Below, piece by piece: positions 1 to 64,000 of a stretch of DNA of 64,000 bases. The stretch spans positions 11,729-75,728 of the forward strand of contig SVHA01000006.1 of NCBI GenBank assembly GCA_015056085.1, in the 5' to 3' direction. Source of the stretch: Clostridiales bacterium. GTDB taxonomy: Bacteria > Bacillota > Clostridia > Christensenellales > Aristaeellaceae. Below the pieces are notes generated by a model. The model saw only the letters and a list, made by a program, of their open reading frames with translations, did no database searches and was not told the origin of the DNA. The translations under genes were made by a program, and so were the position numbers. Positions within the stretch are counted from its first letter, which is position 1. Every line of letters starts with the position of its first letter.

Positions 1-797
1 GCGATGTGTTCTTCGACATGGTCACCGTCGGCGGCACCATCAATGTGATGCTGGCCGCTGCCAAGGCCAAGGGCACCACCATTATTTACAATGCGGCCAA
101 GGAGCCCCATGTGGTTGATCTGGCAAACTTCCTCAACTCCATGGGCGCCAAGGTGAAAGGCGCCGGTACGGACACCATCCGCATCCGGGGTCAGGAATAC
201 CTGCACACGTCCACCTATGCCGTCATTCCCGATCAGATTGAAACCGGCACGCTGATGATCGCCGCGGCGGCCACCGGCGGCGACGTGGTCATCAACGGCT
301 GCATCCCCACCCACATGGAGGCGCTGTCCGCCAAGCTGCTGGAGATGGGCGCCAAGGTGTCCGACAGCGACGACGCCATCCGGGTGCGCTCTTTGGGCGT
401 GCACCGTGCCATCAACATCAAAACCCAGGTGTATCCCGGCTTCCCCACGGATCTTCAGCAGCCCATGAGCGCCCTGCTGACCACGGCCCGGGGCACGTCC
501 ATCGTGCAGGAGACCATTTTTGAGCATCGCTTCAAGCATCTGGATGAAATGACCCGCATGGGCGCCAAGGTGCGTGTGGAAGGCCGCACGGCGAGCATCA
601 CCGGCGTGCCGGAACTCTTCGGCGCCCCCGTGACCTGCACGGACCTGCGTGCCGGTGCAGCGCTGGTGGTGGCCGGGCTGATGGCCCACGGCACCACGGA
701 GATTTATCACCCCGAATACATTGACCGCGGCTATGAGCAGATCGAGCAGAAACTTCGCAGCCTGGGTGCAGACATCCGCCGTGAAACCGCTGACTGA
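1..797 (+). CDS. murA: UDP-N-acetylglucosamine 1-carboxyvinyltransferase MurA, C-terminal ~263 aa (5' end outside window)
   Basis: ORF is open to the window edge, stop at 795-797. Peptides [33 protein letters not shown] and [20 protein letters not shown] are typical of the MurA C-terminal half. Confidence 0.9.
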
Positions 798-849
798 TTT
801 GCTGTGACTTCCCCGGGGGAGGTGGTCTGATACGGGCAATCCCTTTGCA

Positions 850-1347
850 GTGCTGGGTCTGAGCGCATTGGCTGATGCGGATGAAGTCCGTGCGGCCTAC
901 CGCAACCTGGTCAAAACCTGTCACCCCGATAAATTCCTGGACGCGGATGAACGCAAAGCCGCCCAGGAAAAGATGATCGCTCTCAACCGGGCCTACGAGG
1001 AAGCGCTGCGCCTGGCGTCCCATCGCCGGGGCACGAATTACAACGCCGGCCTGTGCCTGGTGGACGCCTTGTCCATGGCGGACAAGATGCTCCGCCAGCA
1101 GCACCCTCAAAGTGCCATGCATCACCTGATGCGCACCTCCGAGCGGGACGCCGCCTGGTATGCAAAACAGGGTGAAGTGTACATGGCGATGCAGCAGTAT
1201 GAATCGGCGCACAACGCCTTCCGAGAAGCCATCCGCCGCAATCCCAACAACAATGATTATCGTCAGGGCGCGCTGGACGCCGCCCTCGCCATGAAAAAAG
1301 AGGCGACCTTCTCCGGCCGCCTCAGGAAAATGTTCCACAAAAAGTGA
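850..1347 (+). CDS. J-domain (DnaJ-like) protein with TPR-like C-terminal half
   Basis: AVLGLSALADADEVRAAYRNLVKTCHPDKF is J-domain helix I-II with the HPD motif. AWYAKQGEVYMAMQQYESAHNAFREAIRRNPNN is TPR-like. First canonical start is GTG 850, but J-like residues NPFA continue in frame upstream, so the start is uncertain. Confidence 0.7.
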   Translation: MLGLSALADADEVRAAYRNLVKTCHPDKFLDADERKAAQEKMIALNRAYEEALRLASHRRGTNYNAGLCLVDALSMADKMLRQQHPQSAMHHLMRTSERDAAWYAKQGEVYMAMQQYESAHNAFREAIRRNPNNNDYRQGALDAALAMKKEATFSGRLRKMFHKK

Positions 1348-1500
1348 CCAGGGGGTGCAACCTCCTGGACTCCTTGGTGAGGGCTTTGCCCCCAGCAGGG
1401 GCTCCGCCCCTGCACCCCGTTCGGGGGCGCTGCCCCCGACACCCCCGCAAGGGCCATTGGCCCTTGACCCATTACCCCAAGCCCAAGGGCTTGGGGGATT
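1348..1500 (+). repeat. Module A: tandem GC triloop-hairpin array starting 1 nt after the stop codon
   Basis: Hairpins include gcaggggc-tcc-gcccctgc, tcgggggc-gct-gcccccga and the constant gcaagggcc-att-ggcccttg, each followed by ACCCC. Same module at 2391, 7108, 12644, 25747 and 26897. Confidence 0.9.
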
Positions 1501-1510
1501 GTTCATATGT
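1475..1510 (+). terminator. Terminator-like hairpin closing module A (ccccaagccc / gggcttgggg)
   Basis: 10-bp GC stem followed by attgttcatatg. The same stem at other loci is followed by a clearer T-run. Confidence 0.5.
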
Positions 1511-1542
1511 GGGATTTTCCTTACATGATGTTTTGTTATGCG

Positions 1543-1675
1543 AGGTAGGGTTTCGCCCTCACGGGCGACCAAAGGGCTTTCCGATCGGTCCGCCTCCGCT
1601 TCGCTCCGGAAACTCGCCTTCGGCGACTGCCCACTGGGCAGTTCGTTTCCTTTGGAAACCTTCGGATGCAAGTAG
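1543..1675 (+). repeat. Module B1-long
   Basis: A gtgagg/cctcac-type hairpin, then ccaaagg...cctttgg closing a ~70-nt insert that contains cgcc-ttc-ggcg and ctgccc-act-gggcag hairpins. Colinear with the reverse complement of 12480-12600. Confidence 0.85.
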
Positions 1676-1687
1676 TTTTAGCATTGC

Positions 1688-2008
1688 ACAAACAAAAGCC
1701 CCCTCCGGAAGGGGGCACCGCCGTCAGGCGGTGGGGGAGCCTGCGGTGCAGCGGGTATGATTTCTTGCAAGGGGTAGCGCTTGTTGGATGTTCTTTCTCA
1801 AGCCTGAGAAAGAACCAAAGAGGGCCAGAGGGGGTGTCTCAATTCATCCCACCCGGAGACACCCCCTCTGGACTCCCCCCCTTTCCCCCGGTCTTGTGAG
1901 GGTTATTGAGTTGACTGACCCACAAACGCCTCGCGGGGGCGGCCCGCTTCGGGAGCGCTCCGATGGAGTCCGTGTGCGGCGACGGAGCGCCGCACGCCGG
2001 AACTGTCG
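1688..2008 (+). repeat. Module D: ~320-nt conserved structured core
   Basis: Shared with 6385-6832, 12112-12458 (reverse complement) and 26288-26637. Contains ccccctcc-gga-agggggc, caccgcc-gtca-ggcggtg, gttctttctca..tgagaaagaac, a 16-bp stem at 1825-1871 and gtgcggcg-acggag-cgccgcac. Confidence 0.9.
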
Positions 2009-2054
2009 TACCGGGGCGGGGATGAGGCGTGTTTCGGTTCCTTGCCGGAACAGG

Positions 2055-2115
2055 CAATCCCTCAGTCAAAAATCAGAGATTTTTGTCAGCTCCCTTTACA
2101 CAAGGGTGCCTTTTT
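2055..2115 (+). repeat. Fragment homologous to the 3' flank of the DUF559 gene cassette
   Basis: caatccctcagtca...cagctccctttacacaagggtgcc matches 55833-55882 (caatccctcagtca...cagctccctttacacaagggagcc). The internal hairpin has a different stem sequence. Confidence 0.7.
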
Positions 2116-2157
2116 GAGCCACTGCTAAATTGTTCTTTACGGCAAGGCTTTTCTTGC

Positions 2158-2222
2158 AAGGTGAGGTTTCGCCCTCACGAGCGACCAAAGGGCTTTCCGA
2201 TCGCCCTTTGGAAACCTTCGGG
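2158..2222 (+). repeat. Module B1-short
   Basis: gtgagg-tttcgc-cctcac, then ccaaaggg-ctttccgatcg-ccctttgg (2185-2211), then gaaaccttcgg. Confidence 0.85.
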
Positions 2223-2307
2223 TACCCTCGGATGAAAGGGGTATTAGTCTGATGGTTGAAGAAACGGTTTCCTTTCCTCCGGTTAGGTCAACTCCAAACG
2301 GTGCGAG

Positions 2308-2344
2308 CCGAAGGGGTCCAGGGGGCGATCGGAAAGCCCCCTGG
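2308..2344 (-). repeat. Module B2-short (GGG/CCC stem variant)
   Basis: The plus strand reads ccgaaggggtccagggggcgatcggaaagccccctgg, which is the reverse complement of the B2 form at 6877-6913. Confidence 0.8.
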
Positions 2345-2383
2345 TTGCCCCGGCAAAGACAAGAGAGATGTACAAATGCCCTC

Positions 2384-2418
2384 AACAAAAAATCCCCCAA
2401 GCCCGTCAGGGCTTGGGG
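2384..2418 (-). terminator. Terminator-like hairpin closing module A downstream of hom
   Basis: The minus strand reads ccccaagccc-tgac-gggcttgggg followed by gattttttgttg. Confidence 0.6.
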
Positions 2419-2544
2419 TGATGGGTCAAGGGCCAATGGCCCTTGCGGGGTCCAGGGGCAGCGCCCCTGGTGGGTTTCCAAAGGGCAAAGCCCTTTGGTG
2501 CGGGGCAAAGCCCCGCAAAAGGAGTCCAGGGGCGAAGCCCCTGG
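2391..2544 (-). repeat. Module A abutting the hom stop codon (2545)
   Basis: In the sense of hom: ccaggggc-ttc-gcccctgg, gcggggc-ttt-gccccgc, ccaaagggc-ttt-gccctttgg, ccaggggc-gct-gcccctgg, the constant gcaagggcc-att-ggcccttg, then the terminator-like hairpin. Confidence 0.9.
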
Positions 2545-3822
2545 TCACCCTTCGGTGCGAATAACGCTCTGTACCTGGCAGACGGCTTTCGGCATGGCGG
2601 CGAGCGCCGCCTGCACGGACATTTCCGGGGCGGAATGGGTAATCAGCACAAGGGTCAGGCGGCCATCCACCGGGGCGTCCCGCTGCACCATGGTGGCAAT
2701 GGACACATTCTCCCGGGCAAGGCAGCCGGCGATTTTTTCCAGCGTGCCGGGGGCGTCCACGGCACTCATGCGCACAAAGAAGCGGGTGTTCCAGTTGCGG
2801 GTGAACTGCAGGGACACATCCGGCTCGGCGAGGAAGGCAGAATCCGGGAAGAAATGCTCCGTCGCATTGCCAGCCCGCATGATGTCTCCCACAATAGCGC
2901 TGGCGGTGGGCAGATCGCCCGCACCGCGGCCCTGCAGCATCATTTCCTTGCAGGCGTGACCGCTGAGGTATACGGCGTTGAAGGAATCATGCACCCGGGA
3001 CAGGGGATGTTCCTTGGGCAGGAAAGTGGGATGCACCCGCACTTCCACCGTGTCGCCCTCCCGCTTGGCCACGGCCAGCAGTTTCATCACATAGCCCAGT
3101 TCCTTGCCCCAGGCGATATCCTCCTGGGTCACGCCGGTGATGCCTTCACGATACACCTGCTTGAAGGGCACGCGGGTATGGAATGCCAGGGACGCCATGA
3201 TCGACAGCTTGTAGGCGGCGTCCATGCCCTCCACGTCGCTGGAGGGATCCGGCTCGGCCAGGCCCAGTTTCTGGGCGTCTGCCAGCACGGCGGCGTAATC
3301 CTCACCCTGCTCGTACATCCGGGAGAGAATATAGTTCGTAGTGCCGTTGATGATGCCCATGATGCTGCTGATGCGGTTGCTCTGCATGGGGCCGGACAGC
3401 ACGTCGATCACCGGGATGGCGCCGCATACGCTGGCCTCATAATACAGTCCTGCACGGCCATGGCGGGCGGCCTCGTGGAGGCGGTGCCAGTTCAGCGCCA
3501 ACGCCATCTTGTTGGCGGTGACGACGGTCTTGCCGCTCTTGAGCGCCCGGAGCATATATTCCGTGGCGGGCTGTTCGCCGCCCATGAATTCCGCCACCAG
3601 GGTGATTTCCGGGTCGCAGAGCACATCTTCAGGGCAGGTGGTCAGAAGGGATTGGGGCACAGAGCAGGTGCGTGCCTTGTTCACATTGCGCACCAGCACC
3701 TTCTTCACCCGGATTTTCAGGTTCGCCCGCTGGGCCAATTCCTTCTCAAAGCCTTCCAGCAGTTTCCACACGCCGCCGCCCACATTGCCGCAGCCCAGAA
3801 AGCCGATCACCAGTTCCTTCAT
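2545..3822 (-). CDS. hom: Homoserine dehydrogenase
   Basis: 425 aa. N-terminal NAD-binding GFLGCGNVGGGV, a central homoserine dehydrogenase core and a C-terminal ACT-like region. Confidence 0.9.
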   Translation of the reverse strand: MKELVIGFLGCGNVGGGVWKLLEGFEKELAQRANLKIRVKKVLVRNVNKARTCSVPQSLLTTCPEDVLCDPEITLVAEFMGGEQPATEYMLRALKSGKTVVTANKMALALNWHRLHEAARHGRAGLYYEASVCGAIPVIDVLSGPMQSNRISSIMGIINGTTNYILSRMYEQGEDYAAVLADAQKLGLAEPDPSSDVEGMDAAYKLSIMASLAFHTRVPFKQVYREGITGVTQEDIAWGKELGYVMKLLAVAKREGDTVEVRVHPTFLPKEHPLSRVHDSFNAVYLSGHACKEMMLQGRGAGDLPTASAIVGDIMRAGNATEHFFPDSAFLAEPDVSLQFTRNWNTRFFVRMSAVDAPGTLEKIAGCLARENVSIATMVQRDAPVDGRLTLVLITHSAPEMSVQAALAAMPKAVCQVQSVIRTEG

Positions 3823-3853
3823 CCTCTGTCACTCCCTCTGCGATGCATCCGGA

Positions 3854-4624
3854 TTACTTTTCCTGATTGCGCTGATACAGAATCCGCAGGCCCTTGAGGG
3901 TCAGCAGGCCGTCCAGCACGTCGATGGCCTTGGATTCCTCCGCCACCATCACTGCCATGCCGCCGGTGGCGACCACCTTGGCGTCTTTGCCCAGTTCCTG
4001 CTTGATTTTTCTCACGATATTGGTCACCAGACCCACATAGCCGTAGAACATACCCGACTGCAGGTTGGTGAGCGTAGAGCGACCGATGATCCTCTCCGGC
4101 TTGGTCAGTTCAAACCGGGGAAGTTTCGCCGTGCCGGAGACCAGCGCCTCGGAGGCCAGCTTGATGCCGGGGCAGATGCAGCCGCCCAGGAACACGCCGC
4201 CTTCGTCAATCACGCCGAAGGTGGTGGCGGTGCCGAAATCAATGAAAATCGTGGGTGCGCCGTATTCCTCATAGGCCGCCACAGCGTTGGCGATACGGTC
4301 GCTGCCCAGTTCCCGGGGATTCTCATAGCGGATGTTGATGCCGGTTTTGATGCCCGGGCCGATAAAGGTGGGCGTTTTTCCGAAATAGTTCTGGCACATA
4401 TGCTCGATGGTGAAGTTGATCGTGGGCACCACGGAAGAAATGATGATGCCTTCCACCGCATCACGGGTAAGGCCCACGTGGTTGAACAGGCTCGTGAGCG
4501 TCATGCCGTATTCGTCAGAGGTGCTGTACTTGTTGGTCGACATACGCCAGTAGTGCTTCATCTCCGGGCCGTCAAACAGGGCCGTTTTGATGTTGGTGTT
4601 GCCGATGTCCATGGTGAGAATCAT
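3854..4624 (-). CDS. coaX: Type III pantothenate kinase
   Basis: 256 aa. N-terminal MDIGNTNIK (ASKHA phosphate-1 motif) and typical CoaX length. Confidence 0.9.
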   Translation of the reverse strand: MILTMDIGNTNIKTALFDGPEMKHYWRMSTNKYSTSDEYGMTLTSLFNHVGLTRDAVEGIIISSVVPTINFTIEHMCQNYFGKTPTFIGPGIKTGINIRYENPRELGSDRIANAVAAYEEYGAPTIFIDFGTATTFGVIDEGGVFLGGCICPGIKLASEALVSGTAKLPRFELTKPERIIGRSTLTNLQSGMFYGYVGLVTNIVRKIKQELGKDAKVVATGGMAVMVAEESKAIDVLDGLLTLKGLRILYQRNQEK

Positions 4625-4639
4625 GCTTGTCTTCCTCCG

Positions 4640-5212
4640 TTATTTGCGGATTTTTTGAAGCGCCGCTGTGATGGGCGGGCAAAGGATGGCAGCCACGGCT
4701 GCTTCAGCAGGGCCAGCGCCGCCTGCGGTGACGCCGATGAGGGTGAGCACCGTGGAGTTGTCAATGCCGCAGAGGGTATAAAACAGCAGCATCAGGCCCA
4801 GATACAGGACGGTGTTGGTCAGGGATCCTGCCGCCGCCGCCACCGCCATCGATGCCCGGGGGAAACGCTTGTGCATCAGCACATACACGCCCCACACGGT
4901 CAGCGGGATCATCAGCCGGGGCAGGAAGGTCATCACGGCGCACAGGAAAGGATTGGCGCCCATGAGGGTAGCCACCAGCGCCGAGGGCCTCAACAATGCC
5001 GAGAGGAAACTGGTGCAGCCGAACACAAAGCCCAGCACCAGTCCCCGCTTCCAACCCATGAGCATCGTGCCCACGGCCACCGGCACACATAAGATGGTCA
5101 CATTGCAAAAACCCAGCGGAATCAGCCCCAGCGGCGTCTGTCCCAGCAAAAAGATGACAGCGCTCAACAGGGACAGCACCACCAGGTCCATCAGTTTCCT
5201 GTTTGTTCTCAT
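4640..5212 (-). CDS. ECF transporter S component (possibly pantothenate-specific, PanT-like)
   Basis: 190-aa polytopic membrane protein of ECF S-component size and pattern. Substrate is inferred only from co-orientation immediately upstream of coaX. Confidence 0.6.
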   Translation of the reverse strand: MRTNRKLMDLVVLSLLSAVIFLLGQTPLGLIPLGFCNVTILCVPVAVGTMLMGWKRGLVLGFVFGCTSFLSALLRPSALVATLMGANPFLCAVMTFLPRLMIPLTVWGVYVLMHKRFPRASMAVAAAAGSLTNTVLYLGLMLLFYTLCGIDNSTVLTLIGVTAGGAGPAEAAVAAILCPPITAALQKIRK

Positions 5213-5332
5213 GTCTTCGCCTCCGTTCAGGTTCCGCCAGGCGGATACCCTACGATTTGCTTTTCCCCCCGCACAAAGGTGCAGCCCGTATCGGTCAAAG
5301 GAGCCTCTCTCTTTGCCGGGGCACAGGGGATT

Positions 5333-5345
5333 CTTTATTATACAC
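5333..5345 (-). promoter_or_regulatory. Candidate -10 region (GTGTATAATAAAG) for the ECF-S/coaX/hom operon
   Basis: The minus strand reads gtgTATAATaaag about 120 nt upstream of ATG 5212. The same 13-mer occurs on the plus strand at 5564-5576. Confidence 0.35.
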
Positions 5346-5563
5346 CCACAGGGGCTGATTTGTAAAGAAAAGGCGCCCTTCTGCCCGCTGGCTGGTCATT
5401 TTTGTGTGGAAAAGGGCGCTGCGCCGGCGGATGATGCGAAAAGCCGGGGCGAATCATCCCCTCCTGTGCGCCCTTGGCCCCGGCGAGAACACAAAAAGTG
5501 CAGAAAAATTGGTTTTGTAAGGAATTATTTACATCCCCGGGGGTTTTCATTTGTAAATAAAGT

Positions 5564-5576
5564 GTGTATAATAAAG
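5564..5576 (+). promoter_or_regulatory. Candidate -10 region (GTGTATAATAAAG) for the IreB-family gene
   Basis: TATAAT at 5567-5572, about 35 nt upstream of GTG 5607. No convincing -35 seen. Confidence 0.4.
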
Positions 5577-5606
5577 TGACACCCTTTCAGGAAAGGAGAC
5601 CTTGCC

Positions 5607-5876
5607 GTGGATGCTTTCAACACCATGAAACTGACCCCCCTGCAGGATACGGGAAATGAGGCGCAGGATATCCTGATGTATGTGTATCATGCGCTGCAGG
5701 CCAAGGGGTACGACCCCATCACCCAGATTGTGGGGTACATCATCTCCGGCGATCCCACCTACATCACCAGCTACAATCAGGCCCGCAGCATGATTTGCCG
5801 GCTGGAACGTGATGAGATCCTGGAGGAACTGGTGCGCTATTATCTCAGCGGCCACGCCGATGGCGGCAACGCCTGA
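5607..5876 (+). CDS. IreB family regulatory phosphoprotein (UPF0297/DUF965)
   Basis: 89 aa. [39 protein letters not shown] is the family signature. GTG start has AAAGGAG 8 nt upstream. Confidence 0.85.
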
Positions 5877-5906
5877 CGCCGCTGTTTGCCTCGCTAAACA
5901 AACATC

Positions 5907-5954
5907 ATCCGAATGTTCGCCCGATGGGTGCGCATTCGGATTTTTTGTTTTTTT
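5907..5954. terminator. Bidirectional intrinsic terminator
   Basis: atccgaatg (5907-5915) pairs with cattcggat (5933-5941), followed by tttttgttttttt. Lies between convergent genes. Confidence 0.7.
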
Positions 5955-6328
5955 CAGCCATCCGGCGTGAAATATCGCCTGCCGCTGATCTCTTCAGCGT
6001 GAATCAGCAGCACTGCGCCGCCTGATTCAACCGAAATGATGGCCGCCACCCTGCCGGTGATGATCACCGTGTCCAGCCAGCCGCAGCCGGGGCGTTCCAC
6101 TTCCAGGCACACGGCATAGTTGGTCTCCACCGCCTCCGCCAGCCGGCCTTCCCCTCGACTGCCCACATGGAAGATCACCTCCCGCCCGGCGACTTCCATC
6201 TGGTACTCCATGGGCACGCACCAGGGCTGGCCGTCTGCCTCCGTCACCGCCATGCGGCACACGGTTTGCTCCCTGAGCACATCGAACACCTGAATGAAGT
6301 TCAGCGACTGCCACGCCCTTGCCGCCAT
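5954..6328 (-). CDS. Pyridoxamine 5'-phosphate oxidase-like FMN-binding family protein
   Basis: 124 aa. The pattern VCRMAVTEADGQPWCVPMEY...IFHVGSRGEGRL...VCLEVERP resembles the split-barrel PNPOx-like family. Confidence 0.6.
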   Translation of the reverse strand: MAARAWQSLNFIQVFDVLREQTVCRMAVTEADGQPWCVPMEYQMEVAGREVIFHVGSRGEGRLAEAVETNYAVCLEVERPGCGWLDTVIITGRVAAIISVESGGAVLLIHAEEISGRRYFTPDG

Positions 6329-6384
6329 GGGGACACCTCCTGTCCTGTGGTTTCATGGTATGCGGGGGCGTTGCGGGTGTGTTC

Positions 6385-6832
6385 CTTGCAAGGGATAGCG
6401 CTTGTTGGGTGTTCTTTCTTGGGTCTGAGAAAACCCTTGCGGCATTTCGGTAATGATTAGCGTTCTTTCTCAAGCCTGGGAAAACCCTTGCGGCATTTCG
6501 GTAATGATAAGCGTTCTTTTTCGAGCCTGAGAAACCATTGCGGCATTTCGGTAATGATTAGTGTTCTTTCTCAAGCCTGAGAAAACTTTTGCGGCATTTC
6601 GGTAATGATTAGTGTTCTTTCTCAGGCCTGAGAAAGAACCAAAGAGGGCCAGAGGGGGTGTCTCAATTCATCCCACCCGGAGACACCCCCTCTGGACTCC
6701 CCCCTTTCCCCCTGTCTTGTGTTGGTTATTGAGTTGACTGCCCCACAAGCGCCTCGCAGGGGCGGCCCGTTTCAGGGTCGCTCCGATGGAGTCCGTGTGC
6801 GGCGACGGAGCGCCGCACGCCGGAACTGTTGT
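6385..6832 (+). repeat. Module D copy (contains the 51-bp tandem expansion)
   Basis: Runs from cttgcaagggatagcgcttgttgg to cgccgcacgccggaactgtt. The invariant 47-nt hairpin is at 6649-6695. Confidence 0.9.
6411..6640 (+). repeat. Tandem repeat, ~51-bp unit, 4 full copies plus the ancestral partial copy
   Basis: Units start at 6411, 6462, 6513, 6563 and 6614 (gttctttctcaagcctgagaaaacccttgcggcatttcggtaatgattagc). The whole unit repeats with no unique spacers. Confidence 0.9.
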
Positions 6833-6876
6833 GGAGTGTCTTGGTTGATACCTGTTTCACGACCTTGCCGTCACAA

Positions 6877-6913
6877 CCAGGGGGCTTTCCGATCGCCCCC
6901 TGGACCCCTTCGG
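6877..6913 (+). repeat. Module B2-short
   Basis: ccaggggg-ctttccgatcg-ccccctgg followed by accccttcgg. Confidence 0.85.
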
Positions 6914-7003
6914 CTTGACCCCTACCGGCAATCTTGAGCAAGCAACAAAAGAAAAACCGTTCCTCCAACAAGCAGGTTACAACCCTAAACAAGAGATGGG
7001 ACT

Positions 7004-7064
7004 CCGAAGGTTTCCAAAGGGCGATCGGAAAGCCCTTTGGTCGCCCGTGAGGGCGAAACCTCAC
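7004..7064 (-). repeat. Module B1-short
   Basis: The plus strand reads ccgaaggtttccaaagggcgatcggaaagccctttggtcgcccgtgagggcgaaacctcac. Confidence 0.85.
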
Positions 7065-7101
7065 TTTGCATAAAAGCATAGCCTGAAAGGAAAATCCATC
7101 T

Positions 7102-7133
7102 ACAAAAAATCCCCCAAGCCCTTGGGCTTGGGG
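7102..7133 (-). terminator. Terminator-like hairpin closing module A downstream of aconitase
   Basis: The minus strand reads ccccaagccc-aa-gggcttgggg followed by gattttttgtag. Confidence 0.6.
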
Positions 7134-7240
7134 TAATGGGTCAAGGGCCAATGGCCCTTGCGGGAGTCCAGAGGGCAGAGCCCTCTGGTGGGGCGTGGGG
7201 CAAAGCCCCACATAAGGGGGGCGTGGGGCGAAGCCCCTGG
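7108..7240 (-). repeat. Module A abutting the aconitase stop codon (7241)
   Basis: In gene sense there are three variable hairpins (for example gtggggc-ttt-gccccac and ccagagggc-tct-gccctctgg), then the constant hairpin and the terminator-like hairpin. Confidence 0.9.
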
Positions 7241-9169
7241 TCAAAGCCCTTCCCGGGTATAGTTCAGCAGTCCGCCGCAGAGGATGCAGCCCCGCTGGCG
7301 GTCGGTGAGGGGCATCAGGACGGTGTAATCCTCCTGGCGGGTGAGGTTGCGCAGGATGAACGCTTCGCTGCCGCATTCCACCAGCGGGCGCAGGGCGGGC
7401 AGAATCAGTTCATCACCGGGGGCGATGCGGTCGTAATCCGCCTCATCGGCAAAGGTCAGGGGCAGAATGCCGTTGTTGATGAGATTCGCCTGATGAATCC
7501 GGGCGAAACTCTTGGCGACCACCGCCCGCACGCCCAGATACAGCGGCACCAGGGCGGCGTGTTCCCGGCTGGAGCCCTGACCATAATTGGCGCCGGCCAC
7601 CAGAATGCCGCCGCCGGCTGCCTTCGCCCGGGCAGGGAAGGTGGCGTCCACCGGTGTGAGACAGAAATCGGCAAGGTAGGGCACGTTTGAGCGGAAGGGC
7701 AGGAGCTTGGCGTCGGAGGGCGCAATGTGGTCGGTGGTGATGTTGTCCTCCATTTTCAGCAGCACCTGGCCGGAAACATCATCCGGAAGCGTCCTGCCCA
7801 TGGGGAAGGGCTTGATGTTGGGGCCCCGCACCACATCCACCGTATTTTCCTGACCGGCGGCGACAGGGGGAATCACCAGATTGTCGTTGATTTCAAAGGT
7901 TTCCGGCTGGGGGATGTCCAGATCGATGTTCAGGCTGCGGGGATCCGTCAGCACGCCGGTGAGGGCGGTGATGGCGGCGGTTTCGCAGGAAACCAGATAG
8001 ATGCCGGCGCTGCGGGTGCCGCTGCGGCCGTAGAAATTGCGGTTGTTGGTGCGCACGGACACGGCGCCGGACTTGGGCGACTGCCCCATGCCGATGCAGG
8101 GTCCGCAGGCGGATTCCAGAATGCGGGCGCCGGCGCCCAGCATATCCGCCAGGGCACCGTTGCGGGCCAGCATGGTCAGCACCTGCTTGGAGCCGGGGCC
8201 AATCACCAGACTCACATCCGGGTGAACGGTCTTGCCCTTCAAAATCCGGGCGACACGCATCATGTCCGTGTAGGAGGAATTGGTGCAGGAGCCGATGAAC
8301 ACCTGATCTACCTTGATGGGCCCGCATTCTTCCACGGTGACCACCTCATCAGGCATATGCGGGCGGGCCACCAGCGGCACGAGGGCGGAAAGATCAATGT
8401 GGATGACTTCGTCGTAGACGGCGTCTGCATCGGCGCACAGGGGGGTGAAATCCCTCTCCCGCTGCTGGGCACGGAGGAAATCCCGGGTGATTTCATCCGC
8501 CGGGAAAATGGAAGTGGTGGCGCCCAGCTCGGCGCCCATATTGGCGATGGTGGCTCTTTCGGGCACGGACAGGGTCTTGACGCCCTCGCCGATGTATTCC
8601 ATCACCTTGCCCATGCCGCCCTTCACCGTCAGGCGGCGCAGCACTTCCAGAATGACGTCCTTGGCGGCCACGCCGTAGGGCAGGCGGCCGGTCAGCTCCA
8701 CACCCACCACCTTGGGGCAGGAGAGGTAATACGCTCCGCCGCCCATGGCCACGGCCACGTCCAGTCCGCCGGCGCCGATGGCCAGCATACCCAGACCGCC
8801 GCAGGTGGGCGTGTGGCTGTCAGAGCCCAGCAGGGTCATGCCGGGCACGCCGAAGCGCTCCAGATGCACCTGATGGCAGATGCCGTTGCCGGGCTTGGAG
8901 CAATAGATGCCATGCTTTTTCGCCACCGACTGAATAAACTGATGGTCGTCGGCGTTTTCAAAGCCGGTTTGCAGGGTGTTGTGGTCAATGTATGCTACGG
9001 ATTTCTTCGTCCGCACCCGGTCAATGCCCATGGCTTCAAACTGCAGATAAGCCATGGTGCCGGTGGAATCCTGGGTGAGGGTCTGATCAATGCGGATGGA
9101 AATCTCCGTGCCGGGCGTCAATTCGCCGGACAGAAGATGGTCGGACAGGATTTTCTGTGTCAGGTTCAT
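7241..9169 (-). CDS. Aconitate hydratase (short ~640-aa clostridial/Aquifex-type aconitase)
   Basis: Fe-S ligand motifs GSDSHTPTCGG, IGSCTNSS and CGPCIGMG. Start chosen at ATG 9169 (MNLTQKIL), with AAGGAG 7 nt upstream, rather than ORF-track 9217. Confidence 0.9.
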   Translation of the reverse strand: MNLTQKILSDHLLSGELTPGTEISIRIDQTLTQDSTGTMAYLQFEAMGIDRVRTKKSVAYIDHNTLQTGFENADDHQFIQSVAKKHGIYCSKPGNGICHQVHLERFGVPGMTLLGSDSHTPTCGGLGMLAIGAGGLDVAVAMGGGAYYLSCPKVVGVELTGRLPYGVAAKDVILEVLRRLTVKGGMGKVMEYIGEGVKTLSVPERATIANMGAELGATTSIFPADEITRDFLRAQQRERDFTPLCADADAVYDEVIHIDLSALVPLVARPHMPDEVVTVEECGPIKVDQVFIGSCTNSSYTDMMRVARILKGKTVHPDVSLVIGPGSKQVLTMLARNGALADMLGAGARILESACGPCIGMGQSPKSGAVSVRTNNRNFYGRSGTRSAGIYLVSCETAAITALTGVLTDPRSLNIDLDIPQPETFEINDNLVIPPVAAGQENTVDVVRGPNIKPFPMGRTLPDDVSGQVLLKMEDNITTDHIAPSDAKLLPFRSNVPYLADFCLTPVDATFPARAKAAGGGILVAGANYGQGSSREHAALVPLYLGVRAVVAKSFARIHQANLINNGILPLTFADEADYDRIAPGDELILPALRPLVECGSEAFILRNLTRQEDYTVLMPLTDRQRGCILCGGLLNYTREGL

Positions 9170-9188
9170 CAGCGGTCTCCTTCGGAAA

Positions 9189-9258
9189 ATTGTATACAGG
9201 ATGCAATTATTGGTCAACTCACAGCATCATCATACAGCCCCGGAGGAAAGCGCGTCAA
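9189..9258 (-). promoter_or_regulatory. Two candidate tandem sigma-A promoters for the aconitase gene
   Basis: On the minus strand: TTGACG-18-TATGAT (9258-9229) and TTGACC-17-TACAAT (9217-9189). The palindrome gtcaactgtttttgac overlaps the upstream -35. Confidence 0.35.
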
Positions 9259-9386
9259 CTGTTTTTGACGGAAAGAACAAAGGAAAAGCAGCAAGGGAGA
9301 AAAGTTCGCTTCCTTTCGGCCTCTCCCTTGATGCATCAAGTTTTTTGCTATGGTGAGGATTTGCCCGCAACTTGTTCCCTGCGGCC

Positions 9387-9421
9387 CCAAAAGAAAAATC
9401 CAAGCCGCATGACTTGGATTT
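9387..9421 (-). terminator. Intrinsic terminator after the Rrf2 regulator gene
   Basis: The minus strand reads aaatccaag-tcatgcgg-cttggattt followed by ttcttttgg, 12 nt after stop 9433. Confidence 0.7.
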
Positions 9422-9432
9422 ACACTTACAAC

Positions 9433-9876
9433 TCACTTCTCCGGGCAAGCGCCGGGGTCTTCCGCATCGCCGGCACGGTCGATCACGTCCTGCAGGGTGA
9501 TGCCGGAGAGATATTCCCGCACCACGGCGTCCAGGCCTTCCCAGATGAACAGGGTCTGGCAGCCTTCCTTGCGGGGGCATTCATTGAGGGGGTTGTCCAG
9601 GCAGCTCACCGGCGCCATGGAGCCTTCCACAATCGTCAGAATCTGATAGATCGTCAGGTCGGCGGGGTTCACCAGCAGGCGGTATCCGCCCTGATGGCCG
9701 CGGCTGCCGTGCATGATGTCAAAGCGGTTGAGGGCCAGGGCGATCTGCTCTAAGTATTTCTGGGAAAGGTTCTGTCTTTCTGCAATGTCTTTGAGTGACA
9801 CGGGGCCTCCGTCCTGGTGACGCACCATATCCATCAGCATCCGCAATGCATATCGGCCTCTGGTGGAAATCTTCAT
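9433..9876 (-). CDS. Rrf2 family transcriptional regulator (IscR/CymR-like, Cys-ligand type)
   Basis: MKISTRGRYALRMLMDM is a winged-helix N-terminus. The Cys triad VSCLDNPLNECPRKEGC is present. Start ATG 9876 has GGAGG upstream. Confidence 0.9.
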   Translation of the reverse strand: MKISTRGRYALRMLMDMVRHQDGGPVSLKDIAERQNLSQKYLEQIALALNRFDIMHGSRGHQGGYRLLVNPADLTIYQILTIVEGSMAPVSCLDNPLNECPRKEGCQTLFIWEGLDAVVREYLSGITLQDVIDRAGDAEDPGACPEK

Positions 9877-9898
9877 TGACAAAACCTCCGTCATTCGA

Positions 9899-9929
9899 TA
9901 GTATATAGGTAGTATATTGGTAGTATATC
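9899..9929. promoter_or_regulatory. Triple 11-bp direct repeat (TAGTATAT) in the divergent Rrf2/ttcA control region
   Basis: tagtatata (9899), tagtatatt (9910) and tagtatatc (9921) have an exact 11-bp period. They lie in the 84-bp gap between divergent starts 9876 and 9961. Each contains a TATA(T/A)-like -10 element. Confidence 0.5.
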
Positions 9930-9960
9930 ATATCATCTCGAATTTATCAAGGAGGTTTCC

Positions 9961-10821
9961 ATGGCCCGTGAATTATCCCGCTGCGAGAGCATCGAGCGCA
10001 GTCTGATCAAGAAGTTCCGAAAGGAACTGTGGCGGCCCTTTATCGCCGCCGTGCGCCGGTATGAGATGGTGCAGGCGGGGGATAAGATCGCCGTGTGCAT
10101 CTCCGGCGGCAAGGATTCGATGCTTCTGGCGAAACTCATGCAGGAACTTCAGCGCCACAGCGACGTTCCTTTCGAACTGGAATTTCTCGTGATGGATCCC
10201 GGCTATCATCCCGTCAACCGCGCCCGGCTGGAGAATAACGCCGAAATTCTGGAACTGCCGGTGAAGATTTTTCATTCTGATGTGTTCGAAGTGGCGGAAA
10301 AGGCCTATCGCAACCCCTGCTATCTGTGCGCCCGGATGCGCCGGGGCTTTCTGTATGACAGGGCGCAGGAACTGGGCTGCAACAAAATCGCCCTGGGGCA
10401 CCATTTCAACGACGTCATCGAAACCACTGTCATGGGGATGTTCTACGGCGCCCAACTACAGGGCATGATGCCCAAACTCCACAGCCGCAATTTCCCCGGC
10501 ATGGAACTGATCCGCCCGATGTATCTCATTCATGAGGACGACATCCTCCACTGGTGCCGCTACAATGACCTGTCCTTCCTGCAGTGCGCCTGCCGGTTCA
10601 CTGAAAAGCGGGATGAAAGCATGGACGGCGTGGGGGAATCCAAGCGCCAGGAGATCAAACTCCTTCTCCGCACGCTGAAAAAGGACAATCCCGACATCGA
10701 AAAGAGCATTTTCCGGGCCATTCATGCCGTCAGCGTGGATACCATGCCCGGCGTCAAGTGGCACGGCGAGGCCCACTCCTTCCTGGAATACTACGATCGC
10801 CTCGCGCCGGACGGGGAGTGA
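9961..10821 (+). CDS. ttcA: PP-loop ATPase, tRNA 2-thiocytidine biosynthesis TtcA-like
   Basis: PP-loop SGGKDS and the Cys motifs CYLCARMRR and LQCACRF. AAGGAGG lies 6 nt before the ATG. Confidence 0.75.
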   Translation: MARELSRCESIERSLIKKFRKELWRPFIAAVRRYEMVQAGDKIAVCISGGKDSMLLAKLMQELQRHSDVPFELEFLVMDPGYHPVNRARLENNAEILELPVKIFHSDVFEVAEKAYRNPCYLCARMRRGFLYDRAQELGCNKIALGHHFNDVIETTVMGMFYGAQLQGMMPKLHSRNFPGMELIRPMYLIHEDDILHWCRYNDLSFLQCACRFTEKRDESMDGVGESKRQEIKLLLRTLKKDNPDIEKSIFRAIHAVSVDTMPGVKWHGEAHSFLEYYDRLAPDGE

Positions 10822-10937
10822 GCAGGGGGAGCCCCTGCCGGGATGCGGGGCAACGCACCCCTTGCCCGCTGACTGAGGGAGCCTGCAGTGACGGGAAATC
10901 TGTACAGCGGATTCTATCAGCAAATCGGAAAAAACGC

Positions 10938-10965
10938 TTGCGTTTTTGCTTTTCTGCGCTATAAT
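10938..10965 (+). promoter_or_regulatory. Candidate promoter for the YbjN-like gene pair
   Basis: TTGCGT (10938-10943), a 16-nt spacer, then TATAAT (10960-10965). Confidence 0.4.
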
Positions 10966-11021
10966 GAAACCATGTCAGCCCGGCCTTTGGGGCCTAAATA
11001 TATGAGCAGGGGGCAAAGAGT

Positions 11022-11438
11022 ATGTTCATAGCAACACAAGTCATTGCTGATTATCTGGATGCCGAAGACATCAAATATAGTGTAAATGAGTCCGAAAGGG
11101 CTTCTTCCGTGGGTGTGAGGTTTCAATGCGATAACCTGCCCTCCATCGGGGTGATCTTTTTCTCCAACAGCGATGACAACGACGTGTCTGCCCGCGCATT
11201 TAGTCTGGTTCATGTACCCGAGGACAAGGTGAGTTCCATGCCGGCAACCCTGAACGAGCTGAACAAGAGTTTCCGCTTTGCCAAATTTGTTCTGGACGAA
11301 GACAACGATGTGAACTTGGAGTTTGATATTCCCCTGAAAACCCCTAATGTGGGCGAAGTGGCTTACGAGATTCTGCAATACATGGTGCAGATCGGCGATC
11401 ATGCTTATCCCCTTTTGATGAAGGCTCTCCAGAGCTGA
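11022..11438 (+). CDS. YbjN-like (putative sensory transduction regulator / T3SS-chaperone-like fold) protein, paralog 1
   Basis: 138 aa. C-terminal FRFAKFVLDEDNDVNLEFDIPL...VGEVAYEIL pattern. Roughly 45% identical by eye to the next gene over the C-terminal 75 aa. AT-richer than the flanks. Confidence 0.55.
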   Translation: MFIATQVIADYLDAEDIKYSVNESERASSVGVRFQCDNLPSIGVIFFSNSDDNDVSARAFSLVHVPEDKVSSMPATLNELNKSFRFAKFVLDEDNDVNLEFDIPLKTPNVGEVAYEILQYMVQIGDHAYPLLMKALQS

Positions 11439-11496
11439 GATCCCCTCGGCGAGCCCATGCCAGAAGCACAAGCATTGATACAGGAGGCAGATGACG

Positions 11497-11916
11497 ATGG
11501 CATACAACGTAATCAATGAGATTGTCAAAGTATTCGACGCAGAAAACGTGAACTATCAGACCTATGATGAGGGCGGAATCTCCTGCGTGGCAGCCATTTG
11601 CGAGGGCAAGAACGCCCGTGAAATTGTTGTCCACTTTACGGTCACCAATGACGAAGAAGCCGTTTATGTCCTGAGCCTCGGCTTTGCAACCGTGCCGGAC
11701 GATAAGGTGCCTTCCGTGCTGGCGACCCTCTCCAAGTTGAACAATCAATACCGCTATGTTCGCTTCATTCTCGATGACAGCAACGACGTCGCTGTGAACT
11801 ATGATATTCCCCTGAGCACGGCCGATGTGGGCGAAGTGGCCTGCGAGTTGCTGTATCGCATGGCGCAGACAATTGATGCGGCGTATCCCGAACTGATGGA
11901 GGCCATCGAGGGCTGA
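11497..11916 (+). CDS. YbjN-like protein, paralog 2
   Basis: YRYVRFILDDSNDVAVNYDIPL...VGEVACELL. AGGAGG lies 9 nt before ATG 11497. An in-frame ATG at 11491 is only 3 nt from the RBS. Confidence 0.55.
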   Translation: MAYNVINEIVKVFDAENVNYQTYDEGGISCVAAICEGKNAREIVVHFTVTNDEEAVYVLSLGFATVPDDKVPSVLATLSKLNNQYRYVRFILDDSNDVAVNYDIPLSTADVGEVACELLYRMAQTIDAAYPELMEAIEG

Positions 11917-11997
11917 AACAAGAAAAGCCCTCTGGTTGTTGAGGACAAAATCGCCAAACAGGTATCGGATTACATACGGTACAGACTTTTTCCAATG

Positions 11998-12080
11998 CCC
12001 GCAGGCTCCCCACCGCCTTGCGCTGGAGCCCCCTCCTGGAGGGGGCTTTTGTTTGTGCCATGCTAAGACTACTTGCATCC
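11998..12080 (-). repeat. Duplicated fragment of module D (direct repeat of 12404-12482)
   Basis: gcaggctccccaccgcc..ggagccccctcc.ggagggggcttttgtttgtgccatgctaagactacttgcatcc occurs twice about 405 bp apart. Confidence 0.85.
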
Positions 12081-12111
12081 TTGTTAGTTGACTTAGCCCC
12101 GGTAAAAAATT

Positions 12112-12458
12112 GAAGCACGCTTCGTACCCGCTCCTCTACAACAGTTCCGGCGTGCGGCGCTCCGTCGCCGCACACGGACTCCATCGGAGCGCCCCCGAAA
12201 CGGGCCGCCCCCGCGAGGCGTTTGAGGGTAACTCAACTCAATAACCCTCACAAGACCGGGGGAAAGGGGGGAGTCCAGAGGGGGTGTCTCCGGGTGGGAT
12301 GAATTGAGACACCCCCTCTGGCCCTCTTTGGTTCTTTCTCAGGCCTGAGAAAGAACACCCAACAAACAATATCCCTTGCAAGAGGTCATACCCGCTGCAG
12401 CGCAGGCTCCCCACCGCCTGACGGCGGAGCCCCCTCCAGGAGGGGGCTTTTGTTTGTG
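12112..12458 (-). repeat. Module D copy (reverse orientation)
   Basis: The invariant 47-nt hairpin is at 12275-12321. The perfect palindrome gttctttctcaggcctgagaaagaac follows it. Confidence 0.9.
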
Positions 12459-12479
12459 CCATGCTAAGACTACTTGCAT

Positions 12480-12600
12480 CCGAAGGTTTCCAAAGGAAAC
12501 GAACTGCCCAGTGGGCAGTCGCCGAAGGCGAGTTTCCGGAGCGAAGCGGAGGCGGACCGATCGGAAAGCCCTTTGGTCGCCCGTGAGGGCGAAACCTCAC
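12480..12600 (-). repeat. Module B1-long
   Basis: The plus strand reads ccgaaggtttccaaaggaaacgaactgcccagtgggcag...ggaccgatcggaaagccctttggtcgcccgtgagggcgaaacctcac. Confidence 0.85.
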
Positions 12601-12629
12601 CTTGCATAAAAACATAGCCTGAAAGAAAA

Positions 12630-12671
12630 AACCACACATAAACAATCCCCCAAGCCCGTCAGGGCTTGGGG
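12630..12671 (-). terminator. Terminator-like hairpin closing module A downstream of the AI-2E gene
   Basis: The minus strand reads ccccaagccc-tgac-gggcttgggg followed by gattgtttatgtgtg. Confidence 0.5.
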
Positions 12672-12762
12672 TGATGGGTCAAGGGTCGAAGACCCTTGCG
12701 GGGGTGTCGGGGGCAGGGCCCCCGACCGGAGTGCAGAGGCAGAGCCTCTGCCAACGCCCCTC
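12644..12762 (-). repeat. Module A abutting the AI-2E transporter stop codon (12763)
   Basis: In gene sense: gcagaggc-tct-gcctctgc and tcgggggc-cct-gcccccga. The constant hairpin here reads caagggtc-ttc-gacccttg, a compensated C:G to T:A change. Confidence 0.9.
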
Positions 12763-13791
12763 CTACCCTCTCCAGCCATGAATGGCGCCCCGGACGGACA
12801 CCAGCAGGGGAATGGCCCCCACCATCCCCGGAATACCGGCGGCCATGCCGCCAGCCATCACCGCCAGCAGCACCACAATGGGGTGCAGATGCGTGGCGCC
12901 GGAAAGCAGCCGGGGCGAAAGCAGCAGGCTTTCCACCTGCTGCACGGCCACCAGCGCCGCCAGCGTCCACAGGGCGGGAGACAGCCCTGCCTGCAGCGCC
13001 AGCAGCACCGCAGGCACACCCACCAGCACCGGGCCCACATAGGGCACCAGTTCCATCACGCCCATCATCAGCCCCAAAAGCAGCCAGCCCGGCGTGCCGC
13101 ACAGCGCCAGCGCCCCGGCGGTCATCACCCCCACGGACAGGCTCAGCAGCAGCTGCCCCCGCACATACCCGGCGCTTTCCCGGCGCATTTCCCGGGCGGC
13201 CCGCACTGCCTGCATCCGATAGCGTACCGGCACTGCCATCAGCATCAGCGCGCTGATCTTCCGCCGGTCCCGAAGGAGATAATAGGACACAAGGGGCGCC
13301 AGAAGCACCTTGGTGGCGCCGCTGGCCATGCGGCGGATGGTCTCGGCGGCGGCGGACACCAGTTGGCCCAGATATCCGCTGACGGCGGAGAACGCCTTGC
13401 CCCTTAGATCGCTCAGGTCAAGGCCCCGCTCCGTCAGCCAGTGGGTGACGTCCGTCGCTCTTGCCTGTACCCAGGCGATCATCTCCGGCATGGCGCTGCT
13501 GATCTGCTCCGCCTGGCGCATCAGCGGGGGAATCACCCCCAGCAGCACCGTGAGCAGGATCAGCGCCAGCAAAAGCAAGGCGCCCAGCGCAGATATTTTG
13601 GGCGAAAACCGCTTTTCCAGCCATCGGGAGATGGGCAGGCAGGCCAGAAAAATCACCAGCGCCGCCGCCATCAGCCGGCACAGCGCCAGCACGATGTTCC
13701 ACGAAAAAATCAGCCCTGCGGCAAGGGCTGCAAATGCAATCAGCCGCCTGCGGCGCAGTGGCCAGGGACGAACCTCTCCCCCATGCGTCAC
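12763..13791 (-). CDS. AI-2E family transporter (PerM/YdiK-like permease)
   Basis: 342-aa polytopic protein with the family-typical LVPYVGPVLVGVPAVLLAL segment. GTG start has AAGGAGGG 6 nt upstream. Confidence 0.85.
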   Translation of the reverse strand: MTHGGEVRPWPLRRRRLIAFAALAAGLIFSWNIVLALCRLMAAALVIFLACLPISRWLEKRFSPKISALGALLLLALILLTVLLGVIPPLMRQAEQISSAMPEMIAWVQARATDVTHWLTERGLDLSDLRGKAFSAVSGYLGQLVSAAAETIRRMASGATKVLLAPLVSYYLLRDRRKISALMLMAVPVRYRMQAVRAAREMRRESAGYVRGQLLLSLSVGVMTAGALALCGTPGWLLLGLMMGVMELVPYVGPVLVGVPAVLLALQAGLSPALWTLAALVAVQQVESLLLSPRLLSGATHLHPIVVLLAVMAGGMAAGIPGMVGAIPLLVSVRGAIHGWRG

Positions 13792-13809
13792 AGGCGGCCC
13801 TCCTTTTGG

Positions 13810-13947
13810 TTACATGGTGCGCAGCCAGCGCTTCATCGCACAGGCGCCCCGGTGCACATCCCGGCGGATGCTCCGTCCCGCAGGGGTCATCATCATGCCC
13901 ATGCCCACGGCAAAGCCTACCATGGTGCCCATCATCAACTTGAACAT
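13810..13947 (-). CDS. Unannotated 45-aa hydrophobic mini-protein (below the ORF-track cutoff)
   Basis: Hand translation gives MFKLMMGTMVGFAVGMGMMMTPAGRSIRRDVHRGACAMKRWLRTM. GAAGGAGGTGAGGGA lies immediately before the ATG. The stop is 18 nt before the AI-2E start. Confidence 0.5.
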   Translation of the reverse strand: MFKLMMGTMVGFAVGMGMMMTPAGRSIRRDVHRGACAMKRWLRTM

Positions 13948-13960
13948 TCCCTCACCTCCT

Positions 13961-14443
13961 TCAGGGCTGATTTTCCAGTGCGTAGCCGCAGGGGATGATC
14001 ACTTGCCCCGAAAGGGGATCCACTGCCCAGCGGCGGGCCAGATACCGCCCGCCCAGCATCACTTCCCCCAGGGACAGGGCGACTTCCAGCGCCGTGACCT
14101 GCCCGGTGACGATGTGAATGCGGCTGTCGGTGATCCAGCCCAGCATCAGCCCGGCGGAATCCCGCACCCCGGCAGGGCAAAAGGCGGCCTGCCGCTTGCA
14201 TTTTGCGGTATAGCGCCGGGGCGGGCTGCGCAGCACCACGCAGATTTCCCCGGGCAGGGCCACATCTCCGGCGGGAATCCACCGAGCGGGCATCACGCCC
14301 CGGCGCAGCACCATGCCCTGCAGCCTGTCGGCGTCCGGCGTGAGCAGCACCTGCTCGATGTTTCCCAGGCGCCTGCCTTCATACACCGCCGGCAGCCCCA
14401 CAAGGCTGCGCAGGCTGATTTCCTCGGGGGTATCAAAGGTCAT
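13961..14443 (-). CDS. PRC-barrel domain protein (two PRC-like repeats, YlmC/YmxH-related)
   Basis: LVGLPAVYEGRRLGNIEQVLLTPDADRLQGMVL is PRC-barrel-like. Start taken at ATG 14443 (MTFDTPEE), overlapping the upstream mini-ORF by 11 nt. The ORF-track N-terminal extension is Pro/Arg/Cys-rich and unlikely to be coding. Confidence 0.6.
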   Translation of the reverse strand: MTFDTPEEISLRSLVGLPAVYEGRRLGNIEQVLLTPDADRLQGMVLRRGVMPARWIPAGDVALPGEICVVLRSPPRRYTAKCKRQAAFCPAGVRDSAGLMLGWITDSRIHIVTGQVTALEVALSLGEVMLGGRYLARRWAVDPLSGQVIIPCGYALENQP

Positions 14444-14597
14444 CGGCGTCCTGCACGGGCATGTCGTGCTCGTCCCAGGGCACGCCCGTCCAGGAGCCCA
14501 GCACGTCCGTGTCTGTCTTGCGCTGCTGCTCCTGCAGGATGGCGTCCACCAGTTTTTCGGGGCGGCGGGGTTTGCGGGGGACGGATTGATGCGCCAT
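14433..14597 (-). CDS. 54-aa hypothetical protein, first gene of the PRC-barrel/AI-2E operon
   Basis: MAHQSVPRKPRRPEKLVDAILQEQQRKTDTDVLGSWTGVPWDEHDMPVQDADDL. AAGGAGGG lies 7 nt before ATG 14597. ORF-track entry 14433-14984 is longer, but its N-terminal part is antisense to the CDF gene. Confidence 0.55.
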   Translation of the reverse strand: MAHQSVPRKPRRPEKLVDAILQEQQRKTDTDVLGSWTGVPWDEHDMPVQDADDL

Positions 14598-14754
14598 GGC
14601 AATTCCCTCCTTGCTGTGTTGGGTGATGAAGTTTCCGCTGCTATTGTGCCGCTGATGAAACAGGGCTATGAAGGAAATAAACGGGATTTTTGCAGGGGTT
14701 GCAATTTTTCCCAATCCGTCATAGAATGGAGGCAGGTCAAAGGAGGGTTTGCCT

Positions 14755-15927
14755 GTGAATGAATGGCTGATTCGACTGTTCGTGCGCCCGGGCAGCGCGC
14801 CGGAAAGCGTGTTACGCAGCAGGTACGGCGTGCTCAGCGGCGTGGCGGGCATTGTGATCAACGTGCTGCTGACGGCGGCAAAGTGCGTGCTGGCGGCCAT
14901 CACCGGCTCCGTGGCCATTGCCGGCGATGCGCTGAACAATCTGTCCGACGCCGGCAGCTCCGTGATGTCCCTGGTGGGCTTCAAGATTGCCTCCCGTCCG
15001 GCGGATGAAGATCATCCCTACGGCCATGGGCGGGTGGAATACCTGTGCGCCATGGGCGTGGCGGTGCTGATTCTGCTCATGGGCGCCGATGTAGCCAAAT
15101 CCTCCGTGGAAAAGATTATCAACCCGCAGATTCCCGCCTTTTCCTGGACGGTGGTGGCGGTGCTGGTGATTTCCATCGGCATGAAGCTGTGGCTGGCGCT
15201 GTTCAACCGGGCCATCGGCAAGAAGATCGACTCCGGCGCCGTGGACGCCGTGGTGACGGACAGCCTGGGCGATATGGCCATCACCGCCGTGTCGGCGCTG
15301 TCATTGATCCTGTCCCATTTCCTGCAGGTGTCTCTGGATGGCTGGATGGGTCTGGTGGTGTCCGGATTTGTGCTGTGGGCAGGGGTGAGCGTGTTCCGCA
15401 ATACCCTCACGCCCCTGCTGGGGCAGAGCCCCGACCCGGCGGACGTGCAGAGCATCGTGGACAAAATTCTCGCTCATCCGCCCATCACCGGCGTGCATGA
15501 CCTGATCATCCACGATTACGGCCCCAACAAGCGCTTCGTCATCGCCCATGCGGAAATCCCCTCCGACATTGACGTGATGCTGGCCCATGATGTCATCGAC
15601 GACACGGAGCGGGAGATTCAGCAGGAAACGGGCTATATGTGCACCCTGCACATGGACCCGCTGGTGGTGGATGACGAAAAGACGGCAGTCACCCGCAGCA
15701 GCATCCGGGAAATCATCAAGGCTATCGACGAGCGGCTGTCCATTCATGACTTCCGCATGGTGTCCGGCCCCCAGCACACGAACCTGATTTTTGATCTGGT
15801 GATTCCCTACGCCATCAAAATGCCGCCCGCCGATATTGTGTCCCGGGTGAAGGAGGACATCCGCCGCCTGGACGAAACCTACTTCGCCGTGATCACCGTG
15901 GACAGAAGTTATCACTCCCCAGCTTGA
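14755..15927 (+). CDS. Cation diffusion facilitator family transporter
   Basis: SVAIAGDALNNLSDAGS and DEDHPYGHGRVEYL are CDF signatures, and a C-terminal cytoplasmic domain is present. GTG 14755 lies 7 nt after AAGGAGGG, whereas ORF-track TTG 14749 is too close to the RBS. Confidence 0.85.
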   Translation: MNEWLIRLFVRPGSAPESVLRSRYGVLSGVAGIVINVLLTAAKCVLAAITGSVAIAGDALNNLSDAGSSVMSLVGFKIASRPADEDHPYGHGRVEYLCAMGVAVLILLMGADVAKSSVEKIINPQIPAFSWTVVAVLVISIGMKLWLALFNRAIGKKIDSGAVDAVVTDSLGDMAITAVSALSLILSHFLQVSLDGWMGLVVSGFVLWAGVSVFRNTLTPLLGQSPDPADVQSIVDKILAHPPITGVHDLIIHDYGPNKRFVIAHAEIPSDIDVMLAHDVIDDTEREIQQETGYMCTLHMDPLVVDDEKTAVTRSSIREIIKAIDERLSIHDFRMVSGPQHTNLIFDLVIPYAIKMPPADIVSRVKEDIRRLDETYFAVITVDRSYHSPA

Positions 15928-15937
15928 CGCAAAAACG

Positions 15938-15969
15938 CCCCGCACCAAAAAGGTGCGGGGTTTGCTGTT
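15938..15969 (+). terminator. Intrinsic terminator after the CDF gene
   Basis: ccccgcacc-aaaaa-ggtgcgggg followed by tttgctgtt. Confidence 0.75.
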
Positions 15970-16116
15970 GAGGAAGGAAAGGTGCTTGCGCTTGCTGCCT
16001 ATTCGTCAGAAATCGCTACCTTACACGGAGCCATGGCCGTCAGGGCTGTTTACAGCCCTGACTGTGACGGAGTGCAAAACTCGAAAAATGCCTCCAGCAT
16101 TTTTTTCGACTGCGCC

Positions 16117-17058
16117 TTAGCGCATAAACCAAGTGCTGATATAGCCGGTCTCGCCGTCAACATCCACCTTGCACCAGTCGGTGCCGTGTTCGATCACCGT
16201 CACCTTGGTGCCCACAGGCACGGTGCGGATGATGCTGCCCTTGAGGCTGGGCTGATTGCGGAAGTTGACAATGCTGCCGCCGTTGTAGTTCACCAGCGTC
16301 ATGGTGAAGGGCTTGATGGAGGCGTTTTCATTGGTAATTTTGAGGAAGGAGGCCATCATGTAGCCGATGGTGCCGTCTTCCGTCTGCACCTTGTGCCAGT
16401 CCTTGCCGCTCTTGACGATGGTCACCTTCGTGCCATTGCGGAACTGGCCCAGCACCTTGGCGTCCAGAGAGGGCTCGGCGCGGAAGTTGAGCACCTGGGT
16501 GTCACGGGGGTTGTTCACCACGGCCACCTTGCCCTGAGCGGCAGAGGGCTGCTCCTGAGCGAAGTTCAGGTATTCCGTGGCCATAAAGCCTTCCTGACCG
16601 TTCACCTTCACCCGGCTCCACTGGTGGCCCTTCTGTATCACGATCACTTCCGTGCCGGGCTTGAAAGAGGTGATGATCTCAGCGGAGAGGCTGGGGGCGT
16701 TACGGAGATTCAGGCCGATACCGGTGTTGGTGCGCACCTGCGCTTCCCGGTCCTCGCCGTCCCAGGTGAGGTACTTGGTCATCATGTAGCCGGACTTGCC
16801 GTTGACCTGCACCTTGCACCAGTCCTTGCCGTCTTCCACCACTTCCACCAGCGTGCCGGTGGGGAACTGGCCCAGCACCTTCGCCGTCAGAGAGGCTTCC
16901 TGGCGCAGGTTCAGCCGACCGCCCTTCACCAGTGCGCTGTCAGCAGCGTCAGCCATGGCGGCGCCTGCAAAGAGCATTGCAGCAGCGGCGGTCATGCCCG
17001 CCATGCGGCGCAGGGCGATGCGGGTTTTTTCGGGAGTGTTCTTCATGGGGGTCTTCAT
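16117..17058 (-). CDS. Secreted protein with four bacterial SH3 (SH3b) repeats
   Basis: Four repeats of LN(L/F)R..PSL.......G..V.V......W.KV...G..GYM. Signal peptide AAAAMLFAGAAMA. Start ATG 17058 (MKTPMKN) has AAGGAGG 9 nt upstream. Confidence 0.8.
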   Translation of the reverse strand: MKTPMKNTPEKTRIALRRMAGMTAAAAMLFAGAAMADAADSALVKGGRLNLRQEASLTAKVLGQFPTGTLVEVVEDGKDWCKVQVNGKSGYMMTKYLTWDGEDREAQVRTNTGIGLNLRNAPSLSAEIITSFKPGTEVIVIQKGHQWSRVKVNGQEGFMATEYLNFAQEQPSAAQGKVAVVNNPRDTQVLNFRAEPSLDAKVLGQFRNGTKVTIVKSGKDWHKVQTEDGTIGYMMASFLKITNENASIKPFTMTLVNYNGGSIVNFRNQPSLKGSIIRTVPVGTKVTVIEHGTDWCKVDVDGETGYISTWFMR

Positions 17059-17387
17059 TTGGGGTTTCCTCCTTTGGTGTTTTGCTGTGGGCGGTTTCTC
17101 GCCGCCTGCAATCATCCAACGCCGGAAATACGGGCGATATTGCTGGGAGAAATTGCCATCCGCCGCTCGAAACGGCTGATTTTCCTGATGCTGGAAACAT
17201 CGTGGCGGCAATGCCAATCAGCCCATGAAAGCCCCAGGGAAGAATTTCCAGAGAGAATTTCCGCTTTTTTTACAAAACCCATGCCCTGTCGGGCTGTACA
17301 CGGAAGCGTTTTTGCGGTACAATAACAGTGGCGTATTTTACGCACCTGTTTCCAACCTATTCTTCTGAAGGAAAAGGAGTCCTGAGT

Positions 17388-18572
17388 ATGTTCAAGCGAG
17401 CGCTGTGTCTGGTTCTGTCCCTGATGATGATCCTGCTGGTGACGGCAGTGAAGGCGGAGGATTCCGCGTCTGCCCTGACCCTGGCAGAACTCAAGACCTG
17501 GGCCGAAAACTACAAGACCCGTGCCATGGAGGTTGAGCCCATCAACGATCCTGCGGCGCCGGAATCCAACACCGAGGACGGCTATATGTTCCTCTATGAG
17601 TTCGCCACCCTGTACATGGATCGGCCTGAAATGACCGCCGACAGCCAGGTGCAGTGCGTCGTGCTGTATTCCGGGCTGGAAAACGGTCCCCGGGAGACCC
17701 GGGTGGACATGACCGCCCAGGAGATTCTCGACGCCTACTACACCGAAAACCCCGACCTGGTGGGCAACCGGGACGGCGCCGTGGTGTATCAGCTGAACCT
17801 CATGCCCCAGACCGCCCAGGCGGGCGTGGCGCATCGTGACGGCCAGCGCCTGCAGACCATCGAGTACACCGTGTATGAGCAGCTGGCCACCGGCGGCGAC
17901 GGCTATTCCAACGCCGGCGTCATCTACACCCTCAACGCCAACAACGTCACCGCCATCCGTGTGTATGGCCTGGGCGACCGCTGCGGTAGCGAGGACGTGG
18001 ACCGGGCCATGGCGGAACTGGAAGCCCTGAGCCAGGAAATGACCTACTCTCAGGTGCAGATCAGTTTTGTGGGCACGGACCTGGACAAGTTCCAGCCCGA
18101 CGACCTGGCCTTCTCCGGCCTGGATTTTGCCGACCTGGCCCCCGACAGCGCCATCCAGGTGCTGGGTTTGCCGCTGGAAGACCAGTGGATGGAGGACGGC
18201 CAGCAGTATCTGCGGCTGATGTCCTTCCCCACCTGCGAGATCGTCTTCTCCTATGACGCCAATCAGGAGAATCCCCAGGTGGAATCCCTGCTGATTGACA
18301 TGGCCACCATGGAAGGCCCCCGTTCCCTGCGGGTGGGCGATACCTTCGCCAGCGTGCTTAACCGTTTCCGCCATTCCGAAGGCCAGCATGACGGCGTGGA
18401 CACCGAGGTGCTTTACGGCACGGAGGAATCCGGCGAGTTCGGCGTGGCCACCTATGGCATGGACGGCACCACCCTGCGATACGGCCTGAAACTGGGCGAC
18501 AAAAAGGTGGTCATGAACCTGTATTTCACCATGAACACCCTGGCGGAAATTTTCCTGTACGCGGCTGAATAA
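17388..18572 (+). CDS. Hypothetical secreted protein
   Basis: MFKRALCLVLSLMMILLVTAVKA is signal-like. AAAGGAG lies 8 nt before ATG 17388. No recognisable domain. Confidence 0.6.
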   Translation: MFKRALCLVLSLMMILLVTAVKAEDSASALTLAELKTWAENYKTRAMEVEPINDPAAPESNTEDGYMFLYEFATLYMDRPEMTADSQVQCVVLYSGLENGPRETRVDMTAQEILDAYYTENPDLVGNRDGAVVYQLNLMPQTAQAGVAHRDGQRLQTIEYTVYEQLATGGDGYSNAGVIYTLNANNVTAIRVYGLGDRCGSEDVDRAMAELEALSQEMTYSQVQISFVGTDLDKFQPDDLAFSGLDFADLAPDSAIQVLGLPLEDQWMEDGQQYLRLMSFPTCEIVFSYDANQENPQVESLLIDMATMEGPRSLRVGDTFASVLNRFRHSEGQHDGVDTEVLYGTEESGEFGVATYGMDGTTLRYGLKLGDKKVVMNLYFTMNTLAEIFLYAAE

Positions 18573-18613
18573 GAAAGTGCCGCCTTACGGATTGAACGGC
18601 AGAGGAGGACCCC

Positions 18614-21457
18614 ATGAAAGAACTGAAACGGATTGACCTGACCTGCCCGGTGGAGGTGCGGGGCTGCGCCATGGCGGAAGAAGCCTATGACGCCTGTACC
18701 CTGACGATGTTCAACCTCAGCGCAGAACAGGTCAGCAGCGTGGAAGTGACCCTGACGCTCACCAAAGAAGACGGAGAAGAATCCATTATCATCAATCACC
18801 GGGGACACGCCCTCAACGGCGCCCCGGGGAAACTTTTCACCATGGACATCCCGCTGGAAGGCAACGCCTTTGACGAATCGGCGCAGATCACCCTGGAAAA
18901 GGTGTGGTATGACAACAACTCCGTGTGGCGGCGCTCCAAGCAGCCCCTGACGGAGTATGAATCCAACGAAATGCCCCTGTCCAACAGCCTGACCAACCTG
19001 CGCATGGTGGTGGGCGAGGACGCCGTGGGCTATCCCCGGGAGGATGAAAACCTGTGGGTGTGCGTCTGCGGCCGCCCCAATGAACTGGAGCGGGACCGCT
19101 GCGTGCGCTGCACCCGTCATCATCAGGATGTGTTCACCCGCTGCACCCGTCAAATGGTGGAGACCCTTATCGCCCGCCGCAAGGAGGAGCTGGAAGCTCA
19201 GGGGCGTGCCGCCCGGGAGGAAGCCTCCCGCAAGCAGCTGGCCCGGGAAGCGGCTTATCAGCTGCGCCGCAAGCGCCGTCGCCGCATCGCCGCCACGCTG
19301 ATCACCCTGATTGTGCTGGCCGGCGCTGCTGCCGCCACGGTGCTGTATGTGCTGCCGGAAATGCACTACCGTCAGGCCCTGGCGCTGATGGATTCCGCCG
19401 AGTATGGCAAGGCTTCCGAGACCTTTGCCCTCCTGAAGGGCTACAAGGACAGCCCTGAAAAAATCAGCGAATGCACCTATCTGGAAGGCAAAGCGCTGCT
19501 GGATGAAGCCGCCGACCTGTCCGCCGCCCGGGAAGCCTTTGTTTCCCTGGGGGATTATCAGGACGCTGCGGAACTGGTCAAGGAATGCGATTACCTCACG
19601 GCGCTGGATCTGTTTCAGCAGGACAGCCGGGAGGACGCCGCCGAGATGTTCACTAATCTGGACGGCTACAAGGACAGCCACAATTATCTGCTGAAAATCG
19701 ACTACCTCAACGCCTCCGACCTGATGGCATCGGGCGATCTGGCCCTTGCCCGGGAAGCCTTCGGCGACCTTGGCGAATACGAGGATTCTCAGGACAAGGT
19801 GAAGGAATGCTGGTATCTGGAAGCCACGGCGGCTATGAGCAATCAGCAGCCGGACAAGGCGCTGGCAGCCTTGCGCTACATTCCCGGATATCAGGACGCC
19901 GACGAGATGACCCTCCAGGCGCACTATATGACTGGCATCGCCCTGCGGGACGCCGGAAAACCGGCGGAAGCGGCAGAGGCCTTCCTGCTGGCCGGGGATT
20001 ACGAGGATGCTCCCCAGCAGGCGCTGGATTGCTTCTACGGCCCGGCCCAGCAGGCGCTGGACAAGCGTGACTACGTGCTGGCGGCGGAACTGTTCGGGCG
20101 GATTTCCGGCTATCTGGATGCCGACGAAAAACGCCAGCAGGCCATTTATCTGGACGCCGAAAAGGCCGTCAAGGACACGGAATACACCCGTGCCCAGACG
20201 CTGCTTGCCCAATTGCCAGAAGACTATGAAGATGTGGCTGACCTGAAGAAGGAGTGCATCTATCAGCCGGCGGAAAACGCCTACGACGAAGGCAGGTATG
20301 AAGAAGCGCTGGCGCTGTTCTTGCAGGTGGAGGGCTACTCCAACGCCGACGCCCGCATCAAGCGCTGCCGCTACAAGATTGCCGAAGCCCACTACAGCGC
20401 CAAGGAATGGGAAAAGGCCATCCCCCTGTACGAAATGCTGGGGAACTATTCTTCCAGCGAATCGCACCTCAAGACCAGCCGTTACAACCAGATGAAACTG
20501 GACATGGAACTGGCCACCATGGAAGGTTACGACAAGGTGATCGTTGCCGCCACCGTGCTGGACGGCTACAAGGACAGCGAGGATTATCTGGAAAAGGCGC
20601 AATATGCCAAGGCAAAACTGCTGCTGGCCGCCGGAGACATCTCTGGCGCCCGGGAACTGTTTGCCTCCCTGGGCAAGTATTCCGACGCAGCGACCCAGGT
20701 CAAGGCCTGCGATTACGCCGCCGCTGAAAAGGCCCTGGCGGAAGACCGGCTGGAAGACGCCGCCGGGATGTTCCTGGCCCTGGGGAACTACGAAGACGCT
20801 GCCCAACGGGCGGCGGGCGTGTATTACCTCATGGGTGTGCGGCTGGCGGACGAAGGCAAGAAACTGGAAGCCGCCCGGCAGTTTGAAAAGGCGGGAACAT
20901 ACGAAGGCGCATCGGAGCACGCCATGTCCATCTATGATGAATACTATGCTGAAACGGCAGTAGCGGCCCAGGACGCCTACGATAACGGCTATTACGAGAT
21001 GTGCATCACCCTGCTGTCCGAACTGGACCGCACGGCGGTGCCCGCCAAGTATGCCTACGTCAATGACCTCTACGACGACGCCTGCTTTGCCGAGGCGGAG
21101 AGGCTCTATGACGCCGGGCTGCCTTTCGAGGCGCTGCCGTACTACCGGCTCATTCCCACCTATCCCAAGGTGGACGTCCGGCTGGAGCGGGACTGCTATA
21201 TGTTCCTGGGCGCATGGCGGGACCTGCAGGACAACCTGTATCTCTTCAGGGAAGACGGCACCTGCTCCCTGGCGGGTCAGGAGGCCTTCTTCAACATTGC
21301 GGACGACCATCTCCTCACCGGCGAAACGGCGGATGCCCTGCAGGTGACCCACCGCTTCTCCGGCGTGACCAAGCGCAACATCTGGCTCTACGATCAGCGC
21401 ACCGGCGAGGAAATCACCGTGTATCTGACCAAGGACAACAACTACAGGCAGGAATGA
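18614..21457 (+). CDS. Zinc-ribbon / single-TM protein with ~14 tandem ~36-aa (G-Y-x-D ... C-x-Y) repeats
   Basis: WVCVCGRPNELERDRCVRC is a zinc ribbon. TM segment IAATLITLIVLAGAAAATVLYVL. Repeats such as LGDYQDAAELVKECDYL, LDGYKDSHNYLLKIDYL and LGEYEDSQDKVKECWYL. Confidence 0.75.
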   Translation: MKELKRIDLTCPVEVRGCAMAEEAYDACTLTMFNLSAEQVSSVEVTLTLTKEDGEESIIINHRGHALNGAPGKLFTMDIPLEGNAFDESAQITLEKVWYDNNSVWRRSKQPLTEYESNEMPLSNSLTNLRMVVGEDAVGYPREDENLWVCVCGRPNELERDRCVRCTRHHQDVFTRCTRQMVETLIARRKEELEAQGRAAREEASRKQLAREAAYQLRRKRRRRIAATLITLIVLAGAAAATVLYVLPEMHYRQALALMDSAEYGKASETFALLKGYKDSPEKISECTYLEGKALLDEAADLSAAREAFVSLGDYQDAAELVKECDYLTALDLFQQDSREDAAEMFTNLDGYKDSHNYLLKIDYLNASDLMASGDLALAREAFGDLGEYEDSQDKVKECWYLEATAAMSNQQPDKALAALRYIPGYQDADEMTLQAHYMTGIALRDAGKPAEAAEAFLLAGDYEDAPQQALDCFYGPAQQALDKRDYVLAAELFGRISGYLDADEKRQQAIYLDAEKAVKDTEYTRAQTLLAQLPEDYEDVADLKKECIYQPAENAYDEGRYEEALALFLQVEGYSNADARIKRCRYKIAEAHYSAKEWEKAIPLYEMLGNYSSSESHLKTSRYNQMKLDMELATMEGYDKVIVAATVLDGYKDSEDYLEKAQYAKAKLLLAAGDISGARELFASLGKYSDAATQVKACDYAAAEKALAEDRLEDAAGMFLALGNYEDAAQRAAGVYYLMGVRLADEGKKLEAARQFEKAGTYEGASEHAMSIYDEYYAETAVAAQDAYDNGYYEMCITLLSELDRTAVPAKYAYVNDLYDDACFAEAERLYDAGLPFEALPYYRLIPTYPKVDVRLERDCYMFLGAWRDLQDNLYLFREDGTCSLAGQEAFFNIADDHLLTGETADALQVTHRFSGVTKRNIWLYDQRTGEEITVYLTKDNNYRQE

Positions 21458-21492
21458 CCCCTGCATCAGGGAGGACGAGGACCGTGGCATTC

Positions 21493-22314
21493 ATGCGATT
21501 CCCCGGCGGAAAGAAACGGGCGCTGACCCTTTCCTACGACGACGGCGTGATTCAGGACAAGCGTCTGGTGGCGATTCTGGACAAGTATGGCCTGAAGGGC
21601 ACCTTCAACATCAACACCGGGCTGTTTGCCGATCCCAACGAGGTCTTCCCGCCGGAAACGGTGCATCGCCGCCTGACCCGGCAGGAGTGCATCGACCTCT
21701 ACGACACCACCCGGCATGAGGTGGCGGTGCACGGCGTGCATCATCCCTTCCTCACGGAAATGTCCCAGCCCTGCGTGGCCGCAGAAGTGCTGGAAGACCG
21801 CAAGACGCTGGAAGAGATGTTCCCGGTGACAGTGCGGGGCATGGCGTATCCCTTCGGCACCTACAACGACGAGGTGCTCGCCGCCCTGAAAACCTGCGGC
21901 ATCGCCTACGCCCGCACGGTGGAAAGCACCCACGGCTTCGGCCTGCCCAGCCAGTGGCTGACGCTGCACCCCACCTGCCATCACAACGATGAAAAACTGA
22001 TGGAACTGGCGGATGCCTTCCTCAACTGCGAACTGATCATCCACCCGCTGATGTTCTACCTCTGGGGCCACAGTTACGAGTTTGACAACGACAACAACTG
22101 GGACGTCATCGAGACCTTTGCCCGGAAAATGGGCGGCAGGGAGGACGTCTGGTACGCCACCAACATGGAGATTTTCAACTATGTCACGGCCTACGACAGG
22201 CTGATTTTCTCCGTGGACGGCCTTCGGGTGGAAAACCCCACCGCCATCGACCTGTACATGGAGCACAACGGCATCGTGTGCGTCCCTGCCGGGCAGACGG
22301 TGGAACTGAAGTAA
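21493..22314 (+). CDS. Polysaccharide deacetylase (NodB homology) family protein
   Basis: MRFPGGKKRALTLSYDDGVIQD and HGVHHP motifs. An alternative start at ATG 21454 forms an ATGA overlap with the upstream stop. Confidence 0.8.
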   Translation: MRFPGGKKRALTLSYDDGVIQDKRLVAILDKYGLKGTFNINTGLFADPNEVFPPETVHRRLTRQECIDLYDTTRHEVAVHGVHHPFLTEMSQPCVAAEVLEDRKTLEEMFPVTVRGMAYPFGTYNDEVLAALKTCGIAYARTVESTHGFGLPSQWLTLHPTCHHNDEKLMELADAFLNCELIIHPLMFYLWGHSYEFDNDNNWDVIETFARKMGGREDVWYATNMEIFNYVTAYDRLIFSVDGLRVENPTAIDLYMEHNGIVCVPAGQTVELK

Positions 22315-22336
22315 ACACTCCCCAAAAGGCGATCAG

Positions 22337-22368
22337 GTGCAGCGGCTTTTCGCTGCACTTGCGCTTTT
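22337..22368 (+). terminator. Intrinsic terminator candidate
   Basis: gtgcagcg-gctttt-cgctgcac followed by ttgcgcttttgg. Confidence 0.5.
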
Positions 22369-22433
22369 GGCGCCAGGCTTGTCACGACCCGGAAAGGGGA
22401 AGGCAAATCAGACTTTGACAGGGAGAAAGACAC

Positions 22434-23054
22434 ATGAAAGTATTGTTGATCAATGGAAGTCCGAACAAAAACGGCTGTACCAACAGAGCCCTGGAAGAAA
22501 TCAGGATGCAGCTTGCAAAGCAGAACGTGGAAAGTGAGATCATCTGGCTGGGTAAGGAGTCCATGCAGGATTGCATTGCCTGCGGAAGGTGCAGGTTTCT
22601 CGGAAAGTGCGTCTTTGACGACAAGGTGAATGAAGTCAGCGCCCTGCTGGATGCCACCGACGGCATTGTCGTAGGCTCTCCTGTGTATTACGGCGGCCCT
22701 ACCGGCCTCGTTTGCTCCTTCATGGACAGATTGTGCTATTCCGCAGGCAGGAAGTTGGATGGCATGGCTGCAGCCTGCGTGGTGTCCTGTCGCCGGGGCG
22801 GCGCAACCTCTGCCTATGAGCGCCTGAATATGTACTTCGGCATGAACAACGCCATTATTCCGGCGTCCCAGTATTGGAATCAGGTGCATGGCTTCACGGC
22901 GGAAGACGTGGAGAAAGACGCTGAAGGCCTGCAGACCATGCGCACGCTTGCTGACAATCTTGCATGGGTGATCAAAAGCCGTAAAGCCGGCGAAGAAGCG
23001 GGGCTCAGCAAACCCTCCCGTGAGCGCCGCATCAGAACACACTTTATCAGATAA
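22434..23054 (+). CDS. Flavodoxin-like NAD(P)H-dependent FMN reductase / iron-sulfur flavoprotein family
   Basis: KVLLINGSPNKNGCTNRAL and a CIACGRC cysteine cluster. Confidence 0.75.
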   Translation: MKVLLINGSPNKNGCTNRALEEIRMQLAKQNVESEIIWLGKESMQDCIACGRCRFLGKCVFDDKVNEVSALLDATDGIVVGSPVYYGGPTGLVCSFMDRLCYSAGRKLDGMAAACVVSCRRGGATSAYERLNMYFGMNNAIIPASQYWNQVHGFTAEDVEKDAEGLQTMRTLADNLAWVIKSRKAGEEAGLSKPSRERRIRTHFIR

Positions 23055-23064
23055 ACAAACGCAA

Positions 23065-23102
23065 AACGGAGCGTATCTGCGTGATACGCTCCGTTGTTTT
23101 TT
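23065..23102. terminator. Bidirectional intrinsic terminator
   Basis: aacggagcgtatc-tgcgt-gatacgctccgtt, flanked by caaaa upstream and gtttttt downstream. Lies between convergent genes. Confidence 0.85.
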
Positions 23103-23113
23103 GCGGATCCCGT

Positions 23114-24343
23114 TTACGTTTCCGCATTTTCCCGGCGATTGATCTTCGCAAACAGTTTCCCCAGCAGCCTGGCGCCGGGCTTTTCAATCAGATAGGTGAT
23201 GGCCACGGCCAGCAGCACGGACAGCCCAAAGCACAGGGCTGTATACTGCCACTGCCACAGGCGCTCTCCGGCCCGGTGGGGCTCCGGGGTGACGGAGGCA
23301 GGGATCCCCAGCCGCTTGAGGTGCACGGCGAGGTTTTGATGCACCAGATAGTAGTTCATGCTGATGGTGGCCAGCCATTTCATCAGCCGGTTGCCCATCA
23401 GGAAGCGCAGGGGAAGCAGGGTAAAGGGCAGCGCCAGCATCACGATGGCGGTGAGGCCGCCGAAGAAGGTGCGGCGCATCATCTGCCCGGCCTGAATGTC
23501 CGGGTAGGTGGGCGAAGCGGCCTGGGCTTTGAGCAGCACCACCAGGCCCCATCCCGCCAGGAACAGCAGGGCGGTGGCGAGGGTCTGCCACACCAGGGGA
23601 CGGCGCACGTTCTTCCACAGGAGGGTCAGACGCACATACACCATCGCTGCCATGATGCCCAGGGCGTACACGTCCAGGAAGTTTGCCAACTGATTGACCA
23701 CCATGGAGTAATCGTTCATCGTCCACAGGCACAGCCCACGGAACATCCAGCTGATGGCCATCATCACGCCCACGGTGCCGGCGGTGTTCTTCATGGCGCA
23801 GCGGGCAATCAGCGGGAAGAGCAGATACGCCTGCATCTCAATGGCCAGCGTCCAGCTGGCGACGCCGATGGGGGTGGATACATAGGTCGCCAAAGAGAAG
23901 GTCTGAGTGAAGGTGAAATGGGCAAGGAGGTCGGTGACCATGTCCTGCGTGGAGTGATACATCCCATAGGGAAGCGCCACCACAAAGAGCATCAGCAGGG
24001 TGATGAAGTAGTAACTGGGCACAATACGCATGATGCGCCGCTGATAAAACCGCTTCACATCCGGCATGGGCTCGCCCATGAACATGGTGCGGGCATAGGG
24101 CAGGAACAGCAGAAAGCCGCTGAGCAATATGGTGCCGTCCACCGGCACATAACCGGCCCGCACCAGAAAATCCAGCGAAACGCTGCCCACAGAGGGCGTC
24201 AGCCAACTCTGCTGCCAGATGTGATACCAGCTGACAATAAACACCAGCAGCACCCGCAGGCCGTTGAGTTCCGGAATCTGCCGGGGCGAAGGTGAACACC
24301 TCCAGCGGGCGTCATAATACCCTTTGAGTCGCGCGATCATCAT
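23114..24343 (-). CDS. Acyltransferase family 3 (OafA-like) membrane protein
   Basis: 409-aa polytopic protein with N-terminal ELNGLRVLLVFIVSWYH. The second ATG (24340) is better spaced from AAGGAGG. Confidence 0.8.
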   Translation of the reverse strand: MMIARLKGYYDARWRCSPSPRQIPELNGLRVLLVFIVSWYHIWQQSWLTPSVGSVSLDFLVRAGYVPVDGTILLSGFLLFLPYARTMFMGEPMPDVKRFYQRRIMRIVPSYYFITLLMLFVVALPYGMYHSTQDMVTDLLAHFTFTQTFSLATYVSTPIGVASWTLAIEMQAYLLFPLIARCAMKNTAGTVGVMMAISWMFRGLCLWTMNDYSMVVNQLANFLDVYALGIMAAMVYVRLTLLWKNVRRPLVWQTLATALLFLAGWGLVVLLKAQAASPTYPDIQAGQMMRRTFFGGLTAIVMLALPFTLLPLRFLMGNRLMKWLATISMNYYLVHQNLAVHLKRLGIPASVTPEPHRAGERLWQWQYTALCFGLSVLLAVAITYLIEKPGARLLGKLFAKINRRENAET

Positions 24344-24472
24344 GTTCCTCCTTGGGAAAGGCTTGTGGCTTCTTTGCTACTTCAATTATACCACATCCGG
24401 GTTGATTTTCCCTGCTTGCATGAAATTCGCCGTGAATTTCAGAAAAATCAGAGAGAAAATGCCGTAAACCCC

Positions 24473-24501
24473 TTGCAAATCCTTGCTTTGTCTGCTATAA
24501 T
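24473..24501 (+). promoter_or_regulatory. Sigma-A type promoter of the rpsF-ssb-rpsR operon
   Basis: TTGCAA (24473-24478), a 17-nt spacer, then TATAAT (24496-24501). The ~60-nt leader could hold the known S6:S18 autoregulatory mimic (not verified). Confidence 0.6.
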
Positions 24502-24568
24502 TCGTAATTGGCACATCCTTGCGCTGCACTGTGATGCATCGCCAAAAGTCCAAGAGGAGGTGAAAGAG

Positions 24569-24955
24569 ATGAATAGGTATGAACTGACCTACATCATCGA
24601 TACTGCACTGGAAGAGACTGCCCGTAAGGAACTGATTGAGAAAGTCTCTGCCCTGATTGCTGCTAACGGTGGTGAGGTGGAAAAGGTTGATGAGACCTGG
24701 GGCAAGCGTCGTCTGGCCTACGCCATCAACTACAAGACCGAAGGCTGGTACGTTCTGGTGACCTTCAAGGCCCCCGCTGAACTGCCCCGCGAGCTTGAGC
24801 GTAACCTCGAGATCTACGAAAGCGTGATCCGCTATCTGGTGATCAAGCTGGAAGAGAAGCGCTCCAACGTCAAGCCCCGCGCTGCGCGCCCTGTGGCTGC
24901 CGTGGAAGCTGCTCCCGCTGTGGAAGCCGCTGTCGAAGCGACTGACGCTGAGTAA
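24569..24955 (+). CDS. rpsF: 30S ribosomal protein S6
   Basis: MNRYELTYIID...WGKRRLAYAI. GAGGAGG lies upstream. ORF-track start 24365 was rejected. Confidence 0.95.
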   Translation: MNRYELTYIIDTALEETARKELIEKVSALIAANGGEVEKVDETWGKRRLAYAINYKTEGWYVLVTFKAPAELPRELERNLEIYESVIRYLVIKLEEKRSNVKPRAARPVAAVEAAPAVEAAVEATDAE

Positions 24956-24972
24956 TCCGTGAGGACAAAAGA

Positions 24973-25395
24973 ATGAACAAGATCATCCTGATTGGCAATC
25001 TGACCCGTGATCCTGAGCTGAGGACCACGCCCAACGGCATCACTGTGTGCGATTTCACCATTGCGGTGAATGACCGCCGCCGTCAGGCCGCAAATCAGCA
25101 GGACACCGCCCAGTTCTTCCGCATTTCCGCCTGGCGTCAGCTGGGTGAAAACTGCGCCCGCTATCTGGCAAAGGGTCGCCGCGTGTTTGTGTCCGGCCCC
25201 CTGACCGCCCGCACTTACCAGGCCAACGATGGTACGACCCGAGTTTCCCTCGAGGTCACTGCTGAGGACGTCGAATTCCTCACCAGCCGCGCTGAAGATC
25301 AGGCCGGTGGCTATGCCCCCGCCAACACCGCTCCCGCCCCCATGGCGCAGAGCAGCGGCTTCACGGCTGTCGAAACCGACGAACTCCCCTTCTGA
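24973..25395 (+). CDS. ssb: Single-stranded DNA-binding protein
   Basis: MNKIILIGNLTRDPELR is an OB fold. The acidic C-terminal tail ends DELPF. Confidence 0.95.
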   Translation: MNKIILIGNLTRDPELRTTPNGITVCDFTIAVNDRRRQAANQQDTAQFFRISAWRQLGENCARYLAKGRRVFVSGPLTARTYQANDGTTRVSLEVTAEDVEFLTSRAEDQAGGYAPANTAPAPMAQSSGFTAVETDELPF

Positions 25396-25429
25396 TTGAA
25401 ACGCTACAAGCCCGAAAGGAGGCTATCCC

Positions 25430-25687
25430 ATGTCTGAAGAACGCACTGAGCGTCGGCCCCGCCCCCGCGGAGGCCGTCGTCCCCGCCGGAAGGTTTGCTC
25501 CTTCTGCGTGGATAAGATCGAGTACATCGATTACAAGGATATCAACCGTCTGCGTCGCTACATGAACGAGCGCGGCAAGATCCTGCCCCGTCGTATGAGC
25601 GGCAACTGCGCCAAGCATCAGCGTCAGCTGAGTGAAGCCATCAAGCGCGCCCGTGCCATCGCGCTGCTGCCCTTCACCGTTGATTGA
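25430..25687 (+). CDS. rpsR: 30S ribosomal protein S18
   Basis: [43 protein letters not shown]. Confidence 0.95.
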
Positions 25688-25715
25688 TCTTGCGTCAATT
25701 GGGTTGAAACACTTC

Positions 25716-25746
25716 CCCCTCCGGAGCAATCCGGAGGGGTTTTTTG
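25716..25746 (+). terminator. Intrinsic terminator of the rpsF operon
   Basis: cccctccgga-gcaa-tccggagggg followed by tttttt. Confidence 0.9.
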
Positions 25747-25925
25747 TGGGGCTTTGCCCCTGCACCCTTTTGCGGGGCTTTGCCCCGCACCCCACCAGGG
25801 GCTCTGCCCCTGGACCCCGGTTGGGGGCCCTGCCCCCGACACCCCTTTCTGCGGGGCTTTGCCCCGCACCCCAGCAGGGGCTCTGCCCCTGCACCCCGCA
25901 AGGGCCATTGGCCCTTGACCCATCA
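25747..25925 (+). repeat. Module A, longest array (7 tandem hairpins)
   Basis: tggggc-ttt-gcccct, gcggggc-ttt-gccccgc, caggggc-tct-gcccctg, tgggggc-cct-gccccc, gcggggc-ttt-gccccgc, gcaggggc-tct-gcccctgc and gcaagggcc-att-ggcccttg. Each is followed by (C)ACCCC. Confidence 0.9.
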
Positions 25926-25964
25926 CCCGGAAATCCTGACGGATTTCCGGGGTGTTCTTTTTTT
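25926..25964 (+). terminator. Variant terminator hairpin closing module A
   Basis: cccggaaatcc-tgac-ggatttccggg followed by gtgttcttttttt. It has the same tgac loop as the ccccaagccc hairpins but a different stem. Confidence 0.65.
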
Positions 25965-26004
25965 GAGGTAGTTTTGGACATTTGGCTTGTTTTCACCGGG
26001 GCAA

Positions 26005-26102
26005 CCAGGGGGCTTTCCGATCGGTCCGCCTCCGCTTCGCTTCGGAAACTCGCCTTCGGCGACTGCCCACTGGGCAGTTCGTTTCCCCTGGACCCCTTCG
26101 GT
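26005..26102 (+). repeat. Module B2-long
   Basis: ccagggg...cccctgg closes the same ~70-nt insert as B1-long, followed by accccttcgg. Confidence 0.85.
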
Positions 26103-26186
26103 CTGCATCCTTGTAAGTAGACTTTGCCGGAACAAAAAAACCGTTTCTCCTACAAACATACTAATACCCCTTCATCCGGAGGGAGC

Positions 26187-26247
26187 CCGAAGGTTTCCAA
26201 AGGGCGATCGGAAAGCCCTTTGGTCGCCCGTGAGGGCGAAACCCCAC
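26187..26247 (-). repeat. Module B1-short
   Basis: The plus strand reads ccgaaggtttccaaagggcgatcggaaagccctttggtcgcccgtgagggcgaaaccccac. Confidence 0.85.
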
Positions 26248-26287
26248 CTCGCACAAAGACTTGTTTTGGAGAAAAATCGTGCGACGG

Positions 26288-26637
26288 CACAAACAAAAGC
26301 CCCCTCCGGGAGGGGGCTCCGCCGTCAGGCGGTGGGGGAGCCTGCGCTGCTGCGGGTATGACCTCTTGCAAGGGATAGCGCTTGATAGGCGTTCTTTCTC
26401 AGGCCTGAGAAAGAACCAAAGAGGGCCAGAGGGGGTGTCTCAATTCATCCCACCCGGAGACACCCCCTCTGGACTCCCCCCTTTCCCCCTGTCTTGTGAG
26501 AGTTATTGGGTTGACTGCCCCACAAACGCCTCGCGGGGGCGGCCCGTTTCGGGGTCGCTCCGATGGAGTCCGTGTGCGGCGACGGAGCGCCGCACGCCGG
26601 AACTGTTGTAGAGGAGCGGGTACGAAGCGTGCTTCGG
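26288..26637 (+). repeat. Module D copy
   Basis: The invariant 47-nt hairpin is at 26426-26472. The 3' extension ggaactgttgtagaggagcgggtacgaagcgtgcttc is shared with L3. Confidence 0.9.
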
Positions 26638-26727
26638 TTTGTTGCAGGAGCGAAGTCAACTTTCAAGAGATGGGACTCCGATGATAGTTGACCGAGCAAT
26701 AAACAAAGGCTAATCCCCCATACAAAC

Positions 26728-26772
26728 AATCCCCCAAGCCCTTCAAGGCTTGGGGTGATGGGTTAAGGGCCA
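26728..26772 (-). repeat. Truncated module A (terminator-like hairpin plus half of the constant hairpin)
   Basis: aatcccccaagcccttcaaggcttggggtgatgggttaagggcc, then an abrupt junction to taagactacttgcatcc. Confidence 0.8.
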
Positions 26773-26789
26773 AATAAGACTACTTGCAT

Positions 26790-26851
26790 CCGAAGGTTTC
26801 CAAAGGGCGATCGGAAAGCCCTTTGGTCGCCCGTGAGGGCGAAACCCTCAC
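26790..26851 (-). repeat. Module B1-short
   Basis: Same sequence as 7004-7064 and 26187-26247. Confidence 0.85.
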
Positions 26852-26885
26852 CTCGCACAAAAGCACAGTATGAAAGGAAAAGCCT

Positions 26886-26921
26886 ACATACAAAACATCC
26901 CCCAAGCCCTTGGGCTTGGGG
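26886..26921 (-). terminator. Terminator-like hairpin closing module A downstream of the zinc-ribbon/TPR gene
   Basis: The minus strand reads ccccaagccc-aa-gggcttgggg followed by gatgttttgtatg. Confidence 0.5.
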
Positions 26922-27054
26922 TGATAGGTCAAGGGCCAATGGCCCTTGCGGGGTGTAGGGGCAGCGCCCCCGACTGGGGTGCGGGGCAAAGCCCCGCAAA
27001 AGGGTCCAGGGGGCATAGCCCCCTGGTGGGTTCCCCAAGGGCAAAGCCCTTGGG
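26897..27054 (-). repeat. Module A abutting stop codon 27055
   Basis: In gene sense: cccaagggc-ttt-gcccttggg, ccagggggc-tat-gccccctgg and gcggggc-ttt-gccccgc, then one imperfect unit, the constant hairpin and the terminator-like hairpin. Confidence 0.9.
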
Positions 27055-29004
27055 TCAGTGCAGATACGTCCACAAAATCGCCGTACAGGCGCCGGAGGTG
27101 TTCAGGATGTACTCCAGCTGCCAGCGGTGGCCATCGCCGGTGCTGGCGATGTAGCGGATGATCTTCGTGCCGTCTTCCTGGAGATAAATCTTGCCCTTGT
27201 CGTCGTCATCTTCATACAGGCCGCGGTTGCCAGAAGCGCTGGCGACCTGGCCCATATCCTTGAACTTGCTTACGATGTCGCTTTCCATGGAGCCGATGCC
27301 GGTGCCGCGGGGGCCGCTGAAATAACTGCTGGTGAAGCACAGATCGCCCAGCACCCAGCCGGCGGAATTGTGGATCATGGTGACATAGCCCCAGGGATAG
27401 TAATACCGCATACATTCGTGCTGCAGCAGGGATGAAGTCACTGCCTCACTGCGCTCACCTTCGCCGTGCTGGAGGAAAAATTCCTCCCGGGTGGTGGCGG
27501 TCAGTTTCATGCCGCCGATGGCGTCAGCCATCTCAAAGGGCGCCTCCGGCCAGGGCTCAGCCATGATTTTGTAGGTGATTTCCTTGGTGTTGGAGGGCTT
27601 GCCGTAGCCGTTGACGGAAACCGCCCGGAGGGTGATCTTGCGGGCGGGCAGCTTGATGGGAGTGCCATCAAAAATGGGGCTGTCAGAATCCGGCGCAGAG
27701 CCATCAATGGTGTAGTAAATCACAATGTCCTGAGCCACGGGGTCTGTCAGGGTGGATTTATAGCCGGGATTCTTTTCCAGTTCCTCATCGGTGAGTTTGC
27801 CCGGCGTCAGGCGCACGGTCTGGGACTTCTGATAGGTGTTGGGGGCCAGATTGGCCTGGGGCTGCAGGGGCGTGGGCATGAAAATCTGATAGGTGACCTG
27901 CAGCGGGTCGCTGACGAGGGTCTCGCTGACAGCCACGGCCCGCAGCACGTGCTCGCCTTCTTCGCCAAGAGGGATGGTGCCCGTGTAGAGCGTGCCGCCC
28001 TCGGGCAGAACGGCCTCGGGGTCAAAGGTGTAGTAAATATCGTAGGATTCAGCGCTGGAAAGATTCAGCGACTTTTTCTGATTGTAATAGCCGCCGATGA
28101 GGTCTACGGTGGGGATGGAGGGCAGCAGTTCGCTGCGCTGCTGCAGGAAGGTCTCCTGACCGGTTTTTTCGTAGGCGAGTTTGAGCAGCTCGGCTGCTTC
28201 CGGGTCCCGGCGCTGGCTCAGGAGAATGCGCACCATGCTGCGATAGGCCTCCGGGGCGCTGGGGGCGATCTCCGTGTAGATTTCGGTGTAGAGCGCTTCG
28301 GCTTCTTCCAGGCGGCCGTCGGCTTCATAGGCGCTGCACAGGCTCATCAGGCCGGTGACGTTGATGTTGTCCTTGCCGTCCTTTTCCCGGGCCAGCAGGA
28401 AATACTCCACTGCGCCGTCGATGTCGCCGGTGTCCAGACGTTCTTCGCCCACCTGCCACAGAGCGGCAGCCTCGGCGTCCACGCCCATGCGGGCCAGAAT
28501 CAGCTGACCGCCGGGCGTCTTGTCCAGATACATATACATCCCGAAAGCGCCCAGCAAAAGCAAAATCACCAGCGCAATGGTGACATACGCCCAGTTGACG
28601 CCGCTGAAGCGCTTCTTTTTCGCCCGGCGATGGCGCACCCGCTCGCTGCCGGGCAGAAGGCCTTCGGCGGCCAGGCTGTTGTTGACTTCCCTCAGGGAGC
28701 GGATTTTCTCCGTGCCCATGCGGTCGCCGTTTTCGTCGTAGATTTCCGGGTCGGCGTACAGGGGGATATTGGTGGAGCTGCTGCGGGCAGAGGCGTCCAC
28801 ATAGGTGCGGCTGGCGCCCCTGCGGGGTACAGGCGCCGGAGCGGGGGACACCGGGCGAGCGGGGGTGCTCCTGGAACCGGTGCGACCCTGGCGGATGTTC
28901 TGCACACCGCCGCCGGATCCTTCGTCATGGGTCAGCAGCGTCTGACACTGGGGGCAGAGAATATCCTCTGCCGTGGCGTATGCGCCGCATTTGGGACACA
29001 GCAT
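27055..29004 (-). CDS. Zinc-ribbon / single-TM / TPR protein with two chitobiase-C-like (Ig-like) repeats
   Basis: MLCPKCGAYATAEDILCPQCQ is a zinc ribbon. TM segment VTIALVILLLLGAFGMYMYL. A TPR-like segment is present, plus IYYTFDPEAVLPEGGTLYTGTIPL and IYYTIDGSAPDSDSPIFDGTPIKL. AAGGAGGG lies 7 nt upstream. Confidence 0.75.
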   Translation of the reverse strand: MLCPKCGAYATAEDILCPQCQTLLTHDEGSGGGVQNIRQGRTGSRSTPARPVSPAPAPVPRRGASRTYVDASARSSSTNIPLYADPEIYDENGDRMGTEKIRSLREVNNSLAAEGLLPGSERVRHRRAKKKRFSGVNWAYVTIALVILLLLGAFGMYMYLDKTPGGQLILARMGVDAEAAALWQVGEERLDTGDIDGAVEYFLLAREKDGKDNINVTGLMSLCSAYEADGRLEEAEALYTEIYTEIAPSAPEAYRSMVRILLSQRRDPEAAELLKLAYEKTGQETFLQQRSELLPSIPTVDLIGGYYNQKKSLNLSSAESYDIYYTFDPEAVLPEGGTLYTGTIPLGEEGEHVLRAVAVSETLVSDPLQVTYQIFMPTPLQPQANLAPNTYQKSQTVRLTPGKLTDEELEKNPGYKSTLTDPVAQDIVIYYTIDGSAPDSDSPIFDGTPIKLPARKITLRAVSVNGYGKPSNTKEITYKIMAEPWPEAPFEMADAIGGMKLTATTREEFFLQHGEGERSEAVTSSLLQHECMRYYYPWGYVTMIHNSAGWVLGDLCFTSSYFSGPRGTGIGSMESDIVSKFKDMGQVASASGNRGLYEDDDDKGKIYLQEDGTKIIRYIASTGDGHRWQLEYILNTSGACTAILWTYLH

Positions 29005-29032
29005 CCCTTCACCCTCCTTTTGTGAATTCCCC

Positions 29033-29701
29033 TCAGCGGGGGCGGTTGTTGATGGACTGACCGTTGATCATCAGGTCGAAGCTGCAGTGGAGGAATTCCG
29101 CTGCCTGTTCGCACATGATGATACGGGAGAGATAAATCTGCAGATATTCCATCACCGAGGAAGTGTCGTCCATCACCAGTTCATGGCGGATGATGCGGTT
29201 CTTCCGGTCCACGGTGACGTTGCTTTCCTGAATGGAGAAGTTGACCCGGTCGTGGATGTCGGTGGGGTCGGGCTTGCCGCCCCGGACACGGGTCTTGTGG
29301 GCGTCGGACTTATCGCCCAGAGCCAGGGCAGCGGACACAGCGCTGGAAATAAAGCCGCTCTGTTCCTCGTGGTTGCCCACAGCGGTGATGATTTCCATCA
29401 CGTCATTCATGTCCATGCCCTCTTCCTTGAGGATGGGCATGAGCAGCACGGCGCCCAGCGGGCCGTGGTTGTGGCGGTTGACGGAGTTGCCCACGTCATG
29501 CACCCAGCCGGCAATGGCAGCCAGTTCCACCTCCCGGGGGGAATACCCCAGGGATTTCAGGATGCCCGCAGCGGTGCGGCTGACATAACTGACGTGGCGC
29601 GGGCCGTGATCGGTGTATCCCAGCGCTTCCAGATAGCGGTTTCCGGCCCGGATGAGCGCCTTGATGCTTTCGCTTTGCTTGATTTCCTGCAAGGTGACCA
29701 T
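29033..29701 (-). CDS. HD domain-containing phosphohydrolase
   Basis: GPRHVSYV...GWVHDVGN provides the H...HD metal ligands. GGGAGG lies 7 nt upstream. Confidence 0.75.
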   Translation of the reverse strand: MVTLQEIKQSESIKALIRAGNRYLEALGYTDHGPRHVSYVSRTAAGILKSLGYSPREVELAAIAGWVHDVGNSVNRHNHGPLGAVLLMPILKEEGMDMNDVMEIITAVGNHEEQSGFISSAVSAALALGDKSDAHKTRVRGGKPDPTDIHDRVNFSIQESNVTVDRKNRIIRHELVMDDTSSVMEYLQIYLSRIIMCEQAAEFLHCSFDLMINGQSINNRPR

Positions 29702-29735
29702 TCAGGCACCTCCCTGACCATATTTTTCGGGGGAA

Positions 29736-30572
29736 TCAGTCTTCCTCCAGGGGATTGAGGGCGGCATACTCCGCATCCTCGTAGAATTCCCGCTCCGGCG
29801 CTTCGCCGCCCAGTTCTTCAATGGCGTTGCGGATCTCGATGAAATCCAGATACCGGCACTTGTCGTCATTGGCGGCCTTGATGAGTTCGGGCAGGGCACG
29901 GTCATCGCCCAGCTTGCCCAGATAGGAGGCAAACAGCGCGCGGCGGGTGGGGTTTTCACGGAATAAACGCATGGCAAGGTTGAAAACCTGCTCGTTGCCG
30001 GGGAAATTCACCAGCACGTCCAGCATGGCTTCCTGACCGGCATTGTTGGCATGGGGCAGGGCGGACAGCAGGGGCTGCAGCACGGCGCCGCCCATTTCCT
30101 TCAGGCTTTCGATGGCGTTGTCGCACATTTCGTCCTTGTCCCTGCGCTTGAGCTGCCAGTCGATGTAAATCATCTTGGGCAGGGTGGATTCCATCTCCCG
30201 CAGAAGGCCGATGGCGGTCATCTTCGCTTCTTCGGGGACGGTGCCCTCCTCGTCTTTCAGCAGGGCCACCAGACGCTTTTCGCAGGGCTTGCCCACATTC
30301 ACGATCTGCTCCAGAAGCATATCCGGCACGGGGATTTCCTTTACGCAGTACTGGATGAGCCAGTCTACCAGATCCTTGGGGTCCTCAAACTGAGTGAAGT
30401 AGGCGCCGGGAGTCACGCCGTCCAGCCATTTGGCGGGCGTGTTGAGGAAGGTCATGTACACCCGGGGCATATCCTCCTCCATGGCGTCGAAGTTGCGGTA
30501 TTCCGCTTGATGGTCCTTCATCCACTGGGAGGTAAATTCAGCGAAATGGGCGTCAAAATTCACACACTTCAT
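29736..30572 (-). CDS. Hypothetical protein (HEAT/ARM-like helical repeats in the C-terminal half)
   Basis: 278-aa acidic helical protein. Starts 2 nt after the upstream gene stop. No catalytic motif recognised. Confidence 0.55.
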   Translation of the reverse strand: MKCVNFDAHFAEFTSQWMKDHQAEYRNFDAMEEDMPRVYMTFLNTPAKWLDGVTPGAYFTQFEDPKDLVDWLIQYCVKEIPVPDMLLEQIVNVGKPCEKRLVALLKDEEGTVPEEAKMTAIGLLREMESTLPKMIYIDWQLKRRDKDEMCDNAIESLKEMGGAVLQPLLSALPHANNAGQEAMLDVLVNFPGNEQVFNLAMRLFRENPTRRALFASYLGKLGDDRALPELIKAANDDKCRYLDFIEIRNAIEELGGEAPEREFYEDAEYAALNPLEED

Positions 30573-30574
30573 GG

Positions 30575-32182
30575 TTAACCCTCTTTCTGTGTTTCCTGTG
30601 ATTCCATTGGTGGGGGATAAGCGTCGTCAGTGCCTTCAGCATCCCGCACAAGGGCAAAGATGCAGCGCCATGTGCGGCGGGATATGTCCTGCTTTGTCAT
30701 GTCATCCGGGGCCATCTGCCCCGTCATCATCAGGAAGGCCAGTTCCATGGCGTAAACCCATTCCTGGGGGTGGCGCATGGCGGCGTCCTCCCGCTGGGAG
30801 TGGGTGAGCCCCTGCCACCGCTCACGGGCGAAGAGGACGGCGTCGCTATTCTGATTGAGGCGGTTGATCCGCCCCAGATACCGCCGGAGGAACAGCGACC
30901 AGAACTTCATGGGCTCCGTCAGACGGCGGGCGCAGTCCACCGTCAGCACCCGGCCCTGGGACATCACCCGCACGGGATCGGGGTCGTTCAGCCGCCGCAG
31001 GTGATCGATCAGTTTCGTCTTGACGTTAGGGTGAGCGGAGGGGAGCATCAGCACCTGCCGGATGTACCGGCGGGTTTCCTCACCGCCACGGCAGATAAGG
31101 CCTGCAGCGGCGATCTCCTGCATGGGCGGCAATCCCCGGCAGAAGGCCCAGTCCAGCGCCCGGCGGGTTTCGCTTTCAGGCGACAGGAAGCCTTCCGGCT
31201 CGTCCTGGCTCACGGCCAGGCGCATCAGGTGGGGGCGATGCACCTCAAAGGCGGCCTTCCGCAGTTCGGGGCCGAAGCCCGGCGCCGTTTCCGGGCGCTC
31301 CCGGTGCCAGTTGCACAGCGTCAGCGCCTCGGTGTCCATGGGGTCCACCCGCAAAAGCCGCTGGGCGGCCTGCAGGGCGGTTTCCCGCTTGCCCAGATGC
31401 CACGCCGCCTCCGCCAGCTGCCGCAAAAGCACGGCACGGTAGGGCGTGCGGGCAAGACGCCTGGTCAGGAAGGCTTCTGCCTCCTTCCATGCGCCGAAAA
31501 GCCTGAGAGTGTCCACGCAGGATTGCACCTGGGGGATGGTTTCGCAGTCTTTCTCGCAGCGGATGATCCCTGCCATGGCGGCCCGGGGGTATCCGGCGGC
31601 AAACATCAGCCGATAGAGCAGCATCTGTGCGGGAATGTCCGCCGGCTGGAATTTCACCGCCCGCAGGGAATACAGCAGCGCCTTTTTCATATCCCGGTGG
31701 GACAGATAATGGAGCGCCAGCCGGTGATAGACCTTGGGGGCCATGTCCGGCAGGTGCAGGCAGCGCCGAAAGCGCTTTTTCGCCAGAGCAGTTTCGCCGC
31801 TTTCCAGGGCATGAAAGGCCCGGTGGAGCAGTTTCTCGCCCCGCATGGGCAGGGGCATTCCCTCCTGGGGGGCAGGCAGGGAGACGGCTCCTTCATAGAG
31901 GGCGTTCATGCAGCGGCCCAGTTCCAGCCAGGCGTCCTCCGGGGCGTCTTCCCGGCCCAGCAGCTGGCAGAGCACCTCGGTGGCCTGCTCGTAGCACGAG
32001 GCGGCCTGCAGCTGCTGCGCCAGACGCAGCCAATCCGCCGGACGATCCTCCTGCCGGGCCAGATGCCTCGTCAGTTCGATGGCGTCTGCGGGGCTGCGGC
32101 GGGCATTTTTCAGCGCACTGCGCCTGATGGCTTCCGGTGACCGGTTAAAGGGCACCACCTGACCCATGCGCTTGCTGCTCAT
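30575..32182 (-). CDS. Hypothetical protein, TPR-like helical repeats
   Basis: 535-aa Arg/Leu/Ala-rich helical protein with several TPR-like A..Y..A segments. In an operon with Hsp33 and the following gene. Confidence 0.55.
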   Translation of the reverse strand: MSSKRMGQVVPFNRSPEAIRRSALKNARRSPADAIELTRHLARQEDRPADWLRLAQQLQAASCYEQATEVLCQLLGREDAPEDAWLELGRCMNALYEGAVSLPAPQEGMPLPMRGEKLLHRAFHALESGETALAKKRFRRCLHLPDMAPKVYHRLALHYLSHRDMKKALLYSLRAVKFQPADIPAQMLLYRLMFAAGYPRAAMAGIIRCEKDCETIPQVQSCVDTLRLFGAWKEAEAFLTRRLARTPYRAVLLRQLAEAAWHLGKRETALQAAQRLLRVDPMDTEALTLCNWHRERPETAPGFGPELRKAAFEVHRPHLMRLAVSQDEPEGFLSPESETRRALDWAFCRGLPPMQEIAAAGLICRGGEETRRYIRQVLMLPSAHPNVKTKLIDHLRRLNDPDPVRVMSQGRVLTVDCARRLTEPMKFWSLFLRRYLGRINRLNQNSDAVLFARERWQGLTHSQREDAAMRHPQEWVYAMELAFLMMTGQMAPDDMTKQDISRRTWRCIFALVRDAEGTDDAYPPPMESQETQKEG

Positions 32183-32203
32183 GCCTTCCCCCTGATAAAA
32201 GTG

Positions 32204-33127
32204 TTACGGACGGGACGCCCGCTGGTACAGATCCTTGAGTTCTTCGGTAGTAAACTGATACTGGGAGTGGCAGAAATGGCAGCCCAGTTCTGCGCCCAGG
32301 TCTTCCTCGATGAGGTTGGTCAGTTCCTTGCGGCCCAGGGAAATGAGCGCCTTTTCCATGCGCTGACGGGAGCAGGTGCAGCGGTATGCAAGTGGCGTGC
32401 GCTCCAGCACCACGGGCTTCATGCCACGGAACCAGTCCTCCAGCAGCTGCTCCTTCTCTGCAAAGGTCATCTCCCTGCTGATGTCGGCAAACATGGGGCT
32501 GCGAAGTTCCAGCTGGTCGATGGTGGATTCTTCGCACCCGGGCATGGGCTGAATCAGCAGACCGCCGGCCTTAAGCACCGCATCGCCGCTGACCAGCACG
32601 CCCAGCGCCACCAGGGAGGGCGTCTGCTCGGAGGAGGTGAAATAGTTGGCAAAGTCGATGGCCAGTTCGCCGCTGACCAGTTCGCACTGACCCACATAGG
32701 GCTCCCTCATGCCCAGATCCTTCACCACGCTCAGGCGGCCTTCGCTGCCCACGGCGGCGCCCACGTTGAGTTTGCCGTCTTCCCTAAGAGGCAGTTCTAC
32801 CTGAGGATTATCCGCATACACCTTCAGGTCGCCGTGGTTGGCCACAGCCACCAGCGTGCCCATGGGGCCGCCGCCCTTGACCGTCACCGTCACGGATTCG
32901 TCCTCGCCCTTCATCATCACGCCCAGCATGGAGGTGGCCGTCATCAGGCGGCCCATGGCGGCGGTGCACACAGGCGTGGCGTTGTGGATGTCCGCAGCCT
33001 TCTGGCACATGGCGGTGGTTTCGCACATCATCACCCGCACCTGTCCGTCCATCAGGGACAGGCGGATCATCTCGTCGCCTTCCCGGCGCTCAATGGGGGC
33101 GATGTTCTCGTTGACTTGCGTATTCAT
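32204..33127 (-). CDS. hslO: Hsp33 family redox-regulated chaperone
   Basis: C-terminal zinc centre CTCSRQRM...CHFCHSQYQF. ATG 33127 lies 8 nt after AAGGAG, whereas ORF-track ATG 33133 is only 2 nt after it. Confidence 0.9.
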   Translation of the reverse strand: MNTQVNENIAPIERREGDEMIRLSLMDGQVRVMMCETTAMCQKAADIHNATPVCTAAMGRLMTATSMLGVMMKGEDESVTVTVKGGGPMGTLVAVANHGDLKVYADNPQVELPLREDGKLNVGAAVGSEGRLSVVKDLGMREPYVGQCELVSGELAIDFANYFTSSEQTPSLVALGVLVSGDAVLKAGGLLIQPMPGCEESTIDQLELRSPMFADISREMTFAEKEQLLEDWFRGMKPVVLERTPLAYRCTCSRQRMEKALISLGRKELTNLIEEDLGAELGCHFCHSQYQFTTEELKDLYQRASRP

Positions 33128-33139
33128 CTTCATTTCTCC

Positions 33140-33907
33140 TTATGCCTGGTTGATGTCTTCGTCCTGTGCCCGCTTGAGGGCGGCAAAGTGCCACCGCTGC
33201 TCCTTGTCCCGGGGGGCGTCGAGGCTGCTGTTGCCAAAGACGGATATGTTTTCAAATCCTGCCTGACGCAGCAGTTTCGTCAGGGAAGGAATGGTGTGGG
33301 CCTTCTGCTTCTGCTCCTCGTCAATGCGGCGATAAGTGCCGTCCTTCTGCTTCACAAAGAAGCACAGGTGCATTTCCACTGTAGCAGAGGATTCGTGATA
33401 CTGATTCTGCCACATATAGGTGATGTTCTCGCTGTCCTCGCAGATGAGGCGGTCGCCCAGGGTGTTTTGCAGCTTGTAGGGCGTAGACACATCAAAGAAC
33501 AGTGCGCCGCCGGGGCGAAGGGCATTGAAGGCCGAGCGGAAGAACGCCAGCACATCCTCCTCCGTCAGCAGGTAGTTCACGCCGTCGCAGGTGGCCAGCA
33601 CCGCATCCATGGGGCGGTGGAGGTGCAATTGCCGCATATCCTGCCGCACATAGGGGATGCCCATGCCGTTGCTGCGGGCCTTCTGGGCGGCAATCCAGAG
33701 CATTTCCTGGCTCAAATCCACGCCCGTCATCTGGAAACCCTTTCGGCACAGCGGCAGCGTCAGGCTGCCCGTTCCGCAGGCGCATTCGCAGACCTTGCCG
33801 CCCCTGATGCCATAGGCGGCCATCATGGCGGCGTAGAAATCCGCCCATTTTTCATAGTTGACGTCCTGCATCAGGTCGTCGTAAATCTCAGCAAACCCTG
33901 TGTACAT
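33140..33907 (-). CDS. Class I SAM-dependent methyltransferase
   Basis: Motif I VCECACGTGSLTLPL and the post-I acidic residue in GVDLSQEM. Confidence 0.85.
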   Translation of the reverse strand: MYTGFAEIYDDLMQDVNYEKWADFYAAMMAAYGIRGGKVCECACGTGSLTLPLCRKGFQMTGVDLSQEMLWIAAQKARSNGMGIPYVRQDMRQLHLHRPMDAVLATCDGVNYLLTEEDVLAFFRSAFNALRPGGALFFDVSTPYKLQNTLGDRLICEDSENITYMWQNQYHESSATVEMHLCFFVKQKDGTYRRIDEEQKQKAHTIPSLTKLLRQAGFENISVFGNSSLDAPRDKEQRWHFAALKRAQDEDINQA

Positions 33908-33950
33908 TCTTGATTCTGCCTTTTCTTGTGTTGATTTGTCCGGGGGTGCG

Positions 33951-34126
33951 TCACGGCGTATGGTGCGGGGGATTCCGGCGCACCCTGGCGCCGATGCGGC
34001 CCGCTTCCTGGGCCGTCAGCCCCGCCCAGCCGGATTCTTTCAGCCGGGGCAGGAGCATCAGTGCCTCCGCCGCTTCATACTTGCGCTTATCCTTTGGCGG
34101 CAGCGCCCATGCTTTCCATGATTTCA
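33951..34126 (-). pseudogene. Split mini-gene: 22-aa ORF (34126-34058) and 35-aa ORF (34058-33951) joined at UGAUG; together they resemble a small alpha/beta-type SASP-like protein
   Basis: Hand translation gives MKSWKAWALPPKDKRSMKRRRH*, then in the other frame (AQYEAAEAL)MLLPRLKESGWAGLTAQEAGRIGARVRRNPPHHTP*. AGGAGG lies 8 nt before ATG 34126. A single frameshift near 34085 would fuse them. Confidence 0.3.
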
Positions 34127-34177
34127 TTCAGGGTGCCTCCTGCTTTTTTCGTGCAGGATGCCCCTGAAAACGCCGGG

Positions 34178-35119
34178 TTATGCGCCGATTTCGCTGTCAT
34201 CCTCGTCGTCTTCGTCGTCATCATCATCCGTCTGGGTACGCAGGCCGCGGTTGATCACGGCGCCGGGAATCTTGCTGTTGATGAACCTGTCGAACACGCC
34301 GTTTGTAACGCTGGCGGTGACAAATCGGCTCAGGCCAAAGCCGCAAATGGCATAATACAGGCACAGACCCAGCACCGCATAGAGCATATTCCAGTAGGTC
34401 GCCACCAACAGGGCGATCAGCAGCGGCACGCAGTGGAGCAGCCGCATTCCGGCGCTCACCGGCAGGCGGCCCAGCGCCAGCAGGAGACCGTTTTTGATCA
34501 GGTCCTTCATCTTCAGCTTGTAGGAGACCATCAGCGGATACAGATACGTCACCGTCAGGCTCCACACAAGGCCCAGCATCAGCACCAGTGCGCCGGGGGC
34601 GATCATGAAGGGGGATTGCGCTGCCAGAGAACTGTAATACGTCCAGCCGCTGAAAACCACAAAGGGCAGCACCGCCGTGATAAGGGACACCACCAGACCC
34701 TGCTTCCAGTTGGCTTTGACGGCATCCTTGAAGTCAGCCCAGGCAAAGGCGTGCTCGTCCCTGGCCCAGTTGCGGGTGACATAGGCCACGCCGGCGGTGA
34801 AGGGCCCGGTGATGGCGATGCAGGGGATCAGCAGCAGCGACACCGAGTGGGCGAAGGAATAAATCAGCTCCGAGGGGGACGCCGTCAGTTCTTCGGGCGT
34901 GCCCAGGCTGGTGGTCAGGCTGGTGAAACTCATGGCCAGCACGATGATGGCCGGCAGCCACACTAACGCATACATCATGTTCAGCCGCACCAGCCCGGAA
35001 AAGCGTATGCGCAGCATTTCAAAGAACAGCTGCCATCTTGTTTCCGGCAAGTCATCGGGGGTATAATCAGCCTTGCCGCTCTTGCCGTAGAAAAAGGAAT
35101 TCATCCATTTCCGGAGCAT
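34178..35119 (-). CDS. YesL/DUF624 family membrane protein with poly-acidic C-terminal tail
   Basis: Start ATG 35119 (MLRKWMNSFFYGKSG) follows AGGAGG. Polytopic. Tail TQTDDDDDEDDEDDSEIGA. Confidence 0.65.
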   Translation of the reverse strand: MLRKWMNSFFYGKSGKADYTPDDLPETRWQLFFEMLRIRFSGLVRLNMMYALVWLPAIIVLAMSFTSLTTSLGTPEELTASPSELIYSFAHSVSLLLIPCIAITGPFTAGVAYVTRNWARDEHAFAWADFKDAVKANWKQGLVVSLITAVLPFVVFSGWTYYSSLAAQSPFMIAPGALVLMLGLVWSLTVTYLYPLMVSYKLKMKDLIKNGLLLALGRLPVSAGMRLLHCVPLLIALLVATYWNMLYAVLGLCLYYAICGFGLSRFVTASVTNGVFDRFINSKIPGAVINRGLRTQTDDDDDEDDEDDSEIGA

Positions 35120-35312
35120 AAGGGTTTTTCCTCCTGTGATCGTGCTTGGATGGGCACACCCCATCAGTTTATTATACCATATCACCGGGAAAATGCAACG
35201 AAAAAAAGCCGGAAGGCGGCGCCTGTGAAGAAGCGGCATAGATAAAGAAGGGATGATTCTGTTGAGGCGGGGCGAAACGGCGAATTTTCCTCCGTCTCCG
35301 GGGCCAAAAGCC

Positions 35313-35342
35313 TTGACAATGTTGCGTTTGGGGATATACAAT
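35313..35342 (+). promoter_or_regulatory. Candidate promoter of prfC
   Basis: TTGACA (35313-35318), an 18-nt spacer, then TACAAT (35337-35342). The ~80-nt leader contains the hairpin ccccg-cttcaaa-cgggg. Confidence 0.45.
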
Positions 35343-35424
35343 AAATCGTCTGGGGGTTTCCCTCAGTCGTTGTTTGAGTTGTCCTTCCCCGCTTCAAACG
35401 GGGAGTTGACCACAGGAGGTATGA

Positions 35425-37041
35425 ATGCTCCCTTCCACTGATTCTCAGGCCTTCCGGGACCTGCTCCATCAGCAGGTGGAGAAGCGCCGCACCTTTGCCA
35501 TCATTTCCCATCCCGACGCAGGTAAGACGACCCTGACCGAAAAGCTGCTGCTTTACGGCGGAGCCATCCGCTCTGCCGGCAGCGTCAAGGCCCGCAAGAC
35601 GGACAAGCACGCCACCTCCGACTGGATGGAGATTGAAAAGCAGCGCGGCATTTCCGTCACGTCCTCTGCCATGCAGTTTGAGTTTGACGGCTTCCGCATC
35701 AATATTCTGGACACCCCCGGCCATCAGGACTTCTCCGAGGACACCTATCGTGTGCTGGTGGCGGCGGATGCTGCCGTCATGCTCATTGACGCCGCCAAGG
35801 GCGTGGAAGCCCAGACCATCAAGCTGTTCAAGGTCTGCCGGATGCGCAACATCCCCATCTTTACCTTCGTGAACAAGATGGACCGTGCCGCCAAGGATCC
35901 CTTTGCCCTGATGGAAGAACTGGAACAGGTGCTGGGCATCCGTTCCTGCCCCATCAACTGGCCCATCGGCGTGGACGGCGACTTCCAGGGCGTGTATCAC
36001 CGGGATACCAGGCTGATTGAACTCTACACCGGCGGCAACCATGGCCAGAGCCGGGTGGAAAAGACGGTCATCGCCAAGGACGATCCGGCGTTGGAACATA
36101 TCCTCGCCAAGCACTACCGGGACCGCCTGGACGAAGAAGTCGAACTGCTGGATGAAGCCGGCGACGCCTTTGATCTGGACGCCGTGCGCCGGGGCGAACT
36201 GACGCCCATGTTCTTCGGCTCTGCCGTGACCAACTTCGGCGTGGAGCCCTTCCTGGAGCGCTTCCTGCAGTATACGCCGCCGCCTCTGTCCCGCCTGAGC
36301 GATCAGGGCGACATAGGCCCGGAAGAGCCTTATTTCTCCGGCTTTATCTTCAAGATTCAGGCCAACATGAATCCCGCCCACCGGGACCGCCTGGCCTTTA
36401 TGCGCATCGTGTCCGGCGCCTTTGAAAAGGGCATGGACGTGTGGCATTCCGGCTCGGGCAAGCAGGTCAACCTCAAGCAGCCCCAGCAGTTCATGGCGGA
36501 CGAACGGGAAGCGGTGGAGGAAGCCTGGGCCGGCGACATCATCGGCCTGTTCGACCCCGGCATCTATCAGCTGGGCGACACCCTGTCCACCGGCCCCAAA
36601 CTGCACTATGAAAACATCCCCGTGTTCGCCCCTGAATTCTTCAACCGGGTGCGTCCGCTGGATTCCATGAAGCGCAAGCAGTTCCAGAAGGGCATCACCC
36701 AGCTGGCGGAAGAAGGCGCCATCCAGACCTTCATCCGCACGGAAACCGGCCGGGAGGAATTCATGGTCGGCGTGGTGGGCGTCTTGCAGTTCGAAGTGCT
36801 GGAACACCGCCTCAAGACGGAGTATCAGGTGGATATCGTCATGGAAGGGATGCCCTTCCGCTTCGTGCGCTGGGTGGTCAACACCCCCAAGCCTGTGGAG
36901 AACCTGAAACTGACCTCCTCTTCCGGCCGGGCCAAGGACAGCCGGGGCCGGGATGTGCTGCTGTTTGAAAACGAGTGGTCCATCCGCCTGGCCGGCGAGA
37001 ACAATCCTGGGCTGGAACTGTCCGACACCGCCAGCCGCTGA
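35425..37041 (+). CDS. prfC: Peptide chain release factor 3
   Basis: RRTFAIISHPDAGKTTLTEKLL is the G1 motif, DTPGHQDF is G3, and the length is typical of RF3. Confidence 0.95.
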   Translation: MLPSTDSQAFRDLLHQQVEKRRTFAIISHPDAGKTTLTEKLLLYGGAIRSAGSVKARKTDKHATSDWMEIEKQRGISVTSSAMQFEFDGFRINILDTPGHQDFSEDTYRVLVAADAAVMLIDAAKGVEAQTIKLFKVCRMRNIPIFTFVNKMDRAAKDPFALMEELEQVLGIRSCPINWPIGVDGDFQGVYHRDTRLIELYTGGNHGQSRVEKTVIAKDDPALEHILAKHYRDRLDEEVELLDEAGDAFDLDAVRRGELTPMFFGSAVTNFGVEPFLERFLQYTPPPLSRLSDQGDIGPEEPYFSGFIFKIQANMNPAHRDRLAFMRIVSGAFEKGMDVWHSGSGKQVNLKQPQQFMADEREAVEEAWAGDIIGLFDPGIYQLGDTLSTGPKLHYENIPVFAPEFFNRVRPLDSMKRKQFQKGITQLAEEGAIQTFIRTETGREEFMVGVVGVLQFEVLEHRLKTEYQVDIVMEGMPFRFVRWVVNTPKPVENLKLTSSSGRAKDSRGRDVLLFENEWSIRLAGENNPGLELSDTASR

Positions 37042-37073
37042 TCTCCCCACACAGACATCAAGGAGATGGAAAC

Positions 37074-38900
37074 ATGATTCGAGAAGACATCCGCAATATT
37101 GCCATTATCGCCCACGTGGATCACGGCAAGACCACCTTGGTGGACCAGCTGCTCAAGCAGGGCGGCATCTACCATGAAAACCAGCAGACCGTGGACCGTG
37201 TGATGGACTCCGGCGACATTGAGCGGGAACGCGGCATCACCATTCTGGCTAAGAACACGGCGGTTCACTACAACAACCACAAGATCAACATTGTCGACAC
37301 CCCCGGCCATGCCGATTTCGGCGGCGAGGTGGAGCGTGTGCTGAAGATGGTGGACGGCGTGCTGCTGCTGGTGGACTCCTTTGAAGGCCCCATGCCCCAG
37401 ACCCGCTTCGTGCTGAAAAAGGCGCTGGAACTCAAACTGAAGGTGCTCATCGTCATCAACAAGATTGACCGTCCCGACGCCCGCTGCGAAGAGGTGGTCA
37501 ACGAGATTCTGGACCTGCTGATTGACCTGGACGCCGACGAGGACACGCTGGATAACCCCATCCTGTATGTGTCTGCCCGCCGGGGCATCGCCACCACCGA
37601 CCTGAACGTGCCCGGCACCGACCTGCGTCCCCTCTATGACGCCATCCTCAAGTACATTCCCGCCCCCGAAGGCGATCCTGAAGGCCCTGCCCAGGTGCTG
37701 GTTTCCACCATCGACTATTCCGAGTATGTGGGCCGCATCGGCGTGGGCCGTGTGGTGCGGGGCACCTTCCGGGAAGGCATGAACGTGGTGTACACCAATC
37801 TGGAAACGGGCAAGACCTCGCCCCAGTGGCGGCTGTCGGGCCTGTTCCAGTATGACGGCCTCAAGCGTGTGCCCGCCAAGGAAGTGGGCATGGGAGACAT
37901 CGTGGCCCTGTGCGGCGCCGAGGACATTTCCATCGGCGACACTGTGTGCGTGCCCACCTGCGTGGAGGGTCTGCCCTTTGTGAAGATTTCCGAGCCCACC
38001 GTGACCATGACCTTCCAGGTCAACGATTCCCCCTTCGCCGGCCGGGAAGGCGACTATGTCACCAGCCGCCATCTGAGGGCCCGCCTGATGCGGGAACTGC
38101 AAACGGACGTCTCCCTGCGGGTGAACGACACCGAATCCACCGACGCCTTTGAGGTGTGCGGACGTGGCGAACTGCATCTGTCCATCCTGATTGAGAATAT
38201 GCGCCGTCAGGGCTATGAATTTGCCGTGTCGAAGCCCCAGGTTATCTACAAGGAAATCGACGGCGTGAAGTGCGAGCCCATCGAGCGCCTGGTGGTGGAT
38301 ACTCCCCAAGCCAGCGCCGGTGCGGTGATTGAAAAGATCGGCCGCCGCAGGGGCGTGCTGGAGCATATGTCCGGCATGGACCGTGTGCGCCTGGAATTCC
38401 TGGTACCCTCCCGTGGCCTGTTCGGCTATCGCAGCGAATTCATGACCGACACCCGTGGCGAAGGCATCATGTCCAGCGTGTTTGAGCGCTATGAGCCCGT
38501 CAAGGGCGACATCCCCCACCGCAACGCCGGTGCGCTGATCTGCTTTGAATCCGGCACGTCCACCTCTTACGGCCTGTTCTATGCCCAGGAGCGCGGCACG
38601 CTGTTCATCGGCGCCGGTCAGGAAGTGTATCAGGGCATGATCTGCGGTCAGAATGCTCATCCCATGGACCTGCCGGTCAACGTGTGCAAGCAAAAGCACG
38701 TCACCAATATGCGCAACGCCTCCGCTTCCGAAGACACCATGCGCCTGATTTCCGTGCATCCCCTGTCTCTGGAGGAGTGCCTGGAATTCATTGATGATGA
38801 CGAGCTGCTGGAAATCACCCCCAAGACCCTGCGGATGCGCAAGAAGATCCTCGATCACAACCTGCGTGCCCGGGCCAACCGTCCGTCCAATCAGCAATGA
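37074..38900 (+). CDS. typA: Translational GTPase TypA/BipA
   Basis: IRNIAIIAHVDHGKTTLVDQLL and DTPGHADFGGEVER. Start ATG 37074 follows AAGGAG. Confidence 0.95.
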   Translation: MIREDIRNIAIIAHVDHGKTTLVDQLLKQGGIYHENQQTVDRVMDSGDIERERGITILAKNTAVHYNNHKINIVDTPGHADFGGEVERVLKMVDGVLLLVDSFEGPMPQTRFVLKKALELKLKVLIVINKIDRPDARCEEVVNEILDLLIDLDADEDTLDNPILYVSARRGIATTDLNVPGTDLRPLYDAILKYIPAPEGDPEGPAQVLVSTIDYSEYVGRIGVGRVVRGTFREGMNVVYTNLETGKTSPQWRLSGLFQYDGLKRVPAKEVGMGDIVALCGAEDISIGDTVCVPTCVEGLPFVKISEPTVTMTFQVNDSPFAGREGDYVTSRHLRARLMRELQTDVSLRVNDTESTDAFEVCGRGELHLSILIENMRRQGYEFAVSKPQVIYKEIDGVKCEPIERLVVDTPQASAGAVIEKIGRRRGVLEHMSGMDRVRLEFLVPSRGLFGYRSEFMTDTRGEGIMSSVFERYEPVKGDIPHRNAGALICFESGTSTSYGLFYAQERGTLFIGAGQEVYQGMICGQNAHPMDLPVNVCKQKHVTNMRNASASEDTMRLISVHPLSLEECLEFIDDDELLEITPKTLRMRKKILDHNLRARANRPSNQQ

Positions 38901-38970
38901 TATTTCCCGGCGCTGCCATCCCTGACAGGGGAGGGTGGGCCGGGCTTTTGTCAAAAAGGAGGTACATCTG

Positions 38971-40209
38971 ATGAACTGGCAAATCGCTGTGATGATCGTT
39001 TTCACCCTGGCTACTGCCTTTGATCTGACCCTGACGGTGCTCAGGATGCGTTCCTGTGCCCGGCCCATCCCGGAAAACGTGAAGGACATCTACGACGAAG
39101 AAACCTATACCCGCTGGCGGGCTTACACTGCTGAAAAGAGCCGCCTGTCGGTGGTATCTTCCCTTGTGCAGTTTGTGGTGATGGTGGTGCTGCTGCTCAG
39201 CGGTGCTTATGCCGCCTTTGCCCGGCTGTTCCCTGCTGACCCCATCCTGCAGCTGACGGCTGTGCTGCTTCTGCAGGCCGTGGCGGAAACCGTGGCCAGC
39301 CTGCCGCTGAACTACATCGACACCATGCGGATTGAAGAGAAGTACGGCTTCAACCGCAGCACGAAGAAGACCTTCTACATCGATCAGGTGCGGGGCTTCA
39401 TCATGAACTTCGCCCTCAGCGCTGTGCTGATGTATATGTTCCTGCTGGCCCATACCGCCCTGGGCGACGGCGTGCTGATTCTCTTCACCGCCGGTATGCT
39501 GGCCTTCTCCCTGCTGATCACCTTCCTGTATCCCTTCTTCAGCCGCCTGGGCAACAAGTTCACCCCTCTGGAAGAAGGCGAACTGCGTACCCGCCTGACG
39601 GAGATGCTCACCTCCCACGGCTACCGCATCCGGGATATCAAGGTGATGGACGCCTCCCGGCGCACCACCCGCAGCAATGCCTACTTCACCGGCTTTGGCG
39701 CCACCAAGACCATCGTGCTGTATGACACGCTGCTTTCCAGCATGACCACCGATGAAATCTGCGCCGTGTTCGCCCACGAACTGGGCCACGGCCTGTATCG
39801 CCACACCCTCAAGCGCCAGATTCTCTCCACGCTGCAAATGCTGCTCATCGGTGCGCTGATCTGGCTGAGCGTGTCCGTGCCGGCAGTGTACACCGCCTTC
39901 GGGTTTGACGGGGTGAACTACGGCTTTGCCTACATCCTGCTGGGTACCTGCCTGCTGCCCCTGTTCCAGCCCCTGTTCAGCGTGCTGTTCAACTATGTCT
40001 CCCGCCTGCATGAGTATCAGGCGGACCGTCAGGCCGTTAAGGAAGGCTGCGGCGAGGCGCTGGCTTCCGGCCTGAAGGTGCTGGCCCGGGAGAATTTCTC
40101 CCACCTGTCTCCCCATCCGCTGCTGGTGGCGCTGGAGTATTCCCATCCGCCCATGCACCTGCGCCTGAAGGCCATTGAGGACGCCCAGGCTCAGCAGACG
40201 GCGGAATAA
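38971..40209 (+). CDS. M48 family metallopeptidase (Ste24/HtpX-like)
   Basis: HELGHGLYRH is the HExxH motif in a polytopic membrane protein. AAGGAGG lies 8 nt before ATG 38971. Confidence 0.85.
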   Translation: MNWQIAVMIVFTLATAFDLTLTVLRMRSCARPIPENVKDIYDEETYTRWRAYTAEKSRLSVVSSLVQFVVMVVLLLSGAYAAFARLFPADPILQLTAVLLLQAVAETVASLPLNYIDTMRIEEKYGFNRSTKKTFYIDQVRGFIMNFALSAVLMYMFLLAHTALGDGVLILFTAGMLAFSLLITFLYPFFSRLGNKFTPLEEGELRTRLTEMLTSHGYRIRDIKVMDASRRTTRSNAYFTGFGATKTIVLYDTLLSSMTTDEICAVFAHELGHGLYRHTLKRQILSTLQMLLIGALIWLSVSVPAVYTAFGFDGVNYGFAYILLGTCLLPLFQPLFSVLFNYVSRLHEYQADRQAVKEGCGEALASGLKVLARENFSHLSPHPLLVALEYSHPPMHLRLKAIEDAQAQQTAE

Positions 40210-40240
40210 AGCCCATTTCCCTGCGGAAGAAGGTATCGCT

Positions 40241-41509
40241 ATGATTGCAGAAATCCTCTGTATCGGCACGGAATTGCTGATGGGCCAGGTGCTCAACACC
40301 AACGCCCAGTTTCTCTCCCGGCGCCTCAGCGCCCTGGGCGTGAGCCAGTACCATCAGACGGTGGTGGGGGATAACCCTCATCGACTGGAAGAAGCCTATC
40401 GCCTCGCCCTGTCCCGGGCGGATGTGGTCATCACCTCCGGCGGCCTGGGCCCCACGGTGGATGACATCACCAAGCGCATTGCTGCGGGCATCGCCGGCAA
40501 GGAACTGGTGCTCTTCCCCGAAGCCGAAGAGATGGTGCGCACCCGGTTTCAGCAACTGCACCGGGAACTGACGCCCAACAACCTCTCTCAGGCCATGTTC
40601 ACGCCGGATTCCACCCTGCTGCTCAACCCCAACGGCACCGCCCCTGGCGCCATTGTGCCCATGGGCGAAGGCAAGGTGGTCATCCATCTGCCCGGCCCGC
40701 CGGCGGAACTGCAGCCCATGTTTATTTCCCAGGTGGAGCCCTGGCTGTCCCGCCAGTCCGGCAAGGTGCTGGTGAGCCGGTATATCTCCATCTTCGGCAT
40801 GGGCGAGGCGGAGGTGGACCAGCGCCTGTCCGATCTGGAACAGGTCTTTAACCCCTCCCTGTCCCCCTATTGCTCTTTGGCGGAAGTGCAGCTTCGGGCC
40901 ACTGCCTGCGCTGATACCCCGGAAGAAGCCGAGAACCTGCTGGCGCCGCTGGTGGAGGAAGTCCGCCGCCGTCTGGGGGATGTGGTCTATGCCGTGAGCG
41001 ATGACGACGGCATGACGCTGGCTGCTGCCGCTGTGGGCGCCCTGAAGGAAAAGGGCTGGACCGTCGCCACGGCGGAAAGCCTCACCGGCGGCATGATTTC
41101 CGCTGCCATGGTGGATATTTCCGGCGCTTCCTCGGTGGTCAGGGGCGGATTTGTCACCTATCAGACCGATACCAAGACGCTGCTGGTGGATGTGCCCGCT
41201 AAAACCATCGAAGACTGCAATGTGGTCAGCGCCGAAGTGGCTCTGGCCATGGCCAAGGGCGCCCGAAGCAAACTGGACACCGACATTGCCGTGAGCGCCA
41301 CGGGCCTTGCCGGCCCCGACGGCGGCACGCCGGAGCGCCCCGTGGGCACGGTATATGTGGGCATTGCCACAAGGGACAATGCCTTCGCCCTGCACCTGCC
41401 CCTGTCCGGCAACCGGGCCCGCATCCGTACCGTGGCCATGAAGCACGCCCTCAACGCCCTGCGGCTCACCGCTCTGGGCAAGGAAGTGCCCAAGGTCGCC
41501 GGCGGCTGA
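40241..41509 (+). CDS. cinA: Competence/damage-inducible protein CinA (MoCF-binding domain plus PncC-type NMN amidohydrolase domain)
   Basis: MIAEILCIGTELLMGQVLNTNAQFLS and C-terminal VSATGLAGPDGGTPERPVGTVYVGIA. Confidence 0.9.
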   Translation: MIAEILCIGTELLMGQVLNTNAQFLSRRLSALGVSQYHQTVVGDNPHRLEEAYRLALSRADVVITSGGLGPTVDDITKRIAAGIAGKELVLFPEAEEMVRTRFQQLHRELTPNNLSQAMFTPDSTLLLNPNGTAPGAIVPMGEGKVVIHLPGPPAELQPMFISQVEPWLSRQSGKVLVSRYISIFGMGEAEVDQRLSDLEQVFNPSLSPYCSLAEVQLRATACADTPEEAENLLAPLVEEVRRRLGDVVYAVSDDDGMTLAAAAVGALKEKGWTVATAESLTGGMISAAMVDISGASSVVRGGFVTYQTDTKTLLVDVPAKTIEDCNVVSAEVALAMAKGARSKLDTDIAVSATGLAGPDGGTPERPVGTVYVGIATRDNAFALHLPLSGNRARIRTVAMKHALNALRLTALGKEVPKVAGG

Positions 41510-41527
41510 TCATTTCCAAAATGAAGG

Positions 41528-41562
41528 TGCCCTCCCTGCTTTTTTGCGGGGAGGGTGTTTTC
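41528..41562. terminator. Bidirectional intrinsic terminator
   Basis: ccctccctgc-tttttt-gcggggaggg followed by tgttttcgtgcttt. Lies between convergent cinA and the TetR gene. Confidence 0.75.
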
Positions 41563-41568
41563 GTGCTT

Positions 41569-42132
41569 TCAGACAGATAAAAAGAAATAATCGGTAATCG
41601 TTTCGGCGGATTCCTTCATGCCGTGAGCCACCCACCAGCGGACGGTTTCCACAAAGGTGGCGGCGATGTGATCCCGCCAGAAATCATCGGGCAGGCGGTC
41701 GCTTTTTCTGCCGGAGAAGCGGGCCAGCTGACTGTCCGCCAGATGGGCAAAGTTGCTCTTGAAGCAGCGGAAAAACAGGTCGTTGTTCTGCCCGGACAGC
41801 AGGCGCAGGATGTTGTGGTCGTTCTTTTGCAGGTGGCGGAACAGGTGCAGGAACACGCAGGGCGGCGCATCGCAGTTAAAAATGTGGCGATGGTCTGGGT
41901 GCTGACCATCCATGGCGTCAGCGATGTGGCAGAAAAGCTCGTCGGACAATGCCTTCAGCAGATCATCCTTGGTTTCAAAGTGGGCATAGAAGGTAGCCCT
42001 GCCCACATCCGCCTTATCGATGATCTCGCTGACGGTGATGCGGTCAAAGTCCTTCTTCGAAAGCAGGTCGGTGAAGGCCTCAAAGATGGCCTCCCGCGTC
42101 CGGCGCTGGCGTCTGTCCATGGCGTCCTCCAT
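41569..42132 (-). CDS. TetR/AcrR family transcriptional regulator
   Basis: ITVSEIIDKADVGRATFYAHFETKDDLL is the HTH. Only the C-terminal third of ORF-track entry 41569-43236 is real. Start is ATG 42132 or 42120. Confidence 0.85.
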   Translation of the reverse strand: MEDAMDRRQRRTREAIFEAFTDLLSKKDFDRITVSEIIDKADVGRATFYAHFETKDDLLKALSDELFCHIADAMDGQHPDHRHIFNCDAPPCVFLHLFRHLQKNDHNILRLLSGQNNDLFFRCFKSNFAHLADSQLARFSGRKSDRLPDDFWRDHIAATFVETVRWWVAHGMKESAETITDYFFLSV

Positions 42133-42279
42133 ACAAATCGGCGGATTTGTTCCGTATCGTACACGGCGGGGCGTTTGCCTGTTGAAAAAGGCAGCCGTTG
42201 CCTGTATGATATGGAACAGAGAGTTCGGTACAGAACTGATTGTACCGCAAAACGCTGTTTCTGACAAGGGGAGGTCACC

Positions 42280-43188
42280 ATGAAAACGGATAGAAACATT
42301 CTCGCCGCCTTTGTGCTGAATCTGGCCTTTGCCGTCTTTGAGATGTTCGGCGGGCTGTTGACCGGCAGCGTGGCCGTGCTGTCGGACGCTCTGCATGATT
42401 TGGGGGATTCGATGAGCATCGGCGTTTCCTGGGCGCTGGAAAAGAAGAGCAAGCGCCCACCGGATGAATCCCACACCTACGGCTACGCCCGGTATTCCGT
42501 GCTGGGCAGCATCCTCACCACGTTGATTCTGCTGGTGGGCTCGGCGGTGGTCATCCTCCACGCCGTCAGCAGAATCATCCACCCTGCCGAAGTGCACACC
42601 ACCGGCATGATGATCTTTGCGCTGGTGGGCATCAGCGTGAACTTCGTGGCGGCATGGTGCACCCGCAAGGGCGATTCCCTCAACCAGAAGGCCGTCAACC
42701 TGCACATGATGGAGGACGTGCTGGGCTGGGCGGCGGTGCTGGTGGGCGCCGTGGTGATGCACTTCACCGGCTTTGGGCTGATTGACCCGCTGATGTCCAT
42801 CGCTGTGGCGGTGTTCATCCTGATTCATGCTGCCAGTGGGCTGAAAGCCGCCCTTGATCTGTTCCTGATGAAAACGCCGGAGGGTATGCCTGCTGACCAC
42901 GTCCGGGAACACCTGATGGCTCTGGACGCCGTGGAGGATGTGCATCACCTCCACCTGTGGAGCATGGACGGCGTGCACGGGTATGCCACGCTCCACGCTG
43001 TCATCAGCGGGGACGCCGCTGATGTAAAAAAGCGCATCCGGGAAGAGATGCACCATCTGGGTGTGCACCATGTGACGGTGGAGGTGGAATCCCCCGGAGA
43101 AATCTGCCCGGAGCGGGAATGTCAGCCGCTGTGCACAGATGCGGGGCACCATCACCATCATCACCACCACCATCATCATCACGGATAA
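42280..43188 (+). CDS. Cation diffusion facilitator transporter (CzcD/ZitB-like) with a 12-His C-terminal tail
   Basis: AVLSDALHDLGDSMS and NLHMMEDVLGW are CDF signatures. C-terminus GHHHHHHHHHHHHG. Divergent from the TetR gene. Confidence 0.9.
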   Translation: MKTDRNILAAFVLNLAFAVFEMFGGLLTGSVAVLSDALHDLGDSMSIGVSWALEKKSKRPPDESHTYGYARYSVLGSILTTLILLVGSAVVILHAVSRIIHPAEVHTTGMMIFALVGISVNFVAAWCTRKGDSLNQKAVNLHMMEDVLGWAAVLVGAVVMHFTGFGLIDPLMSIAVAVFILIHAASGLKAALDLFLMKTPEGMPADHVREHLMALDAVEDVHHLHLWSMDGVHGYATLHAVISGDAADVKKRIREEMHHLGVHHVTVEVESPGEICPERECQPLCTDAGHHHHHHHHHHHHG

Positions 43189-43189
43189 C

Positions 43190-43226
43190 AAAAAAGTCAC
43201 CCTTGCGAGGCAAAGGTGACTTTTTG
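43190..43226. terminator. Bidirectional intrinsic terminator
   Basis: aaaaaagtcacccttgc-gag-gcaaaggtgacttttt, between convergent genes. Confidence 0.85.
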
Positions 43227-43246
43227 TGTGCCGCATTTTTGAGCGC

Positions 43247-44401
43247 TTATTTCATCAAAGCTGCTGCAAGTGCGTCCATGGCCCGCTCGCTGTCCTCGTT
43301 GACCACCGAGCGGATGGTGACCGTTTCTTCCAGAAGGGTCAGGTTCTTGCTGCTTTCCAGCATCTTGGTCATGGCACGCAGGGCGGAGGGCGCCCAGGTG
43401 CCGTTTTCCATCAGCGCCACGGTGCGATTCTGATAATTCCGCTCCGTGAGGTGTTCCACAAAGGTGCGCATGAAGGGGAAAACGTCGCCGTTGTAGGAGG
43501 ACGCCGCCAGCACCAGTTTGCCGTAGCGGAAGGCGTCTTCCACGGCTTCGGCCATGTCGCAGCGGGCCAGATCGTTCACCACCACCTTGGGGCAGCCCAG
43601 GGCGGTGAGTTTCTCCGCCAGCAGGTTGGCGGCCTTCAAGGTGTTGCCGTAGATGGAGGCGCAGGCGATCATCACGCCTTCATCTTCCACGCCGTAGGAG
43701 GACCAGATCTGGTACTTTTCCAGATAGTAGCCGAGGTTTTCGGAAAGCACCGGGCCGTGGAGAGGGCAGATGGTGCGGATGTTCAGGGGAGCGGCCTTCT
43801 TCAGCAGGCTCTGTACCTGCACGCCGAACTTGCCCACAATGCCGAAATAGTACCGGCGGGCTTCGCAGGCCCAGTCCTCTTCCACATCCAGGGCGCCGAA
43901 CTTGCCAAAGGCGTCAGCGGAGAACAGCACGCCGTCTGCTTCATCCCAGGTGAGCATCACTTCCGGCCAGTGCACCATGGGTGCTGTGACGAAGGTGAGG
44001 GTCCTCTCGCCCAGGGAGAGGGTGCTGCCTTCAGCGGCGATAATGCGTCGGTCGGCGTAGTCCGTGCCGAAAAATTGCTGCATCATGGCAAAGGCCTTCT
44101 GGGTGGCCACCACCTGCGCCTGGGGATACGCCTCCATGAAGCGGGCGATGTTGGCGGAGTGGTCGGGCTCCATGTGCTGCACGACGAGGTAATCAGCGGT
44201 GCGGCCATTCAGGGCTTCACGCACTTTTGCCAGCCACTCATCGCCGAAGCGGGCGTCCACCGTGTCCATCACGGCGGCCTTTTCGTCCAGGATGACGTAG
44301 GAATTATAAGCCATGCCGTTGGGCACGATGTACTGACCTTCGAACAGGTCGATGTCATGATCGTTCACGCCCACATAGCGGATTTTCTCGGGAAGCTGCA
44401 T
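43247..44401 (-). CDS. FprA-type flavodiiron protein (metallo-beta-lactamase-like plus flavodoxin domains)
   Basis: VVQHMEPDHSANI is the H-x-E-x-D-H di-iron motif. C-terminal flavodoxin-like domain. AAAGGAG lies upstream. Confidence 0.9.
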   Translation of the reverse strand: MQLPEKIRYVGVNDHDIDLFEGQYIVPNGMAYNSYVILDEKAAVMDTVDARFGDEWLAKVREALNGRTADYLVVQHMEPDHSANIARFMEAYPQAQVVATQKAFAMMQQFFGTDYADRRIIAAEGSTLSLGERTLTFVTAPMVHWPEVMLTWDEADGVLFSADAFGKFGALDVEEDWACEARRYYFGIVGKFGVQVQSLLKKAAPLNIRTICPLHGPVLSENLGYYLEKYQIWSSYGVEDEGVMIACASIYGNTLKAANLLAEKLTALGCPKVVVNDLARCDMAEAVEDAFRYGKLVLAASSYNGDVFPFMRTFVEHLTERNYQNRTVALMENGTWAPSALRAMTKMLESSKNLTLLEETVTIRSVVNEDSERAMDALAAALMK

Positions 44402-44449
44402 CGTTCAATCTCCTTTTCATCTGCATGACCGGCCAGGCCGATCCCGTAT

Positions 44450-44478
44450 ATTATACTGAATCTATCCGCCGGGGGCAA
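44450..44478 (-). promoter_or_regulatory. Candidate promoter of the flavodiiron gene
   Basis: The minus strand reads TTGCCC, a 17-nt spacer, then TATAAT. Confidence 0.45.
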
Positions 44479-44506
44479 GTCCTGCGGGCCAATTTCTTAT
44501 GCCTGT

Positions 44507-45178
44507 TTATGGCGCCAGATCCAGCATACCGATGTTGTCGCCCACGTCGGTGTAGGTTTGCGGCACCTGTCCCACGATGATGCTCTCCGCCACCGCCACC
44601 TGAATCACCGCTTCCACCTCTTTGGCGCCGGAGGGAATCACCAGCTGCACATGGGCGGTGAGGGTGAGGGAAATCTTGTGGCGGGTCTGGTTGATGCCGG
44701 CGGATTCAAACTCCGTGGTGAATCCGGCAATCACCGCCCCCACCGGGAGAATGGCTACGCTGATTTTCGGCCCGGCGCCCGCCAGCATCGACACCCCCAG
44801 GGCACTGCCCAGGGGCACTTTGACCGTGCGGGATTCCAGGGAGGACAGTTTTTCCTGGGCGGTGAGGCTTGCCCGTGAGGACAACTGATTAAGCATGGGC
44901 GTGTTGGCCTGAATCAGCCGCACCTGGCCTGAATCATCGGCGGTGACAGCCATCAGGTCGCTGTAGGTGACGCCGGAGAGGACGATTTCTTCCGCCGCTT
45001 CATTGAGGACCTGCACCGCCATGGCTCTCGCCTGGGCCTGGGCCAGAGACAGCACCACGCCCGTCAGGTTGCGCTCCAGTTGATAGCCTGCCCATGCCAC
45101 TGCCAGCACCGCTGAGAGAGTGATCGATCGCACAAGATGCTTCTTCCATCCGGGTTTTGTTCCCTGCCATGCACACAT
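44507..45178 (-). CDS. yunB: Sporulation protein YunB family
   Basis: One N-terminal TM, then the YunB-like region ...VKVPLGSALGVSMLAGAGPKISV...INQTRHKISL. ATG 45178 lies 8 nt after GAAGGAG. Confidence 0.8.
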   Translation of the reverse strand: MCAWQGTKPGWKKHLVRSITLSAVLAVAWAGYQLERNLTGVVLSLAQAQARAMAVQVLNEAAEEIVLSGVTYSDLMAVTADDSGQVRLIQANTPMLNQLSSRASLTAQEKLSSLESRTVKVPLGSALGVSMLAGAGPKISVAILPVGAVIAGFTTEFESAGINQTRHKISLTLTAHVQLVIPSGAKEVEAVIQVAVAESIIVGQVPQTYTDVGDNIGMLDLAP

Positions 45179-45288
45179 TTTCCCCGCTCCTTCGTTATGT
45201 AATCGGGGCGGAAGTGTTGTGCCCTCCGCCGCAATATGATATAATATCAAGATGTAAAGGTATGCCCTTGACCGGGAGGAGTGAATCC

Positions 45289-48066
45289 ATGGCTGATCCG
45301 AGAGAGCCCCGGCGGTTCTTCCCCGCTCCTGGGGAGCAGCCCCCCATGAATGACATGGGAATGGAAGAACAATGGCTGGATGATCTGGAAGAATATCCGG
45401 AAGAAGGACAGGAGCGCCCTGCGCCCCGGTCTGTTTTCCGTCCCAATGTGAAAAAGCCCAACTTTATTCTCTGCGTGCTGGTGAACGTCATCAGAATCCT
45501 GTCCGTGCTGGTGCTGCTGGCGGGTCTGGCGGTGGTAGGCGCCGTGGCGGGCATCGCCAAGGGCTATGTGGAAACCGCCCCCAACCTGGACCTGGCCGCT
45601 TTGGACGATCAGGCGCAGACATCCTTTATTTATGACAGCAACGGCAATCTCATCACCGAATACAAGGGCAGCGAAAACCGTGTCATGGTGTCCATCGCTG
45701 CCATGCCGTCCTATCTGCAGCAGGCCTTTGTGGCCGTGGAGGACGCCCGCTTCTATACCCACACGGGCGTGGACCTCAAGCGCATCATCGGCGCTTTTGT
45801 GTCCAACATGACCTCCTCCTCCGTGCAGGGCGGTTCCACCATCACCCAGCAGCTGATTAAAAACACCCTCCTGTCCTCGGAGCAAAGCTACAAGCGCAAA
45901 ATTCAGGAGGCGTATCTCTCCCTGCAGCTGGAAGCCCGCTACACCAAGGAGCAGATCCTGGAAAGTTACCTCAATACCATCTATCTGGGCGAAAACTACT
46001 ACGGTGTGCAGACGGCTGCGGAAGGCTACTTCGGCAAGCAGCTTTCCGAACTGACCCTCCGGGAGTGCGCCATGCTGGCCGGCGCCTGCAATGCGCCCTA
46101 TTATTACAATCCCCGGCGCAACTTCTACACCCGCTCCAAGGAGGGTGTGGACTACGTTGCCATCACCAATGACCGCACCGACTATGTGCTCCGGTGTATG
46201 TATGAAAACCAGTTTATCACCTACGAACAGTATCAGGAGGCGCTCAATCCTGCCACCGCCACGGTGCTGGAAAAGGATCCCAACGCCGACGCCGGCATCT
46301 ATGAATATCCCCACTATGTGGAATACGCCGTGACGGAAGTGGTGGACATCCTGCTGGAACTCAATCAGCTGGAAGACACCTCCGCCAACCGCTATGCCAT
46401 GGAAAACAAACTCCGCACCGGCGGCTATCATGTGCAGCTGGCTATCGACACCACCATCCAGGAAACGGTGGAGGACACGCTGGAAAACTGGACGAAGTAT
46501 CCGTCCCTCCGTGACCCGGACGACAAGGTGTACCGTTCCCGCAATCCCGACGGAACATACGACGAGGTGGTTCAGCCGCAGGCAGCCGCCGTGGTGCTGG
46601 ATTATCACACTGGCGAAATCAAGGCCATCGTGGGCAGCCGCACGCCTCCCACCGCCATGAAGACCCTCAACCGGGCCGTGGACATGAATATGCCCGTGGG
46701 CTCTTCCATCAAGCCCATTGCCGTGTATGCCCCCGCCATTGAACTGGGCGCATCCCCTGCCAGTATCGTGTTCAATATGCCCCTGCCCATCGCTGGCTGG
46801 CGAGGCTCCGACGGGCGGGATTCCTGGCCCCGCAACTATTCCGGCTCCAGTTATGAAGGCCCGGAAACCCTGCGCTTTGCCATGACCAAGAGCCACAACA
46901 CTGCCGCCGCCCAGGCGCTGATGACGCTGGTGGGCGTGGAAAACGCCTCCACCTTCCTGCAGATGCTGGGCGTGGACCCGGATCACATTGATGAAACGCC
47001 TTTCGGCCTGTCTCTGGGCTCCAGCGGCATCACGCCCCTGGAAATGTCCGTGGCCTTTGGCGTGATGGCCAACGGTGGCGTGTATCAGGAGCCCATCTCC
47101 GTGCTGGGCATCTCTGACAGCGAAGGCCGTGTGGTGTGGGACGGTCACATGAATCAGGAACGCCGCCGGGTGTTCTCTGAATCCACCGCCTGGCTGATTG
47201 TGGATATGCTCAAGGACGCCGTGTCCTCCGGCACGGGCACCAGCGCCAAAATCAGCGGCCAGACCGTCGCCGGCAAGACCGGCACCAACTCCGACCAGAA
47301 GGGCGTGTTTTTCTCCGGCATGACGGGGTATTATTCCTCCGCCGTGTGGGTGGGCCATGACAATTACAAGGCTCTGGCCAGCAAGAGCACCGGCTCCAGT
47401 GCCGCCGCACCCCTGTGGCAGGCGTACATGAAGCGGATTCATTCCGGCCTGCCCAACAAGGATATTCTTGACGGCAATCCCAGCCAGTACGGCCTGATTG
47501 CCGTGACCACCTGCGCCGTTTCCGGGCAACTGGCCACCGACGCCTGCCGTCAGGACGCCATGGGCTACGGCACCGTGACGGACTACTGGGCGGCGGACAA
47601 GGCCCCCACCGTTTCCTGCCAGATGCACACCACCCAGAGCGTCTGCCTGGAAAGCGGGCAGGCTGCCGGGCCTTACTGCCCCATGACCATGGTGCAGGGC
47701 GTCATCCGGATTCCCCAGGGGCATCCGCTGTACCGCTTCCTGGGTACGGAATATGAAAGCGTGCTGACGGAGTATCTGGGCAATTATGTCGTCTCCGGAA
47801 ACGGCGGCACCTGCAGCCTGCACACGGCCTATTCTTCAACAGGCTCCAACCCCGTGGTGCAGAATACCCTCATCCCCGACGCCCAGATGCTGCTTTCCCA
47901 GGCGCAGAACACCCTGTGGACGCTGGATCCCTCCTCCGCCCACTATATGCACCTGCAAAGCGCCATTTCCAACCTGGAATACATCATTTCCCTGCCTGCG
48001 CCCACCACCAGCGAGGTGGCCTCCGCCATGGGTCAGCTCACCCAGGCCATGGCCGGCGTATGGTAA
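45289..48066 (+). CDS. Class A (PBP1A family) penicillin-binding protein
   Basis: Glycosyltransferase motifs EDARFYTHTGVD and RKIQEAYLSLQLE. Transpeptidase motifs SSIK (SxxK) and KTGT. GGGAGGAG lies 7 nt before ATG 45289. Confidence 0.9.
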   Translation: MADPREPRRFFPAPGEQPPMNDMGMEEQWLDDLEEYPEEGQERPAPRSVFRPNVKKPNFILCVLVNVIRILSVLVLLAGLAVVGAVAGIAKGYVETAPNLDLAALDDQAQTSFIYDSNGNLITEYKGSENRVMVSIAAMPSYLQQAFVAVEDARFYTHTGVDLKRIIGAFVSNMTSSSVQGGSTITQQLIKNTLLSSEQSYKRKIQEAYLSLQLEARYTKEQILESYLNTIYLGENYYGVQTAAEGYFGKQLSELTLRECAMLAGACNAPYYYNPRRNFYTRSKEGVDYVAITNDRTDYVLRCMYENQFITYEQYQEALNPATATVLEKDPNADAGIYEYPHYVEYAVTEVVDILLELNQLEDTSANRYAMENKLRTGGYHVQLAIDTTIQETVEDTLENWTKYPSLRDPDDKVYRSRNPDGTYDEVVQPQAAAVVLDYHTGEIKAIVGSRTPPTAMKTLNRAVDMNMPVGSSIKPIAVYAPAIELGASPASIVFNMPLPIAGWRGSDGRDSWPRNYSGSSYEGPETLRFAMTKSHNTAAAQALMTLVGVENASTFLQMLGVDPDHIDETPFGLSLGSSGITPLEMSVAFGVMANGGVYQEPISVLGISDSEGRVVWDGHMNQERRRVFSESTAWLIVDMLKDAVSSGTGTSAKISGQTVAGKTGTNSDQKGVFFSGMTGYYSSAVWVGHDNYKALASKSTGSSAAAPLWQAYMKRIHSGLPNKDILDGNPSQYGLIAVTTCAVSGQLATDACRQDAMGYGTVTDYWAADKAPTVSCQMHTTQSVCLESGQAAGPYCPMTMVQGVIRIPQGHPLYRFLGTEYESVLTEYLGNYVVSGNGGTCSLHTAYSSTGSNPVVQNTLIPDAQMLLSQAQNTLWTLDPSSAHYMHLQSAISNLEYIISLPAPTTSEVASAMGQLTQAMAGVW

Positions 48067-48446
48067 CGTCCGGGCAGGACTTCGCCTGCGTTCTCTCTGC
48101 CCTGAGCGCCCTGCGACTGCCCCTGCAGCAGGGGGAATACGACCTGCATCAGAAGGTGATGGCCGCCCTTGACGGCGCCGGCATCCCCTATCAGCATGAG
48201 TACCCGCTGGCGCCCCGCTGCCGCATCGACCTGATCTGCGGCCGGGAGAAAAACATCGGCGTGGAAATCAAGCGGGGCAAAGTGGATACGCAGCGCCTTC
48301 GCAAACAATTAGAGCGCTATGCCGCCTGCCCGGAGGTATCCGCCCTGATTGTGGTGACGGAAAAGACCGTCCCCCTGCCCGATACCCTCCTGGGAAAGCC
48401 CCTTGGGCGGATTTGCCTCAACCGCCTGTGGGGGATTGCCCTATGA
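48060..48446 (+). CDS. Small PD-(D/E)XK (VRR-NUC-like) nuclease-fold protein
   Basis: CRIDLICGREKNIGVEIKRGK fits a D...(E)xK motif. ATG 48060 overlaps the PBP stop (ATGGTAA). 128 aa. Confidence 0.4.
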   Translation: MVTSGQDFACVLSALSALRLPLQQGEYDLHQKVMAALDGAGIPYQHEYPLAPRCRIDLICGREKNIGVEIKRGKVDTQRLRKQLERYAACPEVSALIVVTEKTVPLPDTLLGKPLGRICLNRLWGIAL

Positions 48447-48456
48447 AAGGAACTGT

Positions 48457-50208
48457 ATGACCGATTACACCCCTGAAGAGAAGGACCTGCTGCCGGCGTA
48501 TCTTTTGCCGCAGCCCACGCCCCGGCGCGTCTACGGCACCCTGTCGTGGAATCGCCGCCGCAAGTGCTGGGTGGTGAAGGCCGAGCCCTCCGTGACGGAG
48601 ATGTGCAAGCGGCTCTTCCCCGGCAGCGGCGGCGCTAAAAGGGGCGAGGCCCGTTTTGCCAACCATCGCCGGCTGGTGGGGGAAATGTGCTGGCTGATGA
48701 TGCGCTTTCCCCTGGAAGTGGCCCCCCGGGACAAAGCCCTGTGGGATGAAGCCGTATCCATGGCACGCCGGGAGGTCATCCGCCGGGAACAGGCAGCCTC
48801 TCTGCCCCGGCAGATGACGCCCCCTGAGGGAACCTTCACAGGGGAACTGATGTCCTTCCAGCAGGAGGGCCTTGCCTGGCTGATGGCCAGGGACAGGGGC
48901 CTGCTGGCGGATGAAATGGGTCTGGGCAAAACGGTGCAGGCGCTGGCATGGCTGGCAAGCCGCCGGGCGTTCCCGGCGCTGGTGGTGCCTCCGGCCCACC
49001 TGACCCGCAACTGGCAGGAGGAAGCCGCCCGCTTCCTGCGCCTGAACGGAAAGCCGCCCCGCATCCATATCATCAGGGGGCTGAAGCCCTACGATCTGCC
49101 GGAAGCGGACATTTATATCATGCACTACCTGCTTTTGCGGGGTTGGAAGGACGCTCTGCCCTCCCTGCCCTTTCAGGCAGTGATCTTCGATGAAATCCAG
49201 GAACTGCGCCACGGCGGAACGGAGAAATACTCCGCTGCCAGCCTGCTTTCGGAAAGCTGTCAGCAGGTCATCGGCCTGTCCGGAACGCCGATTTACAACC
49301 GGGGCGGCGAAATCTGGAACGTCATTAACATTCTGGACTTTCACTTTCTGGGCGACTGGGAGAGTTTCTCCCGGGAGTGGTGCTACGGTTACGGCAGCGC
49401 TGTGGTCATCAAGCCGGACCTGCTGGGGGATTACCTCCGGCGGGAAGGCCTGATGCTCCGCCGCACCAAGCAGGAAGTGCTCCACGAACTGCCGCCCAAG
49501 CGCCGTCTGGTACAGGAACTGGACTGGAACGACAAGGTGTACGCCGCCCTGATGGCGCCCATCCTGCCGGATGTGATACGCTGGAAGCAGGACGGCACTC
49601 TGACCGCCTCCCAGCGGGCGATGCTGGAGCAGTCCATCTCCCTCCATGCAAGGCAGGCCACCGGCGTGGCTAAGGCGCCCTATGTGTGCCAGTTCGTCCG
49701 GGCGCTGCTGGACGGCGGGGAAAAGGTGCTGCTCTTTGCCCATCATCATCAGGTGATGGACGCCTTCAAAAAGGAACTGAAGGCCTTCTCGCCGGGATTC
49801 ATCACCGGCCGGGAGACGTCGCAGGCCAAATCCCACGCAGCAGAGCGATTCATGATCGGCAAGACAGACCTGCTGTGCGTGTCGCTGAGGGCCGCCAGCG
49901 GCCTCAACCTCCAAAGGGCCACCTGCGTGGTGTTCGGCGAACTGGACTGGTCTCCTGCGGTGCACTCCCAGGCGGAAGACCGGGCCCACCGCATCGGCCA
50001 GGAGGATTCCCTTCTGTGCTACTATCTGGTGTCCCCGCAAGGCTCGGACGCCGTGATGCAGGAAGCGCTGGGGCTGAAAGTCAGCCAGTTTGTGGCGCTG
50101 ATGGGCGATACGCCCCTGTCCCCCGATGAGGCGGAAGAAAACGCCCGCTGCGCCCGCCGTCATGTGGAACAGCTGGCCCAGCGCCTGTGCCCGGATGCAT
50201 CCGCCTGA
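48457..50208 (+). CDS. SNF2 family DNA/RNA helicase
   Basis: [17 protein letters not shown] (motif I), FDEIQELRH (motif II), LSGTPIYN and [11 protein letters not shown] (motif VI). Confidence 0.85.
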
Positions 50209-50230
50209 TATGCGAAAGGAGTTCTCCCTG

Positions 50231-51064
50231 ATGCGACTGATCGGCTGTCATCTTTCTTCCAGCAAGGGTTATCTTGCCATGGGCCGGGAAGCCGTGTCCA
50301 TCGGCGCCAACACCTGCCAGTATTTCACCCGCAATCCCCGGGGCGGCAGCGCCAAAGCGCTGGACGAAAAAGACGTGGCGACCTATCTGACCTATGCGGA
50401 GGAAAACGGCATGGGACAGCTGCTGGCCCATGCCCCCTATACCCTCAACGGCTGCAGCGCCGACCCCTCCGTGCGGGATTTCGCAAGACGCACCATGCTG
50501 GATGATCTTCAGCGGCTGGAACATCTGCCCGGCGGGCTGTATAACTTCCACCCCGGCAGCCATGTGGGGCAGGGCGTTGAAGCTGGTATCGCCATGATCT
50601 GCGAAATGCTGCAAAGCGTGATGTGGGAGGATATGCACACCACCGTCCTGCTGGAAACCATGGCGGGCAAGGGCAGCGAGGTGGGCGGAACCTTTGAGGA
50701 ACTGCGGGAGATCATCGACCGCACACCCCTGTCTCACCATCTGGGCGTGTGTCTGGATACCTGCCACGTCCATGACGCCGGGTATGACATCGTGAATGAC
50801 CTGGACGGCGTGCTGACCCGCTTTGACAAGGTGGTAGGCCTTGACCGCCTCAAGGCCATCCACCTCAATGATTCCAAGAACGTCTGCGGTGCCCGCAAGG
50901 ACCGCCACGAAAAGATCGGCGAGGGGCACATCGGGCTGGAAGCGCTGATGCGGGTGGTCAATCACCCGGTTTTGGTGCACCTGCCCTTCGAACTGGAAAC
51001 GCCCAACGACTTGGAGGGCTATGCACGGGAAATTGCCCTGATCAAAAGCAGGTATCAGGACTAA
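50231..51064 (+). CDS. nfo: Deoxyribonuclease IV (endonuclease IV)
   Basis: [26 protein letters not shown] and HLNDSK are metal-ligand motifs. AAAGGAG lies 9 nt before ATG 50231. Confidence 0.9.
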
Positions 51065-51079
51065 AGAAGGAGCATCTTC

Positions 51080-52093
51080 ATGATAGAAGTGTCCGCCGGA
51101 ATCATCCGGCGCAAGGATGGCCGCCTGCTGGTGTGCCAGCGGGGGGAAGGGCAGCACAACGCCCACCTGTGGGAATTCCCCGGCGGCAAGCAGGAAGCGG
51201 GGGAAACGCCTGCCTCCTGCCTTTGCCGGGAACTGATGGAGGAACTTGCCCTGCCGGTGGAGAATATTTCCAGATATGCCCAAAGAGTGTACGGGGATAT
51301 CCGCCTCACCTTCCTCGCGGGAGAAACGGACGCCGAGCCTGTTCCCACAGAGCATGAAGATGTGCGCTTCGTCACCCGGGAAGAACTGCTCACCCTGCCT
51401 TTCTGCCCGGCGGATGCGCCCATCGCCCGGCGGCTGGCGCTGAAAGGGGAGAGGCTCACCTGCTTCATCTGGGATTTTGACGGCACGCTGATGGACACCT
51501 ATCCCCACATGGTGCTCTCCATGAAGCGGGCGCTGGAAGATCAAGGGCTGTTCATGGGGGAAAAGGAACTGCTGGACCTGATGAAGGTCAGCGTGCCCTA
51601 CTGCCGGGACGTGCTGTCTGAACAGCACGGACTGGATCGGTTTGCGCTGCAGATTGGCTACTGGGAGCACGGAAAAAAGCTGGATCGTTCGCAGGTGCAG
51701 CCTATCCCCGGCATCCCGGAGACCCTGCGGGAACTTCGCCGCCGGGGCGGACGCCACTTCGTCTACACCCACCGGGACAAGGGCACCTTTGATTATCTGC
51801 GTCAGGCGGGGCTGATCGACGAATTTGAGGACATCATCACCGGCGACGACGGATTCCGCCGCAAGCCGGAGCCGGACGCTCTGCTGCATCTGATCGAAAA
51901 GCACCAACTGATTCCCGGCGAATGTGTGATGATCGGCGACAGGCCCCTCGACACTGCCTGCGGACGCAATGCGGGAATGCTCTCCTGTATGCTGGACACC
52001 GAGGGCCGCTTCAGCGATGACTCGGCGGAATACTACACCCATGACGCCCGGCTGATGCCGGATTTGTTCCTCCCCCTCAGCGGGGAAGGCTGA
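51080..52093 (+). CDS. Nudix hydrolase (MutT-like) fused to a HAD-superfamily phosphatase
   Basis: Nudix box GGKQEAGETPASCLCRELMEELAL. HAD motif I IWDFDGTLMDT and a late GDRPLD motif. Confidence 0.8.
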   Translation: MIEVSAGIIRRKDGRLLVCQRGEGQHNAHLWEFPGGKQEAGETPASCLCRELMEELALPVENISRYAQRVYGDIRLTFLAGETDAEPVPTEHEDVRFVTREELLTLPFCPADAPIARRLALKGERLTCFIWDFDGTLMDTYPHMVLSMKRALEDQGLFMGEKELLDLMKVSVPYCRDVLSEQHGLDRFALQIGYWEHGKKLDRSQVQPIPGIPETLRELRRRGGRHFVYTHRDKGTFDYLRQAGLIDEFEDIITGDDGFRRKPEPDALLHLIEKHQLIPGECVMIGDRPLDTACGRNAGMLSCMLDTEGRFSDDSAEYYTHDARLMPDLFLPLSGEG

Positions 52094-52115
52094 AACACCA
52101 ATGGAGGTTTCATGT

Positions 52116-54074
52116 ATGCGTAAATTCCTTTCCCTGCTGCTGGCGATGCTCCTGGCTCTTTCCCTGACCCCTGCTTTTGCGGAGGAAACGGGGGAAAGCG
52201 CCCCTGCTGACGCCGCCGCTGTGCCGGAAGCGACCGCCACCCCTGCGCCGCAGGTCTACCCCCTGTCGCTGGAAACGCCCGCCGGCGTCATCCGCCCCGG
52301 CAAGGCCACGCTGCTGACCTTCTCCGTGCCGGAATACGGCATGGTGGAGCTGCTGGTGGTCAACAATAACGGGGAAACGGTCTCCGTGGTCAGCGATACC
52401 TTCCTGGCCAATCCCGGTGTGAACAGCATCTGGTGGAACGGCACCTTCAACGGCGTTTTTGCCCCGGAAGGCGCCTTCACCCTGCTGCTTCGCACGGCCC
52501 AGGGCGAAGTATCCGTGCCGGTCACCATCGGCGCAGTCGCCCCCTATATGACCAATCTCCTTTCCAGCGTGGACAGTACCGCCCACACCATGACGGTGGA
52601 TTTCTACTGCAGCGTCAGCGGCCTTGTGAGCGTGGGCGTGTGGGTGGATGACATCTGGACGCTGGTGGATTCCCTGCAGGTGGAAGCGGGCGATGTGCAG
52701 TATGTGTGGGATATGACCACCGCCAACCCCAACACCCGTGCCCTGACCCTGACCCTCACCGGCGCTGACGGCTCCGCCTCCACCGAGGAACACATTCCCG
52801 TGCTGCCCGAGGATTTCCGTTTCCTGCAGGCAGAGGAAGAAACCACAGTTTCCCCCGACCCTGCCCAGCCGGAAGAAACCCATGAGCCGCTGGAAGCCCC
52901 GGAATCCATTGTTGTCGAGCCCACCGCCGCCCCTGAAAAGGAAGAAGTGTTCACCCCCGCCCACGGCAGCCCTTATGAAGGCATGGATACCACGCTCAAC
53001 TACTGGACGCTGCCCATGGACATCACCGACGAAGCCGCCGTGTGGGAAGTGCTTTCCCAGCCCATGACGGTCATCGACGGCGACTCCAAAACCCAGGCGT
53101 ATCTCTTTGCCGAGCCCGATCTGGACTCCGGCAAGGTGGCCATGGTCACCAGAGGCAGCCAGGGCCTGCACGTGCTGGAAACGCTGGACAACGGCTGGTC
53201 GCTGGTGGAGTGCTACTCCTCCTCCTTCCATGACAATCCCGTCAAGGCGTGGAATATGCTGGTGCAGGGCTATGTGAAGACCAATACCCTGAAAACCATC
53301 ACCCCCAACATGACTTACGGCTGTGTGGTGGACAAGCTGACCCAGCGCCTGTATGTTTTCCAGGATGGCAAACTCCTGTCCACCCTGCTGGTGTCCACCG
53401 GCATTGCCAACGAGCGCCAGCCCTACAACGAGACCCGCTCCGGCGAGTTTGTGTTCGCCAGCCCCACCGGCGGCTTCTGGAGCGACAATATGTACTGCCC
53501 CCGGGCCATCCGCTTCAATGACGGCGACCTGCTTCATGAAGTGCCCTATGTGTCCCGAGGCTCCAGCAAAATCTATTCCGTCACCGAGCCCTTCCTGGGG
53601 GAAAAGGCCAGCCATGGCTGCATTCGTGTGCAGCGCAAGAAGACCCCCGAGGGCATCAACATGGAATGGCTGTGGGAAAACCGCAAGATGGGCATCAAGA
53701 TCATCGTGTGGGAAGACTGGCAGGGCCGCCAGCTGGAAATTCCCTCGGACGACACGCTGCTTTACTATAACCCCGACGGCGGCGAGAGTTATCACAGCCA
53801 GATCACCTGCTATGCCTACGACGCCAATCAGTCGGAAATGACGCCCTTCACCTTCGGAGAACTGGATACGGAGCCCTATGCCTCGCTGGAAAGGTGTCAG
53901 TTCTGCGCCGTGACCAAGCGCCGCAGCGAACTGGAAGCCTTCAACGCCCTGTACGCCCCCGGCGGCGATCATGACCCGGTGATGACCCAGGCAAGGCAGA
54001 AGTTCCTGGACAGCCTGGATGAATCCCTGGCCCAGCGCATCATCGACGGCGTCCGCCCCGGCGACATTGAGTAA
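52116..54074 (+). CDS. L,D-transpeptidase (YkuD) family protein, secreted, with N-terminal Ig-like region
   Basis: Signal peptide MRKFLSLLLAMLLALSLTPAFA. Catalytic motif ASHGCIRV. GGAGG lies 8 nt before ATG 52116. Confidence 0.85.
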   Translation: MRKFLSLLLAMLLALSLTPAFAEETGESAPADAAAVPEATATPAPQVYPLSLETPAGVIRPGKATLLTFSVPEYGMVELLVVNNNGETVSVVSDTFLANPGVNSIWWNGTFNGVFAPEGAFTLLLRTAQGEVSVPVTIGAVAPYMTNLLSSVDSTAHTMTVDFYCSVSGLVSVGVWVDDIWTLVDSLQVEAGDVQYVWDMTTANPNTRALTLTLTGADGSASTEEHIPVLPEDFRFLQAEEETTVSPDPAQPEETHEPLEAPESIVVEPTAAPEKEEVFTPAHGSPYEGMDTTLNYWTLPMDITDEAAVWEVLSQPMTVIDGDSKTQAYLFAEPDLDSGKVAMVTRGSQGLHVLETLDNGWSLVECYSSSFHDNPVKAWNMLVQGYVKTNTLKTITPNMTYGCVVDKLTQRLYVFQDGKLLSTLLVSTGIANERQPYNETRSGEFVFASPTGGFWSDNMYCPRAIRFNDGDLLHEVPYVSRGSSKIYSVTEPFLGEKASHGCIRVQRKKTPEGINMEWLWENRKMGIKIIVWEDWQGRQLEIPSDDTLLYYNPDGGESYHSQITCYAYDANQSEMTPFTFGELDTEPYASLERCQFCAVTKRRSELEAFNALYAPGGDHDPVMTQARQKFLDSLDESLAQRIIDGVRPGDIE

Positions 54075-54107
54075 CCCATCGGGAAGGAGGAATCTCCCCT
54101 GAACATT

Positions 54108-54806
54108 GTGGACTATATCATCATCGGCGTCATTGGCGTCAGCGTGCTGTTCGGCTTTTACAGGGGCTTTGTCAGTTCCCTGCTCAATGCCGGCAGCGGC
54201 CTTGTCTCCTTTGGCCTGTCCTTTGTGCTGTATCCCAAACTGGCAGCGGTGATTCAGGGCAACGAGGAACTCGTCCGCACCCTGATGCACTACACCGACG
54301 CCTCCAGCCGCATCGGCAACCTGAGTTTGGCCACCACCAACGTGGTGCAGATGGGGCAGGAGAAAATCAACGAAGTGCTCACCAGCGTCAGCCTCCCTGA
54401 GCCGCTGAACACCATGCTGCAGGTGAATCTGGAAAGCCAGGTCTTTACCGGCACCAGCCTCACCACCGTCAATGATTATGTCAGCCAGACCATCCTGCAG
54501 GCCAGCATCAATATCCTGTGCTTTGTGGCGTGTTTCATCCTGACGTTCATCGCCCTGTCCCTGCTGGGCAGCGCCATCCGGGCGGTCTTCCGCCTGCCGG
54601 TGCTCAAGCAGCTGGACTGGCTCGCTGGCGGCGTTTTCGGCCTGCTGCGGGGCTTGCTCCTGTGTCTGGTGGTGTTCACCCTGGTTCCCCTTTTGACCAC
54701 CATGCTGCCTCTGGATTTCATCATGGAGGAAATCAATCAGAGCCAACTGGCGCCCATCTTCACCAGCGGCAACCTGATCATGGCCATCATGAACGGAAAA
54801 CTGTAA
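54108..54806 (+). CDS. cvpA: CvpA family membrane protein
   Basis: DYIIIGVIGVSVLFGFYRGFVSSLL is a CvpA-type N-terminus. GTG start. The RBS GAAGGAGG lies 17 nt upstream, so the exact start is uncertain. Confidence 0.75.
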   Translation: MDYIIIGVIGVSVLFGFYRGFVSSLLNAGSGLVSFGLSFVLYPKLAAVIQGNEELVRTLMHYTDASSRIGNLSLATTNVVQMGQEKINEVLTSVSLPEPLNTMLQVNLESQVFTGTSLTTVNDYVSQTILQASINILCFVACFILTFIALSLLGSAIRAVFRLPVLKQLDWLAGGVFGLLRGLLLCLVVFTLVPLLTTMLPLDFIMEEINQSQLAPIFTSGNLIMAIMNGKL

Positions 54807-54818
54807 TCAGGTGCAATC

Positions 54819-54859
54819 AAAAATCGCTCCCGCAAATGGCGGGTGTCCGTAAAACAGTT
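54819..54859 (+). repeat. Left inverted repeat of the cassette
   Basis: aaaaatcgctcccgcaaatggcgggtgtccgtaaaacagtt. Confidence 0.8.
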
Positions 54860-54860
54860 T

Positions 54861-54895
54861 TTGAGGGCAGCCAATAAGCTGCCCTCAATTTTCTT
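54861..54895 (+). terminator. Strong intrinsic terminator
   Basis: ttgagggcagc-caataa-gctgccctcaa followed by ttttctt. Confidence 0.85.
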
Positions 54896-54962
54896 GCAAT
54901 ATGGCAAGATAGATGTTATAATAAAGTCAGAACGACAAATCAGAATTCGGAGAGGTGTCAAC

Positions 54963-55352
54963 ATGGCAACAGAGTATTATAAACCTTGCAGAGAATTAGA
55001 TATTTGCAATGAGTTGATTGAAAAATTCTTTAACACACAGCAATATGACAAATGCTTCGAGGGGCATTTAGTTCTCGCAGAACAAGGGTATCCCCTTGCC
55101 GAGTGCCAGGTCGGTTATTTTTACTATGATGGCTTGGGGGTAGAAAAAGACTTAGCGAAGGCGCTATATTGGACACGCCGTGCAGCAGAACATGGAGATA
55201 GGGATGGACAATGTAATTTGGCGTGGTTCTATGAAGATGCCATAGGTGTTGAGCAAGATTTGGAAACTGCTAAGCATTGGTATAGAATGGCGGCAATGCA
55301 AGACCACGATTTGGCTATCGAAAAATGTAAAGAACTCGGTATTGATTTGTAA
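54963..55352 (+). CDS. Sel1-repeat (TPR-like) protein
   Basis: GYFYYDGLGVEKDLAKALYWTRRAAEHGDRDGQCNLAWFYEDAIGVEQDLETAKHWYRMAA contains two to three Sel1 repeats. AT-rich codon usage. Confidence 0.8.
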   Translation: MATEYYKPCRELDICNELIEKFFNTQQYDKCFEGHLVLAEQGYPLAECQVGYFYYDGLGVEKDLAKALYWTRRAAEHGDRDGQCNLAWFYEDAIGVEQDLETAKHWYRMAAMQDHDLAIEKCKELGIDL

Positions 55353-55435
55353 CAACAAATTCCAGTTTATCGAGCCGACTAAGGGCGCACTTCTATACAC
55401 CGTTCGGTGTTGTTGTGCGGTGTGCGGCTCCAAAG

Positions 55436-55456
55436 CCTCCCTTGTGTAAAGGGAGG
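55436..55456 (+). repeat. Hairpin / inverted repeat upstream of the DUF559 gene
   Basis: cctccctt-gtgta-aagggagg, followed by cacggc-gta-gccgtg (55460-55474). Confidence 0.8.
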
Positions 55457-55488
55457 TGGCACGGCGTAGCCGTGACGGAGGGATTGTC

Positions 55489-55857
55489 ATGCAGTCAAAG
55501 CATAATAAGCAGTTGGTTCCGTTGGCAAAGCATCTGCGAAAAGAAATGACCAAAGAAGAACGGCACCTGTGGTATGATTTTCTTCGTGGATACCCTGTCC
55601 GCTTTTCCAGGCAGAAAGTGTTAGGAAAATATATCGCTGACTTTTATAGCGCGGAAGCAAGGCTAGTCATTGAACTGGATGGTTCCCAGCACTACGAAAA
55701 TAAGAGCATGGTAAAAGATGCTGAACGAACAGCCTTTCTGGAAGATTATGGGCTGACTGTTATCCGAATTCCCAATAATGAAGTCAGCAGGAACTTTCGT
55801 GGGGTCTGTGAGTATATCGATGCTGCGGTAAAACAATCCCTCAGTCAGCTTCGCTGA
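55489..55857 (+). CDS. DUF559 endonuclease-domain protein (Vsr/restriction-endonuclease-like fold)
   Basis: LRKEMTKEERHLWYDFLR...FSRQKVLGKYIADFYSAEARLVIELDGSQH...DAERTAFLEDYGLTVIRI. GGAGGG lies 6 nt before ATG 55489. Confidence 0.85.
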   Translation: MQSKHNKQLVPLAKHLRKEMTKEERHLWYDFLRGYPVRFSRQKVLGKYIADFYSAEARLVIELDGSQHYENKSMVKDAERTAFLEDYGLTVIRIPNNEVSRNFRGVCEYIDAAVKQSLSQLR

Positions 55858-55859
55858 CA

Positions 55860-55880
55860 GCTCCCTTTACACAAGGGAGC
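55860..55880 (-). repeat. Hairpin / inverted repeat downstream of the DUF559 gene
   Basis: gctccctt-tacac-aagggagc is the reverse complement of 55436-55456 except for the terminal pair. It is preceded by gtcagc-ttc-gctgac, which overlaps the stop codon. Confidence 0.8.
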
Positions 55881-56018
55881 CTTTCTCAGAAGCCTGTTAC
55901 ATGAGAGCAAGATTCTACCATGGGTCTAAATTTGACCATGGCAATCTTGTTGGGGCGTGCCTGCCCCAAACCCCGCATATGAAAAATGGAGCGTATCACA
56001 CAATTGGTACGCTCCATT

Positions 56019-56060
56019 AACTGTTTTACGGACACCTGCCCAAAGCGGGAGAGATTTTTT
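56019..56060 (-). repeat. Right inverted repeat of the cassette
   Basis: The reverse complement reads aaaaaatctctcccgctttgggcaggtgtccgtaaaacagtt. Blocks of 15/16 and 18/18 nt are identical to the left copy, and the central loop differs. Confidence 0.8.
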
Positions 56061-56063
56061 GTG

Positions 56064-56097
56064 CACGAAAAAGCATCCTGCGTTTTGCAGGATGCTT
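56064..56097 (-). terminator. Intrinsic terminator after the small minus-strand ORF
   Basis: The minus strand reads aagcatcctgc-aaaac-gcaggatgctt followed by tttcgtg. Confidence 0.8.
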
Positions 56098-56104
56098 GGA
56101 AGAT

Positions 56105-56284
56105 TTACAACACAATTTCATCTCTGTGCTCAATTAAGTACTGACACATGAAATCCAATTCTTCCAGCGTCAGAACACTGGCGGGATTAGGCTGCGAATC
56201 GTCTTCATGTGAATTGATTGGATAGGGGTACGGTTCTTTCAATGGATTATATCCCATTTTGGCACACAATGTTTCAAAATCCAT
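56105..56284 (-). CDS. 59-aa hypothetical protein (AT-rich)
   Basis: MDFETLCAKMGYNPLKEPYPYPINSHEDDSQPNPASVLTLEELDFMCQYLIEHRDEIVL. GGAGG lies 10 nt before ATG 56284. Confidence 0.5.
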   Translation of the reverse strand: MDFETLCAKMGYNPLKEPYPYPINSHEDDSQPNPASVLTLEELDFMCQYLIEHRDEIVL

Positions 56285-56345
56285 GATGCTGTTTCCTCCA
56301 TCACCCTTGCAACCGGCGGAAGCGAAAAACATTGAAGAGAATACA

Positions 56346-57371
56346 TCAGCACTTTTCGGCGACGTCCATGACCAACTTCAGTGTGCCCATGATGCCGTCC
56401 ATGTGCGTCCTTTCGTAGCCGTGGGAGGCGAACACACCCTGTCCGCACAAGGCAAAGCGGATTTCCATGCCGGCGCGCAGAGCAGCGCCGCAGTCGGAGC
56501 CATAGCCGGGATAGATGTCCACGGCGTAGTCGATGCCCATCTTCTTGCAGCGGGCGATCAGTTCGTTGGTGAAACTCCAGTCGTAGGGGCCGCCGCTGTC
56601 CTTGGCGCAGATGGACACCTGCTTTTCCGTGCAGGTCAGGTCTGCACCCACGCAGCCCATGTCCACCGCCAGCATATCTTCCACATCCGTCAGGTCCTTC
56701 AGGGCAGAAGCGCCGTGGCCCACTTCTTCATACACCGTGAAGACGATGTACACCTTGCGGCCTAGCACGAGGCGGCCCTGCGCCACTTCCCGGGCCAGCG
56801 TCAGCAGAATGGCAGAAGACGCCTTGTCGTCCAGATGGCGGCTCTTGATGTACCCGCTGGCGGTGACGGTGGTGCGGGCGTCAAAACTGATGAAATCGCC
56901 CACGCAGATGCCCAGTTTTTCCACATCGCTGCGGCTGGACACGTCCTCGTCCAGAATGATTTCCAGGAAGTCGTCATTGCGGGCGGAAGAGGACTGATCG
57001 CCCCAGACGTGGCGGCTGGCCTTGCTGGAATACACCGTGCCGGTGACGGCCTTGCCGTCCCTGGTGTGGACGGTGATGTTCTCGTTTTCGATGGTGTTGT
57101 CATCAAAGCCGCCCACCTTGCTGTAACGCAGGTGTCCGTTGGGCTTGATGGCCCTGACCACTGCGCCCAGGGTATCCACATGGGCGCTGATCAGCAGGGG
57201 ATGGCCTTCGCCACCCAGGCAGCAGATGACCGTGCCCTTGCGGGTCATGGTGGGGGCAAAGCCCAGCGCCGTCAGTTCCCTGATGAGATACTCCGCCGCC
57301 AGATGGGTCATGCCTGTAGGGCTGGGAATGGCAGTGAGGGCGGTGAGCTGGGAGAGCAAATAATTCTGCAT
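56346..57371 (-). CDS. M42 family metallopeptidase (glutamyl aminopeptidase / CelM-FrvX-like)
   Basis: 341 aa. LLISAHVDTLGAVV and the family-typical size and layout. Confidence 0.85.
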   Translation of the reverse strand: MQNYLLSQLTALTAIPSPTGMTHLAAEYLIRELTALGFAPTMTRKGTVICCLGGEGHPLLISAHVDTLGAVVRAIKPNGHLRYSKVGGFDDNTIENENITVHTRDGKAVTGTVYSSKASRHVWGDQSSSARNDDFLEIILDEDVSSRSDVEKLGICVGDFISFDARTTVTASGYIKSRHLDDKASSAILLTLAREVAQGRLVLGRKVYIVFTVYEEVGHGASALKDLTDVEDMLAVDMGCVGADLTCTEKQVSICAKDSGGPYDWSFTNELIARCKKMGIDYAVDIYPGYGSDCGAALRAGMEIRFALCGQGVFASHGYERTHMDGIMGTLKLVMDVAEKC

Positions 57372-57405
57372 GGCAGTTCAGTCCTTTCGGGAAATGGGGA
57401 GGCGA

Positions 57406-59124
57406 TCAGCCCAGCAGTTCCTCACTGGCCTTGCGCAGTTCGGCGTTGAGGGCTTCAGCAGCGGGCTGGCTTTCGGCGTTGGAGTTGATGTAGAGCTTGA
57501 TCTTGGGTTCGGTGCCGGAGGGACGCACGCACACCCAGTTGCCGCCTTCCAGTTCAAAGTACAGCACATCGGAGGTGGGCAGGCCCGTGGGGGCAGACGC
57601 GCCGTTTTCCGTGCGCACGCCGGTGAGGTAATCCCGCACGGCCAGCACCTTCAGCCCGGCCAGAGAGGCGGGATGGTTGCTGCGCAGGTTCTTCATGATC
57701 TCCTTCATCTTGCCAAGGCCTTCCTTGCCGGGCAGGGTGACGGACACCACCTTTTCCACATAGTAGCCGTATTCAGCGAAGATCTGCTGCACATAGTCAT
57801 AGAGGGTGATGCCCTGAGCCTGACAGGCGCAGGCCACTTCCGCAATGAGCATGGAGGCGTTGACGCCGTCCTTGTCACGCACGAAGGTGGAGGACAGGTA
57901 TCCGTAACTCTCTTCAAAGCCGAAGAGGAAGGTGTGGCTGCCCGTATCCTGGAACTGCTGAATCTTTTCGCCGATAAACTTGAAGCCCGTGAGGGTTTCG
58001 AACATCTCCACGCCGAAGGAAGCCGCAATGCGGTTGGCCAGGCTGGTGGACACGATGGACTTGACGGCAGCGCCGTTTTCCGGCAGCAGGCCCTGCTTCT
58101 TGCGGGCGGAGAGGATATAATGCAGCAGCACGCAGCCGATCTGATTGCCGGTGAGCAACTGCCACTCACCGTCGGCCTTCTTCACGGCCACGCCGAGGCG
58201 GTCGCAGTCGGGGTCGGTGGCGAAAATCACGCTGGCGCCCACTTCACCCGCCAGTTTGAAGGCCAGGGTGAAAGTGTCGGGCTCTTCGGGGTTGGGCACC
58301 TTGACGGTGGAGAAAGCGGGATCGGGCAGTTCCTGCTCCTTGACTACGGACACGTTGCTGATGCCCACTTCCTTGAGGATGCGGCGCACAGGCACGTTGC
58401 CGGAGCCATGGACAGGCGTGTACACGATGGACAGCTTGCCGCCTTCCTTTTCCAGCATTTCGGGCTGGATGCACAGCGTCTTGACCCGGGCGATGTAATC
58501 GTCGTCCACTTCCTTGTCGCCGATGATGCGCAGCAGTCCCTTGTCAAGGGCTTCCTGCTCGTCCATCAGCGTGCAGTCGGTATAAGCGGTGGCACGGATG
58601 ATCTCCGTGATGCCCTGGGCGGCTTCCGGACCCACCTGGGCGCCGTCTTCGCCATAGACCTTATAGCCATTGTACTGGGGCGGATTGTGGCTGGCGGTGA
58701 TGACCACGCCGGCGATGGCATTCAGGTGCCGCACGGCAAAGGACAGAACCGGCACGGGGCGCAGGGCGTCAAACAGGTAGGCGGGCACACCTTCCTGGCA
58801 CAAAACCAGCGCCGTATCATGGGCGAATTCCTTGGAGAAGCGGCGGCTGTCGTAGGCAATCACCACGCCGCGGCTGGCCTGCTCGGGATTCCTGAGCAGA
58901 TACTGCGCCAGACCCTTGGTGGCCCTGCGGACGTTGTAGCGGTTCATGCGGTTCATGCCCGCCCCCAGCACGCCGCGCATACCGGCGGTGCCGAAGGACA
59001 GTTCCGTATAGAAGCGGTCTTCGATTTCCTTGGGGTCATCGGCAATGGCCTTCAAGTCGGCCACGGTGTCTTCATCCTGAGCAAAATCCCGCAGCCACTG
59101 TTCATAGGCAGCCTGAATGTTCAT
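57406..59124 (-). CDS. Phosphoglucomutase / phosphomannomutase (alpha-D-phosphohexomutase family)
   Basis: Active-site loop ITASHNPPQYNGYKVY and metal loop ATDPDCDR. GGGAGGA lies 8 nt upstream. Confidence 0.9.
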   Translation of the reverse strand: MNIQAAYEQWLRDFAQDEDTVADLKAIADDPKEIEDRFYTELSFGTAGMRGVLGAGMNRMNRYNVRRATKGLAQYLLRNPEQASRGVVIAYDSRRFSKEFAHDTALVLCQEGVPAYLFDALRPVPVLSFAVRHLNAIAGVVITASHNPPQYNGYKVYGEDGAQVGPEAAQGITEIIRATAYTDCTLMDEQEALDKGLLRIIGDKEVDDDYIARVKTLCIQPEMLEKEGGKLSIVYTPVHGSGNVPVRRILKEVGISNVSVVKEQELPDPAFSTVKVPNPEEPDTFTLAFKLAGEVGASVIFATDPDCDRLGVAVKKADGEWQLLTGNQIGCVLLHYILSARKKQGLLPENGAAVKSIVSTSLANRIAASFGVEMFETLTGFKFIGEKIQQFQDTGSHTFLFGFEESYGYLSSTFVRDKDGVNASMLIAEVACACQAQGITLYDYVQQIFAEYGYYVEKVVSVTLPGKEGLGKMKEIMKNLRSNHPASLAGLKVLAVRDYLTGVRTENGASAPTGLPTSDVLYFELEGGNWVCVRPSGTEPKIKLYINSNAESQPAAEALNAELRKASEELLG

Positions 59125-59290
59125 GGTGAATGTCCTCCCTTAACAAAACGATCAGTTGGGGTACTCCCTGTGTCAATTATAAAGCCCTTTCCTCTTTTTG
59201 GCAAGGGAAAACAGGCAGAAAATCATCATCAGCGACTCGTAAGCATACACATCAGGCAGATTTGTTCCTTCCCGGGAAAGGAGGCTGCCT

Positions 59291-60373
59291 GTGAAAGGGT
59301 GCATCCGCCGCAAATGGCTGATTTCTGTGCTGATTTGTCTGCTGTGCGCCGCCGTGGCTGTGTGGGCCGTGCAGATGACGCCGCCGGCGTCGCCCCTGCC
59401 GGGAACATCTGACAGACGGCTGATTCGCCTGTGGGCGGTGTCGGCCCCCGGAGGCGGCATGGCCTGGCTGAAGGAGCGCCTCGCTGCGTGGGGGAAAACC
59501 CATCCCGATGTTAGCGTGTATCTGCGGCGGATTTCGCCTCAGGAGGCCAATCAGCCGGAAAATGTGTGGCCCGACGCCGTGCTGTGGATGCCCGGGGATT
59601 TTTCGTCGCCGGAGGCCTTCACGCCCCTAAAGACAGATGCGCCCATGCTGCCTTCGCTGATGCGCTGCGGGCAAAGCCGCATGGAGCAATATGCCCTGTC
59701 TCTGTGCTGGGAAGGTTGGGCCGTGGCGGTGCATGGGGAGTATCTGGATACGCCCGCCGCCACCCGGGAGCCCGCCGCACTGCTGGGGCGGCCTGCCGCC
59801 ACGGAAGCACCGCCGCAGACAACACCATCCTTCCCGGAAAAGGCCCGGGCGGCAGAGGCGCCCCTGCTATGGGCCTCCGGCGGGGGACTGTTCACCCTGC
59901 GGCAGATGATTCCCGACCCGCCTTCCATGCCGGATGCTTCCGGGCTGACCCAGGAACAGGTGTATCAGCGCTTCCGCAATCAGCAGTGCGCCTCGGCGCT
60001 GCTCACTACCGGGCAGATCACCGCCCTGCAGAGCATTTCGGTGCCCCTGATGACGCTCACGCCCCATGAGGTGGTGACGGAGCGGGTATGGCTTGCCAGC
60101 CTGTGCAGAGACGCCTGCCCGGAGGCGGCGGAACTGCTGTCCTTTCTGGCGTCGGCGGCTTCCCAGCAGACCCTTTCCCAGCAGGGATTGTTCACCGCAA
60201 GGGATGACCTCAAACTGTACGCCTCCGGGATGCACGCTGCGGTGGAATCAGCCGCCGGGAATGCTCTGACGGCGCCCAATGCTTTCCTGCCTGCTGAACA
60301 GGTGCAATCCGCCGCCTGGCAGGCATATCAGGGCGACGTCCCCCTGGAAGAGGCGCTGCTGCCCATGCTGTGA
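59291..60373 (+). CDS. Hypothetical membrane-anchored protein (weak solute-binding-protein-like N-terminal pattern)
   Basis: GTG start lies 6 nt after AAAGGAGG. TM segment WLISVLICLLCAAVAVWAV. LIRLWAVS...WLKERLAAWGKTHPDVSV resembles SBP N-termini. Confidence 0.5.
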   Translation: MKGCIRRKWLISVLICLLCAAVAVWAVQMTPPASPLPGTSDRRLIRLWAVSAPGGGMAWLKERLAAWGKTHPDVSVYLRRISPQEANQPENVWPDAVLWMPGDFSSPEAFTPLKTDAPMLPSLMRCGQSRMEQYALSLCWEGWAVAVHGEYLDTPAATREPAALLGRPAATEAPPQTTPSFPEKARAAEAPLLWASGGGLFTLRQMIPDPPSMPDASGLTQEQVYQRFRNQQCASALLTTGQITALQSISVPLMTLTPHEVVTERVWLASLCRDACPEAAELLSFLASAASQQTLSQQGLFTARDDLKLYASGMHAAVESAAGNALTAPNAFLPAEQVQSAAWQAYQGDVPLEEALLPML

Positions 60374-60457
60374 TGGAATATTTCGGCCTTCAAAGGGAAT
60401 GCTGACGGTGTATCCATCTTTCATAAGGTATCTTTATGGCAAGGAGTGAACTGCATC

Positions 60458-61285
60458 ATGGAAAAAGCCACCGCCCTCAACACCCGTGCCGGCTGGCAGG
60501 AGGAAGAAACCGCCCGCCTGCTCTCCGCCGTCCGGGCCGCCAATGCCTCCGGCGCACCGCTTCGCAGCGTGTTTGAATCCCTGTCCGGCGACCTGGGCCG
60601 CAAGCCCAACAGCATCCGCAACTACTATTACACCTGCCTGCGCCGCCGCCCCGAGGGAGCCACCCTGCCGGTGACGCCCTTTGAGACCTTTACCCCGGAG
60701 GAGACCCATCACTTGCTGCGGCAGGTGCTGATGGCAAGGGGGCAGGGGAGGTCGGTGCGCTCCTGCGTCATGGCCATGGCCCAGGGCAGCCACAGCCGGA
60801 TGCTCAGGTATCAAAACAAGTATCGGGCGCTGCTCAGGACCCGCCCGGAGTTGATCGAAAGCGTGCGGCAGGAACTGGCAAGGGAGGGGCTTCCCTGTCC
60901 GCCGCCCCGGCTGGAAACGGCAGACCCTGCCTTCTGCGACCCGGAGGACACCGCCGCTGCCCGGCTGATGGCCCAGCCCTGCGTGGCAGCCATGCTGGAG
61001 GGCATCAAGGAACTGATTCGCCGGGCGGCCCGGGCGGAGGACGCCTCGACCATCCAGTGCGCCCTGGACCGGCTGAAGGTGCAGCACGACCTGCAGCGCC
61101 TCAGTTGGGAGAAGGACTACCTCGCCCTGGCGGACTGCCTGGAGAAACTGACCACCGTCCTGAAGGAGTTTTTCGCCCTGGAGCGGGCGTCGCAATTGCC
61201 CCAGATGGACCTGTTCCAGGAATCCATATTGACCCTGCTGCCCCAGGCGGAACAACTGCTGGAAGAGAGCCGGAATCTGAATTGA
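60458..61285 (+). CDS. Hypothetical protein with N-terminal Myb/SANT-like (RsfA-like) region
   Basis: GWQEEETARLLSAVRAANASG...RKPNSIRNYYYTCLR. The function call is weak. Confidence 0.45.
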   Translation: MEKATALNTRAGWQEEETARLLSAVRAANASGAPLRSVFESLSGDLGRKPNSIRNYYYTCLRRRPEGATLPVTPFETFTPEETHHLLRQVLMARGQGRSVRSCVMAMAQGSHSRMLRYQNKYRALLRTRPELIESVRQELAREGLPCPPPRLETADPAFCDPEDTAAARLMAQPCVAAMLEGIKELIRRAARAEDASTIQCALDRLKVQHDLQRLSWEKDYLALADCLEKLTTVLKEFFALERASQLPQMDLFQESILTLLPQAEQLLEESRNLN

Positions 61286-61290
61286 AGCAA

Positions 61291-61330
61291 AACAAAAACG
61301 CCGCTGAATTCTTCAGCGGCGATTTGTTTT
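61291..61330. terminator. Bidirectional intrinsic terminator
   Basis: cgccgctgaa-ttc-ttcagcggcg, flanked by aacaaaaa upstream and atttgtttt downstream. Confidence 0.85.
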
Positions 61331-61764
61331 CACTTTTCCCTTTTCAGCCAGGCAAGGGCGTTTTCCAGGTCTGCCTGATTGGGATGCCCCCTGAAAAGTA
61401 AGAACTTTCCGCCCCGGCAGCGGCCGTGGCCTTCCCGGCAGGCAAGCCCCTTGCTTTCGAGGATGTTCCGGGCTTGCTCAGCGGCGTGAGCGTCGGATTT
61501 CCCCCGGCCAAACCAGGTCAGGAAAGTGTCGAAGGTGACGTCCTGCTGGAGTTGGCCCGGGTCGAGGGCTTCCAGCCATTCCGCCAGCGCAGCGTGGATT
61601 TTGTCGCCATACACGCCAGAGCAAACCACAATGCGGCTGTATTTTTGCAGGTCGACAGACTGCTGATGCTGAAGAATCAGCAGATCAGCCCCGCTTTTTT
61701 CCGCCAGGTGTCGGGCGACCTTGCAGGTGTTTCCTTTCTCCTTGGGACAAACGATCAGCGTCAT
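61330..61764 (-). CDS. Flavodoxin-like fold protein
   Basis: 144 aa. MTLIVCPKEKGNTCKVARHLA...IVVCSGVYGDKIH is a flavodoxin-domain pattern. Confidence 0.55.
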   Translation of the reverse strand: MTLIVCPKEKGNTCKVARHLAEKSGADLLILQHQQSVDLQKYSRIVVCSGVYGDKIHAALAEWLEALDPGQLQQDVTFDTFLTWFGRGKSDAHAAEQARNILESKGLACREGHGRCRGGKFLLFRGHPNQADLENALAWLKREK

Positions 61765-61794
61765 CGGCGCAGTCTCCCTTGAAACTTCGATGCG

Positions 61795-62082
61795 TCAGTC
61801 ATCGCACTCGAAAATGCACTTTGCGGCAAACAGCGGCTCGTACCGCTCCTTCCAGGTGTGATGCACCTCGCAGGCGTCGTAGGCCTTCAGGGCGTCGGGC
61901 GCCATGGTGATGAGAATCAGCAGGTCGTAGCGGTTGGGGCGGTCCACCACGTTGGGCTTGACCTCCACGCCCGTCACGCCGGGCACCGTCAGCACACCCT
62001 GAAACAGTTCTTCCGCCTCCCGGCGCAGCTGCTGCTTGTCCGTTGCCTTTTCGTTCCACTTCACCAGAATATGATGCTTCAT
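61795..62082 (-). CDS. Dabb (stress-responsive A/B barrel) domain protein
   Basis: MKHHILVKWNE...H..W. 95 aa. ATG 62082 forms an ATGA overlap with the upstream stop. Confidence 0.7.
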   Translation of the reverse strand: MKHHILVKWNEKATDKQQLRREAEELFQGVLTVPGVTGVEVKPNVVDRPNRYDLLILITMAPDALKAYDACEVHHTWKERYEPLFAAKCIFECDD

Positions 62083-62756
62083 TGTTCCTCTTCCTCCATG
62101 TTGATTTCCACCAGCGGGCCTTCCAGCGCATCCTGCACCAGAATTTCCATAAAGCGCATCACGTTTGCGTCGTTGCCGTTGTTCACCAGCACGCACAGCC
62201 AGGCTTCCCCGGGACGGGCCACCAGTTTTTCCATGCCCGGCAGCGCACTGCAGGGGATGCCCAGCAGATGCTCCTCGCCGTAGGATTCGCCGGTAGTGTT
62301 CACATACTGCATCCAGCCCCGCTGAAGGTCCTCTTCAGCGTTTTGCAGCAATGCCAGCAGCGATTCTTCCTCTTCCAGCGCCCGGAACACGCCGCCGGGG
62401 GCGAACCGCCGGAATTCCTCGTCGCTGAGCAGATACACATCGCCTTCCCCGGCCAGGAAGTAGGTGGTCAGTTCCATTTCGCCCTGCTGCTCATCCAGCG
62501 AGCCCAGATAGCAGGACATGGACTCCATGTCCGTCATGTCCTCGGCGTTCACCCGCTGCATATAGGCGTCAAGGCCGATGGGGTCGCCGTAGGTGTACAG
62601 GCACAGCTGGATGGTTTTGTTTTCCGGCAGGCGATAGCGGGTGGTGCTGTAATACAGGCTCCATCCCACCACGGCAGCCACCACCACAAGGGCGTACTTC
62701 CACCAGCAGTATGCCAGATGATTGCGGATTCTTTTCCGGGTGATGGGCGTCTTCAT
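62079..62756 (-). CDS. Hypothetical single-TM protein
   Basis: TM segment YALVVVAAVVGWSLYY, an acidic extracytoplasmic domain and the tail MEEEEQ. Confidence 0.55.
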   Translation of the reverse strand: MKTPITRKRIRNHLAYCWWKYALVVVAAVVGWSLYYSTTRYRLPENKTIQLCLYTYGDPIGLDAYMQRVNAEDMTDMESMSCYLGSLDEQQGEMELTTYFLAGEGDVYLLSDEEFRRFAPGGVFRALEEEESLLALLQNAEEDLQRGWMQYVNTTGESYGEEHLLGIPCSALPGMEKLVARPGEAWLCVLVNNGNDANVMRFMEILVQDALEGPLVEINMEEEEQ

Positions 62757-62944
62757 GCGTGCACCTTCCTGTCTTTGCCGTTTGATGCATCCTACCTCAA
62801 CTGTGTGAAGTGCGGATGAACCGCCGGCTGCTTCTTATTGTAAATCAAAATGCCGCCGATGTCCAGTCTGGAAACAATCACCATGAAAATCGCTGAAAAA
62901 AGAAGAATTTCCGCCGATTTTCAGGAGGAAAGATTGTTATTCTC

Positions 62945-62974
62945 TTGACAATATAGGCGCGGCAGGTGTATGAT
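62945..62974 (+). promoter_or_regulatory. Candidate promoter of the alcohol dehydrogenase gene
   Basis: TTGACA (62945-62950), an 18-nt spacer, then TATGAT (62969-62974). Confidence 0.4.
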
Positions 62975-63032
62975 ATAGTCAAATACTGCGGCCCGTTCAA
63001 ACAGGCGCAGATAAAAAAAGGAGTGCTGTATC

Positions 63033-64000
63033 ATGGCTGAGTATACCATCCCCGAGAAGGCTCGCATTGCTGTCCTGACTGGCGCCAAGAAGATTGAAAT
63101 CATGGAACTGCCCGTGCCCGAAATCGGCGACGACGAAGTGCTGGTGAAGGTGGAGCAGACCGGTATCTGCGGCACCGACGTGCATGAGTACAAGGGCGAT
63201 CCCTTCGGCTACATCCCCGTGCAGCTGGGCCATGAAGGCACCGGCACCGTGGTGAAGCTGGGCAAGAACGTCAAGACCGACTTCTACGGCAAGCCCCTGA
63301 ACGTGGGCGACAAGATCGTGACCGGCCTCAAGCCCTGCGGCACCTGCGATACCTGCAAGTTCGACCCCGAAAACATCCACCTGTGCCCCGGCGGCGAAAT
63401 CTTCGGCCTGATGCCCGGCGAAGCTGCCTATCGTAACTTCAACGGCTGGTTTGGCGAGTACATCAAGGTCAACGCTGGCGGCGTCATCTTCAACGTGTCC
63501 GACATGGATGTGGATCTCCGCACCCTGATCGAGCCCGCTGCCGTTATCGTCCACGCTGTGGAGCAGGCCAAGAAGATCTTCAACTTCAAGCAGGGCTCCT
63601 ATGTGCTGGTGCAGGGCTGCGGCCCCATCGGCCTGCTGCTGCTGACCATGGTCCGCACCATGGGCGTGCGCAACATCATCGCTGTTGACGGCGACGAGAA
63701 GCGTCTGGAAATGGCCAAGAAGCTGGGCGCTGCCTACACCGTGAACTTCCTGACCGAAGACGCTCAGGCCAAGGTCATGGAAATCTCCGGCACCGGCGCC
63801 GAAATGGCCTTCCAGTGCACCGGTTCTCCCAAGGCTGCCAGCACCATCTGGAAGTATGTCCGCCGTGGCGGCGCCATGTGCGAACTGGGCTTCTTCGTGG
63901 ATAACGGCCCCACCACCTACAACCCCCATCAGGATATCTGCAACAAGGAAATCCGCGTGATCGGCTCCTGGACCTATCAGTCCAAGGACTGGATCCAGGC
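63033..64000 (+). CDS. Zinc-dependent medium-chain alcohol/polyol dehydrogenase (3' end outside window)
   Basis: Not in the ORF track because there is no stop in the window. Hand translation gives MAEYTIPEKARIAVL...GICGTDVHEYKG...GHEGTGTVVKLG...CGTCDTCKF...GCGPIGLL. AAAGGAG lies 8 nt upstream. Codon bias is strong. Confidence 0.85.
   Translation, partial: MAEYTIPEKARIAVLTGAKKIEIMELPVPEIGDDEVLVKVEQTGICGTDVHEYKGDPFGYIPVQLGHEGTGTVVKLGKNVKTDFYGKPLNVGDKIVTGLKPCGTCDTCKFDPENIHLCPGGEIFGLMPGEAAYRNFNGWFGEYIKVNAGGVIFNVSDMDVDLRTLIEPAAVIVHAVEQAKKIFNFKQGSYVLVQGCGPIGLLLLTMVRTMGVRNIIAVDGDEKRLEMAKKLGAAYTVNFLTEDAQAKVMEISGTGAEMAFQCTGSPKAASTIWKYVRRGGAMCELGFFVDNGPTTYNPHQDICNKEIRVIGSWTYQSKDWIQ

Follow-up and report, generated by a model that had tools for sequence, protein, structure and literature searches.

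What are the tandem GC-rich hairpins that start at the nucleotide after stop codons in an uncultured gut Clostridiales bacterium, and what, if anything, do they do for the genes that they follow? The window considered here is the whole 64,000-nt stretch of DNA that was analysed. It lies on a JGI metagenome contig of 106 kb, and the 7.5 kb of that contig adjoining the start of the window were also examined.

Six hairpin arrays that follow a single plan were found in the window by sequence reading, motif scanning and hairpin dissection, and two further arrays lie outside it on the same contig. An array contains two to six units, rather than the three to six that the first-pass annotation had counted, and these are arranged head to tail as direct repeats. 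Each unit consists, in order, of a short linker, a GC-rich stem of 7–9 bp, a 3-nt loop (TTT, TCT, GCT, CCT, TTC, TAT or GCA), the complementary stem, and a C-rich 3′ tag that reads ACCCC, ACCCT, ACTCC or a near variant. The last unit is followed by a constant hairpin, CAAGGGCC-ATT-GGCCCTTG, and then by ACCCAT. In the copy next to the AI-2E gene, this hairpin reads CAAGGGTC-TTC-GACCCTTG (positions 12680-12698), which represents a compensated change of CC/GG to TC/GA. Arrays are closed by a terminator-like hairpin of the form CCCCAAGCC(C)-loop-(G)GGCTTGGGG with a T-rich tail, except that the rpsR array is closed instead by CCCGGAAATCC-TGAC-GGATTTCCGGG (25926-25951), also with a T-rich tail. The compensated pair change, the alternative last hairpin with its TGAC loop and the terminator-like array end had all been pointed out beforehand and are present, the last in all six window arrays; the coordinates proposed for the modules, and their fixed orientation relative to the upstream gene, match almost to the base. 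Altogether, at least 35 units in eight arrays occur over ~72 kb of the contig, and every one of them is intergenic. Units within each array are all in direct orientation, and every array is oriented as its upstream gene is. The features of the window are collected in Table 1.

Table 1. Hairpin arrays, closing hairpins and repeat islands of the window, with their gene junctions. Positions are counted from the first base of the window.
Feature	Position	Strand	Composition	Junction or setting
Island 1	1344..2548	.	Array at each end, B and C modules inside	Between convergent J-domain gene and hom
Array L1	1348..1466	+	4 units (1 degenerate) and constant hairpin CAAGGGCC-ATT-GGCCCTTG	Base after J-domain gene stop (TGA, 1345-1347); first hairpin CCAGGGGGT-GCA-ACCTCCTGG from 1348
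L1 closing terminator-like hairpin	1475..1505	+	CCCCAAGCC-CAAG-GGCTTGGGG and T-rich tail	
L2 closing terminator-like hairpin	2385..2418	-	CCCCAAGCCC-TGAC-GGGCTTGGGG and GATTTTTTGT	
Array L2	2427..2544	-	4 units and constant hairpin	Base after hom stop (2545-2547; hom on - strand); hairpin CCAGGGGC-TTC-GCCCCTGG terminates at 2544
Island 2	6372..7243	.		3′ of aconitase gene
L3 closing terminator-like hairpin	7102..7133	-	With T-rich tail	
Array L3	7142..7240	-	3 units and constant hairpin; first unit (to 7240) imperfect, paired at the inner 5 bp and the outermost pair only	Base after aconitase gene stop (7241-7243)
Lone family-like hairpin	10822..10838	+	GCAGGGG-GAG-CCCCTGC	0 nt after TGA of ATP_bind_3 (TilS-like) gene
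Island 3	11996..12751	.		3′ of AI-2E gene
L4 closing terminator-like hairpin	12638..12671	-	With tail	
Array L4	12680..12762	-	11-nt G-rich head GAGGGGCGTTG, 2 units, compensated constant hairpin	Base after AI-2E gene stop (TAG, 12763-12765); first true hairpin 11 nt past stop
Island 4	25741..27055	.	Array at each end	Between convergent rpsR and Zn-ribbon/TPR gene
Array L5	25746..25917	+	6 units and constant hairpin	Directly after T run of rpsR terminator (25716-25745; terminator 25716-25739, then T run); rpsR stop 25685-25687
L5 alternative terminator-like hairpin	25926..25964	+	CCCGGAAATCC-TGAC-GGATTTCCGGG and T run	
Partial copy	26732..26775	-	3′ half of constant hairpin and terminator hairpin, fused to end of B module	Inside island
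L6 closing terminator-like hairpin	26890..26921	-	With tail	
Array L6	26930..27054	-	4 units and constant hairpin	Base after Zn-ribbon/TPR gene stop (27055-27057); hairpin CCCAAGGGC-TTT-GCCCTTGGG terminates at 27054

Abutment on stop codons, the central claim of the first-pass annotation, is confirmed for five of the window arrays, which begin at the base after the stop, and the array of rpsR follows that gene's own terminator. At four genes (J-domain, hom, aconitase and Zn-ribbon/TPR), it is a hairpin that begins at this base. No other terminator lies between stop and array at the five window genes, and the identities given to the upstream genes agree with Pfam profiles.

The arrays are the gene-proximal tips of larger structures. 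Self-BLAST of the window revealed four repeat-packed intergenic islands, which make up 6.5% of its sequence and hold half of its GC-rich triloop hairpins, a 14-fold enrichment. Two of the islands lie between convergent genes, and there the array at each end points away from its gene. The interior is built from other modules. Module B has the core hairpin CCAAAGGGC-TTTCCGATC-GCCCTTTGG, with or without a 64-nt insertion, while module C is ~400 nt long, aligns closely over ~400 nt among its three copies, and bears a terminator-like hairpin of its own that faces the array. A T-B module carries subterminal hairpins at both ends and recurs head to tail at a fixed junction. A fifth island, with an array at each end, is situated in the 7.5 kb beyond the window start, between genes for a pseudouridine synthase and a GH127-like protein. 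One of its arrays starts at the base after a TGA, and the other has the called TAA stop of the GH127-like gene as the loop of its first hairpin. With these two included, each of the eight contig arrays runs in the direction of the gene that it touches. An artefact of assembly is an unlikely source of the arrays because they occur in independent assemblies.

Predicted folding of the 287-nt rpsR array is far stronger than that of shuffled sequences: -169.5 kcal/mol in the sense direction, versus -119.3 ± 5.5 for the shuffles (z = -9.2). Its antisense strand gives z = -6.8. The last hairpin of each of the six window arrays is returned by a consensus terminator scan, always in the direction of the upstream gene. 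These terminal hairpins have stems of 9–11 bp with seven or eight GC pairs, followed by at least five T residues in eight, and so conform to what is expected of an intrinsic (Rho-independent) terminator; on this basis, they are predicted to function as such.

It had also been noticed that stems vary in sequence while staying complementary, and this stands up well in a set of 117 distinct units from the window, the contig and related loci. Stem positions are paired in 96% of cases, compared with 71.5% in column shuffles and 33–53% when the partner is slid by one to three columns, although the paired percentage is partly built in by choosing units as hairpins, whereas the diversity of the stems is not. 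Double-sided stem changes number 199 against 45 in shuffles, and all four Watson-Crick pair types are seen at four stem positions. G-T mismatches outnumber A-C by 20 to 7 in a detection scheme that allowed wobble pairs, and by 11 to 6 at positions free of that bias, an excess that does not single out pairing specific to RNA. Complementarity of this kind could reflect a need at the DNA level, such as recognition of single-stranded hairpins, or a need at the RNA level.

The reading favored here, at a probability of about 0.55, is that the arrays form the gene-proximal part of a modular repeat family not described before, and that they provide the gene upstream with its 3′ UTR and terminator. Because an array lies in sense orientation right after the stop with no intervening terminator, it would be transcribed as the 3′ UTR of that gene. 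Transcription would then end at the built-in terminator of the array, and the stacked hairpins may block 3′-to-5′ exonucleases. A ribosome halted at the stop codon would overlie the first hairpin and melt it, with a possible effect on termination or recycling. The family itself would spread and be reshuffled at the level of DNA, either by a transposase or by recombination between units, and the number of units would change as units are gained or lost. Stem complementarity would be kept since it is the folded form that counts, be it in the RNA, in the spreading mechanism or in both.

Comparison of orthologous loci is informative with respect to gain and loss. The stop codon of hom is evidently native, since 117 of 120 listed homologues share the length of 425 aa, and this length also rejects the idea that an array encodes the C-terminus of Hom. 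The array itself is patchy. It is present after hom in the window and in related locus L155, and absent from L154 and L158. In a relative whose Hom is 87% identical, the gene ends in TAA and is followed by a small ORF and an ordinary terminator, without an array; at 72% identity, there is a TAA with an ordinary terminator 14 nt on; and at 73% identity, the stop reads TGA-CCG and is followed by three units without a constant hairpin, the third of these being inverted (the one inverted unit found, in L155). The same holds for rpsR, which in L030, a relative with an identical S18 protein, is followed by an ordinary terminator alone. Across the array-less relatives (L154, L158 and L030), the ordinary terminator lies 14–200 nt past the stop. 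The structural selection that the first-pass annotation had proposed for five individual genes gives way to a different picture, that of an interspersed modular family which has these arrays among its copies and is patchily present at orthologues.

Variation on a finer scale can also be observed. Strains whose J-domain proteins are identical also share the array unchanged; what sets them apart is the loop of the terminal hairpin and which distal modules follow, and in what order. In Faecalibacterium-like strains, the difference at single sites amounts to a whole unit or a 7-nt linker. Neither a target-site duplication nor a clean empty/filled pair of strains was recovered, so the case for mobility is made from distribution, which points to spread and reshuffling of the family.

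This distribution extends well past the contig. An exact-pattern scan located the constant hairpin, identical over 23–26 nt, at 28 loci in species-representative genomes and at >120 metagenome loci among the matches listed. Apart from one Alloprevotella bin, the 28 genome loci carry titles of gut Clostridia or unclassified bacterial bins, with hosts that include Faecalibacterium, Oscillospiraceae, Lachnospiraceae and unclassified bins of 53–67% GC. The family is assigned to gut Clostridia of the order Oscillospirales and relatives. At these other loci, zero to four units of the same design precede the constant hairpin, and the downstream modules differ. The junction specific to the window had no metagenome match.

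Junctions in the other species are more varied than those of the window. About ten are at stop codons (for example, TGA followed by AGGGGGAGACG and a hairpin, TAG followed by GGGAGACC and a hairpin, or TGA followed by CCA and a hairpin), three come after the T run of a terminator, and many lie within other mosaic repeats. About six are at the RBS or start region of a divergent gene, one of them 20–30 nt from the ATG of a translational GTPase gene. Co-orientation with the touched gene holds for all eight arrays on the contig, and in other species start regions, repeats and a plasmid are occupied as well. The stop-codon rule is strong in this genome and common elsewhere, and it is not universal.

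A different explanation is that the hairpins are substrates of an enzyme acting on single-stranded DNA, such as an HUH/Y1 protein (RAYT or the TnpA of IS200/IS605) or another recombinase. The arrays would then be a by-product, ACCCC would be the motif that the enzyme cleaves or targets, and mRNA would be affected only incidentally, if at all. Several observations are of the kind expected: each unit is a hairpin with a conserved 3′ tag in a single orientation; the constant hairpin is invariant among genera of differing GC, as the recognition site of a protein would be; the T-B module has its subterminal hairpins, head-to-tail recurrence and fixed junction; and a unit plus constant hairpin resides in the non-coding region of a ~4.4-kb circular rolling-circle plasmid of the Rep_1 (HUH) type. 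In addition, arrays of the Faecalibacterium type start with GGGGAGAC, a head that fits the GGGGWSAS motif reported in repeats flanking RAYT-like genes (PMC3733652). Against these, a six-frame scan for the HUH...YxxxNP motif in the window and ~170 loci returned false matches only, leaving no Y1- or RAYT-like ORF near the copies, and the GTAG/CGTC tag is absent. Array orientation tracks the neighboring gene, with both strands used within 64 kb, rather than one strand of replication. Moreover, the sequence 5′ of the first unit is not the tag. A role for TGA as insertion target or as part of the element was likewise rejected, as TGA is the commonest stop on the contig (15 of 23 called genes), one array follows a TAG, and one follows a terminator. 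On balance, a single-strand enzyme is a tentative and rather unlikely substitute for the 3′ UTR and terminator reading.

Less probable again, and decidedly doubtful, is a more ambitious version of the favored reading, whereby the arrays are portable 3′-end cassettes that are delivered to, or actively seek out, the first nucleotide past the stop, replace the native terminator, and move between genera of gut Clostridia, possibly via rolling-circle plasmids. The stop-adjacent position would in that event be functional, for example by coupling the release of ribosomes to the folding of hairpins. Abutment on the starts of divergent genes, as found in other species, counts against the favored reading itself, as a model of 3′-end cassettes does not predict it.

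The arrays might instead be selfish or neutral DNA that has been squeezed against the stop codon or RBS by deletion of non-essential sequence, with no role in expression. Such an origin would account for the array heads that, in other species, adjoin stop codons in some cases and the RBS region of divergent genes in others, for islands that occupy the entire gap between convergent genes, and for patchiness among relatives. It is harder to reconcile with eight of eight contig arrays being co-oriented with the touched gene, with a terminator-like hairpin that is always distal and co-directional, and with arrays that remain identical in strains whose distal modules differ. Furthermore, five genes are without a native terminator, hence something must terminate them. 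An account in terms of selfish DNA is, for these reasons, considered improbable.

A role as Rho loading sites, which had been offered as one possibility by the first-pass annotation, is very improbable. Under this proposal, single-stranded ACCCC linkers would each bind one Rho subunit, with the hairpins looped out. The linkers do lie ~25 nt apart, with three to seven C-rich linkers regularly spaced per array, and unpaired bases of the sense strand are strongly strand-asymmetric (7% G, 36% C and 37% T). On the other hand, 57–74% of the bases in arrays are paired, and Rho is less necessary where an intrinsic-terminator-like hairpin with a T tail already ends each array.

Finally, recoding, in which UGA-C and the adjacent stable hairpin would direct read-through or selenocysteine insertion, is ruled out by conserved protein lengths and is scarcely credible, even though TGA precedes seven of the eight contig arrays (59 nt upstream of the array in the case of rpsR), the next base is C in four and G in one (PseudoU_synth), and arrays run for a long stretch without an in-frame stop: no ORF conserved beyond an in-frame UGA, the hallmark sought for SECIS, was found at hom, whose homologues end at the same residue, or at the AI-2E gene, whose profile is complete before the stop, and read-through products would be repeat-encoded low-complexity tails, quite apart from the frequency of TGA stops and the TAG and terminator junctions already mentioned.

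With the 3′ UTR and terminator reading preferred, the question remains as to what kind of repeat this is. REP sequences and BIMEs (bacterial interspersed mosaic elements) belong to Enterobacteria and Pseudomonas; those of E. coli stabilize upstream mRNA and sit near stop codons. The family most resembles REP/BIME elements and the BOX element of pneumococcus. As with REP/BIME, short GC-rich palindromic units are clustered, occur in many copies, and are extragenic, mostly at gene 3′ ends or in convergent gaps; they also form mosaics with other motifs, show compensatory stem changes, and are patchy between relatives. There are nonetheless several differences. In REP palindromes, one end is marked by a conserved tetranucleotide, GTAG or CGTC (PMC3733652), whereas neither occurs at the stem feet of the present units, which are tagged with ACCCC. 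REP units alternate in orientation, whereas those described here are head to tail, the inverted unit of L155 aside, and REP stems are longer and imperfect, in contrast to perfect stems of 7–9 bp with 3-nt loops. The element here also includes a closing hairpin that is conserved and a terminator of its own, the host is a member of the Clostridia, and no RAYT was found with the copies in the window and ~170 loci.

The BOX element of Streptococcus pneumoniae is a modular, folded, intergenic repeat of the form boxA-boxB(n)-boxC. It is likewise a modular repeat of Firmicutes with variable internal tandem units between constant ends, a resemblance of architecture alone. Its boxB units are ~45 nt long, and to our knowledge neither abutment on stop codons nor a built-in terminator has been reported for BOX.

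Other known systems are more distant. Hairpin-cluster terminators consist of hairpins <15 nt apart just 3′ of the stop, which act as one termination unit (Gupta and Pal 2021, PMC8355165). The arrays are similar in having clustered hairpins past the stop, here with a U-rich tail on the last, and differ in number and kind, since those clusters are mostly of two hairpins and locus-specific (PMC8355165), while the arrays have four to eight and belong to a genome-wide repeat. Integron attC sites are also folded, conserve structure over sequence, directly follow stop codons, and have a fixed orientation to the gene. However, an attC folds into a single long, imperfect hairpin that has extrahelical bases and R/L boxes (R''-L''/L'-R') and is recognized by IntI, as opposed to many short perfect hairpins beside core housekeeping genes (hom, acn and rpsR) with no integrase or cassette structure. 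PATEs derived from IS200/IS605 share subterminal hairpins, a lack of terminal inverted repeats, strand-specific orientation and, possibly, insertion by a short fixed motif; yet no tnpA or tnpB lies near the arrays, no defined target tetranucleotide was found, and multi-unit arrays are atypical of PATEs. Lastly, the array has neither terminal inverted repeats nor a target-site duplication, and no duplication was seen at the junctions. It is therefore not a MITE in the strict sense. When whole islands are considered, the end arrays are mutually inverted, yet they differ in unit content. Searches of Rfam gave no match in the window at the gathering threshold (weak noise at E up to 1) and, for 15 related loci, one tRNA and nothing more. 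The arrays are thus not attC sites, not strict MITEs and not an Rfam family. The hairpin sequences were absent from papers in the literature searched, and keyword searches yielded nothing on Clostridia.

What emerges is a genuine family of repeats, hitherto undescribed, whose ties to stop codons are unusually strict in this genome. REP-like repeat systems have been described chiefly in Proteobacteria. The system reported here makes up ~6.5% of a stretch of an uncultured gut Clostridia genome and is found again in assemblies of Faecalibacterium-like bacteria, Oscillospiraceae and Lachnospiraceae. In close relatives, contigs built from short reads end inside the array; as the repeat breaks such assemblies, it directly limits the quality of genomes assembled from gut metagenomes. 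The combination of stop abutment, direct-repeat hairpins and a terminator offers a testable natural case of a mobile module that would provide gene 3′ ends, and it could serve as a compact natural set of terminator and stabilizer parts for Clostridia. The invariant hairpin, in turn, is a handle toward the protein that would recognize it.

With respect to vehicles, the constant hairpin had no exact match among 2.9 million viral contigs, and the matches to phage collections were B-module fragments in unannotated fecal contigs, so that a phage origin was rejected. Known plasmids were set aside as well, since the matches there were short, confined to high-GC taxa and to GC hairpins occurring singly or in tandem. 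Look-alikes of the family occur in Streptomyces and Acetobacteraceae; most single-unit matches of this sort could represent convergence between GC-rich terminator hairpins. The ~4.4-kb Rep_1 plasmid that does bear a unit and constant hairpin also encodes a tyrosine recombinase, and spacers identical to its hairpin-bearing region are present in two CRISPR arrays.

Module C is one of the repeats that occupy the islands (the repeat-packed intergenic stretches of the window) away from the hairpin arrays at their gene-proximal tips. It is a ~400-nt repeat with many internal hairpins, and its three copies align closely across ~400 nt. The module closes with a terminator-like hairpin, GGAGCCCCCTCC-N-GGAGGGGGCTTTTGTTTGT, which lies on the other strand from the adjoining array. 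Module C matches nothing in Rfam. Given this oppositely directed end, it could be the gene of a small RNA or a further non-autonomous element. One of its hairpins, GTTCTTTCTCA-GCCTGAGAAAGAAC, is shared with a tandem repeat of island 2, in which a 51-bp sequence is present in 4.4 copies with 89% identity.

Another repeat, module B, is built around a core hairpin that reads CCAAAGGGC-TTTCCGATC-GCCCTTTGG or, as a variant, CCAGGGGGC...GCCCCCTGG. It frequently occurs in inverted pairs spaced by ~230 nt, and the loop of some copies holds a 64-nt insertion (GTCCGCCTCCGCTTCGCTCCGGAAACTCGCCTTCGGCGACTGCCCACTGGGCAGTTCGTTTCC). Fragments of module B also adjoin hom in a relative (L158), and others are found in unannotated contigs from human faeces that are filed as phage. 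The constant hairpin that follows the array units takes part, with its 3′ half, in a recurring junction (...GGATGCAAGTAGTCTTA|TTTGGCCCTTGACCCATCACCCCAAGCC...), where this half and a terminator hairpin are fused to the end of module B. The product is a series of head-to-tail "T-B" units of ~190 nt with a subterminal hairpin at both ends.

In a contig from a different sample (L161), the island of the J-domain gene continues directly into the AI-2E island on the latter's YbjN-gene side. This fusion is explained either by recombination between islands or by chimeric assembly through their shared repeats.

Positions of repeat modules, arrays and related hairpins (L-numbers, loci from other genomes or metagenomes; L160, the window's own contig beyond the window start)
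Feature	Position	Strand	Source or remark
Module C copy	window 1690-2010	+	
Module C copy	window 26286-26610	+	
Module C copy	window 11996-12440	-	
Module C, partial	within window 6372-6836		
51-bp tandem repeat (GTTCTTTCTCAAGCCTGAGAAAACCCTTGCGGCATTTCGGTAATGATTAGC)	window 6411-6635		inside island 2
Module B copies	window 1546-1660, 2148-2345, 6870-7060, 12480-12600, 25995-26240, 26775-26850		
Recurrent B-module/constant-hairpin junction	window 26775/26776; L167 ~4113; L160 ~20750		
Joined islands	L161 527-1906		versus window 850-1347 and 11497-12762
First array hairpin, CAGGGGG-TAA-CCCCCTG	L160 21254-21270		window's contig, 7.4 kb before window start
Constant-hairpin variant as CRISPR spacer	L090 ~3250-3320; L146 ~11960-12030		
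Tandem hairpins	L170 596-775		Streptomyces sp. plasmid NZ_CP108415.1
Hairpin pair	L172 700-757		Pseudoroseomonas cervicalis plasmid

At a GH127-like gene on the window's contig (L160), the first hairpin of the array has the called stop codon, TAA, as its loop. Since the coding bases just 5′ of this stop resemble the 3′ half of another unit, the array may extend into the open reading frame.

Two metagenome contigs carry a constant-hairpin variant, ACCCCGCAAGGGTCGTTGACCCTTGACCC(T/G)TCA, as a spacer flanked by CRISPR repeats (GTCGCCCTCCTCGCGGAGGGCGTGGATAGAAAT). These spacers match the unit-bearing non-coding region of a group of small circular contigs, represented by L076 (a whole contig of ~4.4 kb whose ends repeat) and further by L046, L052, L067, L082, L083, L095, L100, L110 and L141. 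Contigs of this group encode a tyrosine recombinase along with a replication protein of the rolling-circle type (Rep_1, PF01446), and their non-coding region holds one unit and a constant hairpin, 3′ of a conserved structured stretch. The spacer-matched region may be the single-strand origin of the plasmid.

The array design recurs beyond Clostridia, where its look-alikes reflect either a shared family or convergence. The Streptomyces plasmid bears six tandem hairpins of the CCAGGGGC-GCT-GCCCCTGG-ACCCC type, and on the Acetobacteraceae plasmid (L172) a pair of them takes up the whole 66 nt between convergent genes. Single, near-identical units are found on plasmids from several high-GC genera.

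Follow-up and report, generated by a model that had tools for sequence, protein, structure and literature searches.

The closest described systems are the IMEs of the Tn4451 family and IME_Rho_tet, a serine-recombinase IME (Microb Genom 2026, PMC12904643), and the CIMEs, which keep their end sites but, unlike IMEs, have no integration or transfer genes (PMC5704250). The cassette at 54834-56044 of the window (the whole 64-kb stretch of DNA that was analysed) resembles these IMEs in its short terminal inverted repeats, of a kind ascribed to serine-recombinase sites, its putative MOBQ-type transfer origin and its gut Clostridia hosts, and resembles CIMEs in retaining end sites without an integrase or relaxase. 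It departs from the IMEs in size (6-11 kb for the Tn4451 family and IME_Rho_tet versus 0.4-1.7 kb for the cassette family), in target (a MAFF2 ORF or GA site versus the apex of an intrinsic terminator) and in architecture, which is that of a streamlined and conserved backbone that includes a promoter of its own, two terminators and a DUF559 gene and in which cargo is exchanged between fixed motifs. The 18-mer that marks the cassette family was not found in the IME ends that could be read. On balance, we lean towards interpreting 54834-56044 as a non-autonomous integrative mobilizable cassette, a stripped-down IME that sits at the apex of the bidirectional intrinsic terminator that separates the cvpA operon from the convergent M42-peptidase operon and is integrated and mobilised in trans.

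Integron gene cassettes offer a second parallel, as single-gene units of very diverse function (acetyltransferases, small unknowns, resistance-like enzymes) that are bounded by imperfect palindromic sites and rely on an enzyme encoded elsewhere. Unlike them, the present elements lack an attC architecture and an attI/intI platform, and they neither form arrays nor lie next to other cassettes; each occupies a terminator by itself and comes with a promoter and terminators of its own, with an oriT and with a nuclease gene. What follows the GTT of the 18-mer varies, and the attC pattern (R''-L''...L'-R', GTTRRRY) is absent. The XerC/D-dependent pdif modules of Acinetobacter likewise carry varied cargo between inversely oriented short sites without a recombinase of their own, but their sites are 28-bp, two-armed XerC/XerD sites on plasmids, whereas here a single conserved arm lies in chromosomal terminators. 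The sequence GGTGTCCGTAA resembles a XerC arm of dif. A Xer/dif site (11-6-11) was considered and rejected, since the 11 nt that would form the second arm differ between sub-families, leaving only one conserved arm. Group IIC introns, and IS1397/ISKpn1 in REP loops, share the terminator or palindromic-hairpin niche with the cassette, a niche that implies a low cost to the host. The cassette differs from both in lacking intron RNA domains, a reverse transcriptase and a transposase, and in being inserted at the hairpin apex rather than after the hairpin.

The split terminator and the element ends

The original prediction described a low-GC cassette bounded by inverted repeats of about 41 nt, and inverted-repeat search of the window recovers exactly such arms at 54819-54859 and 56019-56059, 41 nt long, 85% complementary and separated by 1159 nt. 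Their inner 18-mer, GGTGTCCGTAAAACAGTT, is present in exactly two copies in the 64-kb window, one per arm and in opposite orientation, against 0.00 matches in shuffled sequence even at 3 mismatches. The predicted difference in composition from the flanks also holds: no other 1.2-kb stretch of the window has a GC content as low as that of the cassette (0.452, versus 0.598 for the window; sd of 1.2-kb windows, 0.033), which lies 4.4 sd under the window mean. Its neighbours are cvpA (PF02674) on one side and the M42 peptidase gene (PF05343) on the other.

The arms have two parts, and only one of them belongs to the element. The inner ~25 nt are mobile-element ends, and to this extent the predicted boundary stands; the outer 15-16 nt, which had been included in it, are halves of a single bidirectional host terminator. 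The left half, AAAAATCGCTCCCGC (54819-54833, plus strand), consists of an A-tract and the 5' half of the stem and is the reverse complement, with one mismatch, of the right half, GCGGGAGAGATTTTTT (56045-56060, plus strand), which supplies the other stem half and the T-tract; in a same-species contig (L002), a T at 54826 makes the two halves perfectly complementary. Site-specific flank symmetry of this kind is also found in other complete elements. The left element end (54834-54859, plus strand), defined by the inverted-repeat search and the family profile, comprises the A/T spacer AAAT, GGCG and the 18-mer, and the right end (56019-56044, minus strand), defined by the same search and by comparison of the pair, comprises the 18-mer, GGCA and an A/T-rich spacer. 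Just inside the left end, the terminator scan identified hairpin T2 (54861-54888, no strand assigned), a bidirectional terminator detected on both strands, and almost every family member has an equivalent hairpin after the 18-mer. Its counterpart just inside the right end, terminator hairpin T1 (55985-56018, no strand assigned), has a 14-bp stem followed by AACTGTTTTA, which is itself part of the right element end. An AT-rich ORF at 56105-56332 (75 aa, or 59 aa), through which the original prediction had the AT-rich patch continue, lies outside the element.

Because the outer 15 nt are indeed terminator halves, because similar terminators occur in unrelated genomes and because each junction folds as a small terminator, the arms could in principle be two ordinary terminator motifs beside horizontally acquired genes, with no element at all. 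The inner 18-25 nt leave this explanation with practically no credibility: they form no hairpin, are exact across more than 100 genomes, always lie at the boundary between host and backbone, and are absent elsewhere in the window. The inner part is the conserved end of at least 110 elements, and the 41-nt repeat is thus not merely a common terminator motif, the outcome that would have overturned the original prediction.

Backbone, exchangeable cargo and a putative transfer origin

The conserved backbone of the family runs as follows: end, terminator, promoter, exchangeable single-gene cargo within an inverted 15-nt motif, MOBQ-type oriT, DUF559 gene in hairpin arms, terminator and end. Its promoter side is a constant ~107 nt across the family and, in the window, contains the cargo promoter TTGCAA-17-TATAAT with an extended -10 TG (54894-54922, plus strand; promoter scan, 10/12 matches). 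In the 5' UTR lies the cargo-boundary motif GACAAATCAGAATTC (54934-54948, plus strand), one member of an inverted pair of the 15-nt motif GAYAAAYTKGAATTT, whose other member, read as GATAAACTGGAATTT on the minus strand, was located by motif search at 55357-55371. The pair flanks the cargo in most complete elements, and within the window the motif occurs only at the cassette. Between the two copies is the gene for a 129-aa Sel1-repeat protein (54963-55352, plus strand; PF08238, E 1.2e-20). In other family members this position is held by unrelated genes, which include an aminoglycoside-nucleotidyltransferase-like gene, acetyltransferases and regulators; if the family is what it seems, cargo of this range makes it of interest for how resistance and accessory traits spread. 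Cargo is swapped inside a constant backbone. Both genes named in the original prediction, Sel1-repeat and DUF559, were recovered as Pfam matches, but of the content that it had listed as cargo only the Sel1-repeat gene qualifies: the DUF559 gene and the hairpins are part of the conserved family backbone and are therefore not cargo.

An oriT-like site at 55382-55410 (minus strand), recognised by its conservation and by a MOBQ consensus match, consists of the inverted repeat ACACCGAACGGTGT, ATAG and AAGTGCGCCCT; the published MOBQ oriT consensus is matched by the hairpin together with AAGTGCGCCCT (PMC3832669, PMC10333310). Its core is near-invariant, being present in 24 of the 30 complete elements among the matches listed. 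Tn4451-like IMEs have a homologous stretch immediately upstream of their mobQ gene, and in the family's type-(a) elements the internal region shares ~90% identity with the sequence found upstream of DUF3847-mobQ in IMEs that encode a large serine recombinase (LSR) and TnpV. The gene tnpV also occurs in relatives of the cassette. This match to the consensus suggests that the cassette has a MOBQ-type transfer origin, although nicking is only inferred. A group II intron 5' end had been a candidate for the same region, prompted by GTGCGCCC in the conserved motif and a match to a ClosTron primer. It was discarded, as the MOBQ oriT fits and Rfam at permissive thresholds matched neither this region of the window nor any of 8 related loci, with no intron RNA domains.

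The DUF559 gene and its hairpin module

The DUF559 gene (55489-55857, plus strand) encodes a 122-aa protein that matches PF04480 over residues 11-113 (E 1.2e-29). It also aligns with PDB 3HRL (E 5e-12) with conservation of ADF...IELDGSQH, and its D...E-x-D-G-x-x-H core places it among the Vsr-like PD-(D/E)xK nucleases, nuclease activity itself being inferred. The inverted hairpins predicted to accompany the gene are present as nested inverted repeats, a 30-nt pair of 90% complementarity at 55432-55461 and 55855-55884 and a second pair at 55473-55487 and 55833-55847. They define a 5' arm (55432-55487, plus strand; inverted repeats I2 and I5) with hairpin A, hairpin B and the Shine-Dalgarno region GGAGGGATTGT, and a 3' arm (55833-55884, plus strand; likewise found as inverted repeats) with the complement of the Shine-Dalgarno region, ACAATCCCTC, and hairpins B' and A'. 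These hairpins covary between DUF559 clades. The ribosome-binding site can base-pair with the 3'-terminal part of the ORF that it serves, an arrangement expected to hold expression at a low level.

Position and orientation of the gene are the same in 13 other loci, and it always lies 90-165 nt from an element end with its 3' end outward. It is under strong purifying selection, with dN/dS of 0.02-0.14 although dS is ~1. In DUF559-less relatives, one hybrid hairpin (A0) occupies exactly the position of the module. Presence or absence of the module at A0 is clean between related backbones, and the direction of change is undetermined.

These features raise the possibility that the element is moved by its own DUF559 protein, which as a structure-specific nuclease of the Vsr-like kind would cleave the apexes of hairpins or cruciforms (terminators, A0) and so drive insertion or homing of inverted-repeat-flanked DNA, the DUF559-less copies being non-autonomous derivatives. 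It is the sole protein gene conserved in the family, in fixed place and under the constraint just described, and the replacement of a single hairpin by its module repeats the geometry with which the cassette sits in a terminator. Matches to DUF559 number more than 8000 clusters at 90% identity, many of them on short contigs; one sample holds three identical copies with different cargo; and homologues chosen independently of the 18-mer again show element ends and palindromic flanks. The annotation 'DUF559 domain-containing protein' is 14-fold enriched among inverted-repeat-associated genes (PMC9881135). We nevertheless consider this explanation doubtful, as there is no biochemical precedent for strand transfer by a 122-aa Vsr-like protein, and most copies, including the most widely spread type (a), are without DUF559. 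The DUF559-less state is equally explained by inverted-repeat-stimulated deletion between short repeats of hairpins A' and A, and the oriT and the IME gene remnants point to a recombinase/relaxase lifestyle. In its broadest form, the proposal would make DUF559 (PF04480), a very large family of no known function, the nuclease behind a mobile element of a new type, one that places inverted-repeat-flanked DNA at DNA hairpin apexes, the terminator for the whole cassette and the internal hairpin for its own module, and that, with its oriT and promoter-equipped cargo, forms an integron-like system scattered over gut-Clostridia terminators rather than arrayed. This, too, is unlikely, though not to be dismissed.

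Free-standing homing endonuclease genes of the EDxHD family with a Vsr-like fold, such as I-Bth0305I, provide another comparison, as small nuclease genes of this fold whose presence or absence varies at a defined backbone site. Unlike them, DUF559 is under strong purifying selection, lies in long hairpin arms, travels on an oriT-bearing cassette and has no known cleavage activity or target. A homing-type selfish endonuclease, which the original prediction had offered as an alternative, is neither excluded nor shown. A role in a defence system was set aside, PADLOC having given only weak matches, to nuclease domains. If the cassette is mobilised in trans, as we prefer, DUF559 would be a maintained accessory nuclease whose exact role is undetermined. 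Its strong conservation and fixed position nevertheless suggest something beyond 'accessory', and the role of DUF559 is unresolved.

Family distribution, target sites and proposed mobilisation in trans

The 18-mer was found in at least 119 genome stretches which, apart from about 8 coding or chance matches, are from Clostridia, mostly Oscillospiraceae. It marks at least 110 elements in genomes of Oscillospiraceae and other Clostridia. Four further matches on viral contigs were rejected as chance coding (AGVRKTV in tape-measure-like genes). In 38 of the at least 119 stretches the contig breaks off after less than 150 nt of element sequence, as is typical of multi-copy repeats, and the family, if it is what it seems, is relevant to the many broken contigs in metagenome-assembled genomes (MAGs). 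Among the matches listed, about 30 loci have the inverted partner (consensus GGTGYNCRTAARACAGTW) at a distance of 0.38-4.6 kb. The complete copies among these matches, also about 30, range from 0.07 to 4.6 kb, one being a 68-nt mini-element, and all of them split a site-specific terminator palindrome, mostly between convergent genes; convergent long reading frames flank 20 of 25 elements. An exact word with 7 or more non-A letters is common to both flanks in 18 of the 31 true pairs, versus 1.1% of mismatched pairs. Anchored on the ends, the flanks show an A-run at -25 to -18, a GC-rich stem at -17 to -9 and then the A/T spacer, and the family end profile reads WWW at -7 to -5, then G (93%), R, C, G and the 18-mer. 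Type-(a) copies, for which Merdimmobilis hominis NSJ-153 is one host, share at least 80 nt of identical sequence across many genera, while the outermost ~7 nt of their ends vary among otherwise identical copies, with no single crossover dinucleotide fixed. Copies across the family lie at different sites with different cargo. Together, they constitute an apparently undescribed, widespread family of tiny mobile gene cassettes in gut Clostridia, located at the tips of terminator hairpins.

Terminal inverted repeats, a non-autonomous nature and a size series from 4.6 kb down to 68 nt are shared with MITEs and with IS elements carrying passenger genes. Since the target niche is a hairpin, the family might be a MITE-like derivative of a classical IS, moved by a hairpin-loop-preferring DDE transposase in the manner of IS1397/ISKpn1 in REP/BIME loops. 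The junctions make this very improbable: the flanks are inverted, and the spacers differ between the two ends, so there is no direct target duplication and no shared overlap of 6-8 bp. A duplicated target site or a duplicated whole hairpin is ruled out as well, since the junction loops are not identical and are not reverse complements of one another either. In ~150 loci, no transposase was found that has these ends or is related to such elements, and a backbone with an oriT and IME gene remnants is foreign to this model.

At the locus itself, 15 of 18 same-species contigs carry a cassette that is 100% identical, which gives no sign of current mobility there, and the cassette looks fixed in the species. 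Apparent decay in two of the contigs (L002 and L009) reflects altered gene calls and not frameshifts. JGI metagenome contigs yielded neither an empty site of this locus nor any junction joining the ends in a circle or in tandem, assemblies being a weak test for both; two matches to the empty site are unrelated terminators. The nearest other species (CvpA 64-74% identical) have neither cassette nor repeat downstream of cvpA, in agreement with the original view of an insertion that is not ancestral. Their upstream synteny is kept but the downstream genes are different, so that no clean empty-site comparison is available. The uniformity of the same-species copies and the missing empty site would suit an immobile fossil, the decayed remnant of a once-complete IME that became fixed in the species and whose conserved features are mere inheritance, and the definition of a CIME fits (att sites kept, integration and transfer genes lost; PMC5704250). 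We regard this as improbable, as the family as a whole conserves ends, oriT and hairpins in spite of saturation at the synonymous sites of DUF559, many genera contain identical copies, with several per genome, and cargo is exchanged within the constant backbone. These observations indicate an active lineage, even if the copy described here is currently static.

For the cassette mobilised in trans, the reading we favour, integration and excision would be carried out by a site-specific recombinase supplied from elsewhere, most likely a serine recombinase as in Tn4451-like or IME_Rho_tet-like IMEs. The joined ends would form an attP-like palindrome that the recombinase pairs with the terminator palindrome as attB, with crossover within the A/T-rich spacer of 3-8 nt, and excision is predicted to restore an empty terminator of the form AAAAATCTCTCCCGC-[A/T loop]-GCGGGAGAGATTTTTT. 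Spread from cell to cell would use the oriT together with a MobQ relaxase and T4SS from a co-resident element. The end hairpins may restore termination of the host genes and insulate the cargo promoter, which would render insertion nearly neutral. If true, this exposes an overlooked layer of horizontal gene flow in gut Clostridia, in which kb-sized, single-gene cassettes with their own promoter and transfer origin reside in terminator hairpins, cost the host almost nothing and borrow recombinase, relaxase and mating apparatus from other elements. It would also place DUF559, an orphan nuclease family of very high abundance, in a coherent genomic context for the first time and offer concrete DNA substrates for it, and, should the enzyme be found, the conserved ends and terminator-palindrome targets would represent a new recombinase-site pair.

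The original prediction had noted the absence of a recombinase and inferred that a mobile cassette must move in trans. Both points gain support from the family, as at least 110 related elements lie at different sites with different cargo and none carries a recombinase. Pfam and NCBIfam scans of internal ORFs, and tblastn with LSR and MobQ, found no recombinase or relaxase gene in any element, the sole exception being a truncated mobQ in one locus (L037), and no recombinase was found in the window or adjoining any element. TnpV was abandoned as a lead to the enzyme, as the TnpV loci on Pusillibacter and Subdoligranulum plasmids and in a Campylobacter Tn4451-like IME are without the 18-mer; the Tn4451-like IMEs on plasmids bear no more than a weak likeness to the cassette ends. 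The 5' boundary of IME_Rho_tet, whose ends are not printed in the paper or its supplements and which was read from three Lactobacillus tet(W) plasmids, lacks the 18-mer and resembles the cassette ends only weakly. In two loci (L096 and L122), LSR genes lie near, but outside, the elements.

Boundaries of the cassette and its split terminator

The cassette (positions 54834 to 56044) lies between the convergent cvpA and M42 peptidase operon and is bracketed by an inverted repeat whose 41-nt arms (54819 to 54859 and 56019 to 56059) are 85% complementary and 1159 nt apart. The inner part of each arm carries one of the only two copies of the 18-mer GGTGTCCGTAAAACAGTT in the 64-kb window; a shuffled-sequence control gave no match with three mismatches permitted. 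GC content between the arms is 0.452 versus 0.598 for the window, 4.4 standard deviations under the mean and the minimum for any 1.2-kb stretch. Two genes lie in the segment, one for a Sel1-repeat protein of 129 aa and one for a DUF559 protein of 122 aa, the latter with nested inverted repeats of its own. The original prediction of a low-GC cassette with ∼41-nt inverted repeats, these two genes and inverted hairpins belonging to the DUF559 gene is supported, with corrections.

The arms had been taken as the cassette boundary, which holds for their inner ∼25 nt, the element ends; the outer parts are halves of a host terminator. This composite structure follows from the family comparison, in which the outer flanks are site-specific and the position profile is regular. 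The two halves (54819 to 54833 and 56045 to 56060, AAAAATC(G/T)CTCCCGC ... GCGGGAGAGATTTTTT) derive from one bidirectional terminator. In a contig of the same species (L002, region 6720), a T replaces the G at window position 54826 and the host flanks are fully complementary (15/15), which makes the window's mismatch a mutation that arose after the terminator had been split. The junction spacers AAAT and TTTG (read outward-in) neither match nor complement each other, which rules out both a direct target-site duplication and a long shared overlap.

The AT-rich patch was thought to run on to ∼56340, but the ORF there (56105 to 56332, minus strand, 75 aa or 59 aa from an internal ATG) is outside the cassette, downstream of the M42 peptidase, and contains none of the family motifs. 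At 0.425, the GC content of this ORF is as low as the cassette's; a terminator hairpin (56066 to 56096) accompanies it, and Pfam, NCBIfam and PADLOC gave no match. The ORF may have been acquired separately and earlier.

A family of elements with common ends

The inner part of the repeat recurs in other genomes: when one genome for each species was scanned for exact matches, at least 119 stretches contained the 18-mer, against an estimated ∼17 expected by chance from the collection size. Among the matches listed, all but ∼8 coding or chance occurrences are from Clostridia, mostly Oscillospiraceae MAGs, and in 38 stretches the contig breaks off less than 150 nt inside the element, as is typical of a multi-copy repeat. 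Every true match has a variable outer side, with an A-run followed by 8 to 13 GC-rich nucleotides, and an inner side with a hairpin followed by a conserved backbone. The end profile comprises an A-run (−25 to −18), a GC-rich segment (−17 to −9), three A/T positions, G-R-C-G and the 18-mer. Loci L153 to L156 (IMG/VR) and L062 were rejected as members, as their 18-mer lacks the A-run and hairpin context. Chance copies occur in IMG/VR phage coding sequence (peptide AGVRKTV; tape-measure-like genes, unannotated) and in a few unrelated genomes.

An inverted partner (consensus GGTGYNCRTAARACAGTW) lies 0.38 to 4.6 kb from the 18-mer in ∼30 loci among the matches listed. The outer flanks of each complete element are mutually inverted repeats specific to that site: 18 of 31 true pairs have a common exact word (at least seven non-A letters), versus 1.1% of mismatched pairs. 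Long frames on either side have their 3′ ends toward the element in 20 of 25 cases, a count that is only supportive because such frames are partly spurious in GC-rich DNA. The smallest member seen is a 68-nt mini-element (L092:1026-1094), comprising a diverged end, one terminator hairpin and an exact end, seated in the split palindrome CCTCCCGG...CCGGGAGG.

Constant backbone, exchangeable cargo and the DUF559 module

On the plus strand, the cassette is ordered as left end, hairpin T2 (a predicted terminator on both strands, just inside that end), a predicted near-consensus promoter (TTGCAA-17-TATAAT), a 15-nt motif, the cargo ORF, the inverted motif, a ACACCGAACGGTGT-ATAG-AAGTGCGCCCT block (minus strand, near-invariant in the family), the DUF559 module, hairpin T1 and right end. 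In the window, the family motifs occur only within the cassette. The promoter-side 15-nt motif keeps a distance of ∼107 nt to the element end throughout the family, and cargo is exchanged exactly between its two copies. Cargo elsewhere includes a peptidase S51, a sigma factor, a PNPOx-like protein, an ANT(2″)-like nucleotidyltransferase, a HAD hydrolase, a SAM methyltransferase, LytTR with DUF3021, BioY with DUF1284, an arylamine N-acetyltransferase, GNAT acetyltransferases, an XRE regulator and a radical-SAM/DUF5131/MarR trio. The predicted absence of a recombinase from the cassette extends to its relatives: no intact transposase, integrase or relaxase gene was found inside the elements examined (one, L037, has a truncated mobQ).

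Both genes had been listed as cargo. Sel1 does occupy the cargo position, but DUF559 is backbone: among the matches listed, its homologues (50 to 91% protein identity) occur in 13 18-mer loci, always 90 to 165 nt from an end, with the 3′ end pointing out of the element and the hairpins in a constant order. Between clades, the hairpins covary (CTCCCTT/AAGGGAG, CTCTCCC/GGGAGAG, CTCCCTC/GAGGGAG), and complementarity between the Shine-Dalgarno region and the ORF 3′ end is kept through changes on both sides. With dN/dS of 0.02 to 0.14 at dS ∼1, the protein, like the element ends and the putative transfer origin, is maintained over long divergence. Among solved structures, a Neisseria 'endonuclease-like protein' (3HRL) is the nearest, and the D...ExDGxxH core is intact. 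A protein search returned at least 8000 clusters, and homologues picked by protein alone again lay in cassettes with family ends and palindromic flanks. Three loci from sample ERZ28633636 (L149, L150, L151) encode an identical 122-aa DUF559, while both their chromosomal sites and their cargo differ (an unknown 161-aa protein; a GNAT acetyltransferase), a pattern suggesting that the cassette has recently multiplied, or swapped cargo, inside a single population.

Where close relatives (L030, L133, L097) carry the module with two flanking hairpins, the DUF559-less members L121, L122 and L075 have a single hybrid hairpin (e.g. GGCTCCCTTgtgtaaAGGGAGCC), which could reflect either hairpin-apex insertion or deletion promoted by the inverted arms; L041 keeps both module arms around 50 nt instead of the ORF. 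The main rival account of the cassette, which we consider unlikely, makes DUF559 the driver of insertion at hairpin apexes.

Putative transfer origin and kinship with mobilizable elements

The conserved block ACACCGAACGGTGT-ATAG-AAGTGCGCCCT is a putative transfer origin, inferred from sequence alone: AAGTGCGCCCT, following an inverted repeat, matches the published MOBQ oriT consensus NWACCNNTAAGTGCGCCCTYNN (PMC3832669) and also fits the Gram-positive consensus NcgtNtaAgtGCGCcCTta (PMC10333310). The commonest sub-type, type (a), has ∼200 nt of hairpin-rich DNA in place of the DUF559 ORF. Its internal region (L048:5283-5548) shows ∼90% identity over ∼260 nt with the DNA immediately upstream of DUF3847-mobQ in two elements: a Tn4451-like IME (large serine recombinase (LSR), TnpV, MobQ, TnpW) on Campylobacter coli pCC14983A-1 (L157:7029-7290), a plasmid from a different phylum, and an element on the plasmid Pusillibacter pMM59_01 (L143). 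Type-(a) copies end in the 3′ remnant of a tnpV-like ORF, and another sub-type has a full tnpV. A 4.6-kb member with the same ends (L037:3097-7700) carries a disrupted tnpV, an AAA_14/DUF4143 ATPase and the truncated mobQ, which over 120 aa shares 76% identity with the relaxase of the Campylobacter IME. This member seems to stand midway between a full IME and the small cassettes. Across dozens of genera, type-(a) copies share at least 80 nt without a difference, as conjugative spread would predict.

The observations bearing on mechanism are the inverted ends, the palindromic terminator target, the lack of direct duplication, the differing spacers, the sequence-matched oriT, the predicted terminators and promoter, which would insulate the insert, and the lack of any mobility enzyme on board. 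The inference that we favour, with moderate confidence, is that the cassette is a doubly parasitic mini-IME. In this model, the joined ends would be brought together with a terminator palindrome by a recombinase supplied in trans, with strand exchange inside the short A/T spacer. A serine recombinase would be the most likely type, given that such enzymes work on inverted half-sites with a 2-bp crossover and that the related IMEs carry serine recombinases. The excised circle could then be transferred by the MobQ relaxase and T4SS of a co-resident element. No recombinase linked to the element ends was identified, and neither a circle junction nor an empty site was found in the assemblies; the window copy is clonal in all same-species contigs. 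The crossover point cannot be fixed because the outermost end bases vary among copies. At one locus, two adjacent LSR genes (L096:1046-3963) lie 3.8 kb outside the cassette end at 7749.

We file the family among non-autonomous integrative mobilizable elements, from which it differs in its unusual integration at terminator apexes, constant self-insulating backbone, motif-delimited cargo exchange and conserved DUF559 nuclease. Full-text literature searches (DUF559, terminator-targeting cassettes, the sequences themselves) returned no description of it; the sole related statement found was a 14-fold enrichment of DUF559 genes among inverted-repeat-associated genes (PMC9881135). The nearest described relative is IME_Rho_tet, a published family from the same hosts (PMC12904643), whose 5′ boundary core TGTACGGTAAAG bears a loose, weak resemblance to the cassette end TGTMCGTAARAC. 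That boundary was read from three tet(W) plasmids of Lactobacillus/Limosilactobacillus (L158, L162, L163), whose mutual similarity breaks off at ...ATAATGCTCATGTACGGTAAAGAAGC..., ∼660 nt upstream of tet(W), consistent with the spacing published for the 5′ end of IME_Rho_tet.
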